A stretch of DNA of 64,000 nucleotides from Chloroflexota bacterium (GTDB taxonomy: Bacteria; Chloroflexota; UBA11872; VXOZ01): assembly GCA_963663275.1 (NCBI GenBank), contig OY760183.1, positions 1,088,001-1,152,000 of the forward strand, given 5' to 3'. Both the position numbers and the translations under genes were made by a program. The first letter of the stretch is position 1, and each line of letters starts with the position of its first letter. The notes beneath the pieces are model-generated. The model ran no database searches. It had not been told where the DNA came from and worked only from the letters and a program-made list of their open reading frames with translations. This document shows positions 1-64,000 of this stretch, piece by piece.

Positions 1-82
1 GCAGCATAATGAACCCGCCAACGGTGAACGCCGATAAGATGCTCGCCAGTACGGTGGCAATGGTGTCGTTTTCCATGGTCAT
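1..82 (-). CDS. Small hypothetical membrane-anchored protein, 5' part (runs off window start)
   Basis: AAGGAG SD at 85-90 (minus), ATG at 82, reads MTMENDTIATVLASILSAFTVGGFIML (hydrophobic helix); open to position 1. Confidence 0.5.
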   Translation of the reverse strand, partial: MTMENDTIATVLASILSAFTVGGFIML

Positions 83-310
83 GTCTCCTTAGTCTAAGCA
101 TAGCTGCCAAGTGTATGATAGGTCAAGCTGCCTGACATCTGTGGCAAGAGCGTTCTACCACTCCTGTACCAAATGATAGTACGTCTCGGGCCAATTGAAC
201 ACTTGAGGCACACCCGCGTGTATTCTCCGAGGATCTCCAGTCAGCAGAAGCCCTCATGCCAGCAAATCCATGCGGCGCATAGATAGCAAGCACCGTAGGC
301 GTGCGGGTCG

Positions 311-1105
311 CTACAAGGGCCTCGCACCGACAGGAGGCAAGAACAGCGCCTGAATCAACCCATCCGGATCCGACCAGCGCGACACTCTGGATAGAGATCC
401 CACGAGACTAAAGTCACCATCCGTCCAAATGTCGTTGGTGTCGTCGAAGAGGGATACGAAGCCGAGCGGCTCGCTCCGCGCTACCGGCCCTAAATCGTGC
501 CAGGTGGCTACTACCCGGTCGGTTATCCTGCGCGCCGCGGAACGGTTGTTGGCGCTGAGCACATTGACTAACACGGTGCGTCTGCGGGCGCGAACCTGAA
601 AATCCACATTCCACGTACGATTTGAAACCCCTGTCCGCCTGGAGGCGCGTTCGAACGGTACGTTGTGCTTTTCGAGATAGTCGGCCACCTGACCTGTAAT
701 CGATGGCGGCGTGCGCGTGCGAAAGGTGAGCCATATATCGGCAACTCTCGACGCTACCTGCGCAGCCTGGACAATTGCGGCAGCCAATTCGCTGGGATGG
801 CAATGCGTTTCAATGACGCCATTCTGAAACTCAACACCGTGGGTTAGGCAAATGTCCGCAACGAGCCCGGTCTGCTTAGGTGAAAGGCGCATAGAGGGCG
901 ACTGCGTGTACAGCCAGCGCATGGTCTCCCCAAAGTCTGACACCAGTACCGAGTCACCCTCGAACGCCAGGAATACGTCGATTGCGTCTCCGTCCGGGTA
1001 GAGGAACGGCGTGCCAACCTGGTCGTAGCCCTCCTCTTCCGTGTACGAAAAGAGGGCGCCAAGTTCGCGCTGTACTTGTGCGATGTTCGTCAGAGCAACG
1101 TTCAT
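311..1105 (-). CDS. DUF1828(/DUF1829)-like domain protein
   Basis: TPFLYPDGDAIDVF and VSDFGETMRWL motifs typical of DUF1828; C-terminal restriction-endonuclease-like half (G.S..WNVDF). Confidence 0.7.
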   Translation of the reverse strand: MNVALTNIAQVQRELGALFSYTEEEGYDQVGTPFLYPDGDAIDVFLAFEGDSVLVSDFGETMRWLYTQSPSMRLSPKQTGLVADICLTHGVEFQNGVIETHCHPSELAAAIVQAAQVASRVADIWLTFRTRTPPSITGQVADYLEKHNVPFERASRRTGVSNRTWNVDFQVRARRRTVLVNVLSANNRSAARRITDRVVATWHDLGPVARSEPLGFVSLFDDTNDIWTDGDFSLVGSLSRVSRWSDPDGLIQALFLPPVGARPL

Positions 1106-1112
1106 TGCCGCA

Positions 1113-1541
1113 TTAGCCCTTCCGCAACTCTCCGTTGTGCTGTATGCGTGCCTCCACGCAGAACTCTCTCCAAACCGCCGCCGGGTCAGCAGCCGACGCC
1201 GTTATGTCGTCAGGCACGTAGGCTCTCTTATCTCTATAGCGTTCCGACCAGCTATGCTTATGCTTTCTGCCGATCCGTTCGCCTTGCGGATTACGATGTA
1301 TCTTTCCCATGTCAAGGCCATAGATGCGGCCCTCCGTCCGCAAGATGAGCGCGTAAGACAACCTTTGCGTCCTTGGATTATAGCTGCCATGAATGAATAG
1401 CGGCCAACCTACCTCCGATTGTACGGCGGCTCTGAATGTCCAGGCGGGCAAGTGGCTGCTGTCCTCTTTCCAAGCAATATTCCCCTCAATTCGCTTCGAG
1501 GCATCACTCAAAATGGAGGAGAAATCGGCATCGCTCAGCAA
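1113..1541 (-). CDS. DUF6978-like protein, partner of the DUF1828 protein
   Basis: HRNPQGERIGRKHKHSW..AY His-rich motif; 7-nt gap to downstream gene. Confidence 0.6.
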   Translation of the reverse strand: MLSDADFSSILSDASKRIEGNIAWKEDSSHLPAWTFRAAVQSEVGWPLFIHGSYNPRTQRLSYALILRTEGRIYGLDMGKIHRNPQGERIGRKHKHSWSERYRDKRAYVPDDITASAADPAAVWREFCVEARIQHNGELRKG

Positions 1542-1658
1542 AATGCCTACCGTTCCATAGTATCAAAGCGGTACGAGGAAAAGCATCGTCCTGCGCCTTG
1601 CCCCTCTTGCCGCAAGGCTTGTCGACGGCGCCTATAGCCCCATGGATGAGCGAACGAT

Positions 1659-2981
1659 TCAGTTCACCGCAGCCAAAGACCGCAGTTCCGCCGCGTTTTC
1701 CTGCACTTTCACGAAAGCGTCGGCGATGTCGTCCATGTCCGCTTGCGTGCCCAGGAAGGCCGGGTGGCCCATCCAGAGGGTTTCCTCGCGGCAGAGGCGT
1801 TCGGCTTCCGGGCATTCCGTCCGGCGGTAGTCCATTGTGCGGCCGTAGTAGTGGCTGGTGAGCGGGAAGCCGCTGCGCAGCGAACCGTGCAGGGCGTCCT
1901 GGAAGAGCGGGTGCTTGTGCAGGGGGCGCACGTAGCCGGCGCTGCACGGGACGCCTTCCGCGGCCACGGCCTTGGCGACGACCTCGCGCGGCGCGCCGCC
2001 GAAAGCCTCGGCGTTCATGTACTTGAAGATGAAGATGTGGAGCGCGTTGCGCTTGACGAACGGATCCACGCGCACGTTCGCCAGACCTTCGATTTCGGCC
2101 AGGCGCGACGCGAGGTAGGTGCAATTCTCATGCCGGCGGGCCGCCCATTCCTCCAGGTTGGGGAATTGCGAGTGCAGGATCGCGCCCATGATCTCCGACA
2201 TGCGGTAGTTCCAGGAGAGCACCGGAAACTGCGTGTCCACCGGGTCGTTCAGGTGGTCGTCCGCCAGGTCCACGTGCGAGCGCCAGAAGTCGTGGGCGTA
2301 GACCGCGCGCTTGTAGATCTCCTCGTTGTTGGTGGTCACGCAGCCGCCCTCGCCGCTGGTCAGGTTCTTGCTGGCCTGAAAGCTCCAACCGGCCGCGTCG
2401 CCCAGCGACCCCAGCTTACCCTGGGCGTGCATGCCGCCGTGGGCGTGGGCGCAATCCTCCAGCACCAGCAAATCGTGCTTGCGCGCGATGGCGTTGATGG
2501 CGTCCATGTCGGCGGGCAGGCCGCCGAAGTGCACGGCAAAGATGGCGCGGGTTTTGTCGGTGATGTGGTCTTCGATGAGGGCGGGATTGAGGTTGTAGGT
2601 CTCCGGGTCGATGTCCACGAACACGGGCACGGCGCCCACCTGCAACGGCGCGCTGGCGGTGGCCATGAACGAATACGGCGGCACGATGACTTCATCGCCA
2701 ATTTCCACGCCGGCCGCCAGCACGGCCACCTCCAACGCCGCGGTGCCGCTGCTCACGCAGAGGCCGTAGTCGCAGTCGTGATAGCGCGCGTACGCCTGCT
2801 CGAACTCCCCCGTGCGCGTGCCGTCGCGCCGCCGGTTCCAGCGCTGGCTGCGCAGCACGTCCGTCACCGCGTCAACCGTCTCATCCCCTACCAGCGGCCA
2901 ACTGCCAAAGGGCGTCCGGCGCAATTTCGGGCCGCCGTTGATAGCTAACTTTGCCACGGCGCAAGGCCTCGCTTTCTGCAT
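1659..2981 (-). CDS. DegT/DnrJ/EryC1/StrS family PLP aminotransferase
   Basis: SSGTAAL, VHFGG, EDCAHAHG, SFQASKNLTSGEGG (PLP lysine), NYRMSE motifs. Confidence 0.95.
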   Translation of the reverse strand: MQKARPCAVAKLAINGGPKLRRTPFGSWPLVGDETVDAVTDVLRSQRWNRRRDGTRTGEFEQAYARYHDCDYGLCVSSGTAALEVAVLAAGVEIGDEVIVPPYSFMATASAPLQVGAVPVFVDIDPETYNLNPALIEDHITDKTRAIFAVHFGGLPADMDAINAIARKHDLLVLEDCAHAHGGMHAQGKLGSLGDAAGWSFQASKNLTSGEGGCVTTNNEEIYKRAVYAHDFWRSHVDLADDHLNDPVDTQFPVLSWNYRMSEIMGAILHSQFPNLEEWAARRHENCTYLASRLAEIEGLANVRVDPFVKRNALHIFIFKYMNAEAFGGAPREVVAKAVAAEGVPCSAGYVRPLHKHPLFQDALHGSLRSGFPLTSHYYGRTMDYRRTECPEAERLCREETLWMGHPAFLGTQADMDDIADAFVKVQENAAELRSLAAVN

Positions 2982-3118
2982 GTCTTATCGCTCGTTTTCG
3001 CCATCAGTGTGCACCTATAGTATCATGGCCAAAACAGTGCGCAAGGTAACAGCCGAACAGGAGCGTCGTCCAGAGAAAGGGCGTTCGCCAGGGCTTGAAG
3101 AAGAATCGTCGAGAGGTG

Positions 3119-3523
3119 ATGAAGGTGCGCGTTAAGCTGCCCCACAGGGAGTTGTCCGACGCTTTCGTGGCGTTGAGCCATGCAGCCGCCGAGGCTGAAG
3201 AAGAGGGCTTTCAAATACCCTCTGACTTAGCAGTAGTCAATGCGAAACGCCTGTTGCATGAGATGTACGCGATTGCGCCGCAACGCTTCGAGGTCTACCC
3301 CACACCTGACGCCGAGATCGCTATTCGCGCTTTGGCTCCCGGTAGATCGGTCATAGTGCTGTGCGAATCGGATGGAGAAGCGTTGTGCTTGGCCAACCTC
3401 AACAATGGCCGCAGACGCAAGAGATTTGATTCCGTGGATGCCCTGCCGGACCGCTTCTTGAAGAGAGCCCTCTTGGACTTGAAATTGGGGATATCTAGTC
3501 CTCACGGAGCACATTGCCCATGA
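3119..3523 (+). CDS. Hypothetical protein
   Basis: GAGG SD before ATG 3119; stop overlaps the next ATG (ATGA at 3520-3523); AT-richer codon usage than neighbours. Confidence 0.6.
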   Translation: MKVRVKLPHRELSDAFVALSHAAAEAEEEGFQIPSDLAVVNAKRLLHEMYAIAPQRFEVYPTPDAEIAIRALAPGRSVIVLCESDGEALCLANLNNGRRRKRFDSVDALPDRFLKRALLDLKLGISSPHGAHCP

Positions 3524-4659
3524 AAATCGTCGACATGCACGTCCGCGCCTTCACCTACCCCTCCCGCATCGTGCGGGATACCGAAGGCCACACCCATCCC
3601 GGCCCGGAGCATGAAGCCACCCAATCGCTGCTCACCGTTGTCGCGGACGACGGCGCGGTCGGCTATTGCTTTGGCGCGCCGAGCCCCGGCGTGTTGGAGG
3701 ACGTCATCAAGCCCGCCATCATGGGCGAAGACCCCATGTACCGCGAGCGCATCTGGAAGACCCTGCACCACTGGCAGCGCATGTCCCGCGATTTGACCGA
3801 CCGGGCGCTGGGCGCGGTGGACATGGCGATTTGGGACCTGGTGGGCCGCGCCCTGGGGCAGCCGGTCTACAAGCTGCTGGGCGCGACCCGCGACAAAGTG
3901 CCGGCCTACGCCAGCACCATGTGCGGCGACGAAATCGCGGGCGGCCTGAGCACGCCGGAGGAGTACGGCGCGTTCGCACTGCAATGCAAGGAGCGCGGCT
4001 ATCCGGCTTTCAAGCTGCACACCTGGATGCCGCCGATCGCCTGGGCGCCGGACCCGAAGATGGACATCGCCGCCTGCGCCGCCGTGCGCGAGGCCGTGGG
4101 CGCTGAGATGGACCTCATGCTCGACTGCTACCACTTCTACAGCCGCGCGGATGCGCTATACATCGGCCGGGCGTTGGAAGACCTCGACTACTACTGGTTC
4201 GAGGAGCCGATGGACGAGTTCAGCACGTCATCGTACGTCTGGCTGGCCGACCAGCTTGACATTCCCGTGGTCGGGCCGGAAACCGCCGACGGCAAGATGT
4301 ACACCCGCGCCGAGTGGCTTGCCCGGGGCGCGGCCGACATCAGCCGGGGCGGCGTGAGCGACGTGGGCGGCATTACGCCCCTGATGAAGGTCGTCCACCT
4401 CTGCGAGGCGTTCAACGTGCAGATGGAGGTGCACGGCGGCGGCCCCGGCAACCTGCACGCCCTCTGCGCCATGAACTACCCGGGCAAGTACTACGAACGC
4501 GGCCTTCTGCACCCCCACATCGACTACGAGGAAGTGGAACCCTGGCTCAACCGCAAAACCGACCCCATGGACAACACGGGCAACGTCCACGTCTCCCAAG
4601 AGCCGGGCCTCGGCTGGGACATCGATTGGGACTACATCGACGCCCACACGGTGACTTGA
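3520..4659 (+). CDS. Mandelate racemase/muconate lactonizing enzyme (enolase superfamily) protein
   Basis: AVDMAIWDLVGRALGQPVYKLLG, KLH, LMLD, WFEEP, GPE, MEVHG motifs. Confidence 0.92.
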   Translation: MKIVDMHVRAFTYPSRIVRDTEGHTHPGPEHEATQSLLTVVADDGAVGYCFGAPSPGVLEDVIKPAIMGEDPMYRERIWKTLHHWQRMSRDLTDRALGAVDMAIWDLVGRALGQPVYKLLGATRDKVPAYASTMCGDEIAGGLSTPEEYGAFALQCKERGYPAFKLHTWMPPIAWAPDPKMDIAACAAVREAVGAEMDLMLDCYHFYSRADALYIGRALEDLDYYWFEEPMDEFSTSSYVWLADQLDIPVVGPETADGKMYTRAEWLARGAADISRGGVSDVGGITPLMKVVHLCEAFNVQMEVHGGGPGNLHALCAMNYPGKYYERGLLHPHIDYEEVEPWLNRKTDPMDNTGNVHVSQEPGLGWDIDWDYIDAHTVT

Positions 4660-4671
4660 ACACCAGGCTCC

Positions 4672-4908
4672 CTATGGCAGGAGCTTTATCAAGCCGACGG
4701 TGAGACTGGTCGTGAGCGTGACGTTGACCAACACAATCGTCAGCGCCATTTTGTAGAGGTCGATCTTGCTGGCGAGGCGGTTTAGTTTCTCGTCAAGGTA
4801 CTCCTTTGTCGCCGCTTCACCGTTCCTGACCGTGACAACCGCCTCCGCCTGGGCTTCATCGAATCCCGCCGCTATGAGGGACTTCACCATCTTATGTGTG
4901 TCAGCCAT
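4672..4908 (-). CDS. DUF1640/CCDC90-like small coiled-coil protein with C-terminal TM helix
   Basis: DTHKMVKSLIAAGFDEAQAEAVV..ATK signature; hydrophobic C-terminus. Confidence 0.65.
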   Translation of the reverse strand: MADTHKMVKSLIAAGFDEAQAEAVVTVRNGEAATKEYLDEKLNRLASKIDLYKMALTIVLVNVTLTTSLTVGLIKLLP

Positions 4909-5046
4909 AGCAATCTCAGTCATCCGAAGATGCATTCTTGCTCAGTTTCCTCTATCAAAGCTACCCCAAATCGGCTCTTCACCCCAGACATGCTTCGCAA
5001 CGCCGCGTCACGCAGGTAGTACCGGAAGGGCGCGGTCACGCGCCAA

Positions 5047-7521
5047 CTAAGCAGGCTGCGGTGCCGGCGTGGGGGTAGGCGTAGGAATAGGCGTGGGGGT
5101 AGGCGTGGGGGTAGGCGTCGGTGTCGGCGTGGGACTGGCCGGACACGTTACCGAGATGGAGGTCGTGGTTTGTGGGCCCCAGGCGTCGCGATAGGTCTCA
5201 CCATCGCCCTTTGCCACGCCGTTGACGTTGAACGTGAGCGTCTGGCCGCCTTGCGAGGCTGAGCACACGGTGGCCCCGTAGTCCTTCGAATAGGGTTGGC
5301 CCTTCTTGAAGTCTCCGGTCCGGCCGGTCTGGGTATTGAAGAGATTGCCGCTCGTCTTTACTTCCGCAACCCCGCTTGCGAGCGTTACCGTGAGCGTGAC
5401 CGTTATCGCGTCCCCACTGGGACTGCTCGACAGGCTGAGCGAGGGCGAGGGCGGCAGCGCTAGCGTCGGGGTAGGCGTGGGCGTGGGCGGTGGCTCCCCA
5501 GGGCAGGTTACCGAGATGGTGGACGTGCTTGGCGAACTCCAAGCGTCACGGTAGATTACGCCGTCGCCATTCGCCACCACGTTGACGGTGAAGTCAAGCG
5601 TCTGGCCGGCTTGTCCGGATGAGCACACGTGTTCCGAAAAGCTTGCCGAATACGTGCCTTGGTTATTGCCCCGCGACCAGCCGCTCGTGAAGAGATTGCC
5701 GCTGAACCGTATCCCGTCAACCCCGTTCTCGAACGTCACCGACGCGATGACCATCATAGAGAGGCCGTTATTGGGGACGCTCGACGTAGTGCTGGAGAGG
5801 GACAGGGAAGGCGCGGATGGCAGCGGCAGTGTGGGCGTCGGCACGGGCGTTGGCGTGGCGCCGCCGGGGCAGGTTACCGAGATGGTGGACGTGCCCTGCG
5901 GGCCCCAGGCGTCGCGATAGATCGCGCCGTCGCCCTTTGCCACGCCGTTGACGGCAAAGCTCAGCGTCTGGCCGCCTTGCGCGGCGGTGCAAACCTGGGC
6001 TGTGTAGTCTACGGAATACGGCTGACCCTTCAGGAAGTTCCCGGTCCGGCCGGTCTGGGTGTTGAAGAGGTTGCCGCTGGTCCGCGCTTCCGCTACCCCG
6101 TATGGAATCGTTACCGTGAGCGTAATCGTTATGTCGTTCTCATTGGGACTACTCGACAGGCTGAGTGAGGGCGACGGCGGCAGCGGCAATGTTGTGGGCG
6201 TAGGCGAACCACCCGGCGTTGGCGTGGTCTGCGGGACGGTCGGCGTGGTCTGCGGTACCGTTGGCGTGACTGATGGCGCCGGTGTTGGGCCTCCAGGCGT
6301 GGGCGTTGACCCAGGATCCACCGAGGGCGGCGGCGCGGGCCCCGTTCCAGGCGGGGGCGCCGGCAGCGCCGTGGTCGGGAACGGACACGTCACGGTGACA
6401 CCAATGTAATCGCTCCAGTCCGACCAGGCCTGCCGGTAGGTTTCACCGTCGCCAAACGCGCGCAGGCGCAGGAAGTGCGTAGCCGTCTCGCCGGCCTGGC
6501 TGGGCAGGCAGACCAAGGCGGACGTAGGCGGCGTCTGCTCGCTCGTCCACGTGTGGCTGCCGGCAATGCCGTCGGTTTCAATCGAGGCCACGCCTTCCGG
6601 CCAGGAATAGCTCCACCGCACTTCCACCACGCCTTTGTCCGACCACGCGTTGTAGTTCTCCACGTGAATGCCGTAGTCAAGCGATACCGCCGGGACTGGC
6701 GGCGGCGGCAGCCCGCCGTCGGCCGGCGTCGGCGTCAGCGCGGGCGTGGGAATATGCCCCGACGCGTCGGGGCAGGACGCCGTGTGCGTGAGCAAGCGCA
6801 ACTGGCCCGGGCCGGAGCGGTAGGTCACGCCATCGCCCGCGGAGGTGAGAATGACCGCAATCGCCAGCGACTGATCCGCGTCCGCCGGAGGGCAGACATA
6901 GGCATGGTAACTCTCGGCGTTGCCGTCGCTTTCCAGCAGCGAGAACGGCGCGCCGCCCGACCAGGATATGCTGCCGCTGGTGTCTGACGGCCACTGCACG
7001 GAAAAGACGACTTCGACGAGCAGGTCCTGCCGGCCGGAAGCGCCGCTGCCAATGCTCCCCGCGGGAGCGGGCGCTAACGGCAGTACGGGAGTCGGCGTTG
7101 CCTGGGGTTCCTGCGCGTCTGAATCGCTGTCTGGAACGTAATCAGGTTCCTGCGTGCCTGAATCGCTGCCGGCCACGTAATCGGGTTCCCACGGGAACCG
7201 CTCGCTATTCAGGCGCTGCTGGAGTCCATACGGGCCGTTGACCCAGGTGTAGTGGCCGTCGGTGAAGGCCGTATAGTTGTCGGACTTGCGCCAGACCATG
7301 AGCCCGCCGGTGGTGGACTGGGTGCTGTCGCCGTTGGCGCTATGCTGCTCGTTGCTCAAGCAGTCGCCCACAGTGTCATGGCCGATGAGGTCGCGCAGGG
7401 TCTTGAAACCAAGACGGAATTCGCAATCGGCAGCCGTTGCCGACGACACGACAAGCGCGGCAAACGCGAAACCAAGCAAAATTCCGACAACAGAACGTCG
7501 TAGCCGGGCCGGCAGAAACAT
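5047..7521 (-). CDS. Secreted modular Pro/Thr-rich protein with repeated two-cysteine domains
   Basis: Signal peptide (RLRRSVVGILLGFAFAALVVSSATA); N-terminal CEFRLGFKTLRDLIG..RFPWE domain; 3 close and 2 divergent ~100-aa repeats ending GDG..YRDAW..ISVTCP, separated by (PT)n linkers; start 7521 chosen from GAGAG SD. Confidence 0.8.
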   Translation of the reverse strand: MFLPARLRRSVVGILLGFAFAALVVSSATAADCEFRLGFKTLRDLIGHDTVGDCLSNEQHSANGDSTQSTTGGLMVWRKSDNYTAFTDGHYTWVNGPYGLQQRLNSERFPWEPDYVAGSDSGTQEPDYVPDSDSDAQEPQATPTPVLPLAPAPAGSIGSGASGRQDLLVEVVFSVQWPSDTSGSISWSGGAPFSLLESDGNAESYHAYVCPPADADQSLAIAVILTSAGDGVTYRSGPGQLRLLTHTASCPDASGHIPTPALTPTPADGGLPPPPVPAVSLDYGIHVENYNAWSDKGVVEVRWSYSWPEGVASIETDGIAGSHTWTSEQTPPTSALVCLPSQAGETATHFLRLRAFGDGETYRQAWSDWSDYIGVTVTCPFPTTALPAPPPGTGPAPPPSVDPGSTPTPGGPTPAPSVTPTVPQTTPTVPQTTPTPGGSPTPTTLPLPPSPSLSLSSSPNENDITITLTVTIPYGVAEARTSGNLFNTQTGRTGNFLKGQPYSVDYTAQVCTAAQGGQTLSFAVNGVAKGDGAIYRDAWGPQGTSTISVTCPGGATPTPVPTPTLPLPSAPSLSLSSTTSSVPNNGLSMMVIASVTFENGVDGIRFSGNLFTSGWSRGNNQGTYSASFSEHVCSSGQAGQTLDFTVNVVANGDGVIYRDAWSSPSTSTISVTCPGEPPPTPTPTPTLALPPSPSLSLSSSPSGDAITVTLTVTLASGVAEVKTSGNLFNTQTGRTGDFKKGQPYSKDYGATVCSASQGGQTLTFNVNGVAKGDGETYRDAWGPQTTTSISVTCPASPTPTPTPTPTPTPTPIPTPTPTPAPQPA

Positions 7522-7653
7522 CGCCGTAATCTCTCTCACAACCGATTCCGATGCAGTATGGGCGGGAGGCATTGCGCCCCATAGCGCATTACCGTGTGCG
7601 AAACTCTACCAAAATGCTAGCGAACTGTCTAGATTGAGAGAGCCGTCAGAGGC

Positions 7654-7681
7654 GTAGGGGCGGTTCGCGAACCGCCCCTAC
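7654..7681. repeat. GTAG-type REP palindrome (GTAGGGGCGGTTCGCGAACCGCCCCTAC)
   Basis: Perfect 28-bp palindrome; further copies at 26864 and ~41633. Confidence 0.85.
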
Positions 7682-7759
7682 GGAAACCACAATACCTCAG
7701 GGCATTGAAGCACGGGAGCGCGTGTATCGAATAGTCGCGTGAAACCTGATCGTCAATTC

Positions 7760-8785
7760 CTACCACGACGTGAGGCCGGTGTAGAGGTCTGGCGGGATGC
7801 GCACGACTGCGCCGGTGCGGGTGGACTCTTCGCAGGCCAGGGCGACGGCGACGATGTAGCGTCCCCAGAGTCCGTCTACCGGCGGCGCGGTATCGGACTG
7901 GATGGCGTCTATCAGGCCGGACAGTTCCAGCGCGAAAGCGCCCGCATAGTCCTGCCCGGCGGCAATGGATTGCTCGACGTATTCCGCGCCCGCGCTGAGC
8001 CAGAGGCGGTCGTCGCGGGTTTGCGCGCGCACGCTTGCCCGCGTGCCGATGAGTTCCACCTCGTTGCGCTCCGGCCCTTCTTGCGAATAGCCGGTGTGGT
8101 GCAGCGTGGCGTGGGCGCCGTTGGCGAAGTCCAGCCACGCCAGGCCGGTATCGTCGGCGTTCTGGCCGACCATCGGATTGCTCACCCAGGCGCGCACGGC
8201 GGTTATTGGGCTGCCGATGAGCCACGTGAGGCGGTCGAGCATGTGCACGCCGTTCATGTACCACATGCCGCCGCCGCCTTCCGCGCGGTTCAGAAACCAG
8301 GGCGGGCGGTTGGCCAGGTCGAACGTGCGGTACCAGGTGTCGGTGGCAAAGACGATGTTGCCTAGCTTTCCCTCTTGAATGAGCCGCTTGGCCGCCAGGC
8401 CGGCGGGTAGAAAATGCTCCGTGTGCGCCACCAGCAGTTTGACGCCGGCCTCCTCAGCAGCGGCGATGATGGCGTCGCAGTCGGCTATCGTCATCGCCAT
8501 GGGCTTCTCCAAGAAGACGTGCTTGCCGGCCGCGCACGCGGCGAGCGTGACCTCCGTGTGCAGGTAGTGCGGCAGCCCGATCATGACGATGTCCACCTGC
8601 GGATCCGCGAGGAGATCGGTGTGGCTGGCGTACGCGGCGCAGGGGTGCGCGCGCGTGAACTGCCGCCGCCGCTCTTCATCCGGCTCGGCAAGCGCCGCTA
8701 ACTGTGCTTCCGGCACGGCGCCAATCGCCTGCGCGTGTCCGCCGCTCACCCGGCTCGCGCCGATGATGCCTACACCGTATGCCAT
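7760..8785 (-). CDS. Gfo/Idh/MocA family oxidoreductase
   Basis: GVGIIGA, AGKHVFLEKPMA, GGG..MNGVHMLD motifs; GAGGAG SD. Confidence 0.93.
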   Translation of the reverse strand: MAYGVGIIGASRVSGGHAQAIGAVPEAQLAALAEPDEERRRQFTRAHPCAAYASHTDLLADPQVDIVMIGLPHYLHTEVTLAACAAGKHVFLEKPMAMTIADCDAIIAAAEEAGVKLLVAHTEHFLPAGLAAKRLIQEGKLGNIVFATDTWYRTFDLANRPPWFLNRAEGGGGMWYMNGVHMLDRLTWLIGSPITAVRAWVSNPMVGQNADDTGLAWLDFANGAHATLHHTGYSQEGPERNEVELIGTRASVRAQTRDDRLWLSAGAEYVEQSIAAGQDYAGAFALELSGLIDAIQSDTAPPVDGLWGRYIVAVALACEESTRTGAVVRIPPDLYTGLTSW

Positions 8786-8848
8786 GTACACCGCTCCTCG
8801 CTATCTGCCATGCCGCATGTCAACCGCAACCTCGACACCGGCCCAATC

Positions 8849-9936
8849 GTAGCGCGGGGGCTTGTCCCCCGCCTCTTCGCGCCGGCGCAGGTTTGTAACC
8901 TGCGCTACCGGACATCTGGTTACAAACCTGCGGTATGGGACCTCTGGTTACGAACCTGCACAACCGGACACGTGGTTACAAACCTGCGGTACGGGATCTC
9001 TGGTTTCGAACCTGGGCTACCGGATGCTCGGCGGCTATGATCCGATTCTCGTCAATCACCATCACGCCTGCCGCCAACACGTAGCGCGGGGGTTCATCCC
9101 CCGCCTCTTCGCACCGGCGCAGGTTACAAACCTGCGCTACCGGATACTTGCAAGACCCAATTCTCGTCTATCGCCACTACGCCCGCCGCCAACACGTAGC
9201 GCGGGGGCTTGTCCCCCGCCTCTTCACCCCGCCGCAGGTTACAAACCTGCGCTACCGGACACTTGCAAAACCCGATTCTCATCTATCGCCACCACGCCTG
9301 CCGCCAACACGTAGCGCGGGGTCTTGTCCCCCGCCTCTTCGCACCAGCGCAGGTTATAAACCTGCGCTACCGGATGCTCGGCGGCCATGCCCCGATTCTC
9401 GTCAATCGCCATCACGCCTGCCGCCAACACGTAGCGCGGGGGTTCATCCCCCGCCTCTTCGCGGGCAAGCCGCTCTGGGCACTGGCCTTCCACTCGCTGA
9501 GCCGCTTTGCCTTCAAGAGTCACCGGCCTGACCGCAAAGCCTACACTACCGGGATACGTCACAGGTTACAAACCTGTGCTACCTATGCCCCTGCCCAACG
9601 ACATCGATGGGTTGCGCCACCGGCCGCGCGCCACGTTCCGGTAGCGCAGGTTTGTAACCTGCGACAACGGTTGCCCCTGGCTAGCGACATCGATGCGTTG
9701 CATTGCCGGCCGCGCGTCACGCTCCGGTAGCGCAGGTTTGTAACCTGCGACAACGGTTACCCCTGGCTACCGACATCGATGCGTTGCATTACCGGCCGCG
9801 CGCCACGTTCCGGTAGCGCAGGTTTGTAACCTGCGCAAGGGTGGGGTCGATGTGTGGGCGCCGTTTTATCATGCCAAGTCGCCGGTGATCGGTTTTCGCG
9901 CAACATACTTCGGCGGGGGACAAGCCCCCGCGCTAC
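8849..9936. repeat. BIME-like tandem REP array
   Basis: GTAGCGCGGGGG(CTTGT/TTCAT)CCCCCGC paired with inverted GCGCAGGTTACAAACCTGCGCTAC at 8849, 9081, 9196, 9311, 9431; 86-bp units at 9641, 9727, 9813; ~28-bp degenerate half-site run near 8915-9025. Confidence 0.9.
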
Positions 9937-10011
9937 GCCTGTGAGACAGTATCGGGAAAGAGCCGCCGCGCTACGACGATGTTTCTTCTCAGTCAGGCGG
10001 GGGACAAGCCC

Positions 10012-11205
10012 CAATGCTGTCGCATTAACCGCTGAAGCGGAGTGCGCGGGGCAAGGAAGCGGCAAGCGTTCGCAGCCAGGAGACGCGAGTGCTGCTAGCT
10101 GGACGTAGTTCCTCCAAGAGCTGTGCGAGCACGGCCACGATGCTGGCGACCACCAAGGTGAGCCAGACGGCGGCACGGCTGTATCCAATGGGGCGGATTG
10201 CGCCCAACACATGCTTCAGCCAGCGAAAGAACAACTCGATCTGCCAGCGCTTGCGGTAGAGCCACACCACCTCTGGAGCGCTCAGGTCGTGACGGTCGGT
10301 GATGAAGTGGTGCGTTTTCCCCTGCGCCGTGCGGCTGACCACCAGGCGCATCTCTGCTAAGACCGCGCCGTTGCGGTTGTTGGCGCTGCCCAGCACGATC
10401 ACCGCATCCCGCACCACCACGTCTCCTGCCGGCGTGCGCGCGCCGGTCACGGCACGCTCGCGCACCACGCAGTAGGCAGCCTGCGGGTGCAGGCGCGTCA
10501 CGAAGTGCACACCTGCCTCCCGCATCTGCGCAAAGACCCGATGCGCGTAGTAGCCCAAGTCTAGCAAGAGCGTCCAGCCCTGCCACCGCGCCAGACCCCA
10601 ACGCTTGAACGCCGTCACGTCATTCGCGTCCGCCAACGTCACCTGTAACCGCGTCGGCACCTGTGTGTCCACGGCATATGCCATCTGCAGCCGTACTCCC
10701 GCCTCATGCCCTTGGTGCACGCTCCACGGACTACACGCCGCGCTCAGCGCCAGAAAACTGCCGTCCACCGCCACCACCCGCCGTACGTGCGCCGGCCCAC
10801 GTGCTTGCACCTGCCGCGCCAACACCTCCCACGCCGCCGTAAAACACGCCAACGGCCGCGTCTGGGATGAACGTGCCAACTGACTGTAACTTATGCCCGA
10901 CGCTAAACCCAACCGCCGTCGCCACACCACATCACCCATCTGCAGCCCATGGCTTTGCCGCAGGCTCCCACTCCCACTCAGCACGTGACCAAGCAGCATC
11001 CCCACATGCGCTCGCACCGAAAAATGCTTGCGATAGCGATCCGCTCCCCTCACCCGTGCTGCCGCCGTCAGCGCCGGCTCCAACTCACGCCATAGCCGCC
11101 GTCCTACTCCTACCGTCTGTGCTACCATTAGCCAGGGCTCCTTTGTAAGATATATCGCTCATTACCTTACTAAAGTAGCCCCTTCACTTTAATGCGACAA
11201 CATTG
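10012..11205 (-). mobile_element. IS4-family insertion sequence inserted in a REP
   Basis: 17-bp TIRs CAATGCTGTCGCATTAA (10012-10028) / TTAATGCGACAACATTG (11189-11205), 1 mismatch; 11-bp direct repeat GGGACAAGCCC at 10001-10011 and 11206-11216. Confidence 0.93.
10025..11128 (-). CDS. IS4-family DDE transposase
   Basis: VAVDGS, LLDLGYY, YRKRWQIELFFRWLK (YREK motif); stop codon lies inside the TIR. Confidence 0.92.
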   Translation of the reverse strand: MVAQTVGVGRRLWRELEPALTAAARVRGADRYRKHFSVRAHVGMLLGHVLSGSGSLRQSHGLQMGDVVWRRRLGLASGISYSQLARSSQTRPLACFTAAWEVLARQVQARGPAHVRRVVAVDGSFLALSAACSPWSVHQGHEAGVRLQMAYAVDTQVPTRLQVTLADANDVTAFKRWGLARWQGWTLLLDLGYYAHRVFAQMREAGVHFVTRLHPQAAYCVVRERAVTGARTPAGDVVVRDAVIVLGSANNRNGAVLAEMRLVVSRTAQGKTHHFITDRHDLSAPEVVWLYRKRWQIELFFRWLKHVLGAIRPIGYSRAAVWLTLVVASIVAVLAQLLEELRPASSTRVSWLRTLAASLPRALRFSG

Positions 11206-11394
11206 GGGACAAGCCCCCGCGCTACGCCTGTGCGGCAGAATTGGGAAAAGGCCCCTGCGCTACGGGTTGCGAAATCATCCCAATCTTGTACTGCAAGAGC
11301 GCACACGAACGGAATGCACGCGCTTCGCATAGAAAGAGAGGCCGTTTCCCGCGCCCAGGAAACGGCCTCTCCTCAATCTCAGGGGAACGGATCG

Positions 11395-11682
11395 CTATTC
11401 CGAAACGTTCAACGCCGCCAGTTGCTCCTGCAGATTGGCCAGGATGTCTTGCGGCTTGGCGACCTTCTCGGACTTGCGCAGTGTCAGCCGCCACTCCGAG
11501 TTGGCGGCGTCCTCGATGGTCGTCTCGTAGCCGTTCTTGGCCGCTTCCCACGGAATGGTGCCCAGGGCCGGCGCGTGGTCGGTGAGCACCTCCAGGTTCT
11601 CGTCGCCGTCCAGCTTCTTTAGCGCCTCGGCGGTTTTCATCATGGGATACGGGCAGATTTCACCGCGCACGTCGATTTTCAT
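11395..11682 (-). CDS. TusA/SirA/YeeD-family sulfurtransferase
   Basis: IDVRGEICPYP motif; follows the YeeE gene. Confidence 0.9.
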   Translation of the reverse strand: MKIDVRGEICPYPMMKTAEALKKLDGDENLEVLTDHAPALGTIPWEAAKNGYETTIEDAANSEWRLTLRKSEKVAKPQDILANLQEQLAALNVSE

Positions 11683-11756
11683 AGTTGAGCGCTCCTTTCT
11701 CTCTCGAACATCATCCTAACACAGTTGCAAGGCTTCTCCACCGCAAAGCGCGCACG

Positions 11757-13013
11757 TCACGCCAGCCGTTTGATCACGCGCACGCCCAGGTACGCGCCCG
11801 GCAGCAGGGAAAGGCCGAATATCCAGCCGTTCAGCCCCAGCGAGGGAATGGCGGAGAAGAACGCGCCGATGGTGCAGCCAATCGCGATACCGGCGCCGTA
11901 GCCCATGAAGACGCCGCCGATGGCCGACTGCGCGTAGCGCCGCTTCAGCGGCGGGAAGCGCACTTTGAACTCGTTGGCCAGCAGCGCCGCCACCAGCGCG
12001 CCGATGATGAGACCGCCGTCCAGGAACAAGCCCTCGCTCGTCCACCACGAACCCGCGCCGACCGCGAGATTGCAGCCGGCGAGACCGTCCACCCCGAGCA
12101 GGGCCGGCGCTTGGATGCGCAAGAGGCCGCTCGCGATGCGGTCCGACCACGCGGAGAGTTCGCCGGTCACGCCCAGCGGGCGGGAGTAGACGTAGATGAA
12201 GACGTTGACCACCGCCAGGGCCAGCGCGCCGGCGGCAATCGGCCAGCCTTTCACGAACACCGTGTCGTATAGTTGCCGCAACTTATCGCCAAACGTCAGC
12301 GGCGGCATCTCGCTCTTGCCGCCCAGGGCAAAGTTCGGCATGGGACCCGCGCGGTACTCCCACCAATAGCTCAGGAGCACGATGCCGGCCAGCACCAGCA
12401 GCGTGAGCGCCACGCCGCCGCCGTAGCCCACCCATTTGGGCAGGAAGACCGTCGGCATGTGCTTGATGTGGTTCGTCCACCACCAGTTCCAGGTGAGGGT
12501 TGAGAGATACAAGCCTGCCAGGATACCGCCCATCGACGCCCAAGAGGCCACATAGCCCTCGCCGATGCGGTACATGGTGCCCGAGACGCAGCCGCCGGCA
12601 ATCACCATGCCAAACCCAAAGGCAATACCGCCTACCACCAGGTGCAGTCCGATGGGAATCACGTGCGCCGCGGCGGGCAGCGCGCCAAACGACGGCTCCG
12701 GTACCATCATCTGCATCACCAGCCAGAAGCCGATGGTGGCGACGCCGATGGCGACCGCCAACGCGCGCATGGTGCTGGGGTCGCGCATGAGGAAGATGTC
12801 GCGGAAGCCGGAGGCAAAGCACAACCGGCTGCGCTGCAGGATGACGCCAAACGCCAACCCAAAGAGCCACATCACGGCCAGCGTGGCGTTCACGACCGCC
12901 AGATACGTGAGGAAGAGCAGCACCGCCGCCACGACGCCGGCGCGCATGACGACCCGCGCCGTGAAACGCTGCCCCAATCCGGTTGCCTCGCGGGCTTCAA
13001 CGCTTGTGCTCAT
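11757..13013 (-). CDS. YeeE/YedE family sulfur (thiosulfate) transporter
   Basis: Multi-TM; QRSRLCFASGFRD, GMVIAGGCVSG, IAIGCTIG conserved Cys motifs. Confidence 0.9.
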   Translation of the reverse strand: MSTSVEAREATGLGQRFTARVVMRAGVVAAVLLFLTYLAVVNATLAVMWLFGLAFGVILQRSRLCFASGFRDIFLMRDPSTMRALAVAIGVATIGFWLVMQMMVPEPSFGALPAAAHVIPIGLHLVVGGIAFGFGMVIAGGCVSGTMYRIGEGYVASWASMGGILAGLYLSTLTWNWWWTNHIKHMPTVFLPKWVGYGGGVALTLLVLAGIVLLSYWWEYRAGPMPNFALGGKSEMPPLTFGDKLRQLYDTVFVKGWPIAAGALALAVVNVFIYVYSRPLGVTGELSAWSDRIASGLLRIQAPALLGVDGLAGCNLAVGAGSWWTSEGLFLDGGLIIGALVAALLANEFKVRFPPLKRRYAQSAIGGVFMGYGAGIAIGCTIGAFFSAIPSLGLNGWIFGLSLLPGAYLGVRVIKRLA

Positions 13014-13385
13014 GGTTACTCCAAGACGAGACCGCTAATCCAGGAAATCTGTCCCACTCCGTCATTCCCGCGCTCGCGGGAATCCATCTTTTTCCCACAC
13101 GTACTCTCCATACAATAGAGTAACCAAACCCGCGCCACACACCCTCGCTTCTCTCCTATTATGACTTAGTTGCTCCAATTTATCAAGTATATGCCCGCCC
13201 GGGCCGGCGGCGCGGGCGTTCGTTTGACACTACCGCCCTACTCCCGCTAGCGTGGTGACGTTCACCGCCACGCTGGAAAGGCCGCGGCGGTACCGCGCTT
13301 GCCCGGCGGACGACGCTCCAACAACGCATCTGGCAAAGTGAGGCAAACCCGTGCTGAGACTACACATTCCCTTCCGGGAGCAGCC

Positions 13386-14063
13386 ATGAGACGCGGGTAC
13401 GCAATGGCGCAGGCGCTCTGCCTCACGCTCTTTCCGCTGAGCTTTCTCCTGCTGAGCAACACGGGACTCCATCCCGGCTACGCCGGAACCGCGGCCGAGC
13501 AAATCCAGGGACTGGCGGCGGAAGCGGCCCGCTGGCGCTGGGTGCACCTGGGCATGGCCGGGGGCAGCCTGCTCGGTCTCGGCGGGCTTTTCGCGCTGCG
13601 GTCGTTGCTGCCGCGGCCCCATGTTGCCGTGCACGTTGTCACGGCGTTCGGTGTGGTGGGCGCGGCGCTGCTCACGGGGATCTTCACGCTGGAGGCAACG
13701 CTGATACCGGCGCTCGCGCTGGCGTGCGTGGAGGCCGCCGCGGCGTGCCTGGCGCCGGCAAACGCGGCGTTCGTGGAGCGATTCGCCGACCTCGCGCTCA
13801 ACCGGGTGCCGCTCTTGTTTCAGGGCGGGAGCGCTTTGCTGGCGTCCTATTTCGCGCTGGCCGCCATGGGCTTGCGCCGGCGGGCGCTGGCGGGCCGCGA
13901 GGCGCTGCCCCTGCTCGTCGGGACGGCTCTCGTCTTCCTCTACGGTCCCGGGTTGCACGGCGCGCCGGTGGGACTGCCCTTCTTTGGGTTTCTCGCCATG
14001 CTTGGCGGCGGCATGGCGCTCTCTATCCGTCTCTTGCGGGCGCCCCGCGTGTGCGCGGGATGA
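13386..14063 (+). CDS. Hypothetical integral membrane protein
   Basis: About six hydrophobic helices; GGGAG SD; candidate TTGACA(13224)-18-TAGCGT promoter upstream. Confidence 0.6.
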   Translation: MRRGYAMAQALCLTLFPLSFLLLSNTGLHPGYAGTAAEQIQGLAAEAARWRWVHLGMAGGSLLGLGGLFALRSLLPRPHVAVHVVTAFGVVGAALLTGIFTLEATLIPALALACVEAAAACLAPANAAFVERFADLALNRVPLLFQGGSALLASYFALAAMGLRRRALAGREALPLLVGTALVFLYGPGLHGAPVGLPFFGFLAMLGGGMALSIRLLRAPRVCAG

Positions 14064-14158
14064 CGTTGCTCAGGCGGGGGACAAGCCCCCGCGCTACGGG
14101 GCCGCTTGCGCGCGCCGCCCGCGGCTGCGCCGGTTGGAAACGCGGGCGGGAAGGGCAA

Positions 14159-14187
14159 TTGAGCGAGACGGCGGCCGCTGGTACAAT
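14159..14187 (+). promoter_or_regulatory. Sigma70-type promoter for tRNA-Pro
   Basis: TTGAGC-17 nt-TACAAT. Confidence 0.55.
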
Positions 14188-14303
14188 AGGTGAGGTGTGA
14201 CTCTGCCGGACGCGGCGCGCTTGCGGGCGGGCAACCGCTGCGGCGCGCGCGGCCTGTGCCTCGCGGAATTCGCGCGGCATGGGCGGGGAAACCGGCGGCA
14301 GAA

Positions 14304-14380
14304 CGGGGTGTGGCGCAGCCTGGTAGCGCGCTTGAATGGGGTTCAAGAGGTCCCCGGTTCAAATCCGGGCACCCCGACCA
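14304..14380 (+). tRNA. tRNA-Pro(GGG)
   Basis: Cloverleaf CGGGGTG...CACCCCG-A-CCA; anticodon stem CTTGA/TCAAG with GGG; GGTTCAAATCC T-arm; encoded CCA. Confidence 0.97.
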
Positions 14381-14407
14381 CAGACAGAACCAGCCTTCTT
14401 TCCCCTA

Positions 14408-14548
14408 GATGACCCTTGCATTCGCCTTCTTCCTAAAAGGCAGAAGGTTTGGATGGGGGATGAATCATCTCGAAAGTATGTTTCTATTGGTTGCAACAGT
14501 GCCTGGATTCCGGCTTTCGCCGGAATGACGGAGTTGTGCAAAGTTCTC
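14408..14548. mobile_element. Degenerate GAGACCTTTGCA-type MITE
   Basis: Ends GATGACCCTTGCA / TGCAAAGTTCTC; internal GGATGGGGG and CTGGATTCCGGCTTTCGCCGGAATGAC as in the 42045 copy. Confidence 0.55.
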
Positions 14549-14560
14549 CAACCGCGCAAC

Positions 14561-15406
14561 TCAGACCGTTTGCAGCGGCACTATCGTGTGGTCGGCCAGC
14601 GTCTCGTTCAGCGAGCCCGAGCGGTAGCCTTGCATGTCCAGGGCCACGTACTTGAAGCCGATCTCTTGCAGCGCCGTCACCGCTTGGGTGTGGGTGTCGT
14701 TCTGGAAGAGCCGGGGCAGGTCTTCCGGCGGCGCTTCGATGCGGGCAATGTCGCCGTGGTGGCGCACGCGCACCAGGCGGAAGCCCAGTTTATGCAGGAA
14801 GTGCTCGGCCTGGTCTACCTGGCGCAGCTTTTCCAGCGTCACGCGGCTGCCGTAGGGAATGCGCGAGGCCAGGCACGCGCCGCCGGGCTTATCCCACGTG
14901 GGCAGCCCCAGTTCCTTGGAAAGCTGCCGGATTTCGTGCTTCTGCAGTTCGGCTTCCACCAGCGGCGCGCGGGCGTCGAGCATTTTCGCCGCCTCCATGC
15001 CCGGCCGGTGATCGCCCAGGTCGTCCATGATGCCGCCGTAGACGATCGTTTCGAATTCTTCCGCCTGGGCGATGAGTTGCATCTCGGTGAAGAGTTCTTT
15101 CTTGCAGTAGAAGCAACGGTCCGGGTTGTTGACGGCGTACTCCTCTTTTTCAAGCTCGTGGGTTTCGATCAGGCGGTGCTCGATGCCGATCTCCGCCGCA
15201 TAACGCTTGGCTTCTTCAAGTTCCGTGGCCGGATAGGTCGGCGAGAGCGCCGTGAGCGCCACCGCGTCCCGGCCCAGCACGCCATGGGCAACCTTCGCCA
15301 GGAAGGTGCTGTCCACGCCGCCGGAGAAGGCGATGAGCGTGCGCCCCATGCCGCCGATGAGATGCTTCAGGTTGTCGTATTTTTCATCCAGCGCTACCAC
15401 AGCCAT
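14561..15406 (-). CDS. larE: LarE-family ATP-dependent sulfur transferase
   Basis: PP-loop SGGVDS, RCFYCKKELF, DHRPG, ACLASRIPYG, RVRHHG, GYRSGSLN; GGGAGG SD before 15406. Confidence 0.92.
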   Translation of the reverse strand: MAVVALDEKYDNLKHLIGGMGRTLIAFSGGVDSTFLAKVAHGVLGRDAVALTALSPTYPATELEEAKRYAAEIGIEHRLIETHELEKEEYAVNNPDRCFYCKKELFTEMQLIAQAEEFETIVYGGIMDDLGDHRPGMEAAKMLDARAPLVEAELQKHEIRQLSKELGLPTWDKPGGACLASRIPYGSRVTLEKLRQVDQAEHFLHKLGFRLVRVRHHGDIARIEAPPEDLPRLFQNDTHTQAVTALQEIGFKYVALDMQGYRSGSLNETLADHTIVPLQTV

Positions 15407-15608
15407 CGGTCTAGCCTCCCGGGACATTCCTCGTTTTCCATCTATCAATTTGCCGGCATAAGCGGCCGGCGTTGTCGATGCGCCGCTGCGTGAGCCGGTA
15501 CCACATAGTCATTCTACGTGAATCGCGTCACAGTTGCGTCACAGTGCGCCGCCAGCGTTTTGGCTAGCGCAAAGAAACGTGCGCATCGCGGCGCGCGCGG
15601 CGCGAGCT

Positions 15609-16160
15609 TTAGAATATGTCGACCGGATCCAACGTAAAGCCGCGCACCGTAGGCGAGGTGATTTCCTGCCCGGGGCCGTAGACGCCCGCGACGGCAAAGC
15701 GGTGCTCTTCCAGCAGCAGCAGGGTCACGGTTCCGGCGTCCGGGTCTACCAGCCAGTACTCTTTCACGCCGTGCGCGGCGTAGAGCGCCCGCTTGAACGA
15801 CCGGTCGCGGGCGGCGGTGGCGGGAGAAAGGATTTCAACAACCATGTCGGGCGCGCCCCGAACGTTTTCGCCGCCGCGCAGCACGCGCTCGCGTTCTCTG
15901 GCAACGAAAACCAGGTCCGGCTGGACGACGTCGGTGTCCGACAGCACCACGTCGCAGGGCGCGGCAAAGACCTCTCCCAGGCCTCGCTCCCGCGCGAACA
16001 CGTGCAAGAGCGCGCCCAGCCGCATGGCGACTCGCTGGTGGGAGAGGCGCGGCGCCGGCGCCACTACTAACGCTCCGTCCAAGAGTTCGTAGCGCTCATC
16101 GTCCGGCGTATCCCGATAGTCGTCATAGGTCAACTTGATTGCAGGCGTGGAACTCGCCAT
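15609..16160 (-). CDS. Uma2 (DUF820) family endonuclease
   Basis: RYELLDG, VVQPDL, GAPDMVVEILSP, K..LYA..GVKEYWLVDP. Confidence 0.92.
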   Translation of the reverse strand: MASSTPAIKLTYDDYRDTPDDERYELLDGALVVAPAPRLSHQRVAMRLGALLHVFARERGLGEVFAAPCDVVLSDTDVVQPDLVFVARERERVLRGGENVRGAPDMVVEILSPATAARDRSFKRALYAAHGVKEYWLVDPDAGTVTLLLLEEHRFAVAGVYGPGQEITSPTVRGFTLDPVDIF

Positions 16161-16364
16161 GTCTGCCTTCCTGCCTCGCTAGAGCGACCACGCGGTTGCG
16201 AGGGCCGCCGCAGCGGTTGTGGAGACACGTTACCGCCATTGTACGCTAAACGCGGCCGCGCGTCGCCGCCTGGATAGCGGAAGTCCGCGCATCTCCCAGG
16301 ACGGCGGGGTTGCCGTGGATGCGCCGGAAGACTCCGGCGCGTACGCTTCAATCCCGCGGCTGCT

Positions 16365-16811
16365 TCACGTCGTATCCGGCACAACGCGCAGGGTTGCGGC
16401 GGCGATCTCCCCTTGCCGTATCGTGTACCCGCACACGTCCGGCTCGTCCGGGTTCGCCAGCGAAATGACGATGTGCACGGCCCCCGGGTACCGTTCCGCC
16501 AGTTCGCCGTTGCCCAGATCGAACTCGGCCTCGGCTACGTCCGTCGCCGAGGGATAGGCGCGCGAGGCGACGTGGGAGTGGAATATGCCCACGATCTGCC
16601 AATCCCGCTCGTATTCCACCGCGCGCACGATGCGCAGCAGATCGTTCGGATGGATGGTATAGCGGATCGGGCTGGCGGCGGCGTTCCGGGCGGGAAAGAC
16701 CTCCAGCACCGTGCCGTCCGCGCCGCCCAACATGCCGCAGCCCTCGTTGGGCGCGGCCGCGCGCACGTGGGCGACCATCTCATCTACCTGCGCTTGCGTA
16801 ATCCGAAGCAT
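16365..16811 (-). CDS. JAB/MPN+ (M67, Mec-like) metallopeptidase
   Basis: NEGCGML and FHSHVASRAYPSATD JAMM motif. Confidence 0.92.
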   Translation of the reverse strand: MLRITQAQVDEMVAHVRAAAPNEGCGMLGGADGTVLEVFPARNAAASPIRYTIHPNDLLRIVRAVEYERDWQIVGIFHSHVASRAYPSATDVAEAEFDLGNGELAERYPGAVHIVISLANPDEPDVCGYTIRQGEIAAATLRVVPDTT

Positions 16812-16948
16812 GGGCTATCCGCGCCTCATGACCGCGTGCTCGTCGCCGCGTTGCCGCATCTTCAGGTAGCGCGCGGCGGTGTGTGGCTGCGGGGCGCCGC
16901 AAGTGACACCCTTAACGAAGGCTGGGACTAGACCCACAGATTACGCTC

Positions 16949-17803
16949 TCAACCCGTGGCCACGTCCACCGTGCGTTCCACCGCCGGCATGCCGCAGAAG
17001 GCCTCGTAGTCGATCAATTCGGTAATCGTTGGGTTATCGCCGCACACCGGGCAACTGGGATCGCGCCGCAGTTTGACCTCGTGGAAACTCAGCGCCAGCG
17101 CGTCGAAGAGCAGCAGCCGGTTGGTCAGCGTATCGCCGATGCCCAGCAGCAGTTTGGCGGTTTCCACCGCCTGGATGGAGCCCACGATGCCGGGCAGCAC
17201 GCCCAGCACGCCGGCCTCCGAGCAGGAGGGCGCCATTTCCGGCGGCGGCGGCTCCGGGTAGAGGCAGCGGTAGCAGCCCTTGCCGGGCTCGAAGACCGTC
17301 GCCTGCCCCTCGAACCGGAAGATGCTGCCGTGCACCACCGGTTTGTTCAGGAAGAGCGCCGCGTCGTTCACCAGGTAGCGCGTGGGGAAGTTATCCGTGC
17401 CGTCCACGATCACGTCGTAGTCGGCGAAGACCTCCATCACGTTATCCGAGTTGAGGTGGTCGGTGTGCGCCACCACGTTCACGTCCGGGTTCACCTCGCG
17501 CAGGCGATCCTGGGCCGACGCTACTTTGGCGCGGCCCACGTCGGAGTGCCCGTGCAGAATCTGGCGCTGCAAGTTGCTCAGGTCCACCTCGTCGAAGTCC
17601 ACGATGCCCAGGGTGCCCACGCCGGCCGCGGCCAGGTAGAGCGCGGCGGGCGAGCCCAGGCCGCCCGCGCCCAATAGCAGCACCTTGGCGCTCATCAATT
17701 TGCGTTGTCCGATTGGGCCGACCTCAGAGAGGATGATGTGCCGGCTGTAACGCTGGACTTGCTCGGGTGTGAAAAGGCTGCGCCGCTTGGCGACGGTACT
17801 CAT
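16949..17803 (-). CDS. moeB: MoeB/ThiF family E1-like adenylyltransferase (no rhodanese domain)
   Basis: RYSRHI, GAGGLG, SNLQRQ, DGTDN, CYRC, CPVC. Confidence 0.9.
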   Translation of the reverse strand: MSTVAKRRSLFTPEQVQRYSRHIILSEVGPIGQRKLMSAKVLLLGAGGLGSPAALYLAAAGVGTLGIVDFDEVDLSNLQRQILHGHSDVGRAKVASAQDRLREVNPDVNVVAHTDHLNSDNVMEVFADYDVIVDGTDNFPTRYLVNDAALFLNKPVVHGSIFRFEGQATVFEPGKGCYRCLYPEPPPPEMAPSCSEAGVLGVLPGIVGSIQAVETAKLLLGIGDTLTNRLLLFDALALSFHEVKLRRDPSCPVCGDNPTITELIDYEAFCGMPAVERTVDVATG

Positions 17804-17837
17804 GCGTTCCTCCTTCAGCTTATCGGTGTCGGCAAAA

Positions 17838-18275
17838 TCAAATGTAGTAGACGACGCGCTCCTGCCGTTCCTTTTCGCGCGCCGCCAGGTCGGCGATCGT
17901 ATGGCGGCTCAGGACCGACTGCACCGCCGCTTGCACCTCGCTCCACACCTCCCGTTGCCCGCACCCCGGCACCAGCGCGCAGAACTCAGGGTTTTCCAGG
18001 CATTCCACCGGCGTGAACGGACCCTCCAGGGTGGAGACGATTAGTTCCATGGTAATCTGATCCGGCGGACGCGCCAGTTCGTGCCCGCCCTGCGGGCCGC
18101 GGGTGCTGCGCACGATGCCGGCCTTGCGCAGCGCGGTAAGGAGTTGGTCCAGGTAGGCTTCCGGTATGTGCTGCCGCCGGGCGATCGCCGCGCTCTGCAC
18201 CAGGCCCTGGCCGTGGCGGTGCGCCAGATCGACCGCGGCGCGCACCGCGTAGTCCGCTTTCATCGATATTCGCAT
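17838..18275 (-). CDS. Rrf2 family transcriptional regulator (IscR/CymR-like)
   Basis: YLDQLL..LRKAGIVRSTRGPQGG; three Cys (ECLENPEFCALVPGC); C-terminal YYI. Confidence 0.93.
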   Translation of the reverse strand: MRISMKADYAVRAAVDLAHRHGQGLVQSAAIARRQHIPEAYLDQLLTALRKAGIVRSTRGPQGGHELARPPDQITMELIVSTLEGPFTPVECLENPEFCALVPGCGQREVWSEVQAAVQSVLSRHTIADLAAREKERQERVVYYI

Positions 18276-18307
18276 GGCGTTGCTCTTCCGAGGGGCGCGT
18301 ACCCAAT

Positions 18308-18333
18308 TGTTAACCAAAGTTCTTTACTTAACA
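18308..18333. promoter_or_regulatory. Candidate Rrf2 operator
   Basis: AT-rich imperfect palindrome TGTTAA-cc-AAAG-tt-CTTT-ac-TTAACA about 30 bp upstream of rrf2. Confidence 0.5.
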
Positions 18334-18364
18334 TGATACTGCCTCGCCGCCAGTTGCGCAAGAG

Positions 18365-18681
18365 GAGGCCTTTGCAAAGCCCCTTCCCCATCGAGGGCTG
18401 ACAAGGGTATGTAAACGTCATTCCGAGCGGAGCGAGGAATCTAGGGTGCTGGACTTGCGGGGCTATGCCTTAGATTCCTCTCTCCGTTACGCTCCGTTCG
18501 GAATGACACGTGAAGTCGGTTATAGGATGCATACCCTTGTCAGCCCATCGAGGGGAAAGGTTGGGATGGGGGTGAAAAGGCTTGAAATTAAGCCGTCTTT
18601 CGTTGCAAGTGCGGTCTGGACTCTGCGCCCGCGCACCGGAGGCGGGCTTTCGCCGGAGTGACAGAGTTGTGCAAAGGCCTC
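18365..18681. mobile_element. GAGRCCTTTGCA-type MITE carrying a nested MITE
   Basis: TIRs GAGGCCTTTGCA / TGCAAAGGCCTC; same internal parts as the 42045 and 53050 copies. Confidence 0.75.
18395..18546. mobile_element. GGGCTGACA-type MITE nested in a hairpin loop
   Basis: Perfect 17-bp TIR GGGCTGACAAGGGTATG / CATACCCTTGTCAGCCC; 5-bp duplication ATCGA (18390-18394, 18547-18551); internal GTCATTCCGAGC...GGAATGAC REP pair. Confidence 0.85.
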
Positions 18682-18804
18682 AATGAGGGAGAGCGCCGCG
18701 CGCCGCCGCTCGGAAAGCGCGGTGCCCTGCCGCGCAAGTGTTCATGCGGCGGCGCGGGCGCCGGGGCGCGTTGGAGTCCGTCCGCGCCGCCGGCCCGCGC
18801 TGCT

Positions 18805-20730
18805 CTATTCGGCTTTGGCGGCGGCCGCGGCTTGTTCGGCCGGCTGGCCGTCCGCGGCGGCCTGAGCGGCGCCGTCCTGGGAGGGTTCAGTTTCGGCCGG
18901 CGGCGTGTCCTGCGCCGGCGCGCCTTTCACCCGGTCGACTAGGCGGCGCAACTGTTGATCGTCGGGCGCGACCGCCATGCCCGCCTCGCCGGCCGCCAGG
19001 GCCTCGGCCTCGTTGCCGGTTTCCAGGTGCGTCCAGACCAGCATCCGGTGGAGAAAGGCCTGCGCCGGGGTATCGTCGGCCTGCTTTGCCAGTTCGAGCG
19101 CCTGCTTGAACTGCTCCAGCGCGTCCGCGAACTTGCCGCGCTCGTAGCAGATGCGGCCCAGCACGGCCACCGGCAGGTGATTTTCCGGGTTATCCAGCAC
19201 AAGCTGTTCCGCCACCATCGCCGCCCGCGTATGCTCGCCGGCTACGGCCAGTTGTTGGGCCAGGGCCAGCGCCACGTCCAGGTTGTCCGCATCCTGCCGC
19301 GCCGCCTGCTCCAGCGTCGCCAGCGCCTCCCGGTGTTCGCCTTGCAGCATGTGCTGGAAGGCCAGGGCCAAAGCGGCGGCAACGGAGCCCGGCGCGGGCG
19401 CGGCGGGCGCGGCGGGCGTGGAGTCCGCTTGCGCCGAATCCGCTGCCGGGCTTGGGGCGGCGGGAGCCGCCGCTTCCCTGGCGTCTGCGTCCACGTCCGC
19501 GTCCCGTCGCTGCTCCGGCTGCGAGCGCTTGCGTCCGCCGCTATCCCGTTGAGCGGATGACCCTCGCGATTCCGCGCGGGCCGAGTCCGGCGCCCCGCGC
19601 GACTGGCGGGCGGGGGGCGACTGCCGGGAGCGCGCGCCGCGCCCCCGCTGGCCTTGCGGCTGGCCGTTGCTGCTCTTGGCGGCGCGTTCCAACTCCTGTT
19701 TGCGCGTTTGCACGTCCTTGAACCGGCCGTCCAGGCCGCTGCAGCGGGTATAGGCTTCCAGCGCCTTTTCCGATTCGCCCAGTTTCTCGTAGACCTGACC
19801 CAGGTCGTAGAACGCCTCCGGCTCGTCGTCCTCTTGGCGCACCACGTCTTCCAGTTCACGCGCCGCGTCGCCGAAGCGTCCCAACGCGGCCAGGGTGAGC
19901 GCCAGCCGGTGCCGGTAGCGTGCCTGGCGCGGCATCAAGCGCGCGGCCTGGGAGAAGTGGTTGAGCGCCTGCGATAGCTCGTTGCGCTCGTAGGCGCTGC
20001 GGCCCAGGCTGTACAGGCGGGCGGCGAGCATGTTCCGGTCCACGTGAGTATCCAGCGATTCACCCAGCGACCGTGACGGGGCCAGGGGCGCTTCCGGCGG
20101 CGCGCCCAGCGTCTGGTCCGACTTATCCTTCTCGTGCTCGATCACGTGGGAGAGCAGCAGCCCCAGATCGATGTAGCCGTCGGCCACCAACTTCAAGCCG
20201 GGATCGCTGCCCACGCCAAAGTTGCCCACCATCACCTGCACGCCCCGGTCCCGCAGGCGCGAGAATACCGGGATGAAGTCGCCGTCTCCGGTCAGCGCAA
20301 AGGCTTTATCGTAGAACCCCACGAAGTCGAGCATGTCCAGCGACATCTCGATGTCCAGGTTGCCCTTGTAGCCGCCGCCGGGGAGTTCTTTCGAGCGCTT
20401 GTGCACGACGCGAAAGCCGTGGGTCACCAGATAGTCGAGTTGCTGGCGAAAGCCCTCCACGCGCAGGTCCGTGCCGGTATAGTAATAAGCTCCCAGGAGC
20501 GTATCGTCTCCTCGGAGCTGGTCGCGCACCAGGTGCCACGGCACGCGCATGATGCCGATATCCCGGGCCTGGCGTTCGATGTTGGCCGCGTCGATGAAAA
20601 TCATCAGTCGATGCGGCTTGGTTTGCAGCGGCGTGCCGATTGCGGATCTTTGCGATTCGAGCGGGTGCCCGCAGGCAACACAGATGAGGCTATTCCCCTT
20701 ATTCAAACTTCCACACGTTGGACAATTCAT
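18805..20730 (-). CDS. Zn-ribbon + NYN (LabA/DUF88) RNase domain + TPR repeats fusion
   Basis: CPTC..CVAC; IFIDAAN, KGNLDIEM, TGDGDF, ADGYIDL; two TPR blocks separated by a low-complexity linker. Confidence 0.8.
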   Translation of the reverse strand: MNCPTCGSLNKGNSLICVACGHPLESQRSAIGTPLQTKPHRLMIFIDAANIERQARDIGIMRVPWHLVRDQLRGDDTLLGAYYYTGTDLRVEGFRQQLDYLVTHGFRVVHKRSKELPGGGYKGNLDIEMSLDMLDFVGFYDKAFALTGDGDFIPVFSRLRDRGVQVMVGNFGVGSDPGLKLVADGYIDLGLLLSHVIEHEKDKSDQTLGAPPEAPLAPSRSLGESLDTHVDRNMLAARLYSLGRSAYERNELSQALNHFSQAARLMPRQARYRHRLALTLAALGRFGDAARELEDVVRQEDDEPEAFYDLGQVYEKLGESEKALEAYTRCSGLDGRFKDVQTRKQELERAAKSSNGQPQGQRGRGARSRQSPPARQSRGAPDSARAESRGSSAQRDSGGRKRSQPEQRRDADVDADAREAAAPAAPSPAADSAQADSTPAAPAAPAPGSVAAALALAFQHMLQGEHREALATLEQAARQDADNLDVALALAQQLAVAGEHTRAAMVAEQLVLDNPENHLPVAVLGRICYERGKFADALEQFKQALELAKQADDTPAQAFLHRMLVWTHLETGNEAEALAAGEAGMAVAPDDQQLRRLVDRVKGAPAQDTPPAETEPSQDGAAQAAADGQPAEQAAAAAKAE

Positions 20731-20945
20731 TACAATACGTCGATCCTCACTCTTTCCAATTTGCTTCGCACTACCAAGGCCGCGTGTCCCGCGCGCCCTT
20801 TGCTGGTATGATACCACAGCCTACGCAATGCAATCGTCTGGCGGGGGACGGGCGCCTGCGCGACCTGGCTGGGCGCGGGGCCGTTTTCTCCCATTGCGGG
20901 CCGCGCGCCGGGGCCGGCGCGCCACGCAGCCGCCAAGGAGCATCT

Positions 20946-21815
20946 ATGACCGCGGCGCAGAACACGCGCAAGGTTGGCGTCACCGGCTATCCCCTGACGC
21001 ACACCATTTCGCCCGCATTCCAGCAACCGGCGTTCGACCGCTACGGCATTCCCGCGTCCTACCGGCCGTATCCGGTGACGGCGGCGGCGTTGCCGGCCTT
21101 CATCGCCTCGCTGCGGGAACCGGCGTGGCTCGGCCTGAACGTGACCATTCCCCACAAAGAGGCGGTTGCCGCCCTGGTTGACCGCTGCACCGCCACGGCG
21201 CAGACCATCGGCGCGGTGAACACGCTCTTCAAAGAGGATGGGAAACTCGTTGGCGACAATACCGACGCCCGCGGCTTCCTGACCGCGCTGCGTGAAGACG
21301 GCGCGACCGATCCCGCCGGTACCCGCGTGCTCGTGTTGGGCGCGGGCGGCGCGGGACGCGCCGTGCTGGCGGCCCTGGCCCAGGCCGGCGCGGAGCGGGT
21401 TACACTCGCGAACCGCCACCGGGAGCGCGCCGAAAACCTGCTGGCGGCGCTGGCGGATGCGTTGCGCGCGCGGGATACGTCCGTGGTGGACTGGGATAGC
21501 GCGGCTCTGCGCCAGGCGGCCGCCAACGCCGACATCATCGTGAACTCCACCGCCGTGGGCATGGCAAGCGGGCCGGCGCCGCAGCTTTCACCCCTGCCGC
21601 CGGACGTGTTCCACGGCGGCCAGGTGGTTTTCGATCTGGTCTACACGCCGCGACTCACGCCGCTGCTCCGCCGCGCGCGGGCCGGCGGGGCGCGCGCGCT
21701 GGACGGCCTGCCCATGCTGGTCTATCAAGGCGCCGCCGCTTTCGAACGCTGGACAGGAAAGCCCGCGCCCCTTAAACTGATGAAGGCCAAGGCACTGGCC
21801 GCACTTGGCGCATGA
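20946..21815 (+). CDS. aroE: Shikimate dehydrogenase
   Basis: HTISP, GLNVTIPHK, GAVNT, NTD, GAGGAG, MLVYQG; AAGGAG SD. Confidence 0.95.
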   Translation: MTAAQNTRKVGVTGYPLTHTISPAFQQPAFDRYGIPASYRPYPVTAAALPAFIASLREPAWLGLNVTIPHKEAVAALVDRCTATAQTIGAVNTLFKEDGKLVGDNTDARGFLTALREDGATDPAGTRVLVLGAGGAGRAVLAALAQAGAERVTLANRHRERAENLLAALADALRARDTSVVDWDSAALRQAAANADIIVNSTAVGMASGPAPQLSPLPPDVFHGGQVVFDLVYTPRLTPLLRRARAGGARALDGLPMLVYQGAAAFERWTGKPAPLKLMKAKALAALGA

Positions 21816-21829
21816 ATCCCAGCCAATGG

Positions 21830-22131
21830 CCCCCTCTCCCTCAGGGAGAGGGCCGGGGTGAGGGATGAACCGTTGCCAATTGCTCCCTCTCCCCGTTTTG
21901 GCAGGGGTATGGAAATGTCATTCCGAGCGGAGCGAAGCGGAGAGAGGAATCTAAGGAATGGCCCGGCAATTTCAGCATTCTAGATTCCTCGCTCCGCTCG
22001 GAATGACACGTGGAGTAGGCTATAGAGTGCATACCCCTGTCAACACTTCTCGTAGCAGAGGGCCGGGGTGAGAGGATGAATCCCCGTCAATTACCCCCTC
22101 TCCCCGTGGGAGAGGGCCGGGGTGAGGGGGA
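21830..22131. repeat. CCCTCTCCC..GGGAGAGGGCCGGGGTGAGGG REP cluster with a degenerate GGGCTGACA-type MITE (~21895-22046)
   Basis: Three hairpin copies; the middle one is interrupted by GCAGGGGTATG...CATACCCCTGTCA containing a GTCATT REP pair. Confidence 0.75.
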
Positions 22132-22266
22132 CACGCGGCCGCCGGTGGCTGTTGACGATCATTACACCCGCCTTGCCGCGCCCGCTCTCTGACCGAAGAG
22201 CAAGCCCGCGACCATCGTGTCCGCCGGCCGGCGGCAATTCACCAGACTTAGAGGCAAGAAACCACC

Positions 22267-23442
22267 GTGTTACGTGTACTGAAGATTCTCACCGCCGGTG
22301 AGTCGCACGGGCAGGCGCTCGTGACCATCGTGGAGGGTATGCCGTCCGGCTTGCCGATCTCCGCGGACGAAATCGGCCGCCACATGACCCGCCGCCAGCA
22401 GGGCCACGGGCGCGGCCGCCGCCAGCAGATCGAGAAAGACGCCGCCCAGATTCTCTCCGGCGTGCGCCACGGCCGCAGCATCGGCAGTCCCATCGCCATG
22501 CTGGTCGGCAACAAGGACTGGGAAAACTGGCAGGAGATCATGGCGGTGGAGCCGGTGGAGAAGCCGGTAAAGAAGGTGACGCACCTGCGCCCCGGCCACG
22601 CCGACCTGGTGGGTGTCCTAAAGTACGGCGTGGACGACATTCGCCCCATTCTGGAACGCTCCAGCGCCCGGGAGACGGCGGCGCGCCTGGCGGCCTCGGG
22701 CGTCTGCCGCGCCTTGCTCAGCCACTTTGGCATCCGCATCGCCAGCTACGTTTCCGTGCTCGGGCCGATCGAGATCGACGGCGCGTACGAGGTCACCCAG
22801 CATCCCGAAGCCGTCGATTGGGATGCGCTGGAGGAAGACCCGCTCCGCTGCCCCGACCCGGAGGCAAGCAAGCGGATGGTGGCGCTGATCGACGAGATGA
22901 AGGCGGCCGGCGATAGCCTGGGCGGGGTCTACGACGTGGTGGCGTGGGGTCTGCCCATCGGCCTGGGCAGCCACGTCTTCTGGGACCGGCGCTTGGATTC
23001 ACGCCTGGCGGCGGCGATACTCTCTATCAACGCCACCAAAGGGGTAGAATTCGGCCCGGCGTTCCAGAACGCGCGTTTGCAGGGCTCACAGGTGCAGGAC
23101 CAGATTCGCTTCGAGCAAGGCCGGGGCTTCTCACGCCTGAGCAACCGCGCCGGCGGGCTGGAGGCGGGCATCAGCAACGGCGAACCGCTGCTGGTGCGCG
23201 GCGCGCTCAAGCCGATTTCCACCATCCGCAGCCCGTTGCCCTCCGTAGACCTGGCCACCCTGGAACCGGCCCAAGCCCACTACGAGCGCGCCGACACCAC
23301 CGCCGTGCCGGCCGCGGGCGTGATTGGCGAGGCCATGGTGGCGATGGTGCTGGCCGACGCGTTTCTGGAGAAATTCGGCGGCGACAGCCTGGCCGAGGTG
23401 GAACGCAACTACCGGGGCTACATGGAAGGGCTGCCACAATAG
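22267..23442 (+). CDS. aroC: Chorismate synthase
   Basis: TAGESHG, RPGHADL, ERSSARETA, GDSLGG, SNRAGG, ERAD. Confidence 0.97.
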   Translation: MLRVLKILTAGESHGQALVTIVEGMPSGLPISADEIGRHMTRRQQGHGRGRRQQIEKDAAQILSGVRHGRSIGSPIAMLVGNKDWENWQEIMAVEPVEKPVKKVTHLRPGHADLVGVLKYGVDDIRPILERSSARETAARLAASGVCRALLSHFGIRIASYVSVLGPIEIDGAYEVTQHPEAVDWDALEEDPLRCPDPEASKRMVALIDEMKAAGDSLGGVYDVVAWGLPIGLGSHVFWDRRLDSRLAAAILSINATKGVEFGPAFQNARLQGSQVQDQIRFEQGRGFSRLSNRAGGLEAGISNGEPLLVRGALKPISTIRSPLPSVDLATLEPAQAHYERADTTAVPAAGVIGEAMVAMVLADAFLEKFGGDSLAEVERNYRGYMEGLPQ

Positions 23443-23960
23443 AGAGTGTAGTACTCATCGGCCTTTCGGGCACGGGCAAGTCCTCCGTCGGCAGGCTGTT
23501 GGCGCGCCGGCTGCGCTGGCGCTTCAGCGACAGCGACAGCGAAATCGAACGGCGGGAAGAGCGGCGCATTACGCGCATCTTCCAGGCGGAAGGCGAAGCG
23601 TACTTCCGCGACCTGGAGCGGCGCGTGGTGCGCGAACTCTGCGCCCAACGGCATCACGTGGTCAGCACCGGCGGCGGGGCCGCGCTGGATCCGGAAAACC
23701 GCGCCGCGATGCGGGACGGCAACCTGGTGATCTGGCTGCGCGCCGACCCGGAAACTATCTTCAATCGCCTCAAGTGGAGCGTGCACACCCGCCCGCTGCT
23801 GAAAGACCCCGACCCCTTGGCAAAGATCCGCGCCATGGCGGCGGAACGGCACGACCGCTACGACCAGGCCTGCCACGCGGCGGTGGCGACGGACGGCAAG
23901 AGTCACGAGGCGGCGGCGGAACTTCTCTGGGAACAGGTGCAAGCGTGGAAGAAACGCTGA
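23439..23960 (+). CDS. aroK: Shikimate kinase (probable ATA start)
   Basis: LIGLSGTGKS P-loop, GEAYFRDLE, STGGG, RPLL; no ATG/GTG/TTG near the domain start. Confidence 0.88.
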   Translation: MESVVLIGLSGTGKSSVGRLLARRLRWRFSDSDSEIERREERRITRIFQAEGEAYFRDLERRVVRELCAQRHHVVSTGGGAALDPENRAAMRDGNLVIWLRADPETIFNRLKWSVHTRPLLKDPDPLAKIRAMAAERHDRYDQACHAAVATDGKSHEAAAELLWEQVQAWKKR

Positions 23961-24994
23961 TCGGCCGCGACGTCCTGCCCGACGTGTCCGGCGCTTTGGC
24001 GCGCCACGGCATCGACGGACGGCTCTTCATCATCGCCGACGCGCGTGTGGCGGAGCGCACGGAGAATGCGCTGGCGCGGACACTGGCGGCAAACGGCCAC
24101 GACGTAGCCACGTACCTGGTGCCCTCCGGCGAGGAGAGCAAGAACCTGCGCCAGGCCGAGCGCATCTACCACTGGCTGGCGGAACAGCGGGCCGAACGTA
24201 AGGAGGCGATCCTGGCGTTTGGCGGCGGCGTGGTGGGCGATCTGGCCGGATTCGTGGCCGCCACCTACCTGCGCGGCATGACCTTAGTGCAAGTTCCCAC
24301 TACGCTGGTGGCGCAGATCGACAGCAGCATCGGCGGCAAGGTGGCGGTGGACCTGCCGGAAGGCAAGAACCTGGTCGGCGCATTCTACCCGTCGCTGCTG
24401 ACGTGCATCGACACCCGCTTCCTGGAAACGCTCGCCCCGCGCGACCTGCTGGCCGGTTGGGCGGAGGTCATCAAGACGGCGCTGCTCTTCGACGCGCCGC
24501 TCTTCGGCGAAATCGCGGCCAGAGGCCCGGCCGACCTGACGCCGGAGTTCCTGCTGGAGGTGGTGCCCCGCTGCGTGCGCTGGAAGCAGAAGGTGGTGGC
24601 GGAAGACCCCAAAGAGCAGGGCATCCGCGCGCTGCTCAACTACGGCCATACCATCGGCCACGCCCTGGAAGCGGCCACCGGCTACCGCACCTACCTCCAC
24701 GGCGAGGCGGTTGCCGTCGGCATGAACGGCGCGGCCACTATCGCCCGCCGCTTGGGTCTGCTGGAAGAGGCGGCCTTCGCGGAACAGCAGCGCGTTATCG
24801 CCCAATATTCGCTGCCGCTCCAATACACCGGGGCGGATCCCGCCGCCGTGCACGACGCGATCGCGCTGGACAAGAAGAACCGCCAGGGCCGCGTGCGCTG
24901 GATTCTGCTGGAAGCAACCGGCGCGCCGCTCATGGAAAGCGCCGTGCCGCGGGCGCTCGTGCGCGAGGTGCTGGAAGACCTGCGGGCAAGCTGA
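23945..24994 (+). CDS. aroB: 3-dehydroquinate synthase
   Basis: GEESK, GGGVVGDLAGF, PTTLVAQIDSSIGGK, KNLVGAF, LNYGHTIGHALE, HGEAV. Confidence 0.96.
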   Translation: MEETLIGRDVLPDVSGALARHGIDGRLFIIADARVAERTENALARTLAANGHDVATYLVPSGEESKNLRQAERIYHWLAEQRAERKEAILAFGGGVVGDLAGFVAATYLRGMTLVQVPTTLVAQIDSSIGGKVAVDLPEGKNLVGAFYPSLLTCIDTRFLETLAPRDLLAGWAEVIKTALLFDAPLFGEIAARGPADLTPEFLLEVVPRCVRWKQKVVAEDPKEQGIRALLNYGHTIGHALEAATGYRTYLHGEAVAVGMNGAATIARRLGLLEEAAFAEQQRVIAQYSLPLQYTGADPAAVHDAIALDKKNRQGRVRWILLEATGAPLMESAVPRALVREVLEDLRAS

Positions 24995-25062
24995 GCAACC
25001 ACGTTGTTCGCCACAAATGACACGCGGCTCTCTCTTGCCAACCCGTAAGGGCAAGTGTACCC

Positions 25063-25237
25063 GTAGGGGCAGGCCTCGTGCCTGCCCGTGTCAAGAGGCG
25101 GGGGACAAGCCCCCGTGCTACGGCTTACCGGAAAGGGCAGGTTTACCCGTAGGGGCACGACATGTCGTGCCCCTACTTGTTGACAAGCCCCCGCGCTACG
25201 ACGATGCGACCGGGCGGGGGACAAGCCCCCGCGCTAC
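25063..25237. repeat. Mixed GTAG REP cluster
   Basis: GTAGGGGCAGGCCTCGTGCCTGCCC, GTAGGGGCACGACATGTCGTGCCCCTAC and GCGGGGGACAAGCCCCCGCGCTAC copies. Confidence 0.85.
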
Positions 25238-25353
25238 CAGGAGAAGACAAACAGGGCGGCGTGGAGAGCCGGTCGGAGTGCCGCCACCGGGGTTAGCTGG
25301 TAGAATAGAGACCGTAATTCCCCTTTCGGATTCTTTGCACACCGAGGAAAGCA

Positions 25354-25689
25354 ATGGCACAGTTCATCTTCTTCTATCGCGCTACGCCGGCGGCCATGCA
25401 GCGCATGGGCAGCGCCTCGCCGGAGCAGCAGCAGGCGCACATGGCCAAGTGGCAGGCGTGGACGCGGCAGAACGCGGAGGCGCTGGTGAACGCCGGCACG
25501 CCCGTGAGCGGCGGGCAGGTCCTGACCGCCGAAGGCGCCGGCGGCGTAGACGGCACGATGATGGGCTACGCCATCGTGGAAGCCGAAAACATGGACGCGG
25601 CCCAGGCGATACTGAAGACCGACCCGTTCCTCAGCCAGGGCGAGGGCTGTTCCATCGAGGTCTACGAGTGCATGTCCATGCCGTCGTAG
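25354..25689 (+). CDS. YciI/DGPF-like protein
   Basis: W.AW, G..L, GYAIVEAENMDAA, IEVYE pattern; GAGG SD. Confidence 0.75.
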   Translation: MAQFIFFYRATPAAMQRMGSASPEQQQAHMAKWQAWTRQNAEALVNAGTPVSGGQVLTAEGAGGVDGTMMGYAIVEAENMDAAQAILKTDPFLSQGEGCSIEVYECMSMPS

Positions 25690-25741
25690 GCGTCGCGCGG
25701 GCTCCGGCGCATTGCCGGCCGCAGCAGACGTGAGGAAGATT

Positions 25742-26722
25742 ATGGAATACCGGCAGCTTGGCGCAACCGGCGTGCGCGTCTCCACCATTGCCTACGGCAC
25801 CTTCCCGCTGGGCACGTACAGCGATACCCAGGCGGGCGCGCGCATGATCCACGCCGCCATGGAGCGCGGCGTAAACTTCATCGATACGGCCAACGTCTAC
25901 TTCAAGGGCCGCTCGGAGGAGATCGTGGGCGCGGCGCTGCAGGGGCGGCGGCACGAGGTCGTGCTCGCCAGCAAGTTCGGCCATCCGATGGGCGCGGGCC
26001 CCAACGAAAGAGGCTCCTCGCGCTACCATATCTACCGGGAGGTCGAAGGGTCGTTGCGGCGTCTGGGCACCGACTATCTCGACGTCTATTACATCCACAT
26101 TCCGGACCCCACCACGCCTTTGGAAGAAACGATCCGCGCGCTGGACGACCTGGTACGGCAAGGCAAAGTGCGCTACACTGGCACGTCCCACTTCGGCGGT
26201 TGGCAGATCGCGCGCGGGCTGTGGCTGGCGGAGCGCCACCGGCTGACGCCCTGGGTGGTGGAGCAGCCGCGCTACTGCCTGATCGACCGGGCCATCGAGC
26301 AGGAGGTGGTTCCCATGGCGCAGGCGCTGGGTATCGGCATCGTGGCGCACAGCCCGCTGGGCGGCGGCTTCCTTACCGGCAAGTACAAACCGGGCGAACC
26401 GCCCCCGCCGGATTCCCGCTTTGCCGCGCGCCCGGACGGCATTTCGTCGCTGCCCCGGCACTACGACCTGATGCTGACGGAACCCAACCTGGCCGTGGTC
26501 GAAACGCTGCGGTCGCTCGCGCAGGCGTACCAAACCACGCCCAGCGCCATTGCCCTGGCGTGGGTGCTGGCCCAGCCGTTCGTTTCCTCGGCCATCATCG
26601 GCCCCAAGAATCCTTTCCAACTCCAGGACAATCTGGCAGCCGCGCAGGTGGCGCTCAGCCCGGCGGACGTGGCGCTCCTGGACGACGTTTCGGATTTTGC
26701 CCGGGGTCTGGTGCGCACCTAG
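25742..26722 (+). CDS. Aldo/keto reductase
   Basis: YRQLG, NFIDTANVY, SLRRLGTDYLDVYYIH, GKVRY, SPLGGG.LTGKY. Confidence 0.95.
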   Translation: MEYRQLGATGVRVSTIAYGTFPLGTYSDTQAGARMIHAAMERGVNFIDTANVYFKGRSEEIVGAALQGRRHEVVLASKFGHPMGAGPNERGSSRYHIYREVEGSLRRLGTDYLDVYYIHIPDPTTPLEETIRALDDLVRQGKVRYTGTSHFGGWQIARGLWLAERHRLTPWVVEQPRYCLIDRAIEQEVVPMAQALGIGIVAHSPLGGGFLTGKYKPGEPPPPDSRFAARPDGISSLPRHYDLMLTEPNLAVVETLRSLAQAYQTTPSAIALAWVLAQPFVSSAIIGPKNPFQLQDNLAAAQVALSPADVALLDDVSDFARGLVRT

Positions 26723-26793
26723 CGCGCCTGTGCGTGAGACGGCCGCCAGGAACAATGCCGGTGACGTTCGTTGAATTTCGTTCTCGCCAAGAG

Positions 26794-26960
26794 GCGGGGC
26801 ACAAGCCCCCGCGCTACGGCTTGAACTGGATTACCACAAGGGCGGGGAAGGCTACCGGTCCCCGTAGGGGCGGTTCGCGAACCGCCCCTACCGCGTGGTG
26901 CGATGCGGGGGGCAAGTTCTCGCGCTGCGGTGCGATGCGGGGGACAAGCCCCCGCGCTAC
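26794..26960. repeat. GTAG REP cluster between convergent genes
   Basis: Two GCGGGG(G/C)ACAAGCCCCCGCGCTAC copies and one GTAGGGGCGGTTCGCGAACCGCCCCTAC. Confidence 0.85.
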
Positions 26961-26969
26961 GGTGATGGG

Positions 26970-27902
26970 TTATCCTGAGGCTTGATCGAAGGCATCGCTG
27001 AAGAAGGCGGCCACGCGGTCCACGTAGGGCGCGCCCACCGTGGCGTGGGAGCGGCCGTGGCCGGCGTCGGGCACGATCCAGATCTCCTTCGGCCCGGCGG
27101 CGGCTAGGTAGAGTTGGTAGGCGTCCTGCACGTAGACCACGTCATCTTCCGTGCCGTGAATGATAAGCAGCGGGCACGGGGCGGTCCGCGCGACGCGCGT
27201 CAACGGCTGCACCGCATTGAGCACCTCATCGCGTCTTTCACCGGCAAAGCGGCTGGCAAACCAGACCGTGGGCGCGCGAAAGATCGAGGGCGGCAGACCG
27301 GCGATGCGCCGGAAGCCGTGGTCGATGGCGCCTCGCAGCGTGGCAAACGCGCTATCGGTCACCAGGGCGCGCACGCCGAGGCTTGGCTCGAGCGTAAGCA
27401 GCGCCGTGGCCCCGCCCATGGAGACGCCGTACACGCCGATGCGGTCCGGGTCCACGTCCGGCCGTGACCGGAGATAGGCCAACGCTCCTCGCAGGTCGCT
27501 CTGCTCCCGCAATCCCAACGTGGTCGCTTCGCCTTCGCTCGCCCCGCAGCCGCGAAAGTCCAGCAGCAGGCTCTGGAAGCCCCGTTGGTAGAGGTCGTAC
27601 GCCAGGTGCACCAGGCCGAAGTGGTTCGTGCCGAAGCCGTGCAGCAGCAGCACCGTGCCCGGGGGCCGCGGATGCGCCAGAAACCACCCGGCAAGCCGCA
27701 CGCCGTCGGCGGCGGGAAGCGCCAGCGGTTCCAGCGGAGGCTCGAAGTCGGGGAGTTCCAGGAACCGCCAGCCGCGATCGGGGTGAATCAGGGTCTCACC
27801 CGTGCGCGCGGATATGACCAGCACCACGCCGGCCGCGCCCACTGCGGCCAAGCCGGCCAGCACGAGAATCTGCGCTAAATTTTCGGCCAGCGCCTGCGTC
27901 AC
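26970..27902 (-). CDS. Alpha/beta fold hydrolase with N-terminal membrane anchor
   Basis: LLHGF, DFRGCGASEG, GVSMGG nucleophile elbow, HGTEDDVV, GH. Confidence 0.9.
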   Translation of the reverse strand: MTQALAENLAQILVLAGLAAVGAAGVVLVISARTGETLIHPDRGWRFLELPDFEPPLEPLALPAADGVRLAGWFLAHPRPPGTVLLLHGFGTNHFGLVHLAYDLYQRGFQSLLLDFRGCGASEGEATTLGLREQSDLRGALAYLRSRPDVDPDRIGVYGVSMGGATALLTLEPSLGVRALVTDSAFATLRGAIDHGFRRIAGLPPSIFRAPTVWFASRFAGERRDEVLNAVQPLTRVARTAPCPLLIIHGTEDDVVYVQDAYQLYLAAAGPKEIWIVPDAGHGRSHATVGAPYVDRVAAFFSDAFDQASG

Positions 27903-28154
27903 GCTCTTCCACTTTCTCCATGATTGCCCCGGGGTGGAGGCCGCGTCCCGCACTCATCGTACCAGCGTTTGCGGGCGCGGCACAGATGCCGCCTTGGCGC
28001 TTGCGACCGGTCGCGCCGCCAAGAAGCCCGTTCGTCCTTCGACACGCTCAGGACGAACGGGCTCGTTGGCAGCCCGCAGAGCGGAACATGCGCGGCCTGG
28101 TTCGAACGGGCGCGGCGCGTTTGGATCGGGCGGCATGGGAAGAACGCGCGCCGC

Positions 28155-28826
28155 TTAGCAGGCGAGCGCGTCCGGCAGCGCGGCGACGCTGGGGATGACG
28201 GCGCTAACCGCGTGCGCGGCGAAGTCCGCGCGCGGCGTGACGCCGGAGAGCACGGCGATGAAGTGCGCGCGCGCCCGCCGGGCGGCCGCGGCGTCGGTCA
28301 CGCTGTCCCCCACGTAGCAGGTGGTTGACGGCACGCCGCCCAGGGCCGACATGGCCGCCAACAGCCCTTCGGGATCCGGCTTAGCGGCGGTTACGTCCTC
28401 CCGGCCGACGACCACGTCGAAGTCTCCGCGCAGGTCTTCCCGCTCCAGCACGTGCTCGACCCGGTAGCGAAACTTGGAGGAGACGATGCCCAGAGCAAAC
28501 CCGCGCCGCCTGAGGGCTGTCACCGCCGCGGCTACGTACGGGAAGATCACCGTGTGGTCGGCCATGATGGCGTCCGCGCGCTGGATGAAGAGGCGGTCGA
28601 ACGCTTTGCCGGCGGTGATGAAACGCTCTTCCGGTATGCTCCCGCCGACGATGCGCGCGAAAGCGTCCTCCAGCGAAAGGCCGATGGTGCGCCGGATAAC
28701 GTCCGGCGCGGCGGCCGGCAATCCCAGCGCCTCCAAGGCAAAGTTCGTACAGGCGATGACGCCGGGAGAAGAGTCCGCCAAGGTGTAGTCGAAGTCGAAC
28801 AAGATCGTTCGCACATGGGATGGCAC
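28155..28826 (-). CDS. HAD-superfamily hydrolase (phosphoglycolate phosphatase-like)
   Basis: FDFDYTLADS, SSK, KPDP, YVGDSVTD. Confidence 0.92.
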   Translation of the reverse strand: MPSHVRTILFDFDYTLADSSPGVIACTNFALEALGLPAAAPDVIRRTIGLSLEDAFARIVGGSIPEERFITAGKAFDRLFIQRADAIMADHTVIFPYVAAAVTALRRRGFALGIVSSKFRYRVEHVLEREDLRGDFDVVVGREDVTAAKPDPEGLLAAMSALGGVPSTTCYVGDSVTDAAAARRARAHFIAVLSGVTPRADFAAHAVSAVIPSVAALPDALAC

Positions 28827-28879
28827 GGTGAATCAAGGGAGATTTCGGGTTACTCAATGCGGCGCTTAGGAATACGCGC

Positions 28880-29452
28880 CTATGTTCTACTGGTTACGTG
28901 GAGTATTTCAAGATGGCTAGGCGATGCTCCCGCGGCCTTCCTAAAGTCTCTGTCAGTAGTGACGAATGTCCCCGCATGCGCCTCGGCCAAAGCGAGGTGA
29001 AGCGCGTCGTCCGGCGTAAGATCGAGATCGCGCATGTAGCGTATTGCCGCTGTGGTCATCGCAGGGGTAAACGAGGTGTTATCCGGGACGACGTTCACCG
29101 GATGACCGGCATTTCGCCAGTCGTGGACTGCTTGCCCAACGCCTTCTATCCGATGGCTGTGATTCTGGAAGGCAGACGCTCTCCATCTACGATAGGCGCC
29201 CCTGGAGAAGTGCGCGCTGCTCGGTTGCCTATTGAATGCGCAATAGGAGTGCTTGAACATTCCCCACCAGGCTTCTTGCAGCGTGATCATGGAAACGAGG
29301 ATAGGTGCGCCAGCGCCGATTAGTTCCCCAATGATCATGGTGCAACTAGGATAGAGTGGATGGTCGTTTGCCACGTAGCCAACGAGCACGTTGGCATCAA
29401 GGTAAACGGGCGGTTGAAACGAATGACCCGGCTGCCAAGGCGTAACGAACAT
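28880..29452 (-). CDS. PIN domain (VapC-like) ribonuclease
   Basis: VYLDANVLV, TLQE, DDALHLALA, FVTTDRDF: acidic catalytic residues present. Confidence 0.88.
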   Translation of the reverse strand: MFVTPWQPGHSFQPPVYLDANVLVGYVANDHPLYPSCTMIIGELIGAGAPILVSMITLQEAWWGMFKHSYCAFNRQPSSAHFSRGAYRRWRASAFQNHSHRIEGVGQAVHDWRNAGHPVNVVPDNTSFTPAMTTAAIRYMRDLDLTPDDALHLALAEAHAGTFVTTDRDFRKAAGASPSHLEILHVTSRT

Positions 29453-29453
29453 C

Positions 29454-29825
29454 CTAGTAGTCCGGGGGTGTGGTAAGTTCCGTCACGTCGAGTCCGGGGA
29501 AGCCGGGAACCACACCCATGTGTCGCACATACGCCAAGAACAATGCCGGTGACATTCGTTGGCGATAGTAATCGAGGTCTATCTCGCCGAACCGCCGCTG
29601 GTACTCTGACTTCCTTACGTAGTAATCCGGGGCGACCCTGACCCACGGCTCTTTCTGCGTAGACGTATCCTTAGCAGCGACACCTGCCTGGGCCATCCTC
29701 AAGAAACGGTCAATGTCCCATGGGCTGTCAGCACTCTTCGAACTAAATGGGCTTGCTGGCAGCCCCTCCTCCTGGACAGTCAGTTCACTGTCTAGCTTCA
29801 AGATAGACATGGAATCTGTAGACAT
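29454..29825 (-). CDS. Hypothetical protein (candidate antitoxin)
   Basis: ATG overlaps upstream TAA (TAATG); 1-nt gap to the PIN gene; Ser/Pro/acidic N-terminus. Confidence 0.65.
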   Translation of the reverse strand: MSTDSMSILKLDSELTVQEEGLPASPFSSKSADSPWDIDRFLRMAQAGVAAKDTSTQKEPWVRVAPDYYVRKSEYQRRFGEIDLDYYRQRMSPALFLAYVRHMGVVPGFPGLDVTELTTPPDY

Positions 29826-30502
29826 TACTCTCCTGCCGTATTGCTGATATCAGACATTACCCGCTTCACTGCGTTCTCTTGCCATGCTCGGGCATCCTCA
29901 AGTACAGATCCCAAATCCCGGGCATTGAATGCCATCTCGACATTCCACTCGAATCCCAAACCAATGAAGAGAAACTGATCAGGCACAGATTCTCTAGGCC
30001 AGCGAAGGATTGTCTTCTGTAACTGGTCTTGCTCCATCGGGCCGATCTGGACATGTTTCAGTACATGGCCTTCGTGTTGGTCAAGAGTTACACCTACATC
30101 TGTTGCCTGTTCAACGAGTTGGGTATTCTGAAGATACGTCCGTCGTACGAGCAAACATAGTTCCTGAAACGACATCTCATGCGGTTGAATGAAGATAGAG
30201 TTTATTCGAACTTGCACTAGAGTTGGGAATGGCGAAGCGCAATCCAAGTCTGAGAAGGCCTGCAACGCGTTCTCAAATACTAAATCGATCGGTTCAGCTC
30301 CTTCTTGCTCGAACGAGAATTCGCGCATGTTAAAGCCGATTCGTTGCTTTTTCTGTTCGTGCCCAAAATACGTAGGTTCGCCCTTCAGATCTGCGTTCTC
30401 ATCACCGCTCGCAATCCGAAATAGATCGCGCACCTCTAACCAAGGCCGCAATTCTTCCGTAAAAGCCAGTCGAATAAGTGTCTTTACAAGCTCTACAGCC
30501 AT
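29825..30502 (-). CDS. Hypothetical protein, possibly TIGR04255-like
   Basis: About 225 aa alpha/beta protein; GAGGAG SD before ATG 30502; AT-richer island; family call tentative. Confidence 0.55.
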   Translation of the reverse strand: MAVELVKTLIRLAFTEELRPWLEVRDLFRIASGDENADLKGEPTYFGHEQKKQRIGFNMREFSFEQEGAEPIDLVFENALQAFSDLDCASPFPTLVQVRINSIFIQPHEMSFQELCLLVRRTYLQNTQLVEQATDVGVTLDQHEGHVLKHVQIGPMEQDQLQKTILRWPRESVPDQFLFIGLGFEWNVEMAFNARDLGSVLEDARAWQENAVKRVMSDISNTAGE

Positions 30503-30859
30503 TGTCTCCTCGCTACGGCTTCCCCCGTTCTTTTGCAGGGAAACTCGAACCACTCCCAAGCCATCATGACCCAGCAATACTAACGCCAGTTATTTTGCAT
30601 TACAAGTGCCTCTTGAGAAGGAAAGCAATCTAGGGTTGTGCGCAGTCCGAACTTACTGCTGCTATGGTCACTTCTCAAGACTGGGTCTAATCCTCCGCTT
30701 TTCGCATCTCACCCAGTTCCTGTAAAGACACGTTGATATCAATTGATGGCGAGCGGCTCGTCTCAATAAGTCAAATTGCTTGTAAACCGTGATTCCGCAA
30801 GCTACGTATTGCCTGGAAGACTTGCAACTAGTGCTTGTCGTTTCCAATGAATCCCAGGA

Positions 30860-32290
30860 CTACGTAGTTCGCGGGGTCGGGGTGGCTTGGGCGGCGTTGA
30901 GTTGCATTTGGATGGCGTTTTGGGTGTCGATAGCGGCCTGGTGGGCGGTGGTTTGGCCGGTGAGGACGGGGAATATCAGGGAGGCCATGACGAGGAACGC
31001 CAGCCATTCCGGCGCATCGGCGTCGATGTACCGGCTCTGCTCCATACTCTCCACCAGCATGAGCGAGTCATTGACCGTAAGCGTCCGGTGGATGGTACGC
31101 AGCGCCTCCGCGCTGGTGCGCAGGGCCGGCAAGCTGAGGGTTTGGGCCGCGGCTTGCGCCAGCGGGTAGAGCGCCTCGTAGGCCGCGTCTGGCCGGCTGC
31201 CCGCCTCCGCGATGCCTACCATGTGTTCCACCAGCCCCCACGTGGCTGCTTCATTGCCCCGCGGCAGCGTGGCGAGTTCCAGCGGCGCGCGTCCGGCGCG
31301 ACGCCAGAAGGGTTCCGCTCTCACCAGGGCGCCCGCCATGCCAATCTGGCCGGAGAGCAGCATGTCTTCGGCCTTGTTCGTAAGGTTGAGCGTCAGATTG
31401 TCCGCGCGATAGTTTACCAGGCTCAGCGGCGGCGCGACTTCATGGGTCAGGATGAGATCCGCCTGAAATTGCAGCGCGGCGATGACGGCGGGGTGCGTCA
31501 CGTCCCATTCGCGGTCCTGGAAGAGCGTACTCCCCTCTTGCCAGGCCAGGGCAAAGAACGGCGGCACCAGCGGCGTTTGCAACACGCCCCAAACGCGGGG
31601 CGTACCGGTCGCGTCATTCAGCGACCGCGCCAGCGCGAGAAAATCCGTCAAGCGCCAATTCGCCTCCGGCAGCGGCGTACTCGTCTGCTTGAAGAGCGCG
31701 GGGTTATAGAGCAGGGTGCAGACCCCCGCGGAGAGCGGGAGGGCGTGCAGCGTGCCCCGGTACGCGCCGCTGCTCAGAATGTGCGGCCAGTAGCGATCGG
31801 TGGAGAAATCAAAGTCGCGGCGGGTGTACTCGGTCAGCGCGCGCGTCACGCCCTGCGCCGCCAGGGTAGGCAGCGCGAATTGATCCATCCAGACGAGATC
31901 GGGGCTGGTACCGGCGGCCGCGAGTTGCGTGACGGCTTCCGAGTAGGTCTGGCCGCCGGTGGGCCGCAGCGGCGTCTGCTTAACCTCATGCGCCGCCGCG
32001 AACGCCGCGTCCTTCAGCACTTCCGATATGGCGATGGTCTGGTTGCCGGAGGCGTCGGGCATGAGCAGGGTAAGCGGTACCGTGACGTCGACGGTGGGGG
32101 TAGCTTGGGCGGTTTCCATCGCATCTGAATCATCATCGTCGGACCGGAAAGGCCCACACCCGGCAACGGCGACAAAAGCGCCAAAGCCAACCGCGGCAAC
32201 CACGGGCGCGGCCAGCAGCAGTTTGCGTCGCGTCACGGTGTTGCGAGGACGGCGCCGGTCGGTTGCGGCGTCGCTCGACCCATCCGTCAT
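30860..32290 (-). CDS. Sugar-type ABC extracellular solute-binding lipoprotein (Tat)
   Basis: TRRKLL Tat motif, VAGC lipobox, AAGTSPDL, LLYNPALF. Confidence 0.85.
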   Translation of the reverse strand: MTDGSSDAATDRRRPRNTVTRRKLLLAAPVVAAVGFGAFVAVAGCGPFRSDDDDSDAMETAQATPTVDVTVPLTLLMPDASGNQTIAISEVLKDAAFAAAHEVKQTPLRPTGGQTYSEAVTQLAAAGTSPDLVWMDQFALPTLAAQGVTRALTEYTRRDFDFSTDRYWPHILSSGAYRGTLHALPLSAGVCTLLYNPALFKQTSTPLPEANWRLTDFLALARSLNDATGTPRVWGVLQTPLVPPFFALAWQEGSTLFQDREWDVTHPAVIAALQFQADLILTHEVAPPLSLVNYRADNLTLNLTNKAEDMLLSGQIGMAGALVRAEPFWRRAGRAPLELATLPRGNEAATWGLVEHMVGIAEAGSRPDAAYEALYPLAQAAAQTLSLPALRTSAEALRTIHRTLTVNDSLMLVESMEQSRYIDADAPEWLAFLVMASLIFPVLTGQTTAHQAAIDTQNAIQMQLNAAQATPTPRTT

Positions 32291-32684
32291 GGGCAATTCC
32301 TCCAATTAGCCCAGGTCTCTAGCGGTCGGCGCGGTTTCGTCTCAGCGCGCGCGGCGCGCACACGAAAAAGCAGCCCCCACGCGCCGCTTGCGCACGCCGG
32401 TGCGCTTGCTTTCGTGTCAGGCTGCGCTGTCTCACGCTCTTGCTCCACCCACAGGCCAGTTCACACTCTCTAGTATGCGGGAGAAAGCTGGGAATCTCCT
32501 GAGATTCTGCGGTAGATGTAGTAGGATTTTCAGCCGATTCCCCAGGGCTGCCGGCGGGGCTGCGCGTGCCGCCGCCCGGCTACGAACCGCACACGCCGGC
32601 GCGTTGGCCAAGACGGAGCGGCGGCGCGCCTCTTCTCGTATTCTATCATGCAGGCAACAGCCGGTGTAGGCGCGGCGCCGGCGG

Positions 32685-33947
32685 TCAGACCTCGCGGGCG
32701 GCGATGTCCGTGCGGCAGTAAGCGTCCTGAAACGCGATGCGCGCGAGGTTGTCGTAGGCGCGGGCGCGGGCGGCCGGCACGTTGGCGGCCTGGCCTACCG
32801 TCATCAGCACCCGGCCGCCGGCGGTGACCACCGTGTCGTCCGCCAAGGCGGTCCCGGCGTGAAAGAGCAGCGCGTCGTCATCCAACGTATCCAGTCCCGC
32901 TATGGGATGGCCGGTGGTATAGGAACCGGGATACCCGCCGGAGGCAAGCACTACGCCGCAGGTGGCCGCCGGGTCCCAGGTAACGTCGGCTTCCGCCAAA
33001 CGTCCATCCACCGCGGCCTGAAACACTGCCACCAGGTCCGCCTGCAAGCGCGGCAGGATTAGCTGCGCCTCCGGGTCGCCAAAGCGCGCGTTGAACTCCA
33101 CGATGCGCGGGCCGTCGTGGGTGAGCATCAGTTGGCCGTAGAGCACGCCTGCGTACGGATGCCCTTCCCGGGCCATGAGCGTGATCGTCCGCTCCATGAC
33201 TTCGTGGTGGATGTAGTCCAGGGTTTCCGGGTCTACGAACGGGGCCGGGGAGTAGCCGCCCATGCCGCCGGTGTTAGGCCCGGCGTCGCCGTCGTAGGCG
33301 CGCTTGTAGTCGCAGGCGGTAACCAGCGGCGTGATATTCGTGCCGTCCGCGAAGGCGAAAACCGAAATCTCGACGCCGCGCAAGCACTCCTCGATCACGA
33401 TCCGGTCGCCGGATTCGCCAAAGGCGCGGTCTGCCATGATGGCGTCCAACGCCCGCAGCGCCTCTTCACGGGAGTCGCAGACGAACACGCCCTTGCCGGC
33501 GGTCAGGCCGTCGGGCTTGAGCACGATGCTCTTGCACCGCGCTTGCTCGACGTAGGCCGCCGCCGCGTCCCGCTCGTTGAAAGCCGCAAAGTTGGCCGTG
33601 GGCAGGCCATGCCGTTGCATGAACTCCTTGGCCCAGATCTTGCTCCACTCCAGTTTCGCCGCGGCTTGCGTGGGGCCGAAGGCGGCCTGCCCGCAGGCCT
33701 GCAAGGCGTCCACCGCGCCGAGCGCCAGGGGATCGTCCTGCGCCACCACCGTGAGGTCGATGCCGTTTTCCCGCACCCAGGCGACCAGAGAGTCAACGTC
33801 GGTCGCCTCGATGGGCACGTTCTCCGCCAGGGCGGCCGTGCCGGCGTTGCCCGGCGCGGCGAAGAGCGTCGGCGCAAGCGGACTCTGCGCGCACTTCCAC
33901 GCGATTGCGTGCTCCCGTCCGCCGCCGCCGACAATCAGGATGCGCAT
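32685..33947 (-). CDS. purD: Phosphoribosylamine--glycine ligase
   Basis: GGGGREHA, APGNAG, LEWSK, DYKRAYDGDAGPNTGGMG, EFNARFGDPE, GGRV. Confidence 0.98.
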   Translation of the reverse strand: MRILIVGGGGREHAIAWKCAQSPLAPTLFAAPGNAGTAALAENVPIEATDVDSLVAWVRENGIDLTVVAQDDPLALGAVDALQACGQAAFGPTQAAAKLEWSKIWAKEFMQRHGLPTANFAAFNERDAAAAYVEQARCKSIVLKPDGLTAGKGVFVCDSREEALRALDAIMADRAFGESGDRIVIEECLRGVEISVFAFADGTNITPLVTACDYKRAYDGDAGPNTGGMGGYSPAPFVDPETLDYIHHEVMERTITLMAREGHPYAGVLYGQLMLTHDGPRIVEFNARFGDPEAQLILPRLQADLVAVFQAAVDGRLAEADVTWDPAATCGVVLASGGYPGSYTTGHPIAGLDTLDDDALLFHAGTALADDTVVTAGGRVLMTVGQAANVPAARARAYDNLARIAFQDAYCRTDIAAREV

Positions 33948-33954
33948 TAGCCGT

Positions 33955-34338
33955 CTACTCCAGCGATAGCAGTCCCGCGCGAAAGTCGATAGTCAAGCGC
34001 CTACCACGGAGGAAGTCCAAGCCCAACACGCCGTCAAAGCCTGCGCCTGGCGGCAGGGTGTGGCAAAGAATAGCAAGGTCGGTCACTACCTTACCCAACG
34101 CACAGAGCTTGTCGATCCGTATCTCGAAAACAGACTCTTTGCCGCTTGCCGTTGTAATCTCTACCGGCTTCTCTGTCGTGTCCGTTTCGCAGCCTACGTA
34201 CTGGAGGGCCTGTTCGCTGATTACTGTGGTAGTGGCGCCGGTGTCGAGCGCAAGATGGACGTTCACTTCTTTCAGCGGCCCGTGCAACGTGGCTGGAACG
34301 ACGATCAATCTGCCGTATGGGTTAAACGGGTAGCGCAT
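33955..34338 (-). CDS. Retropepsin-like (clan AA) aspartic protease, unit 3
   Basis: LALDTGA catalytic motif; GVLGLDFL. Confidence 0.9.
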   Translation of the reverse strand: MRYPFNPYGRLIVVPATLHGPLKEVNVHLALDTGATTTVISEQALQYVGCETDTTEKPVEITTASGKESVFEIRIDKLCALGKVVTDLAILCHTLPPGAGFDGVLGLDFLRGRRLTIDFRAGLLSLE

Positions 34339-34339
34339 C

Positions 34340-34576
34340 TTACAGAAGATAGTTCACGTCTGCGGGGAGCGCGCCCATGTAGAGTATTGCTACTCGCTTC
34401 AGATCTCGCCTCGTCGCTTCGCGGTATACTTCATCTTGGCTCTTGCTGTGGTAGAGTACGACGCCGCGTATCACCTCTTGCAGCGCGCTGAGTTCCGGTT
34501 CGTCAATCAGCACCCACTCGCCGTCGTACACCGCTTCCATTTCGGCGTAGGTCATTTTGGCTTCTTGCACTTTCAT
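34340..34576 (-). CDS. DUF5678-like small protein, unit 3
   Basis: YDGEWVLI..GVVLYH..VY; AGGAG SD; paralog of 34751 and 35514. Confidence 0.8.
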   Translation of the reverse strand: MKVQEAKMTYAEMEAVYDGEWVLIDEPELSALQEVIRGVVLYHSKSQDEVYREATRRDLKRVAILYMGALPADVNYLL

Positions 34577-34608
34577 GTCATTCTCCTCTCCCGGCATTCT
34601 CCCACATC

Positions 34609-34754
34609 TCAGCATGTCGCCTTCGACACTTCCCCTACAACAGTCTCTTCTGCTCCAGTGCCCACTGCTAGAGCGGCGGTCTCGCTTCTCTTGGGCAATT
34701 GAGCCCCATCGGATGGACAATCAGGTTGCGGCTTAGGTCAAACGGGACCCTCAT
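34609..34754 (-). pseudogene. Decayed aspartic protease, unit 2
   Basis: ATGA-coupled start MRVPFDLSRNLIVHP, then after a frameshift ETAALAVGTGAEETVV (DTG changed to GTG), then stop. Confidence 0.75.
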
Positions 34755-35002
34755 ATCAAGAATTCGACATCTTCCGGTCCCTTACCAAAGTAGTGCACGG
34801 CGATTTCAAAGGGCGCGCGGCCCTCCCGTTGCAATTGCCACAGCGCCTCATAGACGGCGACCCGGTCCTCATCGTGGGCGAGCACGACGCCGCGTACTAT
34901 CTCATTCATCGGCGTAAGATCCGGCTCGCCAACCAGCACCCACTCGCCGTCGTACGCCGCTTCTATCTCGGCGTAGGTCATCACCGGCGTTTGCGTCTTC
35001 AT
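34751..35002 (-). CDS. DUF5678-like small protein, unit 2
   Basis: First 62 aa differ from unit 1 at only 2 positions; AAGGAG SD. Confidence 0.82.
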   Translation of the reverse strand: MKTQTPVMTYAEIEAAYDGEWVLVGEPDLTPMNEIVRGVVLAHDEDRVAVYEALWQLQREGRAPFEIAVHYFGKGPEDVEFLI

Positions 35003-35133
35003 CGCAATCTCGCTCCTTGAGTCCTTGCCTCATGCGGGCACCAGACCGGCGTTTCCCTGCGCGCCCGACACTTCCAAGTATACCCAATCGCGCGCGCCGT
35101 CAGCCCACACCGCTAGCCGGGCGCATTAGCCGT

Positions 35134-35517
35134 CTAGTCCAGTTCCAGCAGACCCGCGCGAAAGTCGATTGTCAAGCGTCTACCACGGAGGAAGTCCAAG
35201 CCCAACACGCCGTCTACCGCGGCCCGCGACGGCAGCGTGTGGCAGAGAACGCGCAGGTTAGTGGCTTCTTTCCCCAGCGCCTCGATCTTTTCTACCGTCA
35301 TCATGGGAACAGTCAACGCGCCGCCGCCTGTGAGGATTTGCGCTCCTTCTCCCGGTGTAGAAAGGCTATACCCAAGCGATAGCGCGATCTCTCTGCTCAC
35401 TACGGTTCGCGTGGCGCCGGTGTCGAGCGCTAGCCGGGCGGTTTTAGTACTGTTGCGTCGGTAAAGCCGGGCCGGAATGATAATCAGGTAACCGCGTGGA
35501 TCGAACCGGACGCTCAT
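35134..35517 (-). CDS. Retropepsin-like (clan AA) aspartic protease, unit 1
   Basis: LALDTGA; GVLGLDFL; ATGA overlap with upstream gene. Confidence 0.9.
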   Translation of the reverse strand: MSVRFDPRGYLIIIPARLYRRNSTKTARLALDTGATRTVVSREIALSLGYSLSTPGEGAQILTGGGALTVPMMTVEKIEALGKEATNLRVLCHTLPSRAAVDGVLGLDFLRGRRLTIDFRAGLLELD

Positions 35518-35765
35518 ATTAGTATTTCAACGTCATCCGAAACCTCACCAAAGTACCACACAGCGACATGGTTGGGTTCGCGGCCCTCCCGTTGCAATTG
35601 CCACAGCGCCTCATAGACGGCGACCCGGTCTTCATCGTGGGCGAGCACGACGCCGCGTACTATCTCATTCATCGGCGTAAGATCCGGTTCGCCAACCAGC
35701 ACCCACTCGCCGTCGTACGCCGCTTCCATCTCGGCGTAGGTCATCACCGTCGTTTGTGTCTTCAT
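35514..35765 (-). CDS. DUF5678-like small protein, unit 1
   Basis: YDGEWVLV..GVVLAH..VY; GAGGAG SD. Confidence 0.82.
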   Translation of the reverse strand: MKTQTTVMTYAEMEAAYDGEWVLVGEPDLTPMNEIVRGVVLAHDEDRVAVYEALWQLQREGREPNHVAVWYFGEVSDDVEILI

Positions 35766-35998
35766 GGTTATTTCGCTCCTCTTGTCCTGCTTATAGATGA
35801 TAGCAGACAGCCCGCGCCTTGCGTGCCGGTGCCGCGCTCAGGTTCCCGCCAGCGCGCCCACTCTCGCCGCTGTCTCCGGGTGGGCCGCCCTGCTATACTG
35901 GCCGCAAAGGAAAGCCGAGCAGGCGCGGCGTCCCGGCCCACAGTCCGCAACACGGCCGCGGGTCTTCGCGCCGCACATCAAACATGAGGAGGCAATCC

Positions 35999-37039
35999 AT
36001 GCGCAGCGTGCACAGAGCGCGCGTACTCCTGGCGGCGCTCGTGGCCGTCGTTATCGCCGTGGGCTGTATGCAAGCGCCGCCGCGAGAGCAGGAAGAAGCC
36101 GCGCCGCAGCCGGAGACCATCATCTTCAACGACCTGTCGTGGGATAGCGCCCGCGTGCAGAACCGCATCGCGCAGTTCATCGTGGAAAAAGGCTACGGCT
36201 ACGCCACCGGCGTGGTTGCCGGACCCTCAGTGCCGCTGATGGAAGGCCTCAGGCGGGGCGAAAGCCACGTGACCATGGAAGTCTGGCTGCCCAATCAGAG
36301 CGAGGCCTGGGGAGCGGCGGAGGCCGCCGGCGAAGTGGTCGCGTTGGGTGAGACTCTGAACGGCATCGAGCAAGCCGCGTTCATGATACCGGCGTATCTT
36401 CAGGATGCGTATCCCGAACTCGACAGCGTTGAAGACCTGAAGGAAGAGCAGTACCAAAAGCTGTTCGCCACCGCCGAGAGCGACGGCAAGATTCGCTTTC
36501 TTTCGTGCCCGGCCGGCTGGGGCTGCGAGGCCGTGAACGCCGCCAAAGTGGCGGGCTACGGTCTTGCCGATCACGTGCAGATCGTCGTGCCGGAGTCCGA
36601 CAAGGCGTTGAACGACGACGCATTTGCCCGCTATGCGGCGGGTGAGCCGTGGATTGGCTACCTCTCCGGCGAAATGCCCGCCGCGCTCAAGCTGGACATG
36701 GTGGCGCTGCAAGAGCCGCCCTACAGCGACGAGTGCTGGGCCTCCACCAAGGCCTGCGCGTATGAGGATACGAAAGTTGTGATTGGGGTGCGCGCCGAAC
36801 TGCTCGCCAACGCGCCCGAGGTGGCGGCCATGCTGCAAAACTGGGACATGAGCATCGAGCGCTACCGGGTCATCGGGGCCTGGCAGGTCGATAACGGGGC
36901 CGGCCCGGCGGACGCCGCGCTGTGGTGGCTGCAAAACAACGCGGATACCTGGAGCCGGTGGGTAACGCCGGAGGCGGCCGCCGCCGTCCAGGCCGCGCTG
37001 GACGCCGGTGAAATCCCCGACGGCTGGCCGGCGGAATAG
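35999..37039 (+). CDS. Glycine betaine/proline ABC substrate-binding lipoprotein (ProX/OpuAC-like)
   Basis: AVGC lipobox; WDSA, MEVW.PN, CPAGWGC, W..WV motifs. Confidence 0.88.
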   Translation: MRSVHRARVLLAALVAVVIAVGCMQAPPREQEEAAPQPETIIFNDLSWDSARVQNRIAQFIVEKGYGYATGVVAGPSVPLMEGLRRGESHVTMEVWLPNQSEAWGAAEAAGEVVALGETLNGIEQAAFMIPAYLQDAYPELDSVEDLKEEQYQKLFATAESDGKIRFLSCPAGWGCEAVNAAKVAGYGLADHVQIVVPESDKALNDDAFARYAAGEPWIGYLSGEMPAALKLDMVALQEPPYSDECWASTKACAYEDTKVVIGVRAELLANAPEVAAMLQNWDMSIERYRVIGAWQVDNGAGPADAALWWLQNNADTWSRWVTPEAAAAVQAALDAGEIPDGWPAE

Positions 37040-37170
37040 CGCGGCAGGTGAAGACGCTCTCCGCCCGGGTGTTCCGGCTGCGGTAGCTTTCCAGGCGGAT
37101 CTCGAATTGCATCATGGCCGCCGCGCGGCGCCGTGGTCGGACGTCCATCGCCGCGCGCGGCCGGCGGGTG

Positions 37171-37200
37171 TTGACACTATAGCGGCCAAATCGCTATAAC
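37171..37200 (+). promoter_or_regulatory. Sigma70 promoter with overlapping inverted-repeat operator
   Basis: TTGACA-18 nt-TATAAC; TATAGCG-N7-CGCTATA at 37178-37198. Confidence 0.7.
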
Positions 37201-37244
37201 TAGGCGTAGAGTGCCGTTCGGCGTAGCACAGGAAGGATGTCGTC

Positions 37245-38636
37245 ATGAACAAGGATACCGTGGCCTTGGAGCGCGTCACCCGACGCGGGTTCATGCTGGG
37301 AGCGAGCGCGGTCGGCGCGGGCGCGCTGCTGGCCGCCTGCGGACAGCCCGCGCCGGCCATGGATGAGCCGGAAGCGGCGCCGGAGCAGGAGGCGGAGGCT
37401 AAGGCGGAAGCCGCGGTGCCCAGCGGCCCCCAGGGCGAGGCGCTCTACTGGCACCGGGGCTTCTTCGATTTCGAGCCGTGGGCCAAGGAGTTTGCCGAAC
37501 TCAATCCCGGCCTGACCATGAACGCCGTGGGTGAAGCCGACCGCCTGAACAAATTCGTCGCGGCGGTAGCGGCGGGCAGCCCGCCGGACGCCGTGGACGT
37601 GGGCGACTGGCAGACGGTTGAGCTTGGCGTCACCGACATTTCCCAGCCCCTGAACAACTACTACAAGGCTTCCGGCGTGCTGAACCTCGCCGAGTTCTGG
37701 CCCAGCGTGCTCAGCTACCTCACCGACGCGCCCACGGGGAACATGTACGGCGCGCCCTACGCGCCGGACCTGCGCGTGATGTACATCCATGGGGACACGT
37801 ATCTGGAAGTGGGCCTTGATCCCGAGAACCCGCCGACGAGTTGGGCCGGTTTCGATACCGCCATCATCCAGACCACCAAGTTCGACGGCGAGACCTTGGT
37901 GCGCGCCGGGTGCCCGCCTTTCTGGGGCAGCGGCGGCACCGGCCTGTGGCTGCTCCTGCTCTGGCAGTTGGGCGGCGACGTGATGGCCGACGACTGGTCC
38001 GCCGTTACCATCAACAGCCCCGAAGCCGTCCGCGCGCTGGACTGGCTGAAGAACATCCACGAAGTGCAAGGCGGCTGGGACGCAATCGCCCAACTGCGCG
38101 GCGACGGCCTGCACCGCAACAGCCACCTGGCCGAGGCGCGCGCGGTGCACTACTACGCCACCTTTGCCGAGCGCGGCCAGTGGTTCAAGGAGAACGCGCC
38201 GGACCTGAACTTCGGCTTTACGCCGTGGCCCAAGCCGGAAGGCGGCAAGGACGCCAACCTGGGCGGCAACCACACCGCCACGTTCGCCGTGAACGCGCCC
38301 AATCCGGACGCGATGTTCGCGTGGTTCGAGTACTTCTTGAGCGCGGATACAAACCTGCGTTTTGCCAAGCAGTACGACCGCGTGCCGGTGCGCGAGGCTA
38401 CCACCTCCTCACCGGATTACACGGAGAACGATCCGTTCCGCGAACTGATCGCCCAGCAAATGCCGTTCCGCCACTTCTACTACTCCGGTCCGGGCGCCAC
38501 GGAAGCGCGCAGCCACGCCGTGGGCTTCGTGCCGGACGTGATGGCGGGTAACATCACCGCGCCGGAGGCGCTGGAAGCCGCTGAGAAGGGCATCACCGAA
38601 CTGCTGGCAAGCTGGAACGAACGGCTGGGCCGGTAG
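37245..38636 (+). CDS. Sugar-type ABC extracellular solute-binding lipoprotein (Tat)
   Basis: TRRGFM Tat motif, LAAC lipobox, AAGSPPD, GLDPENPPTSW. Confidence 0.9.
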   Translation: MNKDTVALERVTRRGFMLGASAVGAGALLAACGQPAPAMDEPEAAPEQEAEAKAEAAVPSGPQGEALYWHRGFFDFEPWAKEFAELNPGLTMNAVGEADRLNKFVAAVAAGSPPDAVDVGDWQTVELGVTDISQPLNNYYKASGVLNLAEFWPSVLSYLTDAPTGNMYGAPYAPDLRVMYIHGDTYLEVGLDPENPPTSWAGFDTAIIQTTKFDGETLVRAGCPPFWGSGGTGLWLLLLWQLGGDVMADDWSAVTINSPEAVRALDWLKNIHEVQGGWDAIAQLRGDGLHRNSHLAEARAVHYYATFAERGQWFKENAPDLNFGFTPWPKPEGGKDANLGGNHTATFAVNAPNPDAMFAWFEYFLSADTNLRFAKQYDRVPVREATTSSPDYTENDPFRELIAQQMPFRHFYYSGPGATEARSHAVGFVPDVMAGNITAPEALEAAEKGITELLASWNERLGR

Positions 38637-38698
38637 CAACCGGACCTGAGGCTCGTTCGCAGCCAAGGCTTGAGGCGCGTGCCGCATGACAACGCGAT

Positions 38699-38741
38699 AG
38701 CAGAGAGTGGAGCAACCCCTGGGGTTGCTCCACTCTCTGCT
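38699..38741. terminator. Long hairpin between convergent genes (probable bidirectional terminator)
   Basis: AGCAGAGAGTGGAGCAACCCC-T-GGGGTTGCTCCACTCTCTGCT perfect inverted repeat. Confidence 0.75.
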
Positions 38742-38763
38742 TAAACGACACTCGTTTTGCGCT

Positions 38764-39180
38764 TCAAGAGAACGATACGCAAGCGGCGCCCACCGTGCGG
38801 AGCACCGTCTCCTGGCTGAAGCGGGACTCGTATTCCTGCGCAATTTCGTCGGTGAGGCGCATCCCTTCCTCGCCGGGCGAGGTCAGGATGATGAGCATTT
38901 TGGTGCGCTCGCGCTGCACGACGCCCGCGGAGTCCCGCCACTGGCCGGCGCCGTCAACCACGGTCAATCCATCGGGAAACCTGGGCGTGACCGTATCCGC
39001 CAGGAAAGCGGCCCAGGCTTCATCGCTCACCACCTCAACGCCGGCGCTGCTGCGCCCAAAGTAGAGCCGGTATTCGGTAAAGGCGTCCGTGCCCTCCGGG
39101 CAGGTGGACACCGGGTACGCGCCGCAGCCGGCGAGCAGGAAGACGGCAATCAACAGGAGGGCGGATTGCAATGTACGCAC
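38764..39180 (-). CDS. DUF3574 family lipoprotein
   Basis: LAGC lipobox; LYFGR, FLADTVTPRFPDGLTV, GQWR, RF.QE.VLR. Confidence 0.88.
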   Translation of the reverse strand: MRTLQSALLLIAVFLLAGCGAYPVSTCPEGTDAFTEYRLYFGRSSAGVEVVSDEAWAAFLADTVTPRFPDGLTVVDGAGQWRDSAGVVQRERTKMLIILTSPGEEGMRLTDEIAQEYESRFSQETVLRTVGAACVSFS

Positions 39181-39459
39181 GGGGATTACTCCAGTTCATT
39201 CGGTGCTTGTTCAGCCTACACTCGCGTACAATCGCCGTTCACGCGGCGGGTTCAGACGCGCATAGCGCCCCGGCGCGCGAGTGCGTGGTTCACGAGTAGC
39301 GCATTCTGTATGCGTGTGACCGCGAGCGGGCGTGCGCATCGCGGCGGCACACGTTGCCTTGCACGTTACGATGATTCTCAGCCGCTACCATGAGAATAGC
39401 TGATGTAGGCGGTTTCGCTCCGGTAGGTGAAAATCTGCATCCTGCGCCTGTTGTCTCCG

Positions 39460-39620
39460 GTAGCGTAGGTTTGCAACCTGCGCCTGCCGTCGTCATGCCA
39501 ACGCAAACGGGAATCCGGAGGCGGGGGACAAGCCCCCGCGCTACGATAACGCCACACCCTTGGAGACTAGCCCTCGCGCTACGATAGCGCGATACCCTTA
39601 GGGACAAGCCCCCGCGCTAC
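39460..39620. repeat. GTAG REP cluster
   Basis: GTAGCGTAGGTTTGCAACCTGCG plus intact and decayed GGGGACAAGCCCCCGCGCTAC copies. Confidence 0.8.
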
Positions 39621-39844
39621 GATTGCATCCACAGGCGCGGGCTCGATGTAGGAGGCCCAGGGTGACTGCTGCGGACAGTATACCGCACGCGGGCGCGGTT
39701 GGTTAGGCTATAATGGCGTCGGCAGGATGGCGGGGTAGCGAGGTAGCCGCGTCGTCGCTTTGGCAGCGGCGCGCGAAATCGGCAACCATCGGAGCCGCCT
39801 TTGCCGGCGGGAGAGCGATTCCACCTGAGAGGGACTTGGCGACA

Positions 39845-41581
39845 ATGGCGTCTGCGACGAAGCCGGCCGCATTCGATGTGGGTGTCCCGCTGGGCATTGT
39901 CAAAATTGCCTTTACGCCCGAATACATCAAGGCTGTCATCGACTGCGTATTGCGGAGCCGGGACAAGGCGTCCGGCGGCGTACGCAAGGGGCTGGACTCG
40001 GCGATAAACGAGAGCATCACGCTAGACGGCTTCCGCTATTCGAGCAAAGCGCAGCCGTCTCAGCTCAGAGAGCCTATGTTGTGGCGGGTGAGCGAGGGAG
40101 ACAGCAGGCTCATCGGCCAGGTGCTCAGGACGTGGGCGGAAGCGCGGCAAGAGCTTCGCATTCCCGTCAGCCGCTATCTTACCGCTCAGGAAGTGCCGGT
40201 CGAAGGCCCGGACCTGCGCGAGGGAATTTTCTACGGCACCTGGCCGCGCGACGAGTGGAACGAGGCGATCGATACGGTTCTCGAAGGCAACCCCGAACTT
40301 GACCGCGACGACGTCAGGATGATGGTGTGCTACCTGTCCGGCATGGCGGAGAGGCTGGCGGTGGAGTCCGAGCCACTCTATGAGTGTATCGTCAGTCTGC
40401 GGCATCTTCCCGTCGATGCCCCTGATTGGCAAGACTTCGACGACTTCATAGATATCGTCAGAGAGATTGCGGAGAGCAAAGCCGGGAGCCGCGCCGCGGT
40501 CTTTGCCGAGCGTTGCCGCGACACCCTCCAGGAGATTCAGCGCGACTTCGCGGACGAACTGCAGTATCTTGAACTCGATCTTGCCGCCTGGGAGCAAGCG
40601 GCGGACGAGAGACCGGCTGTCATCGATGCCGCGCTGGAACTGGCGGAGGAACTGAGCGAACACCTTGCGGAGTATCAGGAAATTCGCCCCCAGGCGCCGT
40701 CCCGCAAGGTGGAGGCGGAACGAGCGCCCGCGCGCGCGGACCGGGAGGCGGCCATTTTCACTATTGCCGCCGAGTGGGAGCGTATTATCGCGGAGGCGGA
40801 CGACCTGAGCGACGACGCGGCGTCCGCCGCGGCCGCCGCCGACGCCCCGGCGGACGAAGAAGAGGAGACACCGCAAGAGGCAGGGCCGGCCGCGCCGCCG
40901 GAGGAATACCAGGTCCTGGCAGCCGAACGCGAGCGTCTCAAACAGGAACGCGAGTCGCTCAGGACCGAGAACGAGCGGTTGCGGTCCGACAACGAACAGT
41001 TCGCCAAAGCAAATAAGAGTCTGGAAGCGGACAAGCAGGCGCTCCACGGCGAGAATAGCGATCTGAAAGCCAAGCTGTCGCCGAGCCGCGACTTGGAGGA
41101 GTACTGGCGGCGCTACTACGCGGCGTCCGCACAGGTGGGAAGCGTCAACGATGCGGTCAAGCGCGCACAGCAGAAGTTCCCCGAGCAACTGGTCTTTGCC
41201 CTCAACTCGAAGTCCGATAAGGACGTTCCCTTTCAGGAGCCGGCCGAGGTCTTTGCCGCCCTTGCCTGGCTTGCGACGGACTACCATCACCTGCGCTGGA
41301 CGAAACCCGGTGAGGACCCGCGCTTCAACGAGCGCCTGAAGAAGTCCTGCCCCGGCTGGTCGTACCGGCCGCATCAGGCCACCACCACCAAACGGCAGTT
41401 CGCCGAGTGGTACGTGACCGAGGCCGAGGGCCGCCGGTACGAACTCGTCGAGCACCTGGGCAAGGGCACCAGCGCCGACCCGCAAAAGACGATCCGCATC
41501 GCGATCGCCTGGGACGACGAACGCGGCAAGGTGATCGTCGGCTACATCGGCCTGCACCAAAAGAACCGCCGCACCCGCTGA
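39845..41581 (+). CDS. Coiled-coil protein with a C-terminal putative RelE-like toxin domain
   Basis: Helical N-terminus, acidic linker, heptad coil (ERERLKQERESLRTENERL..), C-terminal HLGKG..P..TIRI..AWD....VGYIGLH. Confidence 0.65.
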   Translation: MASATKPAAFDVGVPLGIVKIAFTPEYIKAVIDCVLRSRDKASGGVRKGLDSAINESITLDGFRYSSKAQPSQLREPMLWRVSEGDSRLIGQVLRTWAEARQELRIPVSRYLTAQEVPVEGPDLREGIFYGTWPRDEWNEAIDTVLEGNPELDRDDVRMMVCYLSGMAERLAVESEPLYECIVSLRHLPVDAPDWQDFDDFIDIVREIAESKAGSRAAVFAERCRDTLQEIQRDFADELQYLELDLAAWEQAADERPAVIDAALELAEELSEHLAEYQEIRPQAPSRKVEAERAPARADREAAIFTIAAEWERIIAEADDLSDDAASAAAAADAPADEEEETPQEAGPAAPPEEYQVLAAERERLKQERESLRTENERLRSDNEQFAKANKSLEADKQALHGENSDLKAKLSPSRDLEEYWRRYYAASAQVGSVNDAVKRAQQKFPEQLVFALNSKSDKDVPFQEPAEVFAALAWLATDYHHLRWTKPGEDPRFNERLKKSCPGWSYRPHQATTTKRQFAEWYVTEAEGRRYELVEHLGKGTSADPQKTIRIAIAWDDERGKVIVGYIGLHQKNRRTR

Positions 41582-41595
41582 CCTGCCGTGCAACC

Positions 41596-41851
41596 GTAGC
41601 GCGGGGGCTTGTCCCCCGCATGAGAGCATGCGGTAGGGGCGGTTCGCGAACCGCCCCTACGTGGGTGAATAGCCTCCCTCGCTCACGCCCTATTCCAATA
41701 CAATACGTAGCGCGGGGGCTTGTCCCCCGCCTCTGGATGCTTGCATGTGTGTGCATGACGGCGGCGGGCGTAGGTTACAAACCTACGCTACCGGAGCAAG
41801 GCTGCCGGACAACGTAGATTCCTCACTGCGCTGCGCTCCGTTCGGAATGAC
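41596..41851. repeat. Mixed REP cluster
   Basis: Three GTAG families plus an AGATTCCTC..GGAATGAC half. Confidence 0.85.
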
Positions 41852-42044
41852 ATGTTTACACGCGGTGAGCGGCGCTGAATAATCCTGATGAGCCTGCCAC
41901 ATCTGTCAACGAATTTCCTGGCACGTACAGGAATGGCACGTGTAAACGTGGAGCGTGGCGCCGCATTCCCTTTACTTTTCGTATCAAGACTGTCAGCGAA
42001 CTACCTGACATTTGCGCAGCCCGCTCGCGCCGCCACAACCGAAG

Positions 42045-42184
42045 GAGACCTTTGCATATCCCCTTCCCCATTGAGGGGGAAGGTTGGGATGGGGGTGACA
42101 AGTCTTGACAGCAAGCCATCTTCAGTTGTAAATACGGTCTGGATTCTGGCTTTCGCCGGAATGACAGAGTTACGCAATGGTCTC
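42045..42184. mobile_element. GAGACCTTTGCA-type MITE
   Basis: TIRs GAGACCTTTGC / GCAATGGTCTC; internal CCTTCCCC..GGGGAAGGTTGGGATGGGGG and GGATTCTGGCTTTCGCCGGAATGAC. Confidence 0.75.
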
Positions 42185-42201
42185 TTAAGGAGTATCTCGC
42201 T

Positions 42202-44106
42202 ATGCCTGAGCCAAGAATCTTCGACGATGCCGGCGTTTGGATGCGGGGCATTACGCGCGCCTGGCAGTTCTTGCCGCCGGTAGACGTGCGGGGCGCAATC
42301 ACGCCGGATGTGGTCGAGGCCGCCAGCGGTCACACGTTTGTCGTCACGCTTACCCTTGGCGCGGGTGTTTCCCTGCCCGCGGGCGCGCACATCACGTTGG
42401 AAATCCCGGAGTCCTGGGATTGTCACCTGGGCAATTGCTTTCGCCGGGGCGTGCGCACGGTAGGCAACCGCGAGCAGATTCGCGCGGGGTACGGCGCGTT
42501 CGCGGACGTGGCGTGCTCGAATGACGACGCGCAACTGGCCCACGCCGCCTCGTATGGGCGGCATCTCGACCTGCTTGACATCGTGGTGCAAGCGGGCGCG
42601 TTGGAGCCGGGAGACGAGGTGCGCGTCACCCTCGGCCCGCCCGACGGCAACCTGGTGCAGACCCAGAAGTTCGCCCAGACCGCGATCTTCAGCGTCGGCG
42701 TAGACCTGGACGGCAGCGGCGCGTACCGGCGCATTGCGACGTTTCCAACGGTGAAGGTGCTCGGCGCGAGTGCCGACCGCTTCCGCGTCTTTGCGCCGGC
42801 CGTGGCCCAAGCGGGTGAATCCTTCCCGGTGCGGGTGCTGCCGGTGGACGTCTACAGCTTCAATCCCGCCACGAACTACGCCGGTGAGGCGCGAGTCTTT
42901 GCCCCGGATGGCTTGGAAACCCAAGAAACTGTGCGGCTCGATACCGCTAAGCAGCCCGCCGGAGAGACGATTGCGGTCACTGCCAAGACCGGCGGCGTGC
43001 ACGCGCTCAGCGTCTTCGATCCCCAGACCGGCATCAGCGGCAAGAGCAATCCCATCGGCGCCGGCTTCCTGCCTGAGGGCGGCATCTACTTTGGCGAGAT
43101 GCACAGCCAGATGTGGCACAGCATGGGTACGGGCAGCACGGCGGAGTTCTTTACCTGGGGACGCGACGCGGCCGGCCTGGACTTCTGCGCGCCCGCCAAT
43201 CATTACAACTGGCGCTTCGAGGTCACGGAGGACATCTGGCAGAATCTCGTGGCCGACTGCAACCGCTTCAACGCCCCCGGCCGCTTTGTTACCCTGGTCA
43301 GCTACGAGTGGGGCGGCGTGAGCGGCAGCGGGCACAAGAACGTCTACTACCGGGGCGATAGCGGCCCTTTCCACTACTGGTATCGGGGCGAGCACGAGAA
43401 CCCCGACGCGCTCTGGCAAGAGATGGCAGCACGCGGCTTGGACGCGCTCACCGTCCCGCACCACACCAAGGCCAGCGGCGGCGTGGACTGGCGCTTTCGC
43501 AACGATCGCTACCAGCGCCTGGTGGAGATTTGCTCCAAGTGGGATATATCCGAAGCGTCCGGGCCGCACAGCGTGCAGGCGGCGCTGGCCATGGGACACC
43601 GGCTCGGCTTCGTCGGCGGCACGGACAGCCACTACGGCCTGGCCAATCAGGGCAGTTACCACGTGAACGACGGCAACGGTCTGGCCTGCGTGATCGCGCC
43701 GGAACTCACGCGGGCGGCGCTCTGGCAGGCGCTCCACGACCGCCGCTGCTACGCCACTACCGGCGACCGCATCCTGCTGGATTTCACTATCGACGGCAAA
43801 CCGATGGGGAGCGACAACGCCGCCGACCTGAGCGGCCTGGAGCCCCGCCGCCTGCACGTGCGCGCGGCGGGCACGGCGCCTATCACCCGTGTCGAGATCG
43901 TCCGCAACAATCGGACGATCTTCAGCGCCGACCCCCACCGCGACGTGTGGGAAGACGAGTGGGCCGACACCGCCGACCTGTCCGCCGCGGCCTTTGCCCC
44001 CACGTTCCCCAACGACCGCCCGTTCGTCTACTACTACCTGCGCCTCTACCAAGCCAACCGCCAACGGGCGTGGAGCAGTCCGATCTGGTTTACTCAAGTA
44101 GGATGA
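42202..44106 (+). CDS. DUF3604/CehA-McbA-like PHP-fold metallohydrolase
   Basis: YFGEMHSQ, ANH, YEW, GHKNV, VPHH, GFVGGTDSH, RRCYATTG, AWSSPIW. Confidence 0.8.
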   Translation: MPEPRIFDDAGVWMRGITRAWQFLPPVDVRGAITPDVVEAASGHTFVVTLTLGAGVSLPAGAHITLEIPESWDCHLGNCFRRGVRTVGNREQIRAGYGAFADVACSNDDAQLAHAASYGRHLDLLDIVVQAGALEPGDEVRVTLGPPDGNLVQTQKFAQTAIFSVGVDLDGSGAYRRIATFPTVKVLGASADRFRVFAPAVAQAGESFPVRVLPVDVYSFNPATNYAGEARVFAPDGLETQETVRLDTAKQPAGETIAVTAKTGGVHALSVFDPQTGISGKSNPIGAGFLPEGGIYFGEMHSQMWHSMGTGSTAEFFTWGRDAAGLDFCAPANHYNWRFEVTEDIWQNLVADCNRFNAPGRFVTLVSYEWGGVSGSGHKNVYYRGDSGPFHYWYRGEHENPDALWQEMAARGLDALTVPHHTKASGGVDWRFRNDRYQRLVEICSKWDISEASGPHSVQAALAMGHRLGFVGGTDSHYGLANQGSYHVNDGNGLACVIAPELTRAALWQALHDRRCYATTGDRILLDFTIDGKPMGSDNAADLSGLEPRRLHVRAAGTAPITRVEIVRNNRTIFSADPHRDVWEDEWADTADLSAAAFAPTFPNDRPFVYYYLRLYQANRQRAWSSPIWFTQVG

Positions 44107-44145
44107 GAGCAACGCTCCATTCCGGCAGGAGCGGAAAGGCCACTG

Positions 44146-44784
44146 GTGACGGCGCCCGAGAGTCCAAAGCTATACCACATCCTTCACGTCGACAGGCTCA
44201 ACTCGATTATCGACGATGGCTGCCTTTGGTCGGATAGTGAGGCAACGCGGCGACGTGTTCCCGGCTCTACTATTGGCATGCACACTATCAAGCAGAGACG
44301 GCGCGGGAGGAAATTGCACAGCTACCCGGACTTGGCCGTAGGCGATTGTGTGCCGTTCTATTTCTGCCCCCGTTCCGTAATGCTCTACGTGATCCACAGG
44401 GCGAACAATCCTGAGTTGACATACAGAGGGGGGCAAACACCAATCGTCCACCTTGAAGCGGACTTACACGAGGTGTTCTCATGGGCGGAGCGGAACGAAA
44501 CACGCTGGGCCTTTACAACAACCAACGCCGGTTCCTACTATTTTGAGGATTACGCGGATCTGGCAGACCTGCATAGGGTGAATTGGAATGCGGTGCAGGC
44601 ACGCGACTGGAGAAGCTGCCAATCTGAAAAGCAAGCTGAATTCCTCGTTGAGCGGGCGTTTCCATGGACGTTGGTGGCGCGCATCGGTGTCCGCAATTGG
44701 GATGTGCGCACCGAAACGCAAACGATGATTGAAACGTCCACCCATCAGCCGCCTGTGGAAATCATACCGCGTTGGTATTATTGA
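44146..44784 (+). CDS. darT: DarT ssDNA ADP-ribosyltransferase toxin (DUF4433)
   Basis: YHILHVDRL, VPFYFCPRSVMLY, TNAG, KQAEFLV (catalytic Glu), WYY end. Confidence 0.93.
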   Translation: MTAPESPKLYHILHVDRLNSIIDDGCLWSDSEATRRRVPGSTIGMHTIKQRRRGRKLHSYPDLAVGDCVPFYFCPRSVMLYVIHRANNPELTYRGGQTPIVHLEADLHEVFSWAERNETRWAFTTTNAGSYYFEDYADLADLHRVNWNAVQARDWRSCQSEKQAEFLVERAFPWTLVARIGVRNWDVRTETQTMIETSTHQPPVEIIPRWYY

Positions 44785-44806
44785 TGTGAGTTGAGGAGGC
44801 GCCAAC

Positions 44807-45874
44807 GTGATTGAGTTCAAGACCGGCGACATTTTTGCCGAGGACGTCGAGGCGCTGGTTAACAGCGTCAACTGCGTGGGCGTCATGGGACGTGGCATAG
44901 CGCTGCAATTCAAGCAGGCCTTCCCCGAGAACTTCACGGCATACGCCGCCGCTTGCAAGCGCAAGGAGGTGCGGCCCGGGCGCATGTTCGTCTATGAGAC
45001 CGGCCACCTGGCCGGCCCGCGCTTCATCATCAACTTTCCCACCAAACGCCACTGGCGCGGCAAGAGCCGCATGGAGGACATCGAATCCGGTCTCGCGGCG
45101 CTAGCGCAGGAGATTCACGAGCGGAGAATTCGCTCCGTAGCGTTGCCGCCGCTGGGCAGCGGTTTGGGCGGTTTGGAATGGCAGGCCGTGCGCCAGCGCA
45201 TCGAGGCGCGGCTGCGAGAGCTGACGGCTGTCACGATAGTTGTGTTCGAGCCAAGCGGCGCGCCAGCGGACGCGATGGTGAATAAGTCGCTCGACGTGCC
45301 GCGAATGACACCCGGACGCGCGGCGCTGGTAGGCTTGATGGACCAGTATCTACGCAGTCTGCTCGATACGTCGGTGACACTATTGGAAGTGCATAAGCTC
45401 TTGTACCTCATGCAGGCCGCAGGCGAGCCTCTGAGGCTAACGTACGAGAAAGCGCCGCTTGGCCCATACGCCGAGAACCTGCGGCACGTTCTGAGAGCGG
45501 TTGAGGCGCATCTCATTTCCGGCTATGCCGACGGCGGTGACGCGCCAAACAAGGAACTGGAACTGGTTCCCGGCGCCGTAGAAGACGCCCGCGCCTTCCT
45601 TGAAGACCATCCGGACACACGCGCGCGCTTTGAAAAGGTGTCCGCCCTCGTCGACGGCTTCGAGTCGCCCTTTGGCCTCGAACTCTTGACGACGGTGCAT
45701 TGGGTAGCCGCGGAGCATCCGCATGCGACGGATGAAGAAATCATTGCCGGTACGTATGACTGGGGCGAGCGCAAGCGACAGTTCTCAGAGCGGCAAATAC
45801 GTCTGGCGCTCGACGTTCTCAGGAAGCAGGGCTGGCTGGAAACTGATTCTCAAACAAGCGGTGCGGGTTCGTAA
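44807..45874 (+). CDS. darG: DarG macrodomain antitoxin
   Basis: GDIF, VNSVNCVGVMGRGIALQFK, INFPTKRHW, PPLGSGLGGL; C-terminal KLLY..GPYA..GFESPFGLELL. Confidence 0.95.
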   Translation: MIEFKTGDIFAEDVEALVNSVNCVGVMGRGIALQFKQAFPENFTAYAAACKRKEVRPGRMFVYETGHLAGPRFIINFPTKRHWRGKSRMEDIESGLAALAQEIHERRIRSVALPPLGSGLGGLEWQAVRQRIEARLRELTAVTIVVFEPSGAPADAMVNKSLDVPRMTPGRAALVGLMDQYLRSLLDTSVTLLEVHKLLYLMQAAGEPLRLTYEKAPLGPYAENLRHVLRAVEAHLISGYADGGDAPNKELELVPGAVEDARAFLEDHPDTRARFEKVSALVDGFESPFGLELLTTVHWVAAEHPHATDEEIIAGTYDWGERKRQFSERQIRLALDVLRKQGWLETDSQTSGAGS

Positions 45875-45886
45875 AGAGTACAAGCT

Positions 45887-46768
45887 ATGAGCCGGCGGGT
45901 GTTGCGCAAGCGGCTCATCGCGGCCATCGAGGCGGGAGATTTGTCGCAGGTGGCTGCAATTGCGGCCGCGGATCCTGGCATCGTCAACGCGGCGAATGCG
46001 CACGGCCACGTGCCGCTGGGCGCGGCGATTGGCACGGGTTGTCTGGAGCGGGTGGAACTGCTGGTTGCTCTGGGCGCGGATCCGCGCCATACCTATCACG
46101 GACGGTCTCTGCTGGACGCGGCGGCGTACGGCGGGCACTCCGAGATATTCCGCTATTTTGTGGAGCGCGGCCTGACGCCGACCGTGCACCATGCCGCGGC
46201 GCTTGGCGATATTCCGCTGCTGGAGGAGATGCTGGCGGCAAATCCGGCGCTGCTCCGGCCCACGGCCGCGGGCGGGCGCTGGCGCAACACGCCGCTGCAC
46301 GCGGCGGTAATTGGGGGCAATCGCGACGCGGTCGCCTTCCTGCTGGCGCGCGATGCGCCGGTGGATGCTGAGAACCACAACGGCCACACTGCGCTGGCCC
46401 TGTGCGCGGAGTGCTCCAGCGCGGACGCGCGTGCGCTCATTGCCCAGTTGCTGCTGGCGCGCGGCGCGGACGCGAACGCCCCCGCCGGGCATCACGGCGG
46501 TACCGCGCTCCACCGGGCGGTTGTGAACGGTGACCTTGCCTTGGCGCGGGCGTTGCTGGAGAGCGGGGCCGACCCAAATCGCCAGGATTGGTCCGGCAAG
46601 ACGCCGCTGCACCATGCGGCGGCCAAGAACCGGCGCCTCGTCGAACTGGTGCTGGCGTTCGCGCCGGATCTTGCGCTGCAATCCCGGGAAGGCGAAACGC
46701 CCGCGCAGTACGCGCGGCGCTTGCGCAAGCGGGCGATTGTGAAACTGCTGGAAGACGCGCGGCAGTGA
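45887..46768 (+). CDS. Ankyrin repeat protein
   Basis: Repeated TPLH.A, TALHRA, GADPN motifs. Confidence 0.9.
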   Translation: MSRRVLRKRLIAAIEAGDLSQVAAIAAADPGIVNAANAHGHVPLGAAIGTGCLERVELLVALGADPRHTYHGRSLLDAAAYGGHSEIFRYFVERGLTPTVHHAAALGDIPLLEEMLAANPALLRPTAAGGRWRNTPLHAAVIGGNRDAVAFLLARDAPVDAENHNGHTALALCAECSSADARALIAQLLLARGADANAPAGHHGGTALHRAVVNGDLALARALLESGADPNRQDWSGKTPLHHAAAKNRRLVELVLAFAPDLALQSREGETPAQYARRLRKRAIVKLLEDARQ

Positions 46769-46783
46769 GCCGCTCTCCCAGCG

Positions 46784-46985
46784 GAGACCTTTGCAAAACT
46801 TCGCGGAGAGGCGAACAGTTCCCTCTCCTGGGGGAGAGGGTTAGGGTGAGGGGATATTGTGCGGCGAGTCGTGCCTAAACCTTGCGGAATGGGGCCGAGC
46901 CGACGAGGATTCTCCCTCACCCCGGCCCTCTCCCCAGGGAGAGGGAGTTTCAATGCGCGCCGACCGGGGTTACGCAAAGGTCTTC
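46784..46985. mobile_element. GAGACCTTTGCA-type MITE carrying a CCCTCTCC REP pair
   Basis: TIRs GAGACCTTTGC / GCAAAGGTCTT; flanks CAGCG / CAGTG (near 5-bp duplication). Confidence 0.7.
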
Positions 46986-47109
46986 CAGTGGAGCGCCTTG
47001 CGTGAAGCCCCCGCTTTCGCCGCGTGGGGCGGTGTGGTAGAATGCTCATGGTCATTCGGACTCTTTTCCACTTTGGCTTCTTTCCACTAGCCCCGGAGTG
47101 TAGATTGGC

Positions 47110-47964
47110 GTGGAGATTTCCTGGTACGGCAACGGATGTTTCCGCTTGCGCAGCCAGCTAGGGACGGTGATTGCCGACCCATACCCGCCCACCCCCGCGC
47201 TTCGACCGCCCAAGTTCACCGCCGGCATCGTCACGCTCAGCGATCCCACCCTCTGCGACGACACCGCCGTCACCCGGGCGAACGACTGCATCCGTCTCGC
47301 CGGGCCGGGCGAGTACGAAATCGGCGGCATCTTCATCTGGGGCGTGCCTATGGACGGGCGCGGCCAGTCCTCCACAGACTCGCAGGCGCCGGCTCACGCG
47401 CCGGTGACGGCCTTCGTCTTCGAACTGGAAGGCACGACGGTCTGCCACCTGGGCCTGCCGCGGCAGATGCCGTCCGCCGCGCAGATCGAGGACATTGGCA
47501 ACGTGGACGTGCTGCTGCTGCCGGTGGGCGGGCCGGAGCGGATCGGCGTGCAAGCGGTGTCGGATCTGGCCAGCGAACTTGAGCCGAAGGCGCTGATTCC
47601 GATGTACTACAGCCTGCCGGACGCGCCCGATGACCGTTTTCACGCGCTGGGGCGGTTGGCGCGCGAACTGGGCACGAAATTGCCGGAACCGCAAACCTCG
47701 CTCAATACGCGCCGCCGGGGCGGGTTGGGCCAGAATACCTTGGTCGTGCTGGAATGCCGGGCGCAAATCCGCCGCGAAACCGGCGCGCCAGGGCGCGAAA
47801 CCGGCGCGCAGAGCCGCGAGGCCGCCGCGCAGAGCCGCGAGGCCGCCGCGCAGAGCCGCGAAACCGGCGCGCCAGGGCGCGAAACCGGCGCGCAGAGCCG
47901 CGAGGCCGCCGCGCAGAGCCGCGAGGCCGCCGCGCAGAGCCGCGAAACCGCCGCGCGGAAGTAA
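47110..47964 (+). CDS. MBL-fold (Lactamase_B_3-like) protein with degenerate metal ligands and repeat tail
   Basis: MEISWYG..CFRL, ADP, GPGEYEIGGI, VDVLLLPVGG, EPK..IPM.Y. Confidence 0.8.
   Translation: MEISWYGNGCFRLRSQLGTVIADPYPPTPALRPPKFTAGIVTLSDPTLCDDTAVTRANDCIRLAGPGEYEIGGIFIWGVPMDGRGQSSTDSQAPAHAPVTAFVFELEGTTVCHLGLPRQMPSAAQIEDIGNVDVLLLPVGGPERIGVQAVSDLASELEPKALIPMYYSLPDAPDDRFHALGRLARELGTKLPEPQTSLNTRRRGGLGQNTLVVLECRAQIRRETGAPGRETGAQSREAAAQSREAAAQSRETGAPGRETGAQSREAAAQSREAAAQSRETAARK
47773..47955 (+). repeat. Coding 21-bp VNTR with 84-bp higher-order duplication
   Basis: Eight full units plus a partial, encoding RETGAPG/RETGAQS/REAAAQS/REAAAQS twice. Confidence 0.95.
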
Positions 47965-47972
47965 GGAGAGCG

Positions 47973-49700
47973 ATGAGAGACAAGCGGCGCAATGCCAAGC
48001 ACATCTTCGTAACCGGCGGCGTCGTCTCCTCCGTGGGCAAAGGCGTGGCCGTGGCCGCCATCGGGCGCCTGCTCAAGAGCCGGGGCATCCGCGTCTCCAT
48101 CCAGAAGCTCGACCCCTACTTCAACGTCGATCCCGGCACCATGAGCCCCTACCAGCACGGCGAGGTGTTCGTGACGGAAGACGGCGCGGAAACCGACCTG
48201 GACCTGGGCCATTACGAGCGCTTCATCGACGAGCACCTCACCCGCGAGAGCAACGTGACCGCGGGCCAGGTGTTCGAGCACGTAATCGAGAAGGAGCGGC
48301 GCGGCGACTTCCTGGGCGGCACGGTGCAGATGATCCCCCACGTCACGGGTGAGATTCGCGAACGCATCATGCGCGTGGGAGAAACCTCCAACGCCGAGGT
48401 GGTAATCGTGGAGGTGGGCGGCACGGTGGGCGATTACGAGAGCCTGCCCTTCATCGAGAGCATCCGCCAACTCCGGCGCAGCCTTGGCAGAGAGAACATC
48501 TTCTACATCCACGTAACCTTGCTTCCCCACATCGCCACCACCGGCGAGTTGAAGACGAAACCCACCCAGCACAGCGTGCAGGAACTGCGGCGTCTCGGCA
48601 TTCAGCCCGATATGATCATCTGCCGCTCCGACTATGAAATGCCGCCGGAACTGCGCGAGAAGATTGCGCTCTTCTGCGACGTGGACGAACCGTCCGTCAT
48701 CCCGCTGGTCACCTTCTCCTCCATCTACGAGGTGCCGCTCTACCTGGAGAATATCGGCGTCGGCGCGGTGCTGGCGCAGTCCCTGCGCCTGCCGGAGCGG
48801 GCGCCGGACCTATCCGTCTGGGAAGAGATCGTGGCGCACGTCAACGGCTACTACCGTCCGTTGCGCATAGCCATCGTTGGTAAGTACACGCAGATGCCGG
48901 ACGCCTACCTGAGCGTGGCGGAGGCCCTGCGGCACGCCTGCATCGCGCATAGGGCGCACCTGGACCTGAAGTGGGTGAACGCCGAGGACGTGGAAGCGGA
49001 TGGGCCGGAAGCGCACCTGGGCGACGTGCGCGGCATTGTGGTGCCGGGTGGCTTTGGCCCGCGCGGCATCGAGGGCAAGATTGCGGCGGCGCGCTTCGCC
49101 CGCGAAAACGCAATTCCCTACCTGGGCCTGTGCCTCGGCTTGCAGGTTGCCGTCATCGAGTGCGCCCGCGCGGTGTTGGGCGCGCAGGCCAACAGCACCG
49201 AATTCGACCCGGATACCCCGCTGCCGGTAATCGACCAGATGGAGAGCCAACGCGGCATAACCCGCAAGGGCGGCACCATGCGGCTGGGCGCGTACCCGTG
49301 CGCGCTGGAACCGGGCACGCTTGCCGCCGCGGCCTACGGCGAGTCCCTGGTGCATGAGCGCCACCGCCACCGCTGGGAGGTGAACGACCGCTACAAGGAC
49401 GCGCTGGCGGCCCATGGCTTCCGGGTGAGCGGCGTCTGGCCGGAAGGCGGCTTGGCGGAAATCATGGAACGGACCGACCACCCCTTCTTCCTGGGCAGCC
49501 AGTTTCACCCGGAGTTCAAGTCCCGCCCCAACCGCCCCCACCCGCTCTTCGCGGCCTTCGTCCAAGCCGGCAAACAGGTGCACCTGGAAGGCGACCAGGA
49601 ACCCCTGCCCATCGGCGCAAACGACGACACGCTCCCCCCACCCCCGGCGCTGGACCCGGAGGATGAGGAATATCCGGTACCCAGCGGCCGGTTGCCGTAG
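47973..49700 (+). CDS. pyrG: CTP synthase
   Basis: [57 protein letters not shown]. Confidence 0.98.
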
Positions 49701-49815
49701 GAGCGTGGGCAGTGTCCTGGCGCCAGTACGGCGTGGGGAAGGAGCGGTTGGGGTGAAATGTGACAGCGCGTTGCGTGGACACTTGTAGCGAGCCTAAAGC
49801 GCACCTCCGGAGAGA

Positions 49816-50847
49816 GTGATCATGGACGAACTTGGCGTAGCCGTTATCGGTCTTGGCGTGGGGCGCAGTCATTTGCGCGCCTATCGGCAGATACCCGGCG
49901 TGCGGATTGCGGCAGTCTGCGATACGGACGAGGAGCGCCTGGCGCAGGCGCGGGAGGAATTCGACGGCATCGCCGCGACGAGCGACGTGGAAGCGGCCGT
50001 GAGCCGGGACGACGTGCACGCGGTTTCGGTCTGCACGCCGGACCACCTGCACTACGAGCACTGTCTGGCCGCGCTGGCCCACGGCAAGCACGTCCTGTGC
50101 GAGAAGCCCATGACCGTCAACGAGGCGCACGCCTGGGACTTAGTGCAGCGAGTTGAAGCGGCCGACGTGCGGTTCGGCGTGGGCAACGTGAACCGCTTCG
50201 TGCCCCAGTTCGCGGCGCTGCATCAATTCGTGGATGAGGGACGGCTGGGCGAACTCTTTTTCGTGGAGAGCGACTACATCCACGACATGCGCGGGGTCTA
50301 CAAGCGCACGCCGTGGCGGAAAGACCCGGTGCATCCGCAGAACGCCTGGTACGGCGGCGGCGTACACCCCATGGATCTGGTCCGGTGGGTGGCCGGCGAC
50401 GTGGCCGAAATCACGCTCTACGCCAATAAATGCGCCAGCACACCGGAGTTTCCCCTGCCGGATACGTACATCGGCATCCTCAAGTTTGCGAACGGCTGTC
50501 TGGGCAAGGTGTGGGAGACGTCCGCCATCCGCCGCGTGCCGGGGCACGTGGTCAATTTCAACGCCTACGGCGCGGAAGGCACCATGCTCGCCAATACGCT
50601 GGATATGGAAGCGAAACTCTGGCTGAACTGGGGCATCGAGGGCCAGGCGGACGCCCAGATTCTCCCTTTCCGGCGCACCATCGGTCATCCGGTGCTGGAT
50701 GAACTCACGCACTTGGTTGATTGCATCCGCAGCGGCGCGACCCCATTGGTGGACGCCCTGGAAGGTGCGAAGACCGTGGCGACCCTGGCCGCGGGCCTGC
50801 GCTCGCTGGAGAGCGGCAAGCCGGAGACGGTGAATGCGGGGCCGTAG
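49816..50847 (+). CDS. Gfo/Idh/MocA family oxidoreductase
   Basis: AVIGLG, GKHVLCEKPM, GGVHPMDL. Confidence 0.92.
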   Translation: MIMDELGVAVIGLGVGRSHLRAYRQIPGVRIAAVCDTDEERLAQAREEFDGIAATSDVEAAVSRDDVHAVSVCTPDHLHYEHCLAALAHGKHVLCEKPMTVNEAHAWDLVQRVEAADVRFGVGNVNRFVPQFAALHQFVDEGRLGELFFVESDYIHDMRGVYKRTPWRKDPVHPQNAWYGGGVHPMDLVRWVAGDVAEITLYANKCASTPEFPLPDTYIGILKFANGCLGKVWETSAIRRVPGHVVNFNAYGAEGTMLANTLDMEAKLWLNWGIEGQADAQILPFRRTIGHPVLDELTHLVDCIRSGATPLVDALEGAKTVATLAAGLRSLESGKPETVNAGP

Positions 50848-50868
50848 GCGAGTGGCATATGCAAAGGC

Positions 50869-51455
50869 GTAGGGGCACGACATGTCGTGCCGGGTAGCGG
50901 CAAGCCGGAAAGGGTAACCACGAATCCCGGCGCGCACGGACGCTGAACACAATGGCATGCAATTATGGGTAGGGGCACGACATGTCGTGCCCCTACCCTT
51001 ATATGTGCTGAGTATGCGATTCTTCCCCTCACCCCGGCCCTCTCCCCAGGGAGAGGGAGAATTTTCGCCTCTCAGCGAGGTACCGCAAGGGTCTCTCCCG
51101 GGAGAGCTGACAGGGGTAGGCAAAACATGACTGTAGCTCTATGGTCCGTCCGGCCTCCACCTGTCATTCGGCCTCCATCTGTCATTCTGAGGAGCGCAGC
51201 GACGAAGAATCTAAAGTGTGTGCCAGCGCAAACCTACCGCCTTAGATTCTTCACTCCGCTCCGCTACGTTCAGAATGACAGTAGCCAAGTCGATTTTCCA
51301 TTGATTGCGAGTAGGTCGATAGCTGATTGCCTACCCCTGTCAGCCCCGGGAGAGGGAATAGCGCAAGCGTAGCGCGGGGGCTTGTCCCCCGCCTCTGGAT
51401 TCCGGCTTGCGCTGGCGAAATACATGTCTGGGCGCAGGTTGGAAACCTGCGCTAC
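50869..51455. repeat. Mixed REP/MITE cluster between convergent genes
   Basis: GTAGGGGCACGACATGTCGTGCC x2, CCCCTCACCCCGGCCCTCTCCCC hairpin, GTAG REP pair, nested MITE. Confidence 0.85.
51104..51346. mobile_element. GGGCTGACA-type MITE, second copy
   Basis: TIRs GAGCTGACAGGGGTAGGCA / TGCCTACCCCTGTCAGCCC; 5-bp duplication CGGGA (51099-51103, 51347-51351); internal GTCATTCTGAG..CAGAATGAC pair. Confidence 0.82.
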
Positions 51456-51529
51456 CGGAGCGAGAACGGCTCAATCAGCCGTTTTCTTTGCAGTGATGAA
51501 GCAACTCACCAACTGAGTACGCCCCAGAC

Positions 51530-52813
51530 TCAGACGAGCATCTGCGTGGCGACCTTCCAGAGCGCCTGCGCCACGTCGGCGCAATCGGCGTCGGTGTAGC
51601 CGGGCGCGATGGCGATGAGCACGGCGCGGGCCATGATTGATTCCGTGCGCGGGCAGAGGCCGGGGGCGTATTCCTGGGTGAGCGCGCCCACCGCCGGGCG
51701 GTAGTTTTGCAGCGCCTCGATCGTGTAGACCGGCTTGCCGCCGTAGACGTGCCGCGCCGGAATGCCCTCCGCGCGGAGCGCCTTCACGAACGGTCCGGTG
51801 TCGGCCGGATCATCCAAGAGCAGGCCGAGCGCCACGCCGGCGACGCCGTTGGGATCGGGCAGGCGGCGCGGCGTCACGCCGGGCAGTCCCTCGATATCGC
51901 TCTTGATGGTGTCGTGGGCGCGCCGCATCCGGTCGATGATGCCCGGCAGTTTGCGGAGTTGCGCCAGCGCCAGCGCCCCGGCCAGTTCGCCCATGCGGTA
52001 GACCTCGCCCGGAAAGGCGTCGAGTTGCGCCGGCGGGTAGGCGGTCAAGTCGCCCATGGTGTCGTCCGGCGCGCTCGTCTCGATAGTCATGCGCCCAAAG
52101 CGGTAGTTGCCGTGGTCGTGGTAGCGCACGGCCCGCTCGAACATCGCCGGGTCGCTGGTGGTCACGATGCCGCCCTCGCCCGCGGTGATGATCTTGTTCA
52201 CCTGGAGGCTGAACGCGCCCACGTCGCCCCAGGCGCCAATTGGCCTGTCCTTGTAGGCCGTGCCCGCCGACTGGGCGCAGTCCTCGATCACGCGCAGATC
52301 GTGCCGCCGCGCGATTTCCATGATGGTATCCATCTCCGCCGCGACGCCGCTGGTGTGCACCGGCATGATGGCGCGGGTGCGGGACGTGATGCGGTTCTCG
52401 ATGTCGTGGGGGTCGAGGGTGTACGATTCATCGATGTCGGCGAAGACCGGAATCGCGTGATGCGCCGCGACGGTGCCGGGCGAGGCGATGAAGGTAAGCG
52501 CCGGCACGATGACCTCGTCGCCGGGCGCGATGTCCAGCGCCTTCAATCCTACTTTCAAGGCCGCGGTGCCCGAGGTCACGCCCAGCGCGTAGGACGCGCC
52601 CATCATGCGGGCGGCCTCGTGCTCCAGGGCCGTTACCTTGTCCGGCTCGTTGACGCCGTAGAAGCGGAACGGCGCGCGCTTCTCCAGCACGTCCAGCACA
52701 AGTTCGCGTTCCTCATCGCCGATGAGCCGCGCGCCGGGATAGCCGGTCTCCAGCGGGGCCGCGCGCACCGGCTCGCCGCCGTCTACGGCCAGGCGTTCGA
52801 TTTTCGTTGCCAT
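51530..52813 (-). CDS. DegT/DnrJ/EryC1/StrS family PLP aminotransferase
   Basis: TSGTAAL, EDCAQ, SLQVNKIITAGEGG, YRMGEL; start MATKIE. Confidence 0.93.
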   Translation of the reverse strand: MATKIERLAVDGGEPVRAAPLETGYPGARLIGDEERELVLDVLEKRAPFRFYGVNEPDKVTALEHEAARMMGASYALGVTSGTAALKVGLKALDIAPGDEVIVPALTFIASPGTVAAHHAIPVFADIDESYTLDPHDIENRITSRTRAIMPVHTSGVAAEMDTIMEIARRHDLRVIEDCAQSAGTAYKDRPIGAWGDVGAFSLQVNKIITAGEGGIVTTSDPAMFERAVRYHDHGNYRFGRMTIETSAPDDTMGDLTAYPPAQLDAFPGEVYRMGELAGALALAQLRKLPGIIDRMRRAHDTIKSDIEGLPGVTPRRLPDPNGVAGVALGLLLDDPADTGPFVKALRAEGIPARHVYGGKPVYTIEALQNYRPAVGALTQEYAPGLCPRTESIMARAVLIAIAPGYTDADCADVAQALWKVATQMLV

Positions 52814-52912
52814 GTTCCTCTTCTCCTGTCGGTTGATTGCGGCCGCCGCTCTGCGCTCACCATCGGGACGCGCCCGCGGCAGGGGCGCAACCACGGGTGG
52901 GGTGCGCCCGTG

Positions 52913-52940
52913 GTAGGGGCACGACATGTCGTGCCCCTAC
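52913..52940. repeat. GTAG REP palindrome
   Basis: GTAGGGGCACGACATGTCGTGCCCCTAC. Confidence 0.85.
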
Positions 52941-53049
52941 CACGGTTCATGGATCATCGTTGGCGTATCAGATCTCCCGCATTGCCGTCATTCCCGTGGA
53001 ATATCGCTCTTGCGGCGGACGCGGATTTCATCTCTGGTCCCTTCCAACT

Positions 53050-53189
53050 GAGACTCTTGCGTAACTTCGTCATTCCGGTGAAAGCCGGATTCCAGGGCAC
53101 TCTTGCAACTAAAAGCAGCATGAAGTCAAGCCATTTCACCCCCATCCCAACCTTCCCCATCGAGGGGGAAGGGGCTATGAAGAGGTCTC
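53050..53189. mobile_element. GAGAC-type MITE, inverted orientation, inside a GTCA(T/C) REP pair
   Basis: Ends GAGACTCTTGC / GAAGAGGTCTC; exact 5-bp duplication CAACT (53045-53049, 53190-53194). Confidence 0.75.
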
Positions 53190-53254
53190 CAACTGGACTC
53201 CGGCTTCCGCCGGAGTGACGGGTTGACCCACCGATTAGGTGGATGAAAGGCGAT

Positions 53255-54109
53255 CTACCGCTTCTTGGTGTGCAGATGCTTATCCTTCAAGATAACCTTC
53301 TCCGCCGTGCCGCCCATGATGGCCGTGCGTTGCTCGTCGCTCATGGGGAACTCGCGCAGGAACTCCACCTGCGGCAGCGGTTGCCAGGGATGGAGGTAGT
53401 CGGTGCCGAGCATGAGCTTTTGCCAATTGCGCTGGATGAAGCCTTCGGTAAAGTCCAGGTCGCGGGAAATGGCGTTGTAGCCGGAGCCGGCCGAAAGGTC
53501 GCCGTACATGTTGGGGTATTCCTGCAAGAGGCGTTCCGTGCTGCCGCCGGGTACGACCTTGCCCGGGGGATAGCCGATCCTGCTGGCGCGCTTGAAGTCG
53601 GCGGAGATTTCCGCCCACCACGCCGGGCCGTGACCCATGAAGATGGTATTCGGGCATTCCTTGAGCACGCGCTCCATGCCCGGTTGGCCGTCCTCGTCGG
53701 TGCAGAGATTCAGGTCCAGGTGCAGCATCACCGGCAGGTCGAACTCGCCGGCGAGGGAGAAAAGCTCGATGCTGCGGGGATCGTCGATCGCCAGGCCGTT
53801 CTTGTGCTCGCCAAAGCCCATGATGCCGCGCGCGAGCATTCTTTCCAGCAACATGCGCTTGTTCACGGAGTTGCGCGGATCGATGACGCCAAACGGGATG
53901 AACCGCTCCGGGTACCGCCGCCAATCTTCCAACGCCTCTGCCGTCAGGAAGTACTCCGGAAACGATTCCGGACTCTCCAGCGGCAGCAGCACCGACATAT
54001 CCACGCCCATCTTGTCCATGCGGTTCACCATCTGGTCCGCCGACATGGTGATGGCGTTGCCCATACTCCACCGCCCGCGGCACGTGTGCGTGTGGACATC
54101 GATAACCAT
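53255..54109 (-). CDS. Amidohydrolase family protein (Amidohydro_2)
   Basis: IDVHTH, GFGEHK, PVMLH, MGHG, GDLSA, LGTD. Confidence 0.9.
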   Translation of the reverse strand: MVIDVHTHTCRGRWSMGNAITMSADQMVNRMDKMGVDMSVLLPLESPESFPEYFLTAEALEDWRRYPERFIPFGVIDPRNSVNKRMLLERMLARGIMGFGEHKNGLAIDDPRSIELFSLAGEFDLPVMLHLDLNLCTDEDGQPGMERVLKECPNTIFMGHGPAWWAEISADFKRASRIGYPPGKVVPGGSTERLLQEYPNMYGDLSAGSGYNAISRDLDFTEGFIQRNWQKLMLGTDYLHPWQPLPQVEFLREFPMSDEQRTAIMGGTAEKVILKDKHLHTKKR

Positions 54110-54477
54110 GGTGTGCAATTACCTCCAAAGTGATTCATACCGGGTTTCCTGCGTTTGCCGTTGCTCGCGTTGTTAGGAGTATACCGTATTCGGTCGATTG
54201 GTTTGGCGTACGGGTATTGCGCAAGACCCCCATGAACAAGCTTGCTACGATGACTGCAGAAGCGCCTCTGATACAATCGTACGCGGGCGGCTATATGCTT
54301 TGGGCCAAATCAACCCGCAATGCCTCCGTTCACGCTTCGACAGGCTCAGCGTGAACGGACGAATCGTTACGAAGTCTCTCACGGCCATCCGCCGGTTGTT
54401 CTTTCAGACAACCACAAGCGCAAAGCGGGCAAGGCGGCCTCTTTCAGCGACCAAACATTCCATGGAGTAAGCACACC

Positions 54478-55551
54478 GTGAATAAACTCGATCTCCCAAC
54501 CCCGGCGCTTTGCATCGATATGGAGGCGGTCGGCCACAATCTACGCGCCATGCAGGATTTCGCCAACGGCGCCGGAGTTGACCTGCGCCCTCACGCTAAG
54601 ACGCACAAGCACCCGTTCTTTGCCCACATGCAGCTAGGCCACGGCGCGGTGGGCGTCTGCGTGGCGAAACTCAGTGAGGCGGAAGTGATGGTGGCGGGCG
54701 GCGTCAAGGACATTCTCGTCACCAACGAGATTGCCGATCCGCGCAAGTTGCGCCAACTGGCGGGGCTGGCGCACTACGCCGCCATCACGCTGGCGGTGGA
54801 TAGCCTGCCGTGCGCCGCGGCCGCCGCGCGCGCCGCCATGGACGCGGGCGCCACGCTGCGGCTGCTCATCGAGGTGGACAGCGGCTCGCAACGCTGCGGC
54901 ACGGCCCCCGGTGAACCCACGCTGGCGCTGGCGCGGGGCATCATGGAACTGGAAAGCGTGGAGTTTGCGGGCGTGATGGGCTACGAGGGCCACTGCATGT
55001 TCATCGAGGACGCGGATGAACGCCGGCGGATGGCGCAAGCCGACCAGGAGAAACTTGTGGGCACCGCCGAGTTGATCCGTGCTCACGGCATTCCCGTGGA
55101 GACCGTCTCCGCCGCCGGCACCGGCACCTACGACGTCACCGGCGCCTATCCGGGCATCACCGAACTTCAGCCCGGTTCCTACGTCTTCATGGACGGGCGC
55201 TACCGTCCGCTGCGGCCTGAGTTTCGCTGCGCGCTCACCGTGATTTGCACCGTGATCAGCCGCCCCACACCGGAGCGCGTGGTGGTGGACGTGGGCATGA
55301 AGTCGCTCACCAATGAGTTCGGCATGCCGCAGGTGCTCGGCATCCCGAACGCCGACTTCTATAGGGAAGGCGAGGAAAACGCCTGCATCCGCCTGGAAGA
55401 TACCGGCCACCCCATCCGCCCCGGCGATCCGGTGGAACTCCTGCCCATGCACGGCGACACCACGATTGCCGTCCACGACGAGTACCACCTCTGCCACGGC
55501 GACGAGGTGGTGATGACGCTGCCGATATTGGGCCGCGGAAAGTTTCACTGA
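54478..55551 (+). CDS. D-threonine aldolase/DSD1-like PLP enzyme (fold type III)
   Basis: LPTPAL, LRPHAKTHK, RCG, MGYEGH, ELQPGSYVFMD. Confidence 0.9.
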   Translation: MNKLDLPTPALCIDMEAVGHNLRAMQDFANGAGVDLRPHAKTHKHPFFAHMQLGHGAVGVCVAKLSEAEVMVAGGVKDILVTNEIADPRKLRQLAGLAHYAAITLAVDSLPCAAAAARAAMDAGATLRLLIEVDSGSQRCGTAPGEPTLALARGIMELESVEFAGVMGYEGHCMFIEDADERRRMAQADQEKLVGTAELIRAHGIPVETVSAAGTGTYDVTGAYPGITELQPGSYVFMDGRYRPLRPEFRCALTVICTVISRPTPERVVVDVGMKSLTNEFGMPQVLGIPNADFYREGEENACIRLEDTGHPIRPGDPVELLPMHGDTTIAVHDEYHLCHGDEVVMTLPILGRGKFH

Positions 55552-55759
55552 TCAATTGGAGGGCGGGCTAACGCCTGTTGGCAGTAAGTCTGACGCGGGC
55601 GCATCTCGCCTTGCCCAACGCAGCACGCGACAAGCTGCGCGGGCCTGTAGAATCTTCGTCTCCTGGCAGGATTGCGGCGTTGCTGACCTCTCGGGGCGCG
55701 TTAGGAATCGTGTGGTAGAATGCTACTATGAAAGGGCGTATTCGCAAGAGGATAGCACC

Positions 55760-56224
55760 ATGGAACACGATGCCAGAAGCGTAGCCAATGAACTGCTGCG
55801 CCGCGCAAGCGACGCCAACAGCCCGATTACGCACTTGAAGGTCATGAAGTTGGTGTACTTCTCCCATGCGTGGATGCTTGGCCTCTATCATGAACCGCTG
55901 CAGTTTCAACCGGTTGAGGCGTGGCGCTACGGCCCGGTCGTGCGCGACGTGTACCGCAGTCTGCGGCGTTACGGCGGCGAGCCGATCAACCGCCCGATCA
56001 GCATTGCGGATGAAGAGTACAGCCCTACCCAGAAGGACCTCATGGATCAAGTTTGGAAAGTCTACGGAAAGTACACTGCCAGACAGTTGTCCGCAATTAC
56101 CCATGCTCCCGGAACTCCCTGGCACCAAGTTTGGCATCAATGGGGTAAGAGCGCCGTAATACCTGATCCTATGATTGAAGCGTATTACGCTGGTCTCTAC
56201 GATCAATCCACAAGAGAATCATGA
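55760..56224 (+). CDS. Panacea domain (DUF4065, SocA/GepA-like) antitoxin
   Basis: VANELL, THLKVMKLVY, EAWRYGPVV..VY, L..ITH..GTPW. Confidence 0.92.
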   Translation: MEHDARSVANELLRRASDANSPITHLKVMKLVYFSHAWMLGLYHEPLQFQPVEAWRYGPVVRDVYRSLRRYGGEPINRPISIADEEYSPTQKDLMDQVWKVYGKYTARQLSAITHAPGTPWHQVWHQWGKSAVIPDPMIEAYYAGLYDQSTRES

Positions 56225-56580
56225 GTAAACAGGTCCCGGATGTAACGCAGCCAATTCCGGAAGGCGATGAGCCCCGTGAAGAAGACTCATTCAGCAGAGG
56301 TTCGATTGAGGAGAGGCTCGAAGCCGGAGAGTTTCAGCGATCGGAGAGACTCAGGAATGCTTTGAATGACGGCATTGTCTATGTTGCGATAGTCGCCCCG
56401 TATTTCCTGGCAGCTATCGGCGCGGTGCTTATGGTCGTCATGCTCTGGCACTACATAGGCCGTGAAGAGTGGACGTGGATGACGGCGCAGCAGGTCGACA
56501 AGGTGGAAGCGGCGTTCGGCGGGGGGATATTGTCGGCGCTCTTCATCGTTTTCAGAGACTATGTAGCGCGAAGAAAGTAG
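56221..56580 (+). CDS. Small two-TM membrane protein, candidate PanT toxin
   Basis: ATGA overlap with Panacea gene; acidic N-terminus followed by two hydrophobic helices. Confidence 0.7.
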   Translation: MSKQVPDVTQPIPEGDEPREEDSFSRGSIEERLEAGEFQRSERLRNALNDGIVYVAIVAPYFLAAIGAVLMVVMLWHYIGREEWTWMTAQQVDKVEAAFGGGILSALFIVFRDYVARRK

Positions 56581-56766
56581 CCTGCCAGCGTTCCTTCAAT
56601 AGGCTTCTCTATTTGCACGGAAATCCTTGCTTATGTTTTGCTTCCCTTCCGTTCTATGGAGACAGCGCCGTTTGCCGCGCTGTGGGAATGGAATAGCCGT
56701 CTGTCCTCAATCGGTATTGATACGGACCGCGGCCGGCACGTGGCCCAGATGAGAAGAGGCGCGTAC

Positions 56767-57363
56767 GTGAATAGCAGTATTCCGCATTTGCCCGTTGTCG
56801 TCGGCATTACGGCGGCCAGTGGCGCGGCGTTGACGGAGCGTTGCGTGACGTGGCTTGCCGGACACGGCGTGCCGCTCTACGTGACGTGCAGCAACAACGG
56901 CCGGCTGGTCTGGCGGCAGGAGTTGGACGAGTCGCTGGAAGACGCCGCCGCGCGCTGGTCGGACCATGGTGACGTAACGGTGGTGGACGTAGGCGACGAG
57001 GCCGCGCTGATTGCCAGCGGCAGCCTGCTTACGGCGGGCATGATCATCGTGCCGTGCAGCACCGGCTCGGCGGCGGCGATTGCCAACGGCATTTGCACGA
57101 ACGTGCTGCACCGCGCGGCGGAAGTGACCCTGAAAGAAAAGCGGCCCCTGGTGCTCATGCCCCGTGAGACCCCGCTCTCGGCAATTCACCTGGAATCCTG
57201 GCTCAAGCTCGCCCGGCTCGGCGTGACCATCGTGCCGCCCATGCTCACCTTCTACAACCACCCCCGCAACATCCAGGACATGGTGGACTTCAGCGTGGGC
57301 CGCGCGCTGACGCTGCTGGGGTTCCCGGAGGCCTTGCCGGATCATCTGAGGTACCACCGCTAG
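56767..57363 (+). CDS. ubiX: Flavin prenyltransferase
   Basis: VVGITAASG, IASGS, VPCS, RAAEVTLKEKRPLVLMPRETPL, FY.HP. Confidence 0.9.
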   Translation: MNSSIPHLPVVVGITAASGAALTERCVTWLAGHGVPLYVTCSNNGRLVWRQELDESLEDAAARWSDHGDVTVVDVGDEAALIASGSLLTAGMIIVPCSTGSAAAIANGICTNVLHRAAEVTLKEKRPLVLMPRETPLSAIHLESWLKLARLGVTIVPPMLTFYNHPRNIQDMVDFSVGRALTLLGFPEALPDHLRYHR

Positions 57364-57418
57364 CGGGACTCCTGCCGCGCAAGCGGCAGACATGCTGCCT
57401 GCGCGGGAGATCTGCCGC

Positions 57419-59308
57419 CTACGACCCGATCACACGCGAGCCGCCGGCTTTCGTCACCACCACCAGGCTCGGTTTGGCTGGGCTGGTATTATCCGGCCAC
57501 GTGCTGGTCGGTGCCGCGATGGTACCGCCTTCGCCCGGGTGCTGCATGGCGCAGAAGAAGGCGCGGTTATCGGGTGTGAACTCCGGCCCGCAGATTTCCG
57601 CGCCCGCGGGCGCGCTCACGAACTGCCGCGCGTAGCCGCGCTCCGCGCCCACGGTGGGCACCGCAAACACGCCGTCGTTCTTGCCCAGGCGTTCCGGTTG
57701 GCCGTCGGTGGCAATCCACAGGTTGCCTCGCGCGTCGAACGCGACGTTGTCCGGATTGGCGAACGGGCTGACTTTCGTCATGTCGTAGCCGGCGTAGTAG
57801 GCTCGATGTTCCTCGATCTCGGGATCGCCGCAGAGAATGAAGATGTCCCAGGTGAACGCCGCCGCAGTCGGGTCATCGGCCTCTTCGGTAATCTCGATGA
57901 TGTGGCCGAAGGCGTTGGGGCCGCGTGGATTGGCGGCGTCGGTGTCGCCTTCCGCGCGCTCGGTGTTGTTGGTCATCACCGCGTAGAGTTTGCCCGTCAC
58001 CGGGTTCGTCTCGATGTCCTCCGGGCGGTCCATGGGCGTCGCGCCCAGCAGGTCCGCCGCGCCGCGGGTGTTGATGAGCACGTCGGCGGCGGACCAATCG
58101 GCCAGGCAACCCTCGCCCGCCGCAAGCTTGAGCCAGCAGCCGGTCCCGCCTTCCTCGAACCTGGCCGCGTACAGGTCGCCTTCCTCCAGCAGCGTGAGGT
58201 TATGCGCCCGGTCGTGGGGATCGTACGCGCGGCTGCTGACGAACTTGTACATGTAATCGAAGCGCTGGTCGTCGCCGGAGTAGACCACGGCTTTCCCGTC
58301 CGGCGCGATCACCACGGTGGCGGCCTCGTGGCGGAAGCGGCCGAGCGCGGTGTGCTTCTTCGGCGTTGAATCCGGGCCATAGGGATCGATTTCCACGATC
58401 CAGCCGAAGCGAAAAGGCTCGTTCGGCTCCTTGCTCGCGTCGAAGCGGTCGTGGAATTTCTCCCAGCCCAGTTCGCTGCTGGCGGCCGGCAGGCCGTAGC
58501 GTTCGTGGACGGCGCGGCGCGGGTCGCAGGCGTCGATGCCGCCGGCGTTGCCGAAGTAGTCCTGAAAGTTCTCCTCGGCCAGCAGCGCCGTGCCCCAGGG
58601 AGTCTTGCCGCCGGAGCAGTTGTTCAGCGTGCCCAGCACGTTCGCGCCGGTGGGATCGGCCGTCGTTTGCAGCAGTTCGTGGCCGGCGGCGGGGCCGGTC
58701 ACTGCCATTGCGGTCTCCGCCGTGATACGGCGGTTGAAGGCGGAGCGCCTGCTGTAGAGCCACTCACCGGCTGCCTCAAACACCTCGATCACGGTGGCGC
58801 CGTGGGCGGCCATTTCCACCGCTGCCTGCTTCTCGGTAAGGTTCTCGCCGTCGTATGCCGGGAACATGAGTTCGGGGTTTACGTACTCGTGGCTCACCGC
58901 CAGCAGGCCCCGGTCGGAGACCGGATACCGGTAGTCGGGCAGCGGGAAGAAGCCCACGAAGTCGTTGTTGTAGCCGAACTGCCGCTCCTGGCTCGCTTGG
59001 CTTTGGTTGTCCAGGTCCAGGGCCGGCGCTTCGGGGAAGAGCGGGTCGCCCCAGCGAATGAGCGTCTTCCAGGAGTACCCCGGCGGCACGAGCACGGTGT
59101 CTTCCTCGCTTAAAGCAATCGGGCTGAAGCCTATGGACTCGCCAATGTAGGCGGCGGCGCTGGGGGCGTGGGCCAGGGCGCCGCCAAAGACCATTACCGG
59201 CACGGCTGCGGCCGCGCCGGCCAGCGCCGCGCGCCGGGTCAGACGGCGGTCGACGATTTCCGCAAACGTGGGACCGGTAGGTGCGCTGCCGTTACGCGCA
59301 TCACGCAT
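57419..59308 (-). CDS. phoX: PhoX family alkaline phosphatase (Tat-exported)
   Basis: TRRAAL; FGYNND, HEY, NNCSGG.TPWGT..EEN, LGRFRHEA, MDRPED, NPDN, EICGP, QHPGE. Confidence 0.93.
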   Translation of the reverse strand: MRDARNGSAPTGPTFAEIVDRRLTRRAALAGAAAAVPVMVFGGALAHAPSAAAYIGESIGFSPIALSEEDTVLVPPGYSWKTLIRWGDPLFPEAPALDLDNQSQASQERQFGYNNDFVGFFPLPDYRYPVSDRGLLAVSHEYVNPELMFPAYDGENLTEKQAAVEMAAHGATVIEVFEAAGEWLYSRRSAFNRRITAETAMAVTGPAAGHELLQTTADPTGANVLGTLNNCSGGKTPWGTALLAEENFQDYFGNAGGIDACDPRRAVHERYGLPAASSELGWEKFHDRFDASKEPNEPFRFGWIVEIDPYGPDSTPKKHTALGRFRHEAATVVIAPDGKAVVYSGDDQRFDYMYKFVSSRAYDPHDRAHNLTLLEEGDLYAARFEEGGTGCWLKLAAGEGCLADWSAADVLINTRGAADLLGATPMDRPEDIETNPVTGKLYAVMTNNTERAEGDTDAANPRGPNAFGHIIEITEEADDPTAAAFTWDIFILCGDPEIEEHRAYYAGYDMTKVSPFANPDNVAFDARGNLWIATDGQPERLGKNDGVFAVPTVGAERGYARQFVSAPAGAEICGPEFTPDNRAFFCAMQHPGEGGTIAAPTSTWPDNTSPAKPSLVVVTKAGGSRVIGS

Positions 59309-59667
59309 GGAGAACTCCTCCTGAATGCACTGCGGTTGGTTTCAGCCATTACCGCTTGCGCCGCCACTTGCCGCTATGGTACCGGAAGCTGACTTGAGAG
59401 TGTACGAGCATCGGGTGTAGAGGCACGACACGCCGTGCCCCGACACCGCGCGCCAAGCCGTGTAGAGATTCATACCAGGGTGCGGAAGGGCGTCGCCGGC
59501 GCGTTACGATGCCGCAAAGAATACGTTGGCGGCGCCGGCCGGCGGCATAGCGGCGGGAAAAGGGCTCGAGGGTGGGCCGGCCTTGCGCGTACCGGCGGAG
59601 ATTGTGTTTTCCTTCACAAGTGCGGTATGCTGCACGCAAGCCTACGCAATCGAAGGAGGATGGAACT

Positions 59668-60666
59668 GTGGCTCTGACACGACGGACACTGCTGCGCGGC
59701 GCGGCGGCCGGCGCGCTGGCGCTCCCCATATTGGCGGCCTGCGGCCAGGTGACGGTAACGCCTGACGATGCGGCAGAACCGGCGGCCCCGGCGGAACCGG
59801 CGAAACTCCGCATCGGCGACCTGCCGCTGATCGACATGCTGCCGGTCTACGTGGCCGAACAGGAAGGCCTGTTCCCGGAAAACCTGGAAGTGGAACTGGT
59901 GCCGTTTTCCAGCGCCCTGGAGCGCGACACGGCCTACACCTCGAAGCAGGTGGACGGCGTGCTCAACGACTTCGTTTCGGCAACCGCCCTCAACCGCGAG
60001 CAGGACTTCACCCGCAACGTGCGCGTGATTCTGCGCTCCACGCCGCAACTCTCGCTGTTCGCCCTGCTGGCCAGCAAAGAGTCCGACATCGAGAAGATCG
60101 AGGACGTGAAGGGAAAAGAGATCGCCATCTCGCCCAACACGATCATCGAGTACGTGCTGGACCGCATGCTCGGCACGGTGGGCCTGGGGCACGACGACGT
60201 GGAGAAACTGGCGGTGCCCAGCATTCCCTTGCGCCTGGAGATGCTGAACCAGAGCAACGTGACCGCCGCCGTGCTGCCGGAGCCCCTGGTCAGCTTCAGC
60301 ATGTTGCAGGGCGGCTCGCGCCTGATCATGGACGATGCCGAGACCCAGTTCGGCGCGTCGCTGCTCTCGTTCCGCAGCGAGGTCATCGCCAACCATGAGG
60401 ATACCGTGCGCGGCTTCATGAACGGCTTCGAGGCCGGCGTCAGCCGCATCAACAGCGAGCCGGGCAACTATCAGGAATTGATGGAAGCGCGCGGCCGCAT
60501 TCCACCGCCCCTGGCCGGCACGTTCTCCGTGCCCCAGTTCCCGGCGCCCGCGGTGGTGCCCCAGGCGGAGTTCGAGGCGGTGGGAGAATGGGCGGTGGAG
60601 CGCGGCCTGCTGCAAGAGGCGATACCCTACGAAAAACTGGTGGATACGCGGTTCCTGCCGGGATAG
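59668..60666 (+). CDS. NitT/TauT (SsuA/THI5-like) ABC substrate-binding lipoprotein
   Basis: TRRTLL Tat motif, LAAC lipobox, P.YVAEQEGLF, LPEP; AAGGAGG SD. Confidence 0.85.
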   Translation: MALTRRTLLRGAAAGALALPILAACGQVTVTPDDAAEPAAPAEPAKLRIGDLPLIDMLPVYVAEQEGLFPENLEVELVPFSSALERDTAYTSKQVDGVLNDFVSATALNREQDFTRNVRVILRSTPQLSLFALLASKESDIEKIEDVKGKEIAISPNTIIEYVLDRMLGTVGLGHDDVEKLAVPSIPLRLEMLNQSNVTAAVLPEPLVSFSMLQGGSRLIMDDAETQFGASLLSFRSEVIANHEDTVRGFMNGFEAGVSRINSEPGNYQELMEARGRIPPPLAGTFSVPQFPAPAVVPQAEFEAVGEWAVERGLLQEAIPYEKLVDTRFLPG

Positions 60667-61039
60667 GCGGCGAACGGCGGGCGCTCCGGGCGCAAGCGGT
60701 CTTGCGATGTGCGCCGTTTGCGTTCAGCGCACCCGATTTTCATTGCCATTGGTTTGCGCTGAGCGCAGGCGGGCTCACGAAGAGCGCCGTTCGCGCCGGG
60801 CGCAAGCAGGCTCACGATGTGCGCCGTTCGTTTTAAGCGCAAGCGGGTATAGGACGTACGCCGTTCGTGTTGAGCGAAAGCGCGTTTGCAGTGTGTGGCC
60901 CTTGCGCTGAGTGTAAGCGCGGTCGCAATCTGAGCCGTTCGCGCTGAGCCTGTCGAAGCGCAGGCCGGCGCGGTGTCTCTGTCGCGTGTCCGCCCGCCAA
61001 GTGACGCGGTTTCACCAGCATGGAGACGGGAGCGGGTGC

Positions 61040-61852
61040 ATGAGCGCGCAGCCCCAGACCGCGCGGCAGGCGGACAGACCCGCCGCTGAGACCGCCGCCA
61101 CGCCCCGCGCGGAACTCCACGGCGTCACCTTCGCCTACCGTGAAGGCCAGCCAATCTTCCGGGACTTCTGCTGGCGAATCGCGCCCGGCGAGGCCTGGTC
61201 CGTCATCGGCCCCTCCGGTTGCGGCAAGTCCACGCTGCTCTACCTGCTCACGGGCCTGCGGCAACCCCAGGCGGGCAGCGTGCGCGTGGACGGCGGCGCC
61301 GTGGGCAAGCCGCGCCCCAGCAGCACGACCGGCCTGATCCTGCAAGACTACGGCCTGCTGCCCTGGGCGACGGTGTGGGACAACGTGCGGCTGGGCCTGC
61401 AATTGCGCGGCGCGCCGCGCGCCCAGCAGGAGGAACAGGTAGCCTACTGGCTGGAGCGGCTCGGCATCGCGGCGCTGCGCGACCACTATCCCGCCCAACT
61501 CTCCGGCGGCCAACGCCAGCGCGCGGCCATCGCCCGCACCTTGGTCTTCCAGCCGAACCTGCTGCTGATGGACGAGCCGTTCAACTCGCTGGACGCCCTC
61601 ACCCGCGAGCGCCTGCAACACGTGGTCCTGGAGTTGATTGTGGAACACGGCCTGACGACGGTGCTGGTGACGCACAATATCGAGGAGGCGGTCTTTCTCG
61701 GCCAAAGGGTGCTGGCGCTGGCCCAGCCGCCCACCGCCGCGACGACGATTTTCGAGAATACCCACGACGATCCCCACGCCTACCGCTCGGCGCCGGCGTT
61801 CCTCACCCAATGCACGGCTCTGCGGACGCTCCTGGGCGGGCCGGAGGAGTAG
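61040..61852 (+). CDS. NitT/TauT ABC transporter ATP-binding protein
   Basis: GPSGCGKST, LLPWATV, LSGGQRQR, LLMDEPF, VTH. Confidence 0.93.
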   Translation: MSAQPQTARQADRPAAETAATPRAELHGVTFAYREGQPIFRDFCWRIAPGEAWSVIGPSGCGKSTLLYLLTGLRQPQAGSVRVDGGAVGKPRPSSTTGLILQDYGLLPWATVWDNVRLGLQLRGAPRAQQEEQVAYWLERLGIAALRDHYPAQLSGGQRQRAAIARTLVFQPNLLLMDEPFNSLDALTRERLQHVVLELIVEHGLTTVLVTHNIEEAVFLGQRVLALAQPPTAATTIFENTHDDPHAYRSAPAFLTQCTALRTLLGGPEE

Positions 61853-61946
61853 AAAGCGCCAGGCCGCCGGCTCAGTGGCGTCGCGTAAAGCGTCATGCGC
61901 GACATTGTTTCTCCAGAACTTGAGAATCGGCTGAACCCGCACGCAG

Positions 61947-62665
61947 CCGTTCGCCTTGAGCCTGTCGAAAGGCCCGTGCTGAGCTTGCCGAAGTATGGAC
62001 GGCGGGTTGGTTGTAGAGCACTTGTACTACCGGTTCATACTTCGACGGGCTCAGCACGAACGGGTAGTACAGTGCTCATCAGATCTATTGCGACAATATC
62101 GGGCCGCCGGCCGAGCGCGCCCGGTGTGTTAGGCTGTGTGGAGACCTGCCCGTTATTGTCATGAGAACAACTGGCGCAGGCAGTGCCGCTCCGGTAGCGC
62201 AGGTTTGTAACCTGCGCCCGCCGTCGCACATGGAAGGCAGGAGGCGGGGGACAAGCCCCCGCGCTACGACAGATTCCCTCTCCTGGGGGAGAGGGTTAGG
62301 GTGAGGGGGGACGGGCCTGGTAGGTGTGGCAGAAAGATTCGAGGCAAGGGACATTGCGGTGTCGGCGTGCGACAATTCCGGTAGCGCAGGTTTGTAACCT
62401 GCGTCCGCCGTCGCCCCGCCGCATGGGAGAGAGCAGGAGGCGGGGGACAAGCCCCCGCGCTACGAGAGAGGACGCTGCATCAGGCGGGGGACGAGCCCCC
62501 GCGCTACGACAGGTTCCCTCTCCTGGGGGAGAGGGTTAGATTGATGCGACAGCATTAGGGCTAAGCCCCTGCGATACGTCCATAGCCGCCGCGCGCGGGG
62601 AGCAAGAGGCGGGGGACGAGCCCCCGCGCTACATAGTTGCAACAACATCAGGGACAAGCCCCTGT
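61947..62665. repeat. Large mixed REP cluster
   Basis: CCGTTCG..TGAGCCTGTCGAA pair; GTAGCGCAGGTTTGTAACCTGCG x2; GCGGGGGAC(A/G)AGCCCCCGCGCTAC x4; CCCTCTCCTGGGGGAGAGGG x2. Confidence 0.88.
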
Positions 62666-62699
62666 GATACGTGTATAGCATGAACGCGCTGTGAATAGC

Positions 62700-63524
62700 A
62701 TGAATGCCATTCCGCACTACATCATGAGCAAGGACAACCCGCAGATCAAGCGGGCGCGGGCGTTGCTGCAATCCTCGCGGCAGCGGCGGGAGGAGCGGGC
62801 GTTCGTGGTGGAGGGAGTGCGTCTGGTGGAGGAGGCGCTTGCCGCCGGGCGCGTGGCGGCGCTTTTCGCCTGTCCCGAAATGCTGGCCGCCCACGCCCGC
62901 AGCCGTGTGTTTCTCGAAAACCTGGACGACCCCGGCGACTACGCCCTCATCCACGTCGCGCCGGACATCTTCGCGGCTTTGGCGGATACCGCCTCGCCCC
63001 AGGGTGTCGCGGCGGTCTGTTCCATGCCGGCAGAGTCGGCGCTGCCGGCCGCAACCAACCTGGCCGTGCTGCTCGACGGCGTGCAAGACCCCGGCAACGC
63101 CGGTATGATCCTGCGCGCCGCCGCGGCCGCCAACGCCGGCGGTGTGCTCTTTGGGCCCGGCAGCGTCGATCCGTACAATCCCAAAGTGCTGCGCGGCGCG
63201 ATGGGCGCGCACTTTCGCACAACGCTGCTCAACCTCCGCAGCGAGGATGACGCGCGCCAGGCGGCGGGCAGGTTTCCGCAGCGGGTCGCGGCGGCGGCGC
63301 GAGAGGGCGCGCGCTACGATACGCTCGATTGGACCGAACCGACACTGCTGATCGTCGGCGCGGAGGCCCACGGCGCCAGCGCGTTGGGAACCAGCCTGCA
63401 AACCGCGGCCGCGTCGATCCCGCTCGCCAGGGGGGTCGAATCCCTCAACGTGGGCATGGCCGCGGGCATCCTGCTCTTCGAGGCCGTGCGGCAGCGGCAA
63501 ACTACCGCACAGAACCCCGCTTAG
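62700..63524 (+). CDS. TrmH/SpoU family RNA methyltransferase
   Basis: FVVEGVRL, DGVQDPGNAG.ILR, R..MGA, GAEAHG, ESLNV. Confidence 0.93.
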   Translation: MNAIPHYIMSKDNPQIKRARALLQSSRQRREERAFVVEGVRLVEEALAAGRVAALFACPEMLAAHARSRVFLENLDDPGDYALIHVAPDIFAALADTASPQGVAAVCSMPAESALPAATNLAVLLDGVQDPGNAGMILRAAAAANAGGVLFGPGSVDPYNPKVLRGAMGAHFRTTLLNLRSEDDARQAAGRFPQRVAAAAREGARYDTLDWTEPTLLIVGAEAHGASALGTSLQTAAASIPLARGVESLNVGMAAGILLFEAVRQRQTTAQNPA

Positions 63525-64000
63525 CTGTCCGCATCCCCAGTGCGCGCATCGTCAGCGGTGAAAGAAGCAAGCGCCGCGTCCCACGCCGTCTCCGACGCCA
63601 GCACGCTCAGCACGTACTCGTTCAGACCCTCCGCTTGCGGAATCTCGTGCGTGGTTACGGCGTAGAGCACGTCGCCGTCGGAGATGGTGTGCAGCGGTTC
63701 GATCGCCCGTGCCATGGACGTATGCACGTGGCGGGCCAGTTGGCGCTGCGACCACCCGCCGAGGGATTGGTTGGTGACGACCACGGTCAGGGTCGTGTTG
63801 CCGCGCGGCGGCAGACCGGCGTCGGCTACCCGCGGCCGCGCGCCCGTGCGCGGGTCCCGGGAACCGCGCACCACCCGCCCCTGGCGGTCTACCAGCGCGC
63901 CCACCGCGTTCACCACCGTGAAGACGGCCACTTTCACGCCGTCGATCTCGCGGAACGCGCCGCCCTGCCCGGCGGATTCGCTTTGGTAGGGGTCTTGCAG
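63521..64000 (-). CDS. P1/S58 (DmpA/NylC-like) Ntn hydrolase, C-terminal part
   Basis: Frame open to window end: SAGQGGAFR..VVNAVG..DR.G.VVRG, GNTTLTVVVTN, HTSMARAIEPLHTISDGDVLYAVTT. Confidence 0.85.
   Translation of the reverse strand: MQDPYQSESAGQGGAFREIDGVKVAVFTVVNAVGALVDRQGRVVRGSRDPRTGARPRVADAGLPPRGNTTLTVVVTNQSLGGWSQRQLARHVHTSMARAIEPLHTISDGDVLYAVTTHEIPQAEGLNEYVLSVLASETAWDAALASFTADDARTGDADS

Follow-up and report, generated by a model that had tools for sequence, protein, structure and literature searches.

What does a retropepsin-like aspartic protease with a dedicated small partner do at the head of purD, and why is the pair present there in several copies? The question is raised by a window (the whole stretch of DNA that was analysed, 64,000 nucleotides of a Chloroflexota contig) in which three tandem copies of a gene pair, one of them decayed, lie directly ahead of purD. 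We call the partner A and the protease B, and number the units from 1 to 3 in the direction of purD (Table 1). An earlier sequence-only reading had described consecutive units of a small protein and a protease, and the open reading frames and their translations bear out all three, with every gene on the minus strand. The two proteases that it had held to be intact, B1 and B3, do each carry the DTG site. The dead protease that it took for another 127-aa gene is a stub, since the B2 frame stops after 28 codons and only the first ~15 of these are protease-derived, as judged by alignment to the 5' end of B1. The partner gene next to this stub, A2, is intact, and its product is 86% identical to A1. 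A match that appeared to place a piece of purD inside the B2 remnant (repeat D5) was rejected; it consists of shared ...LIV... codons of the B 5' end.

Table 1. Features of the array and its flanking genes (window positions)
Feature	Coordinates	Strand	Description
A1	35514..35765	-	83 aa, DUF5678-like partner, unit 1; ORF call; no Pfam match of its own
B1	35134..35517	-	127 aa, retropepsin-like aspartic protease, unit 1; LALDTGAT
Recombination patch	35121..35214	-	last 27 codons of B1, stop, 7-nt spacer and ATGCGC (relic of a purD start); repeat D3
A2	34751..35002	-	83 aa, intact orphan partner gene
B2 remnant	34668..34754	-	28-codon frame with ATGA overlap with A2; translation and alignment to B1 5' end
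A3	34340..34576	-	78 aa, DUF5678-like partner, second subtype
B3	33955..34338	-	127 aa, retropepsin-like aspartic protease; LALDTGAT
purD	32685..33947	-	phosphoribosylglycinamide synthetase; Pfam GARS_N, GARS_A (1e-75), GARS_C
Glycine-betaine-type ABC substrate-binding protein gene	35819..37039	+	PF04069 OpuAC 5.9e-40; divergent upstream neighbour; start codon uncertain

The genes of a unit are closely coupled: A1 and B1 overlap by ATGA, and A3, whose ATG start stands behind an AGGAG-like site, is followed by B3 after a gap of 1 nt. Two small, co-oriented, adjacent genes with A first and translation coupled in this way make up the gene order of a type II toxin-antitoxin (TA) system. The last stop had been placed 7 nt from the start of purD, and this agrees with the coordinates (B3 stop codon 33955-33957, purD ATG 33945-33947) and with the Pfam identification of purD. 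Lying downstream of B3, purD is probably co-transcribed with the array. A promoter and terminator scan gave one promoter-like and one terminator-like site, no more than in shuffled sequence, and comparison of the sequences preceding the three A genes revealed no conserved operator or palindrome.

Fold, motif and Pfam matches identify B as a retropepsin-type aspartic protease of clan AA. B3 matches PF13975 at 2.2e-13 (51.1 bits, cut-off 28.2), and B1 (43 bits) matches PF13975 at 7.1e-11 and PF13650 at 2.2e-10. The catalytic D-[TS]-G-A is kept in all 79 B sequences from the loci of relatives. The structure model of B3 (pLDDT 91.7) retrieved 220 PDB chains with Foldseek at E <= 0.001, many HIV-1 protease chains among them; the top match was ApRick (5c9f_A, E 1.3e-6, TMq 0.78, rmsd 2.4 over 127 columns). 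From motif and model B looks catalytically competent, and it is presumably a homodimer, as its relatives are. It consists of a bare 127-aa domain without a hydrophobic N-terminal segment, and we regard it as cytoplasmic. At 90% identity the protease family falls into at least 1058 clusters.

A had been called DUF5678-like, a name that suits the family but does not come from any match of the window's own copies. None of these three matches PF18929 (DUF5678) even at E 10, whereas 22 of 46 aligned relatives do so at E <= 1 (best 4.9e-5), and at one locus, L056, both A copies exceed the cut-off (33.4 and 23.5 bits against 23.2). The ESM Atlas clusters nearest to A3 bear the name 'putative DUF5678 domain-containing protein' (score 0.94). 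No match came from scanning the window's A copies against Pfam, NCBIfam, PADLOC and PHROGs. The A1 model (pLDDT 91.2) has the order beta-alpha-beta-beta-alpha-beta. With the A model as query, no fold search produced a clear match (Foldseek E 0.9 at best; in a wide VIA-align search of 48,161 chains the highest Z was 3.9), and searching PDB sequences with the A profile returned noise only (best E 0.064); we do not claim a new fold. Pfam and fold searches revealed no recognisable DNA-binding domain in A, so autoregulation in the style of type II antitoxins is unsupported. The C-termini of the A copies are VEILI, VEFLI and VNYLL, as earlier stated. Across the pair loci A ends in Leu in 71 of 78 cases and in Ile in 5, and the position of the end is constant in the family, with a tail of ~10 residues. 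Eight of 13 longer A proteins inspected are A-A tandem fusions and the L056 genes run A-A-B, an arrangement suggesting that A probably acts as a dimer. The partner family comprises 876 clusters at 50% identity.

Are A and B regularly found together? Searching species genomes yielded 446 relatives of B, of which 79 loci from many phyla were kept, all picked through B. An ORF matching the A profile lies directly upstream of B in 78 of the 79 (E <= 2.3e-19, with a profile built from 43 of these same 78 loci), and the remaining locus has only 94 nt of upstream sequence. The gap between the genes is -4 (ATGA) in 56 of 78. The co-occurrence of homologs, which had been put forward as a check, is thus observed, and the A-B pair is a conserved and widespread module. 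Because the genome itself holds no A or B copies beyond those of the array, and because 78 of 79 unrelated loci show the same pairing, the association is far beyond chance. A search for natural A-B fusions among 'longer' proteins gave a single candidate, P0299, which was rejected as it looks like a frameshifted gene call; fusions of ~200 aa would fall in the 'near' length class, of which the best 120 of 1058 matches were viewed.

Multimer modelling, another check proposed beforehand, was run with two copies each of B3 and A3. This 2:2 model scored 0.93 (0.92, 0.93 and 0.93 in separate runs) against 0.36 for the best of three controls; in calibration, 116 of 157 solved complexes but 2 of 215 mismatched pairs reached this mark. 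Contacts agreed between runs to at least 97%, and partner pLDDT was at least 90. As no structure has been solved for any relative of A, the high score is unlikely to be a memory of a solved complex. The predicted contacts fall on residues 59-66 and 69-78 of A3 and on 13-17, 22-28, D32, 34-37, 59-64, 79-82, H93 and 97-102 of B3. In the model the last strand and C-terminal tail of A3 touch the catalytic Asp32, Gly34-Thr37 and the flap (59-64), and no B3 residue beyond 104 makes contact with A3, which together favour A lying in the substrate cleft over A taking the place of the C-terminal dimer strand. The earlier idea that A acts through its C-terminal strand therefore survives in part: the C-terminal segment is predicted to touch B, but at the cleft and not at the C-terminal dimer strand.

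The array also records exchange between its units. A1 and A2 are identical at 175 of 180 nt over the first 60 codons and at 49 of 72 in the remaining 24 codons, stop included, and so form a mosaic with a break at about codon 61. The recombination patch at the end of B1 is ~93% identical to positions 33942-34035; within it B1 and B3 agree at 56 of 60 nt, against ~55% over the rest of B1. Across the genus, the first 44 residues of A show 77% identity between subtypes and 78-83% inside a subtype, whereas for the last 20 residues the figures are 41% and 68-72%. B follows, with 53% identity between subtypes and 73-76% within, and the subtypes of the two proteins are concordant in 22 of 22 A-B pairs. 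By this comparison the specificity determinant of A is C-terminal: its subtype lies in the last 20 residues and tracks that of B. Subtype tracking and the 2:2 model both support the proposal that A and B are a cognate pair.

Decay is one-sided, B being truncated, nonsense-mutated or missing several times next to an intact A. Besides the B2 stub beside A2, B is cut short by a nonsense codon next to an intact A at three loci (L033, the same as G007, and L048 and L060), one genome has five A genes and three B genes (G011), another has A only (G008), and in one protein (P0183) A runs on into a B of which half is deleted. None of 78 assessable loci had an intact B without A, although the asymmetry rests on a modest number of events, since 79 loci picked through B cannot show orphan A genes.

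Within the genus the module keeps its place: of 15 fetched loci, 14 have A genes at the head of purD, between one and five in number and in most cases accompanied by B, and the purD junction is common to these 14. In a sample of the phylum B occurs in 9 of 217 genera and 19 of 401 genomes, a tally that includes a weak match in one genome (G363). Neighbours at other loci are mostly housekeeping genes (argG, gltB/gltD, sufBD/sufS, methylmalonyl-CoA mutase, cstA) without a common pathway. Genes of TA, defence or mobile type are few among 123 flanking ORFs (MqsA twice; PIN, PstI endonuclease and transposase once each), and the window's array, flanked by purD and the OpuAC gene, has no defence gene beside it. 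Viral contigs gave 69 pattern matches and no relative, and PLSDB plasmids gave no match at E 1e-5.

The reading that we prefer, at about even probability on the strength of sequence comparison and modelling, is that A and B are a cognate protease-inhibitor pair behaving like a TA module. Each unit would consist of a cytoplasmic retropepsin-type protease and a cognate small binding protein, a compact alpha/beta domain. The last beta-strand of this domain would dock on the B strand leading to the catalytic Asp, and its conserved tail, nearly always Leu-ended, would fill the substrate cleft against Asp32 and the flap. A would thereby keep B inactive, free B would cut cellular proteins, and the pair would act as a TA or addiction module. 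Having no long regulatory region of its own, the module would ride inside operons of the host, in this case directly ahead of purD. The array would grow, shrink and shuffle by recombination between units, with B easily lost and A retained. The TA part of the reading draws on the asymmetry of gene decay and on distribution; patchy occurrence and variable copy number favour it, whereas stable inheritance at purD, housekeeping neighbours and the lack of relatives in the viral contigs and PLSDB plasmids count against it. Against inhibition in particular, a tail in the cleft would suit a substrate or an activating cofactor equally well. A bolder reading, which we hold to be less likely than not, makes the pair a new class of module for addiction or abortive infection that works through a protease. 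In it two partner tails, lying product-like in the cleft of an HIV-protease-like dimer, would silence the enzyme. The module would spread by embedding in essential operons, where it would borrow promoters and could not be cleanly deleted, and arrays of diverged pairs with spare antidotes would record an ongoing conflict between units.

Could the pair instead form a non-toxic, constitutive protease complex that serves housekeeping or regulation, in which A is an adaptor, activator or specificity subunit and B alone is useless and not dangerous? The residence of the module in housekeeping operons of many phyla, its vertical inheritance at the purD site and the unbroken catalytic motif all fit this, and there is a precedent in RimB of Pseudomonas, known according to PMC11957791 as a cytoplasmic retropepsin-like regulator. 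Against such a complex stand the few genera of the phylum that carry the pair, the one to five copies split into cognate subtypes, the repeated pseudogenisation of B and neighbours that share no pathway, and we consider it rather unlikely.

Somewhat less probable still is an anti-phage (abortive-infection) function in which infection would release or activate the protease. It is the PADLOC label PDC-M08 that points this way: B3 matches the PDC-M08B model at 3e-14 (93 of 127 profile positions) and B1 at 6.6e-11, 6 of 46 A relatives match PDC-M08A (best 4.3e-4), and the PDC set was collected from genes lying within BREX, DISARM and type I RM systems (10.1101/2024.01.29.577857). The same source states, however, that the PDC candidates are untested, the window's A copies match no PADLOC model, the array stands between purD and OpuAC, and among the 123 flanking ORFs scanned elsewhere there is a single restriction enzyme; a habit of embedding in any operon could by itself explain presence inside defence operons. 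The least probable alternative, which we think quite improbable, makes A a substrate or precursor whose tail B trims or cuts, giving mature A or a free short peptide. The modelled tail in the catalytic cleft and the strongly conserved C-terminus would agree with it, but the tail is short and its end position constant, no export or modification genes accompany the pair, and orphan A genes stay intact without a protease.

How does the proposed protease-inhibitor module compare with known systems? The pair had been called undescribed, and no functional study of it was found in the literature, but PADLOC-DB already holds PDC-M08A and PDC-M08B models for such a pair. PDC-M08 is, by its source, one of 145 untested phage defence candidates nominated through guilt-by-embedding (bioRxiv 10.1101/2024.01.29.577857). 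The likeness lies in the two-gene unit of a small protein and a ~127-aa protease, with the B matches and the weak matches of some A relatives given above; the difference is that the window's A copies fall below the PDC-M08A model and that their locus is outside any defence system. The searchable literature does not contain PDC-M08 by name, and the literature searched held no relevant paper on DUF5678, no retropepsin-like TA or anti-phage system and no TA system with an aspartic-protease toxin; for Asp_protease_2/PF13650 there was no bacterial study among the matches listed. If B is toxic, the pair would be the first TA-like system with an aspartic-protease toxin, and would give a function to DUF5678 and to the PADLOC candidate.

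Among retropepsins, APRc is membrane-anchored and autoprocessed, and we know of no DUF5678 partner reported for it; B differs in being a bare domain, with an A gene always upstream. In other respects this enzyme (ApRick/APRc, RC1339 of Rickettsia conorii; PDB 5c9b, 5c9d, 5c9f; PMC4140852), a bacterial retropepsin-like protease with a single retropepsin domain and a DTG-type site, has the solved fold closest to B3, with a profile match of 3.4e-3. Single-domain retropepsins are widespread in bacteria and archaea, and little is known of them according to a review of clan AA (PMC2642776). B also gives profile matches to DDI1 (8.6e-4), HIV-1 and HIV-2 protease chains are among the top Foldseek matches of B3 (E ~1e-4), and the D-T-G-A and G-L-D-F-L motifs are common to B, Ddi1 and HIV-1 protease (MEROPS clan AA). 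Identity to these proteins is only ~20%, however, and B is encoded on a bacterial chromosome beside a dedicated partner. The constant pairing of A and B offers a concrete hypothesis that is cheap to test, that of a natural protein inhibitor blocking a retropepsin via its C-terminal tail, and the array, which holds an orphan partner as well as two cognate subtypes, is a ready-made specificity experiment.

Co-transcribed protease/inhibitor pairs are familiar from staphopain and staphostatin and from yeast proteinase A and IA3. The fold of A matches no solved inhibitor, and A differs from the antitoxins of type II TA systems in its lack of a recognisable DNA-binding domain. What the A-B pair has in common with these two kinds of system is a small protein encoded beside the protease and predicted to lie in its cleft, an antidote gene that comes first with a stop/start overlap, cognate subtypes, orphan antidotes and a patchy distribution.

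Three units, each a small gene A (DUF5678-like partner) followed by a gene B (retropepsin-like aspartic protease), lie in tandem ahead of purD. This is the layout claimed in the sequence-only reading, which also counted one protease as dead; that gene proves to be a stub and not a full-length gene, and only about its first 15 codons can be aligned to the 5' end of B1, the remainder being unrelated DNA. The stop of B3 is 7 nt from the purD ATG, and by our reading of the sequence the purD Shine-Dalgarno (GGAG) falls within the final codons of B3. No further copies of A or B were found elsewhere in the genome (a single contig of 3.53 Mb). Two ABC transporter solute-binding-protein genes flank the array and purD; one of them, the OpuAC gene, is transcribed divergently from A1, and the listed ORF starts are only ~50 nt apart.

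Features of the A-B array and its surroundings (positions in the window)
Feature	Position	Strand	Details
Whole array	33955-35765	-	three A-B units
OpuAC gene	35819-37039		solute-binding protein
A1	35514-35765	-	83 aa; ATGA overlap with B1
B1	35134-35517	-	127 aa; ATGA overlap with A1
Junction behind B1	35121-35133		TAG-ACGGCTA-ATGCGC
A2	34751-35002	-	83 aa; ATGA overlap with B2 frame
B2 frame		-	stops after 28 codons; ATGA overlap with A2
A3	34340-34576	-	78 aa; B3 begins 1 nt further on
B3	33955-34338	-	127 aa; 1 nt after A3
Junction behind B3	33942-33954		same as behind B1
purD	32685-33947	-	identity confirmed by GARS_N, GARS_A and GARS_C matches
SBP_bac_1 gene	30860-32305		solute-binding protein

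B1 and B3 both match PF13975 and PF13650 over the cut-off, match TIGR02281 weakly, and carry LALDTGAT. A profile of 20 B relatives found the DDI1 protease domains (8.6e-4) and ApRick (3.4e-3) among solved structures. The AlphaFold model of B3 (pLDDT 91.7) is nearest to ApRick (5c9f_A; E 1.3e-6, TMq 0.78, rmsd 2.4), followed by the HIV-1 and HIV-2 proteases. D-[TS]-G-A is kept in all 79 fetched B relatives. A more distant relative (L108:1581-1994), ATGA-overlapped with an A-like gene, carries NTG where the catalytic DTG would stand and may be an inactive protease.

Even at E 10, the A copies in the window have no match in Pfam. DUF5678 is, though, matched by 22 of 46 aligned A relatives (best 4.9e-5), both A copies of locus L056 exceed its cut-off, and the nearest ESM Atlas clusters bear this name (score 0.94). 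The A model (pLDDT 91.2, pTM 0.78) has the element order beta-alpha-beta-beta-alpha-beta; it has no convincing match among solved structures (best Foldseek E 0.9, best VIA Z 3.9), and the A profile found no relative among them. The gene order A-A-B in L056 (34-877; a Deltaproteobacteria MAG) and eight proteins of 160-207 aa in which two A domains are fused head to tail (P0149, P0150, P0152, P0153, P0156, P0157, P0191, P0269) suggest that A works as a dimer. Another protein, P0198 (147 aa), has an extra stretch ahead of its A-like domain that may resemble the N-terminus of a Phd/YefM-type antitoxin, so P0198 could be a fusion, or else two genes merged in the gene call. Distant A-like proteins in four loci (L100:1550-1930, L101:1608-2066, L104, L105:1732-2106) have a Cys-rich N-terminal extension (…CGVDCDCGCPYTG…) and no protease gene; in two of these loci a lipoamide-dehydrogenase-like gene immediately precedes the A-like one. 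The DUF5678-like domain seems to be put to another use here.

Does A accompany B beyond the window? The B family is large, with 1058 clusters at E <= 0.001 whose length is almost always 127 aa, and an exhaustive A-profile search gave 876 A clusters at the same threshold. A one-genome-per-species scan yielded 446 B relatives, of which 79 loci were kept for neighbourhood analysis; these come from Chloroflexota, Planctomycetota, Acidobacteriota, Gemmatimonadota, Nitrospirota, Cyanobacteria, Spirochaetia and other groups. The coupling seen in the window holds across them: an ORF matching the A profile (E <= 2.3e-19; profile built using 43 of these loci) lies directly ahead of B and ends at the protease start in 78 of the 79, one of the 78 being cut by a contig end and the 79th having just 94 nt of upstream sequence. 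In 56 of the 78 the gap is -4, and A ends with Leu in 71 and with Ile in 5. In an even phylum sample of 401 genomes, B occurs in 19 (9 of 217 genera; the count includes a weak match in the unpublished genome G363) and A in 24, and, apart from one B at a contig start, all strong matches adjoin their partner. L103, L106 and L108 contain more distant pairs, and B is decayed in L102 and L107. On gene order, the A-B pair is evidently a module. Near-identical modules with like neighbours occur in MAGs labelled Gemmatimonadota and Latescibacterota (L019, L020, L030), with a sulfatase downstream in all three and a DUF7133/GSDH protein upstream in L019 and L020, where upstream sequence is present; this points either to a larger block having been transferred recently or to a mismatch in binning or labelling.

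A job with two copies each of B3 and A3, each with its own alignment, gave a complex score of 0.93 (runs 0.92, 0.93, 0.93) vs 0.36 for the best of three controls, with contact agreement of at least 97% between runs and partner pLDDT of at least 90. When the tool was calibrated, a score this high was attained by 116 of the 157 solved complexes and by 2 of the 215 mismatched pairs, counts that by its own warning are only rough for a multi-copy job with user-supplied alignments. The model supports A-B binding as a prediction, and as solved structures are lacking for all relatives of A, it is unlikely to have passed by reproducing a known complex. On B the contacts involve strands 13-17 and 22-28, catalytic Asp32, Gly34-Thr37, the flap (59-64), 79-82, His93 and 97-102, with none past residue 104; on A they involve hairpin 31-35, parts of helix 2, the last strand (59-66) and the tail (69-78). 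From these lists we read that the last strand of A would extend the B sheet and its tail would lie in the substrate cleft.

All 16 other genomes of the genus have one to five A genes at a single place, directly upstream of purD (gap ~10 nt) in 14 of 15 fetched loci. There are two subtypes: in one, an A of 83 aa is paired with a B1-type protease, and in the other an A of 78 aa is paired with a B3-type protease. All 22 A-B pairs are concordant. Identity between vs within subtypes is 77% vs 78-83% for A residues 1-44, 41% vs 68-72% for the last 20 residues of A, and 53% vs 73-76% for B. Moreover, A1 and A2 DNA share 175 of 180 nt in the first 60 codons but only 49 of 72 in the remaining codons. 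It is therefore the subtype-variable part of A that contacts B in the model.

B1 and B3 DNA are ~55% identical save for a ~97-nt patch (core 56/60 identical) that runs from the last 27 codons through the stop and the 7-nt spacer to ATGCGC, which are the first two purD codons. A relic of the purD start thus sits after B1, where it opens an 8-codon frame. Most relatives have the order [A3-B3][A1-B1]-purD vs [A1-B1][A2][A3-B3]-purD in the window. The relic behind B1 shows that recombination has rearranged the array, the sites being the B 3' end and the purD junction.

Decay in these arrays is one-sided. The B stub of unit 2 stands beside an intact A2; genome G011 has five A and three B genes, with two units lacking an intact B beside an intact A; G008 has A alone; B has a single in-frame stop next to an intact A in G007 (= L033), L048 and L060; and P0183 is another case of B lost or broken alongside an intact A. 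An intact B without A was found in none of 78 assessable loci. This is the expected outcome if B is harmful without A, and it is compatible, too, with B being simply useless alone. The best-supported reading is a cognate protease-inhibitor pair that would behave like a toxin-antitoxin module, a reading to which we give about an even chance. A non-toxic functional A-B complex is a less probable alternative, and we consider it improbable that A is a substrate of B.

A role of the pair in defence seems rather unlikely. B matches PDC-M08B, a PADLOC model for phage defence candidates, at 3e-14, and 6 of 46 A relatives match PDC-M08A. This candidate list was compiled from genes lying inside BREX, DISARM and type I RM systems, and its source explicitly calls the candidates untested (10.1101/2024.01.29.577857). 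Outside the genus most flanking ORFs are housekeeping genes, and many of them share the strand of the pair and lie no more than a few tens of bases from it; the few toxin-antitoxin, defence or mobile genes among 123 flanking ORFs are MqsA (two), PIN, PstI endonuclease and transposase (one each), and no relatives were found in viral contigs or PLSDB plasmids. With gaps of a few bases, the pair stands between argG and an aminotransferase gene (L016, L018), gltB and gltD (L021), and sufBD and sufS (L057), in each case wedged between genes of the same pathway. argG is also upstream in L063 and L071, where the downstream aminotransferase was not found; methylmalonyl-CoA mutase is upstream in L025 and L044, and cstA downstream in L025, L044, L045 and L082. 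The module seems to insert inside housekeeping operons and, given the mixed flanking genes, embeds in operons of any kind, a habit that could explain its entry into the PADLOC list.

Our literature search, to which the PADLOC preprint supplements (which may treat PDC-M08) were external, found no papers on the function of the pair. Prokaryotic single-domain forms are described as little known in a clan AA review (PMC2642776). The window contributes a two-subtype tandem array, a mosaic orphan partner (A2), a conserved purD junction and asymmetric decay.
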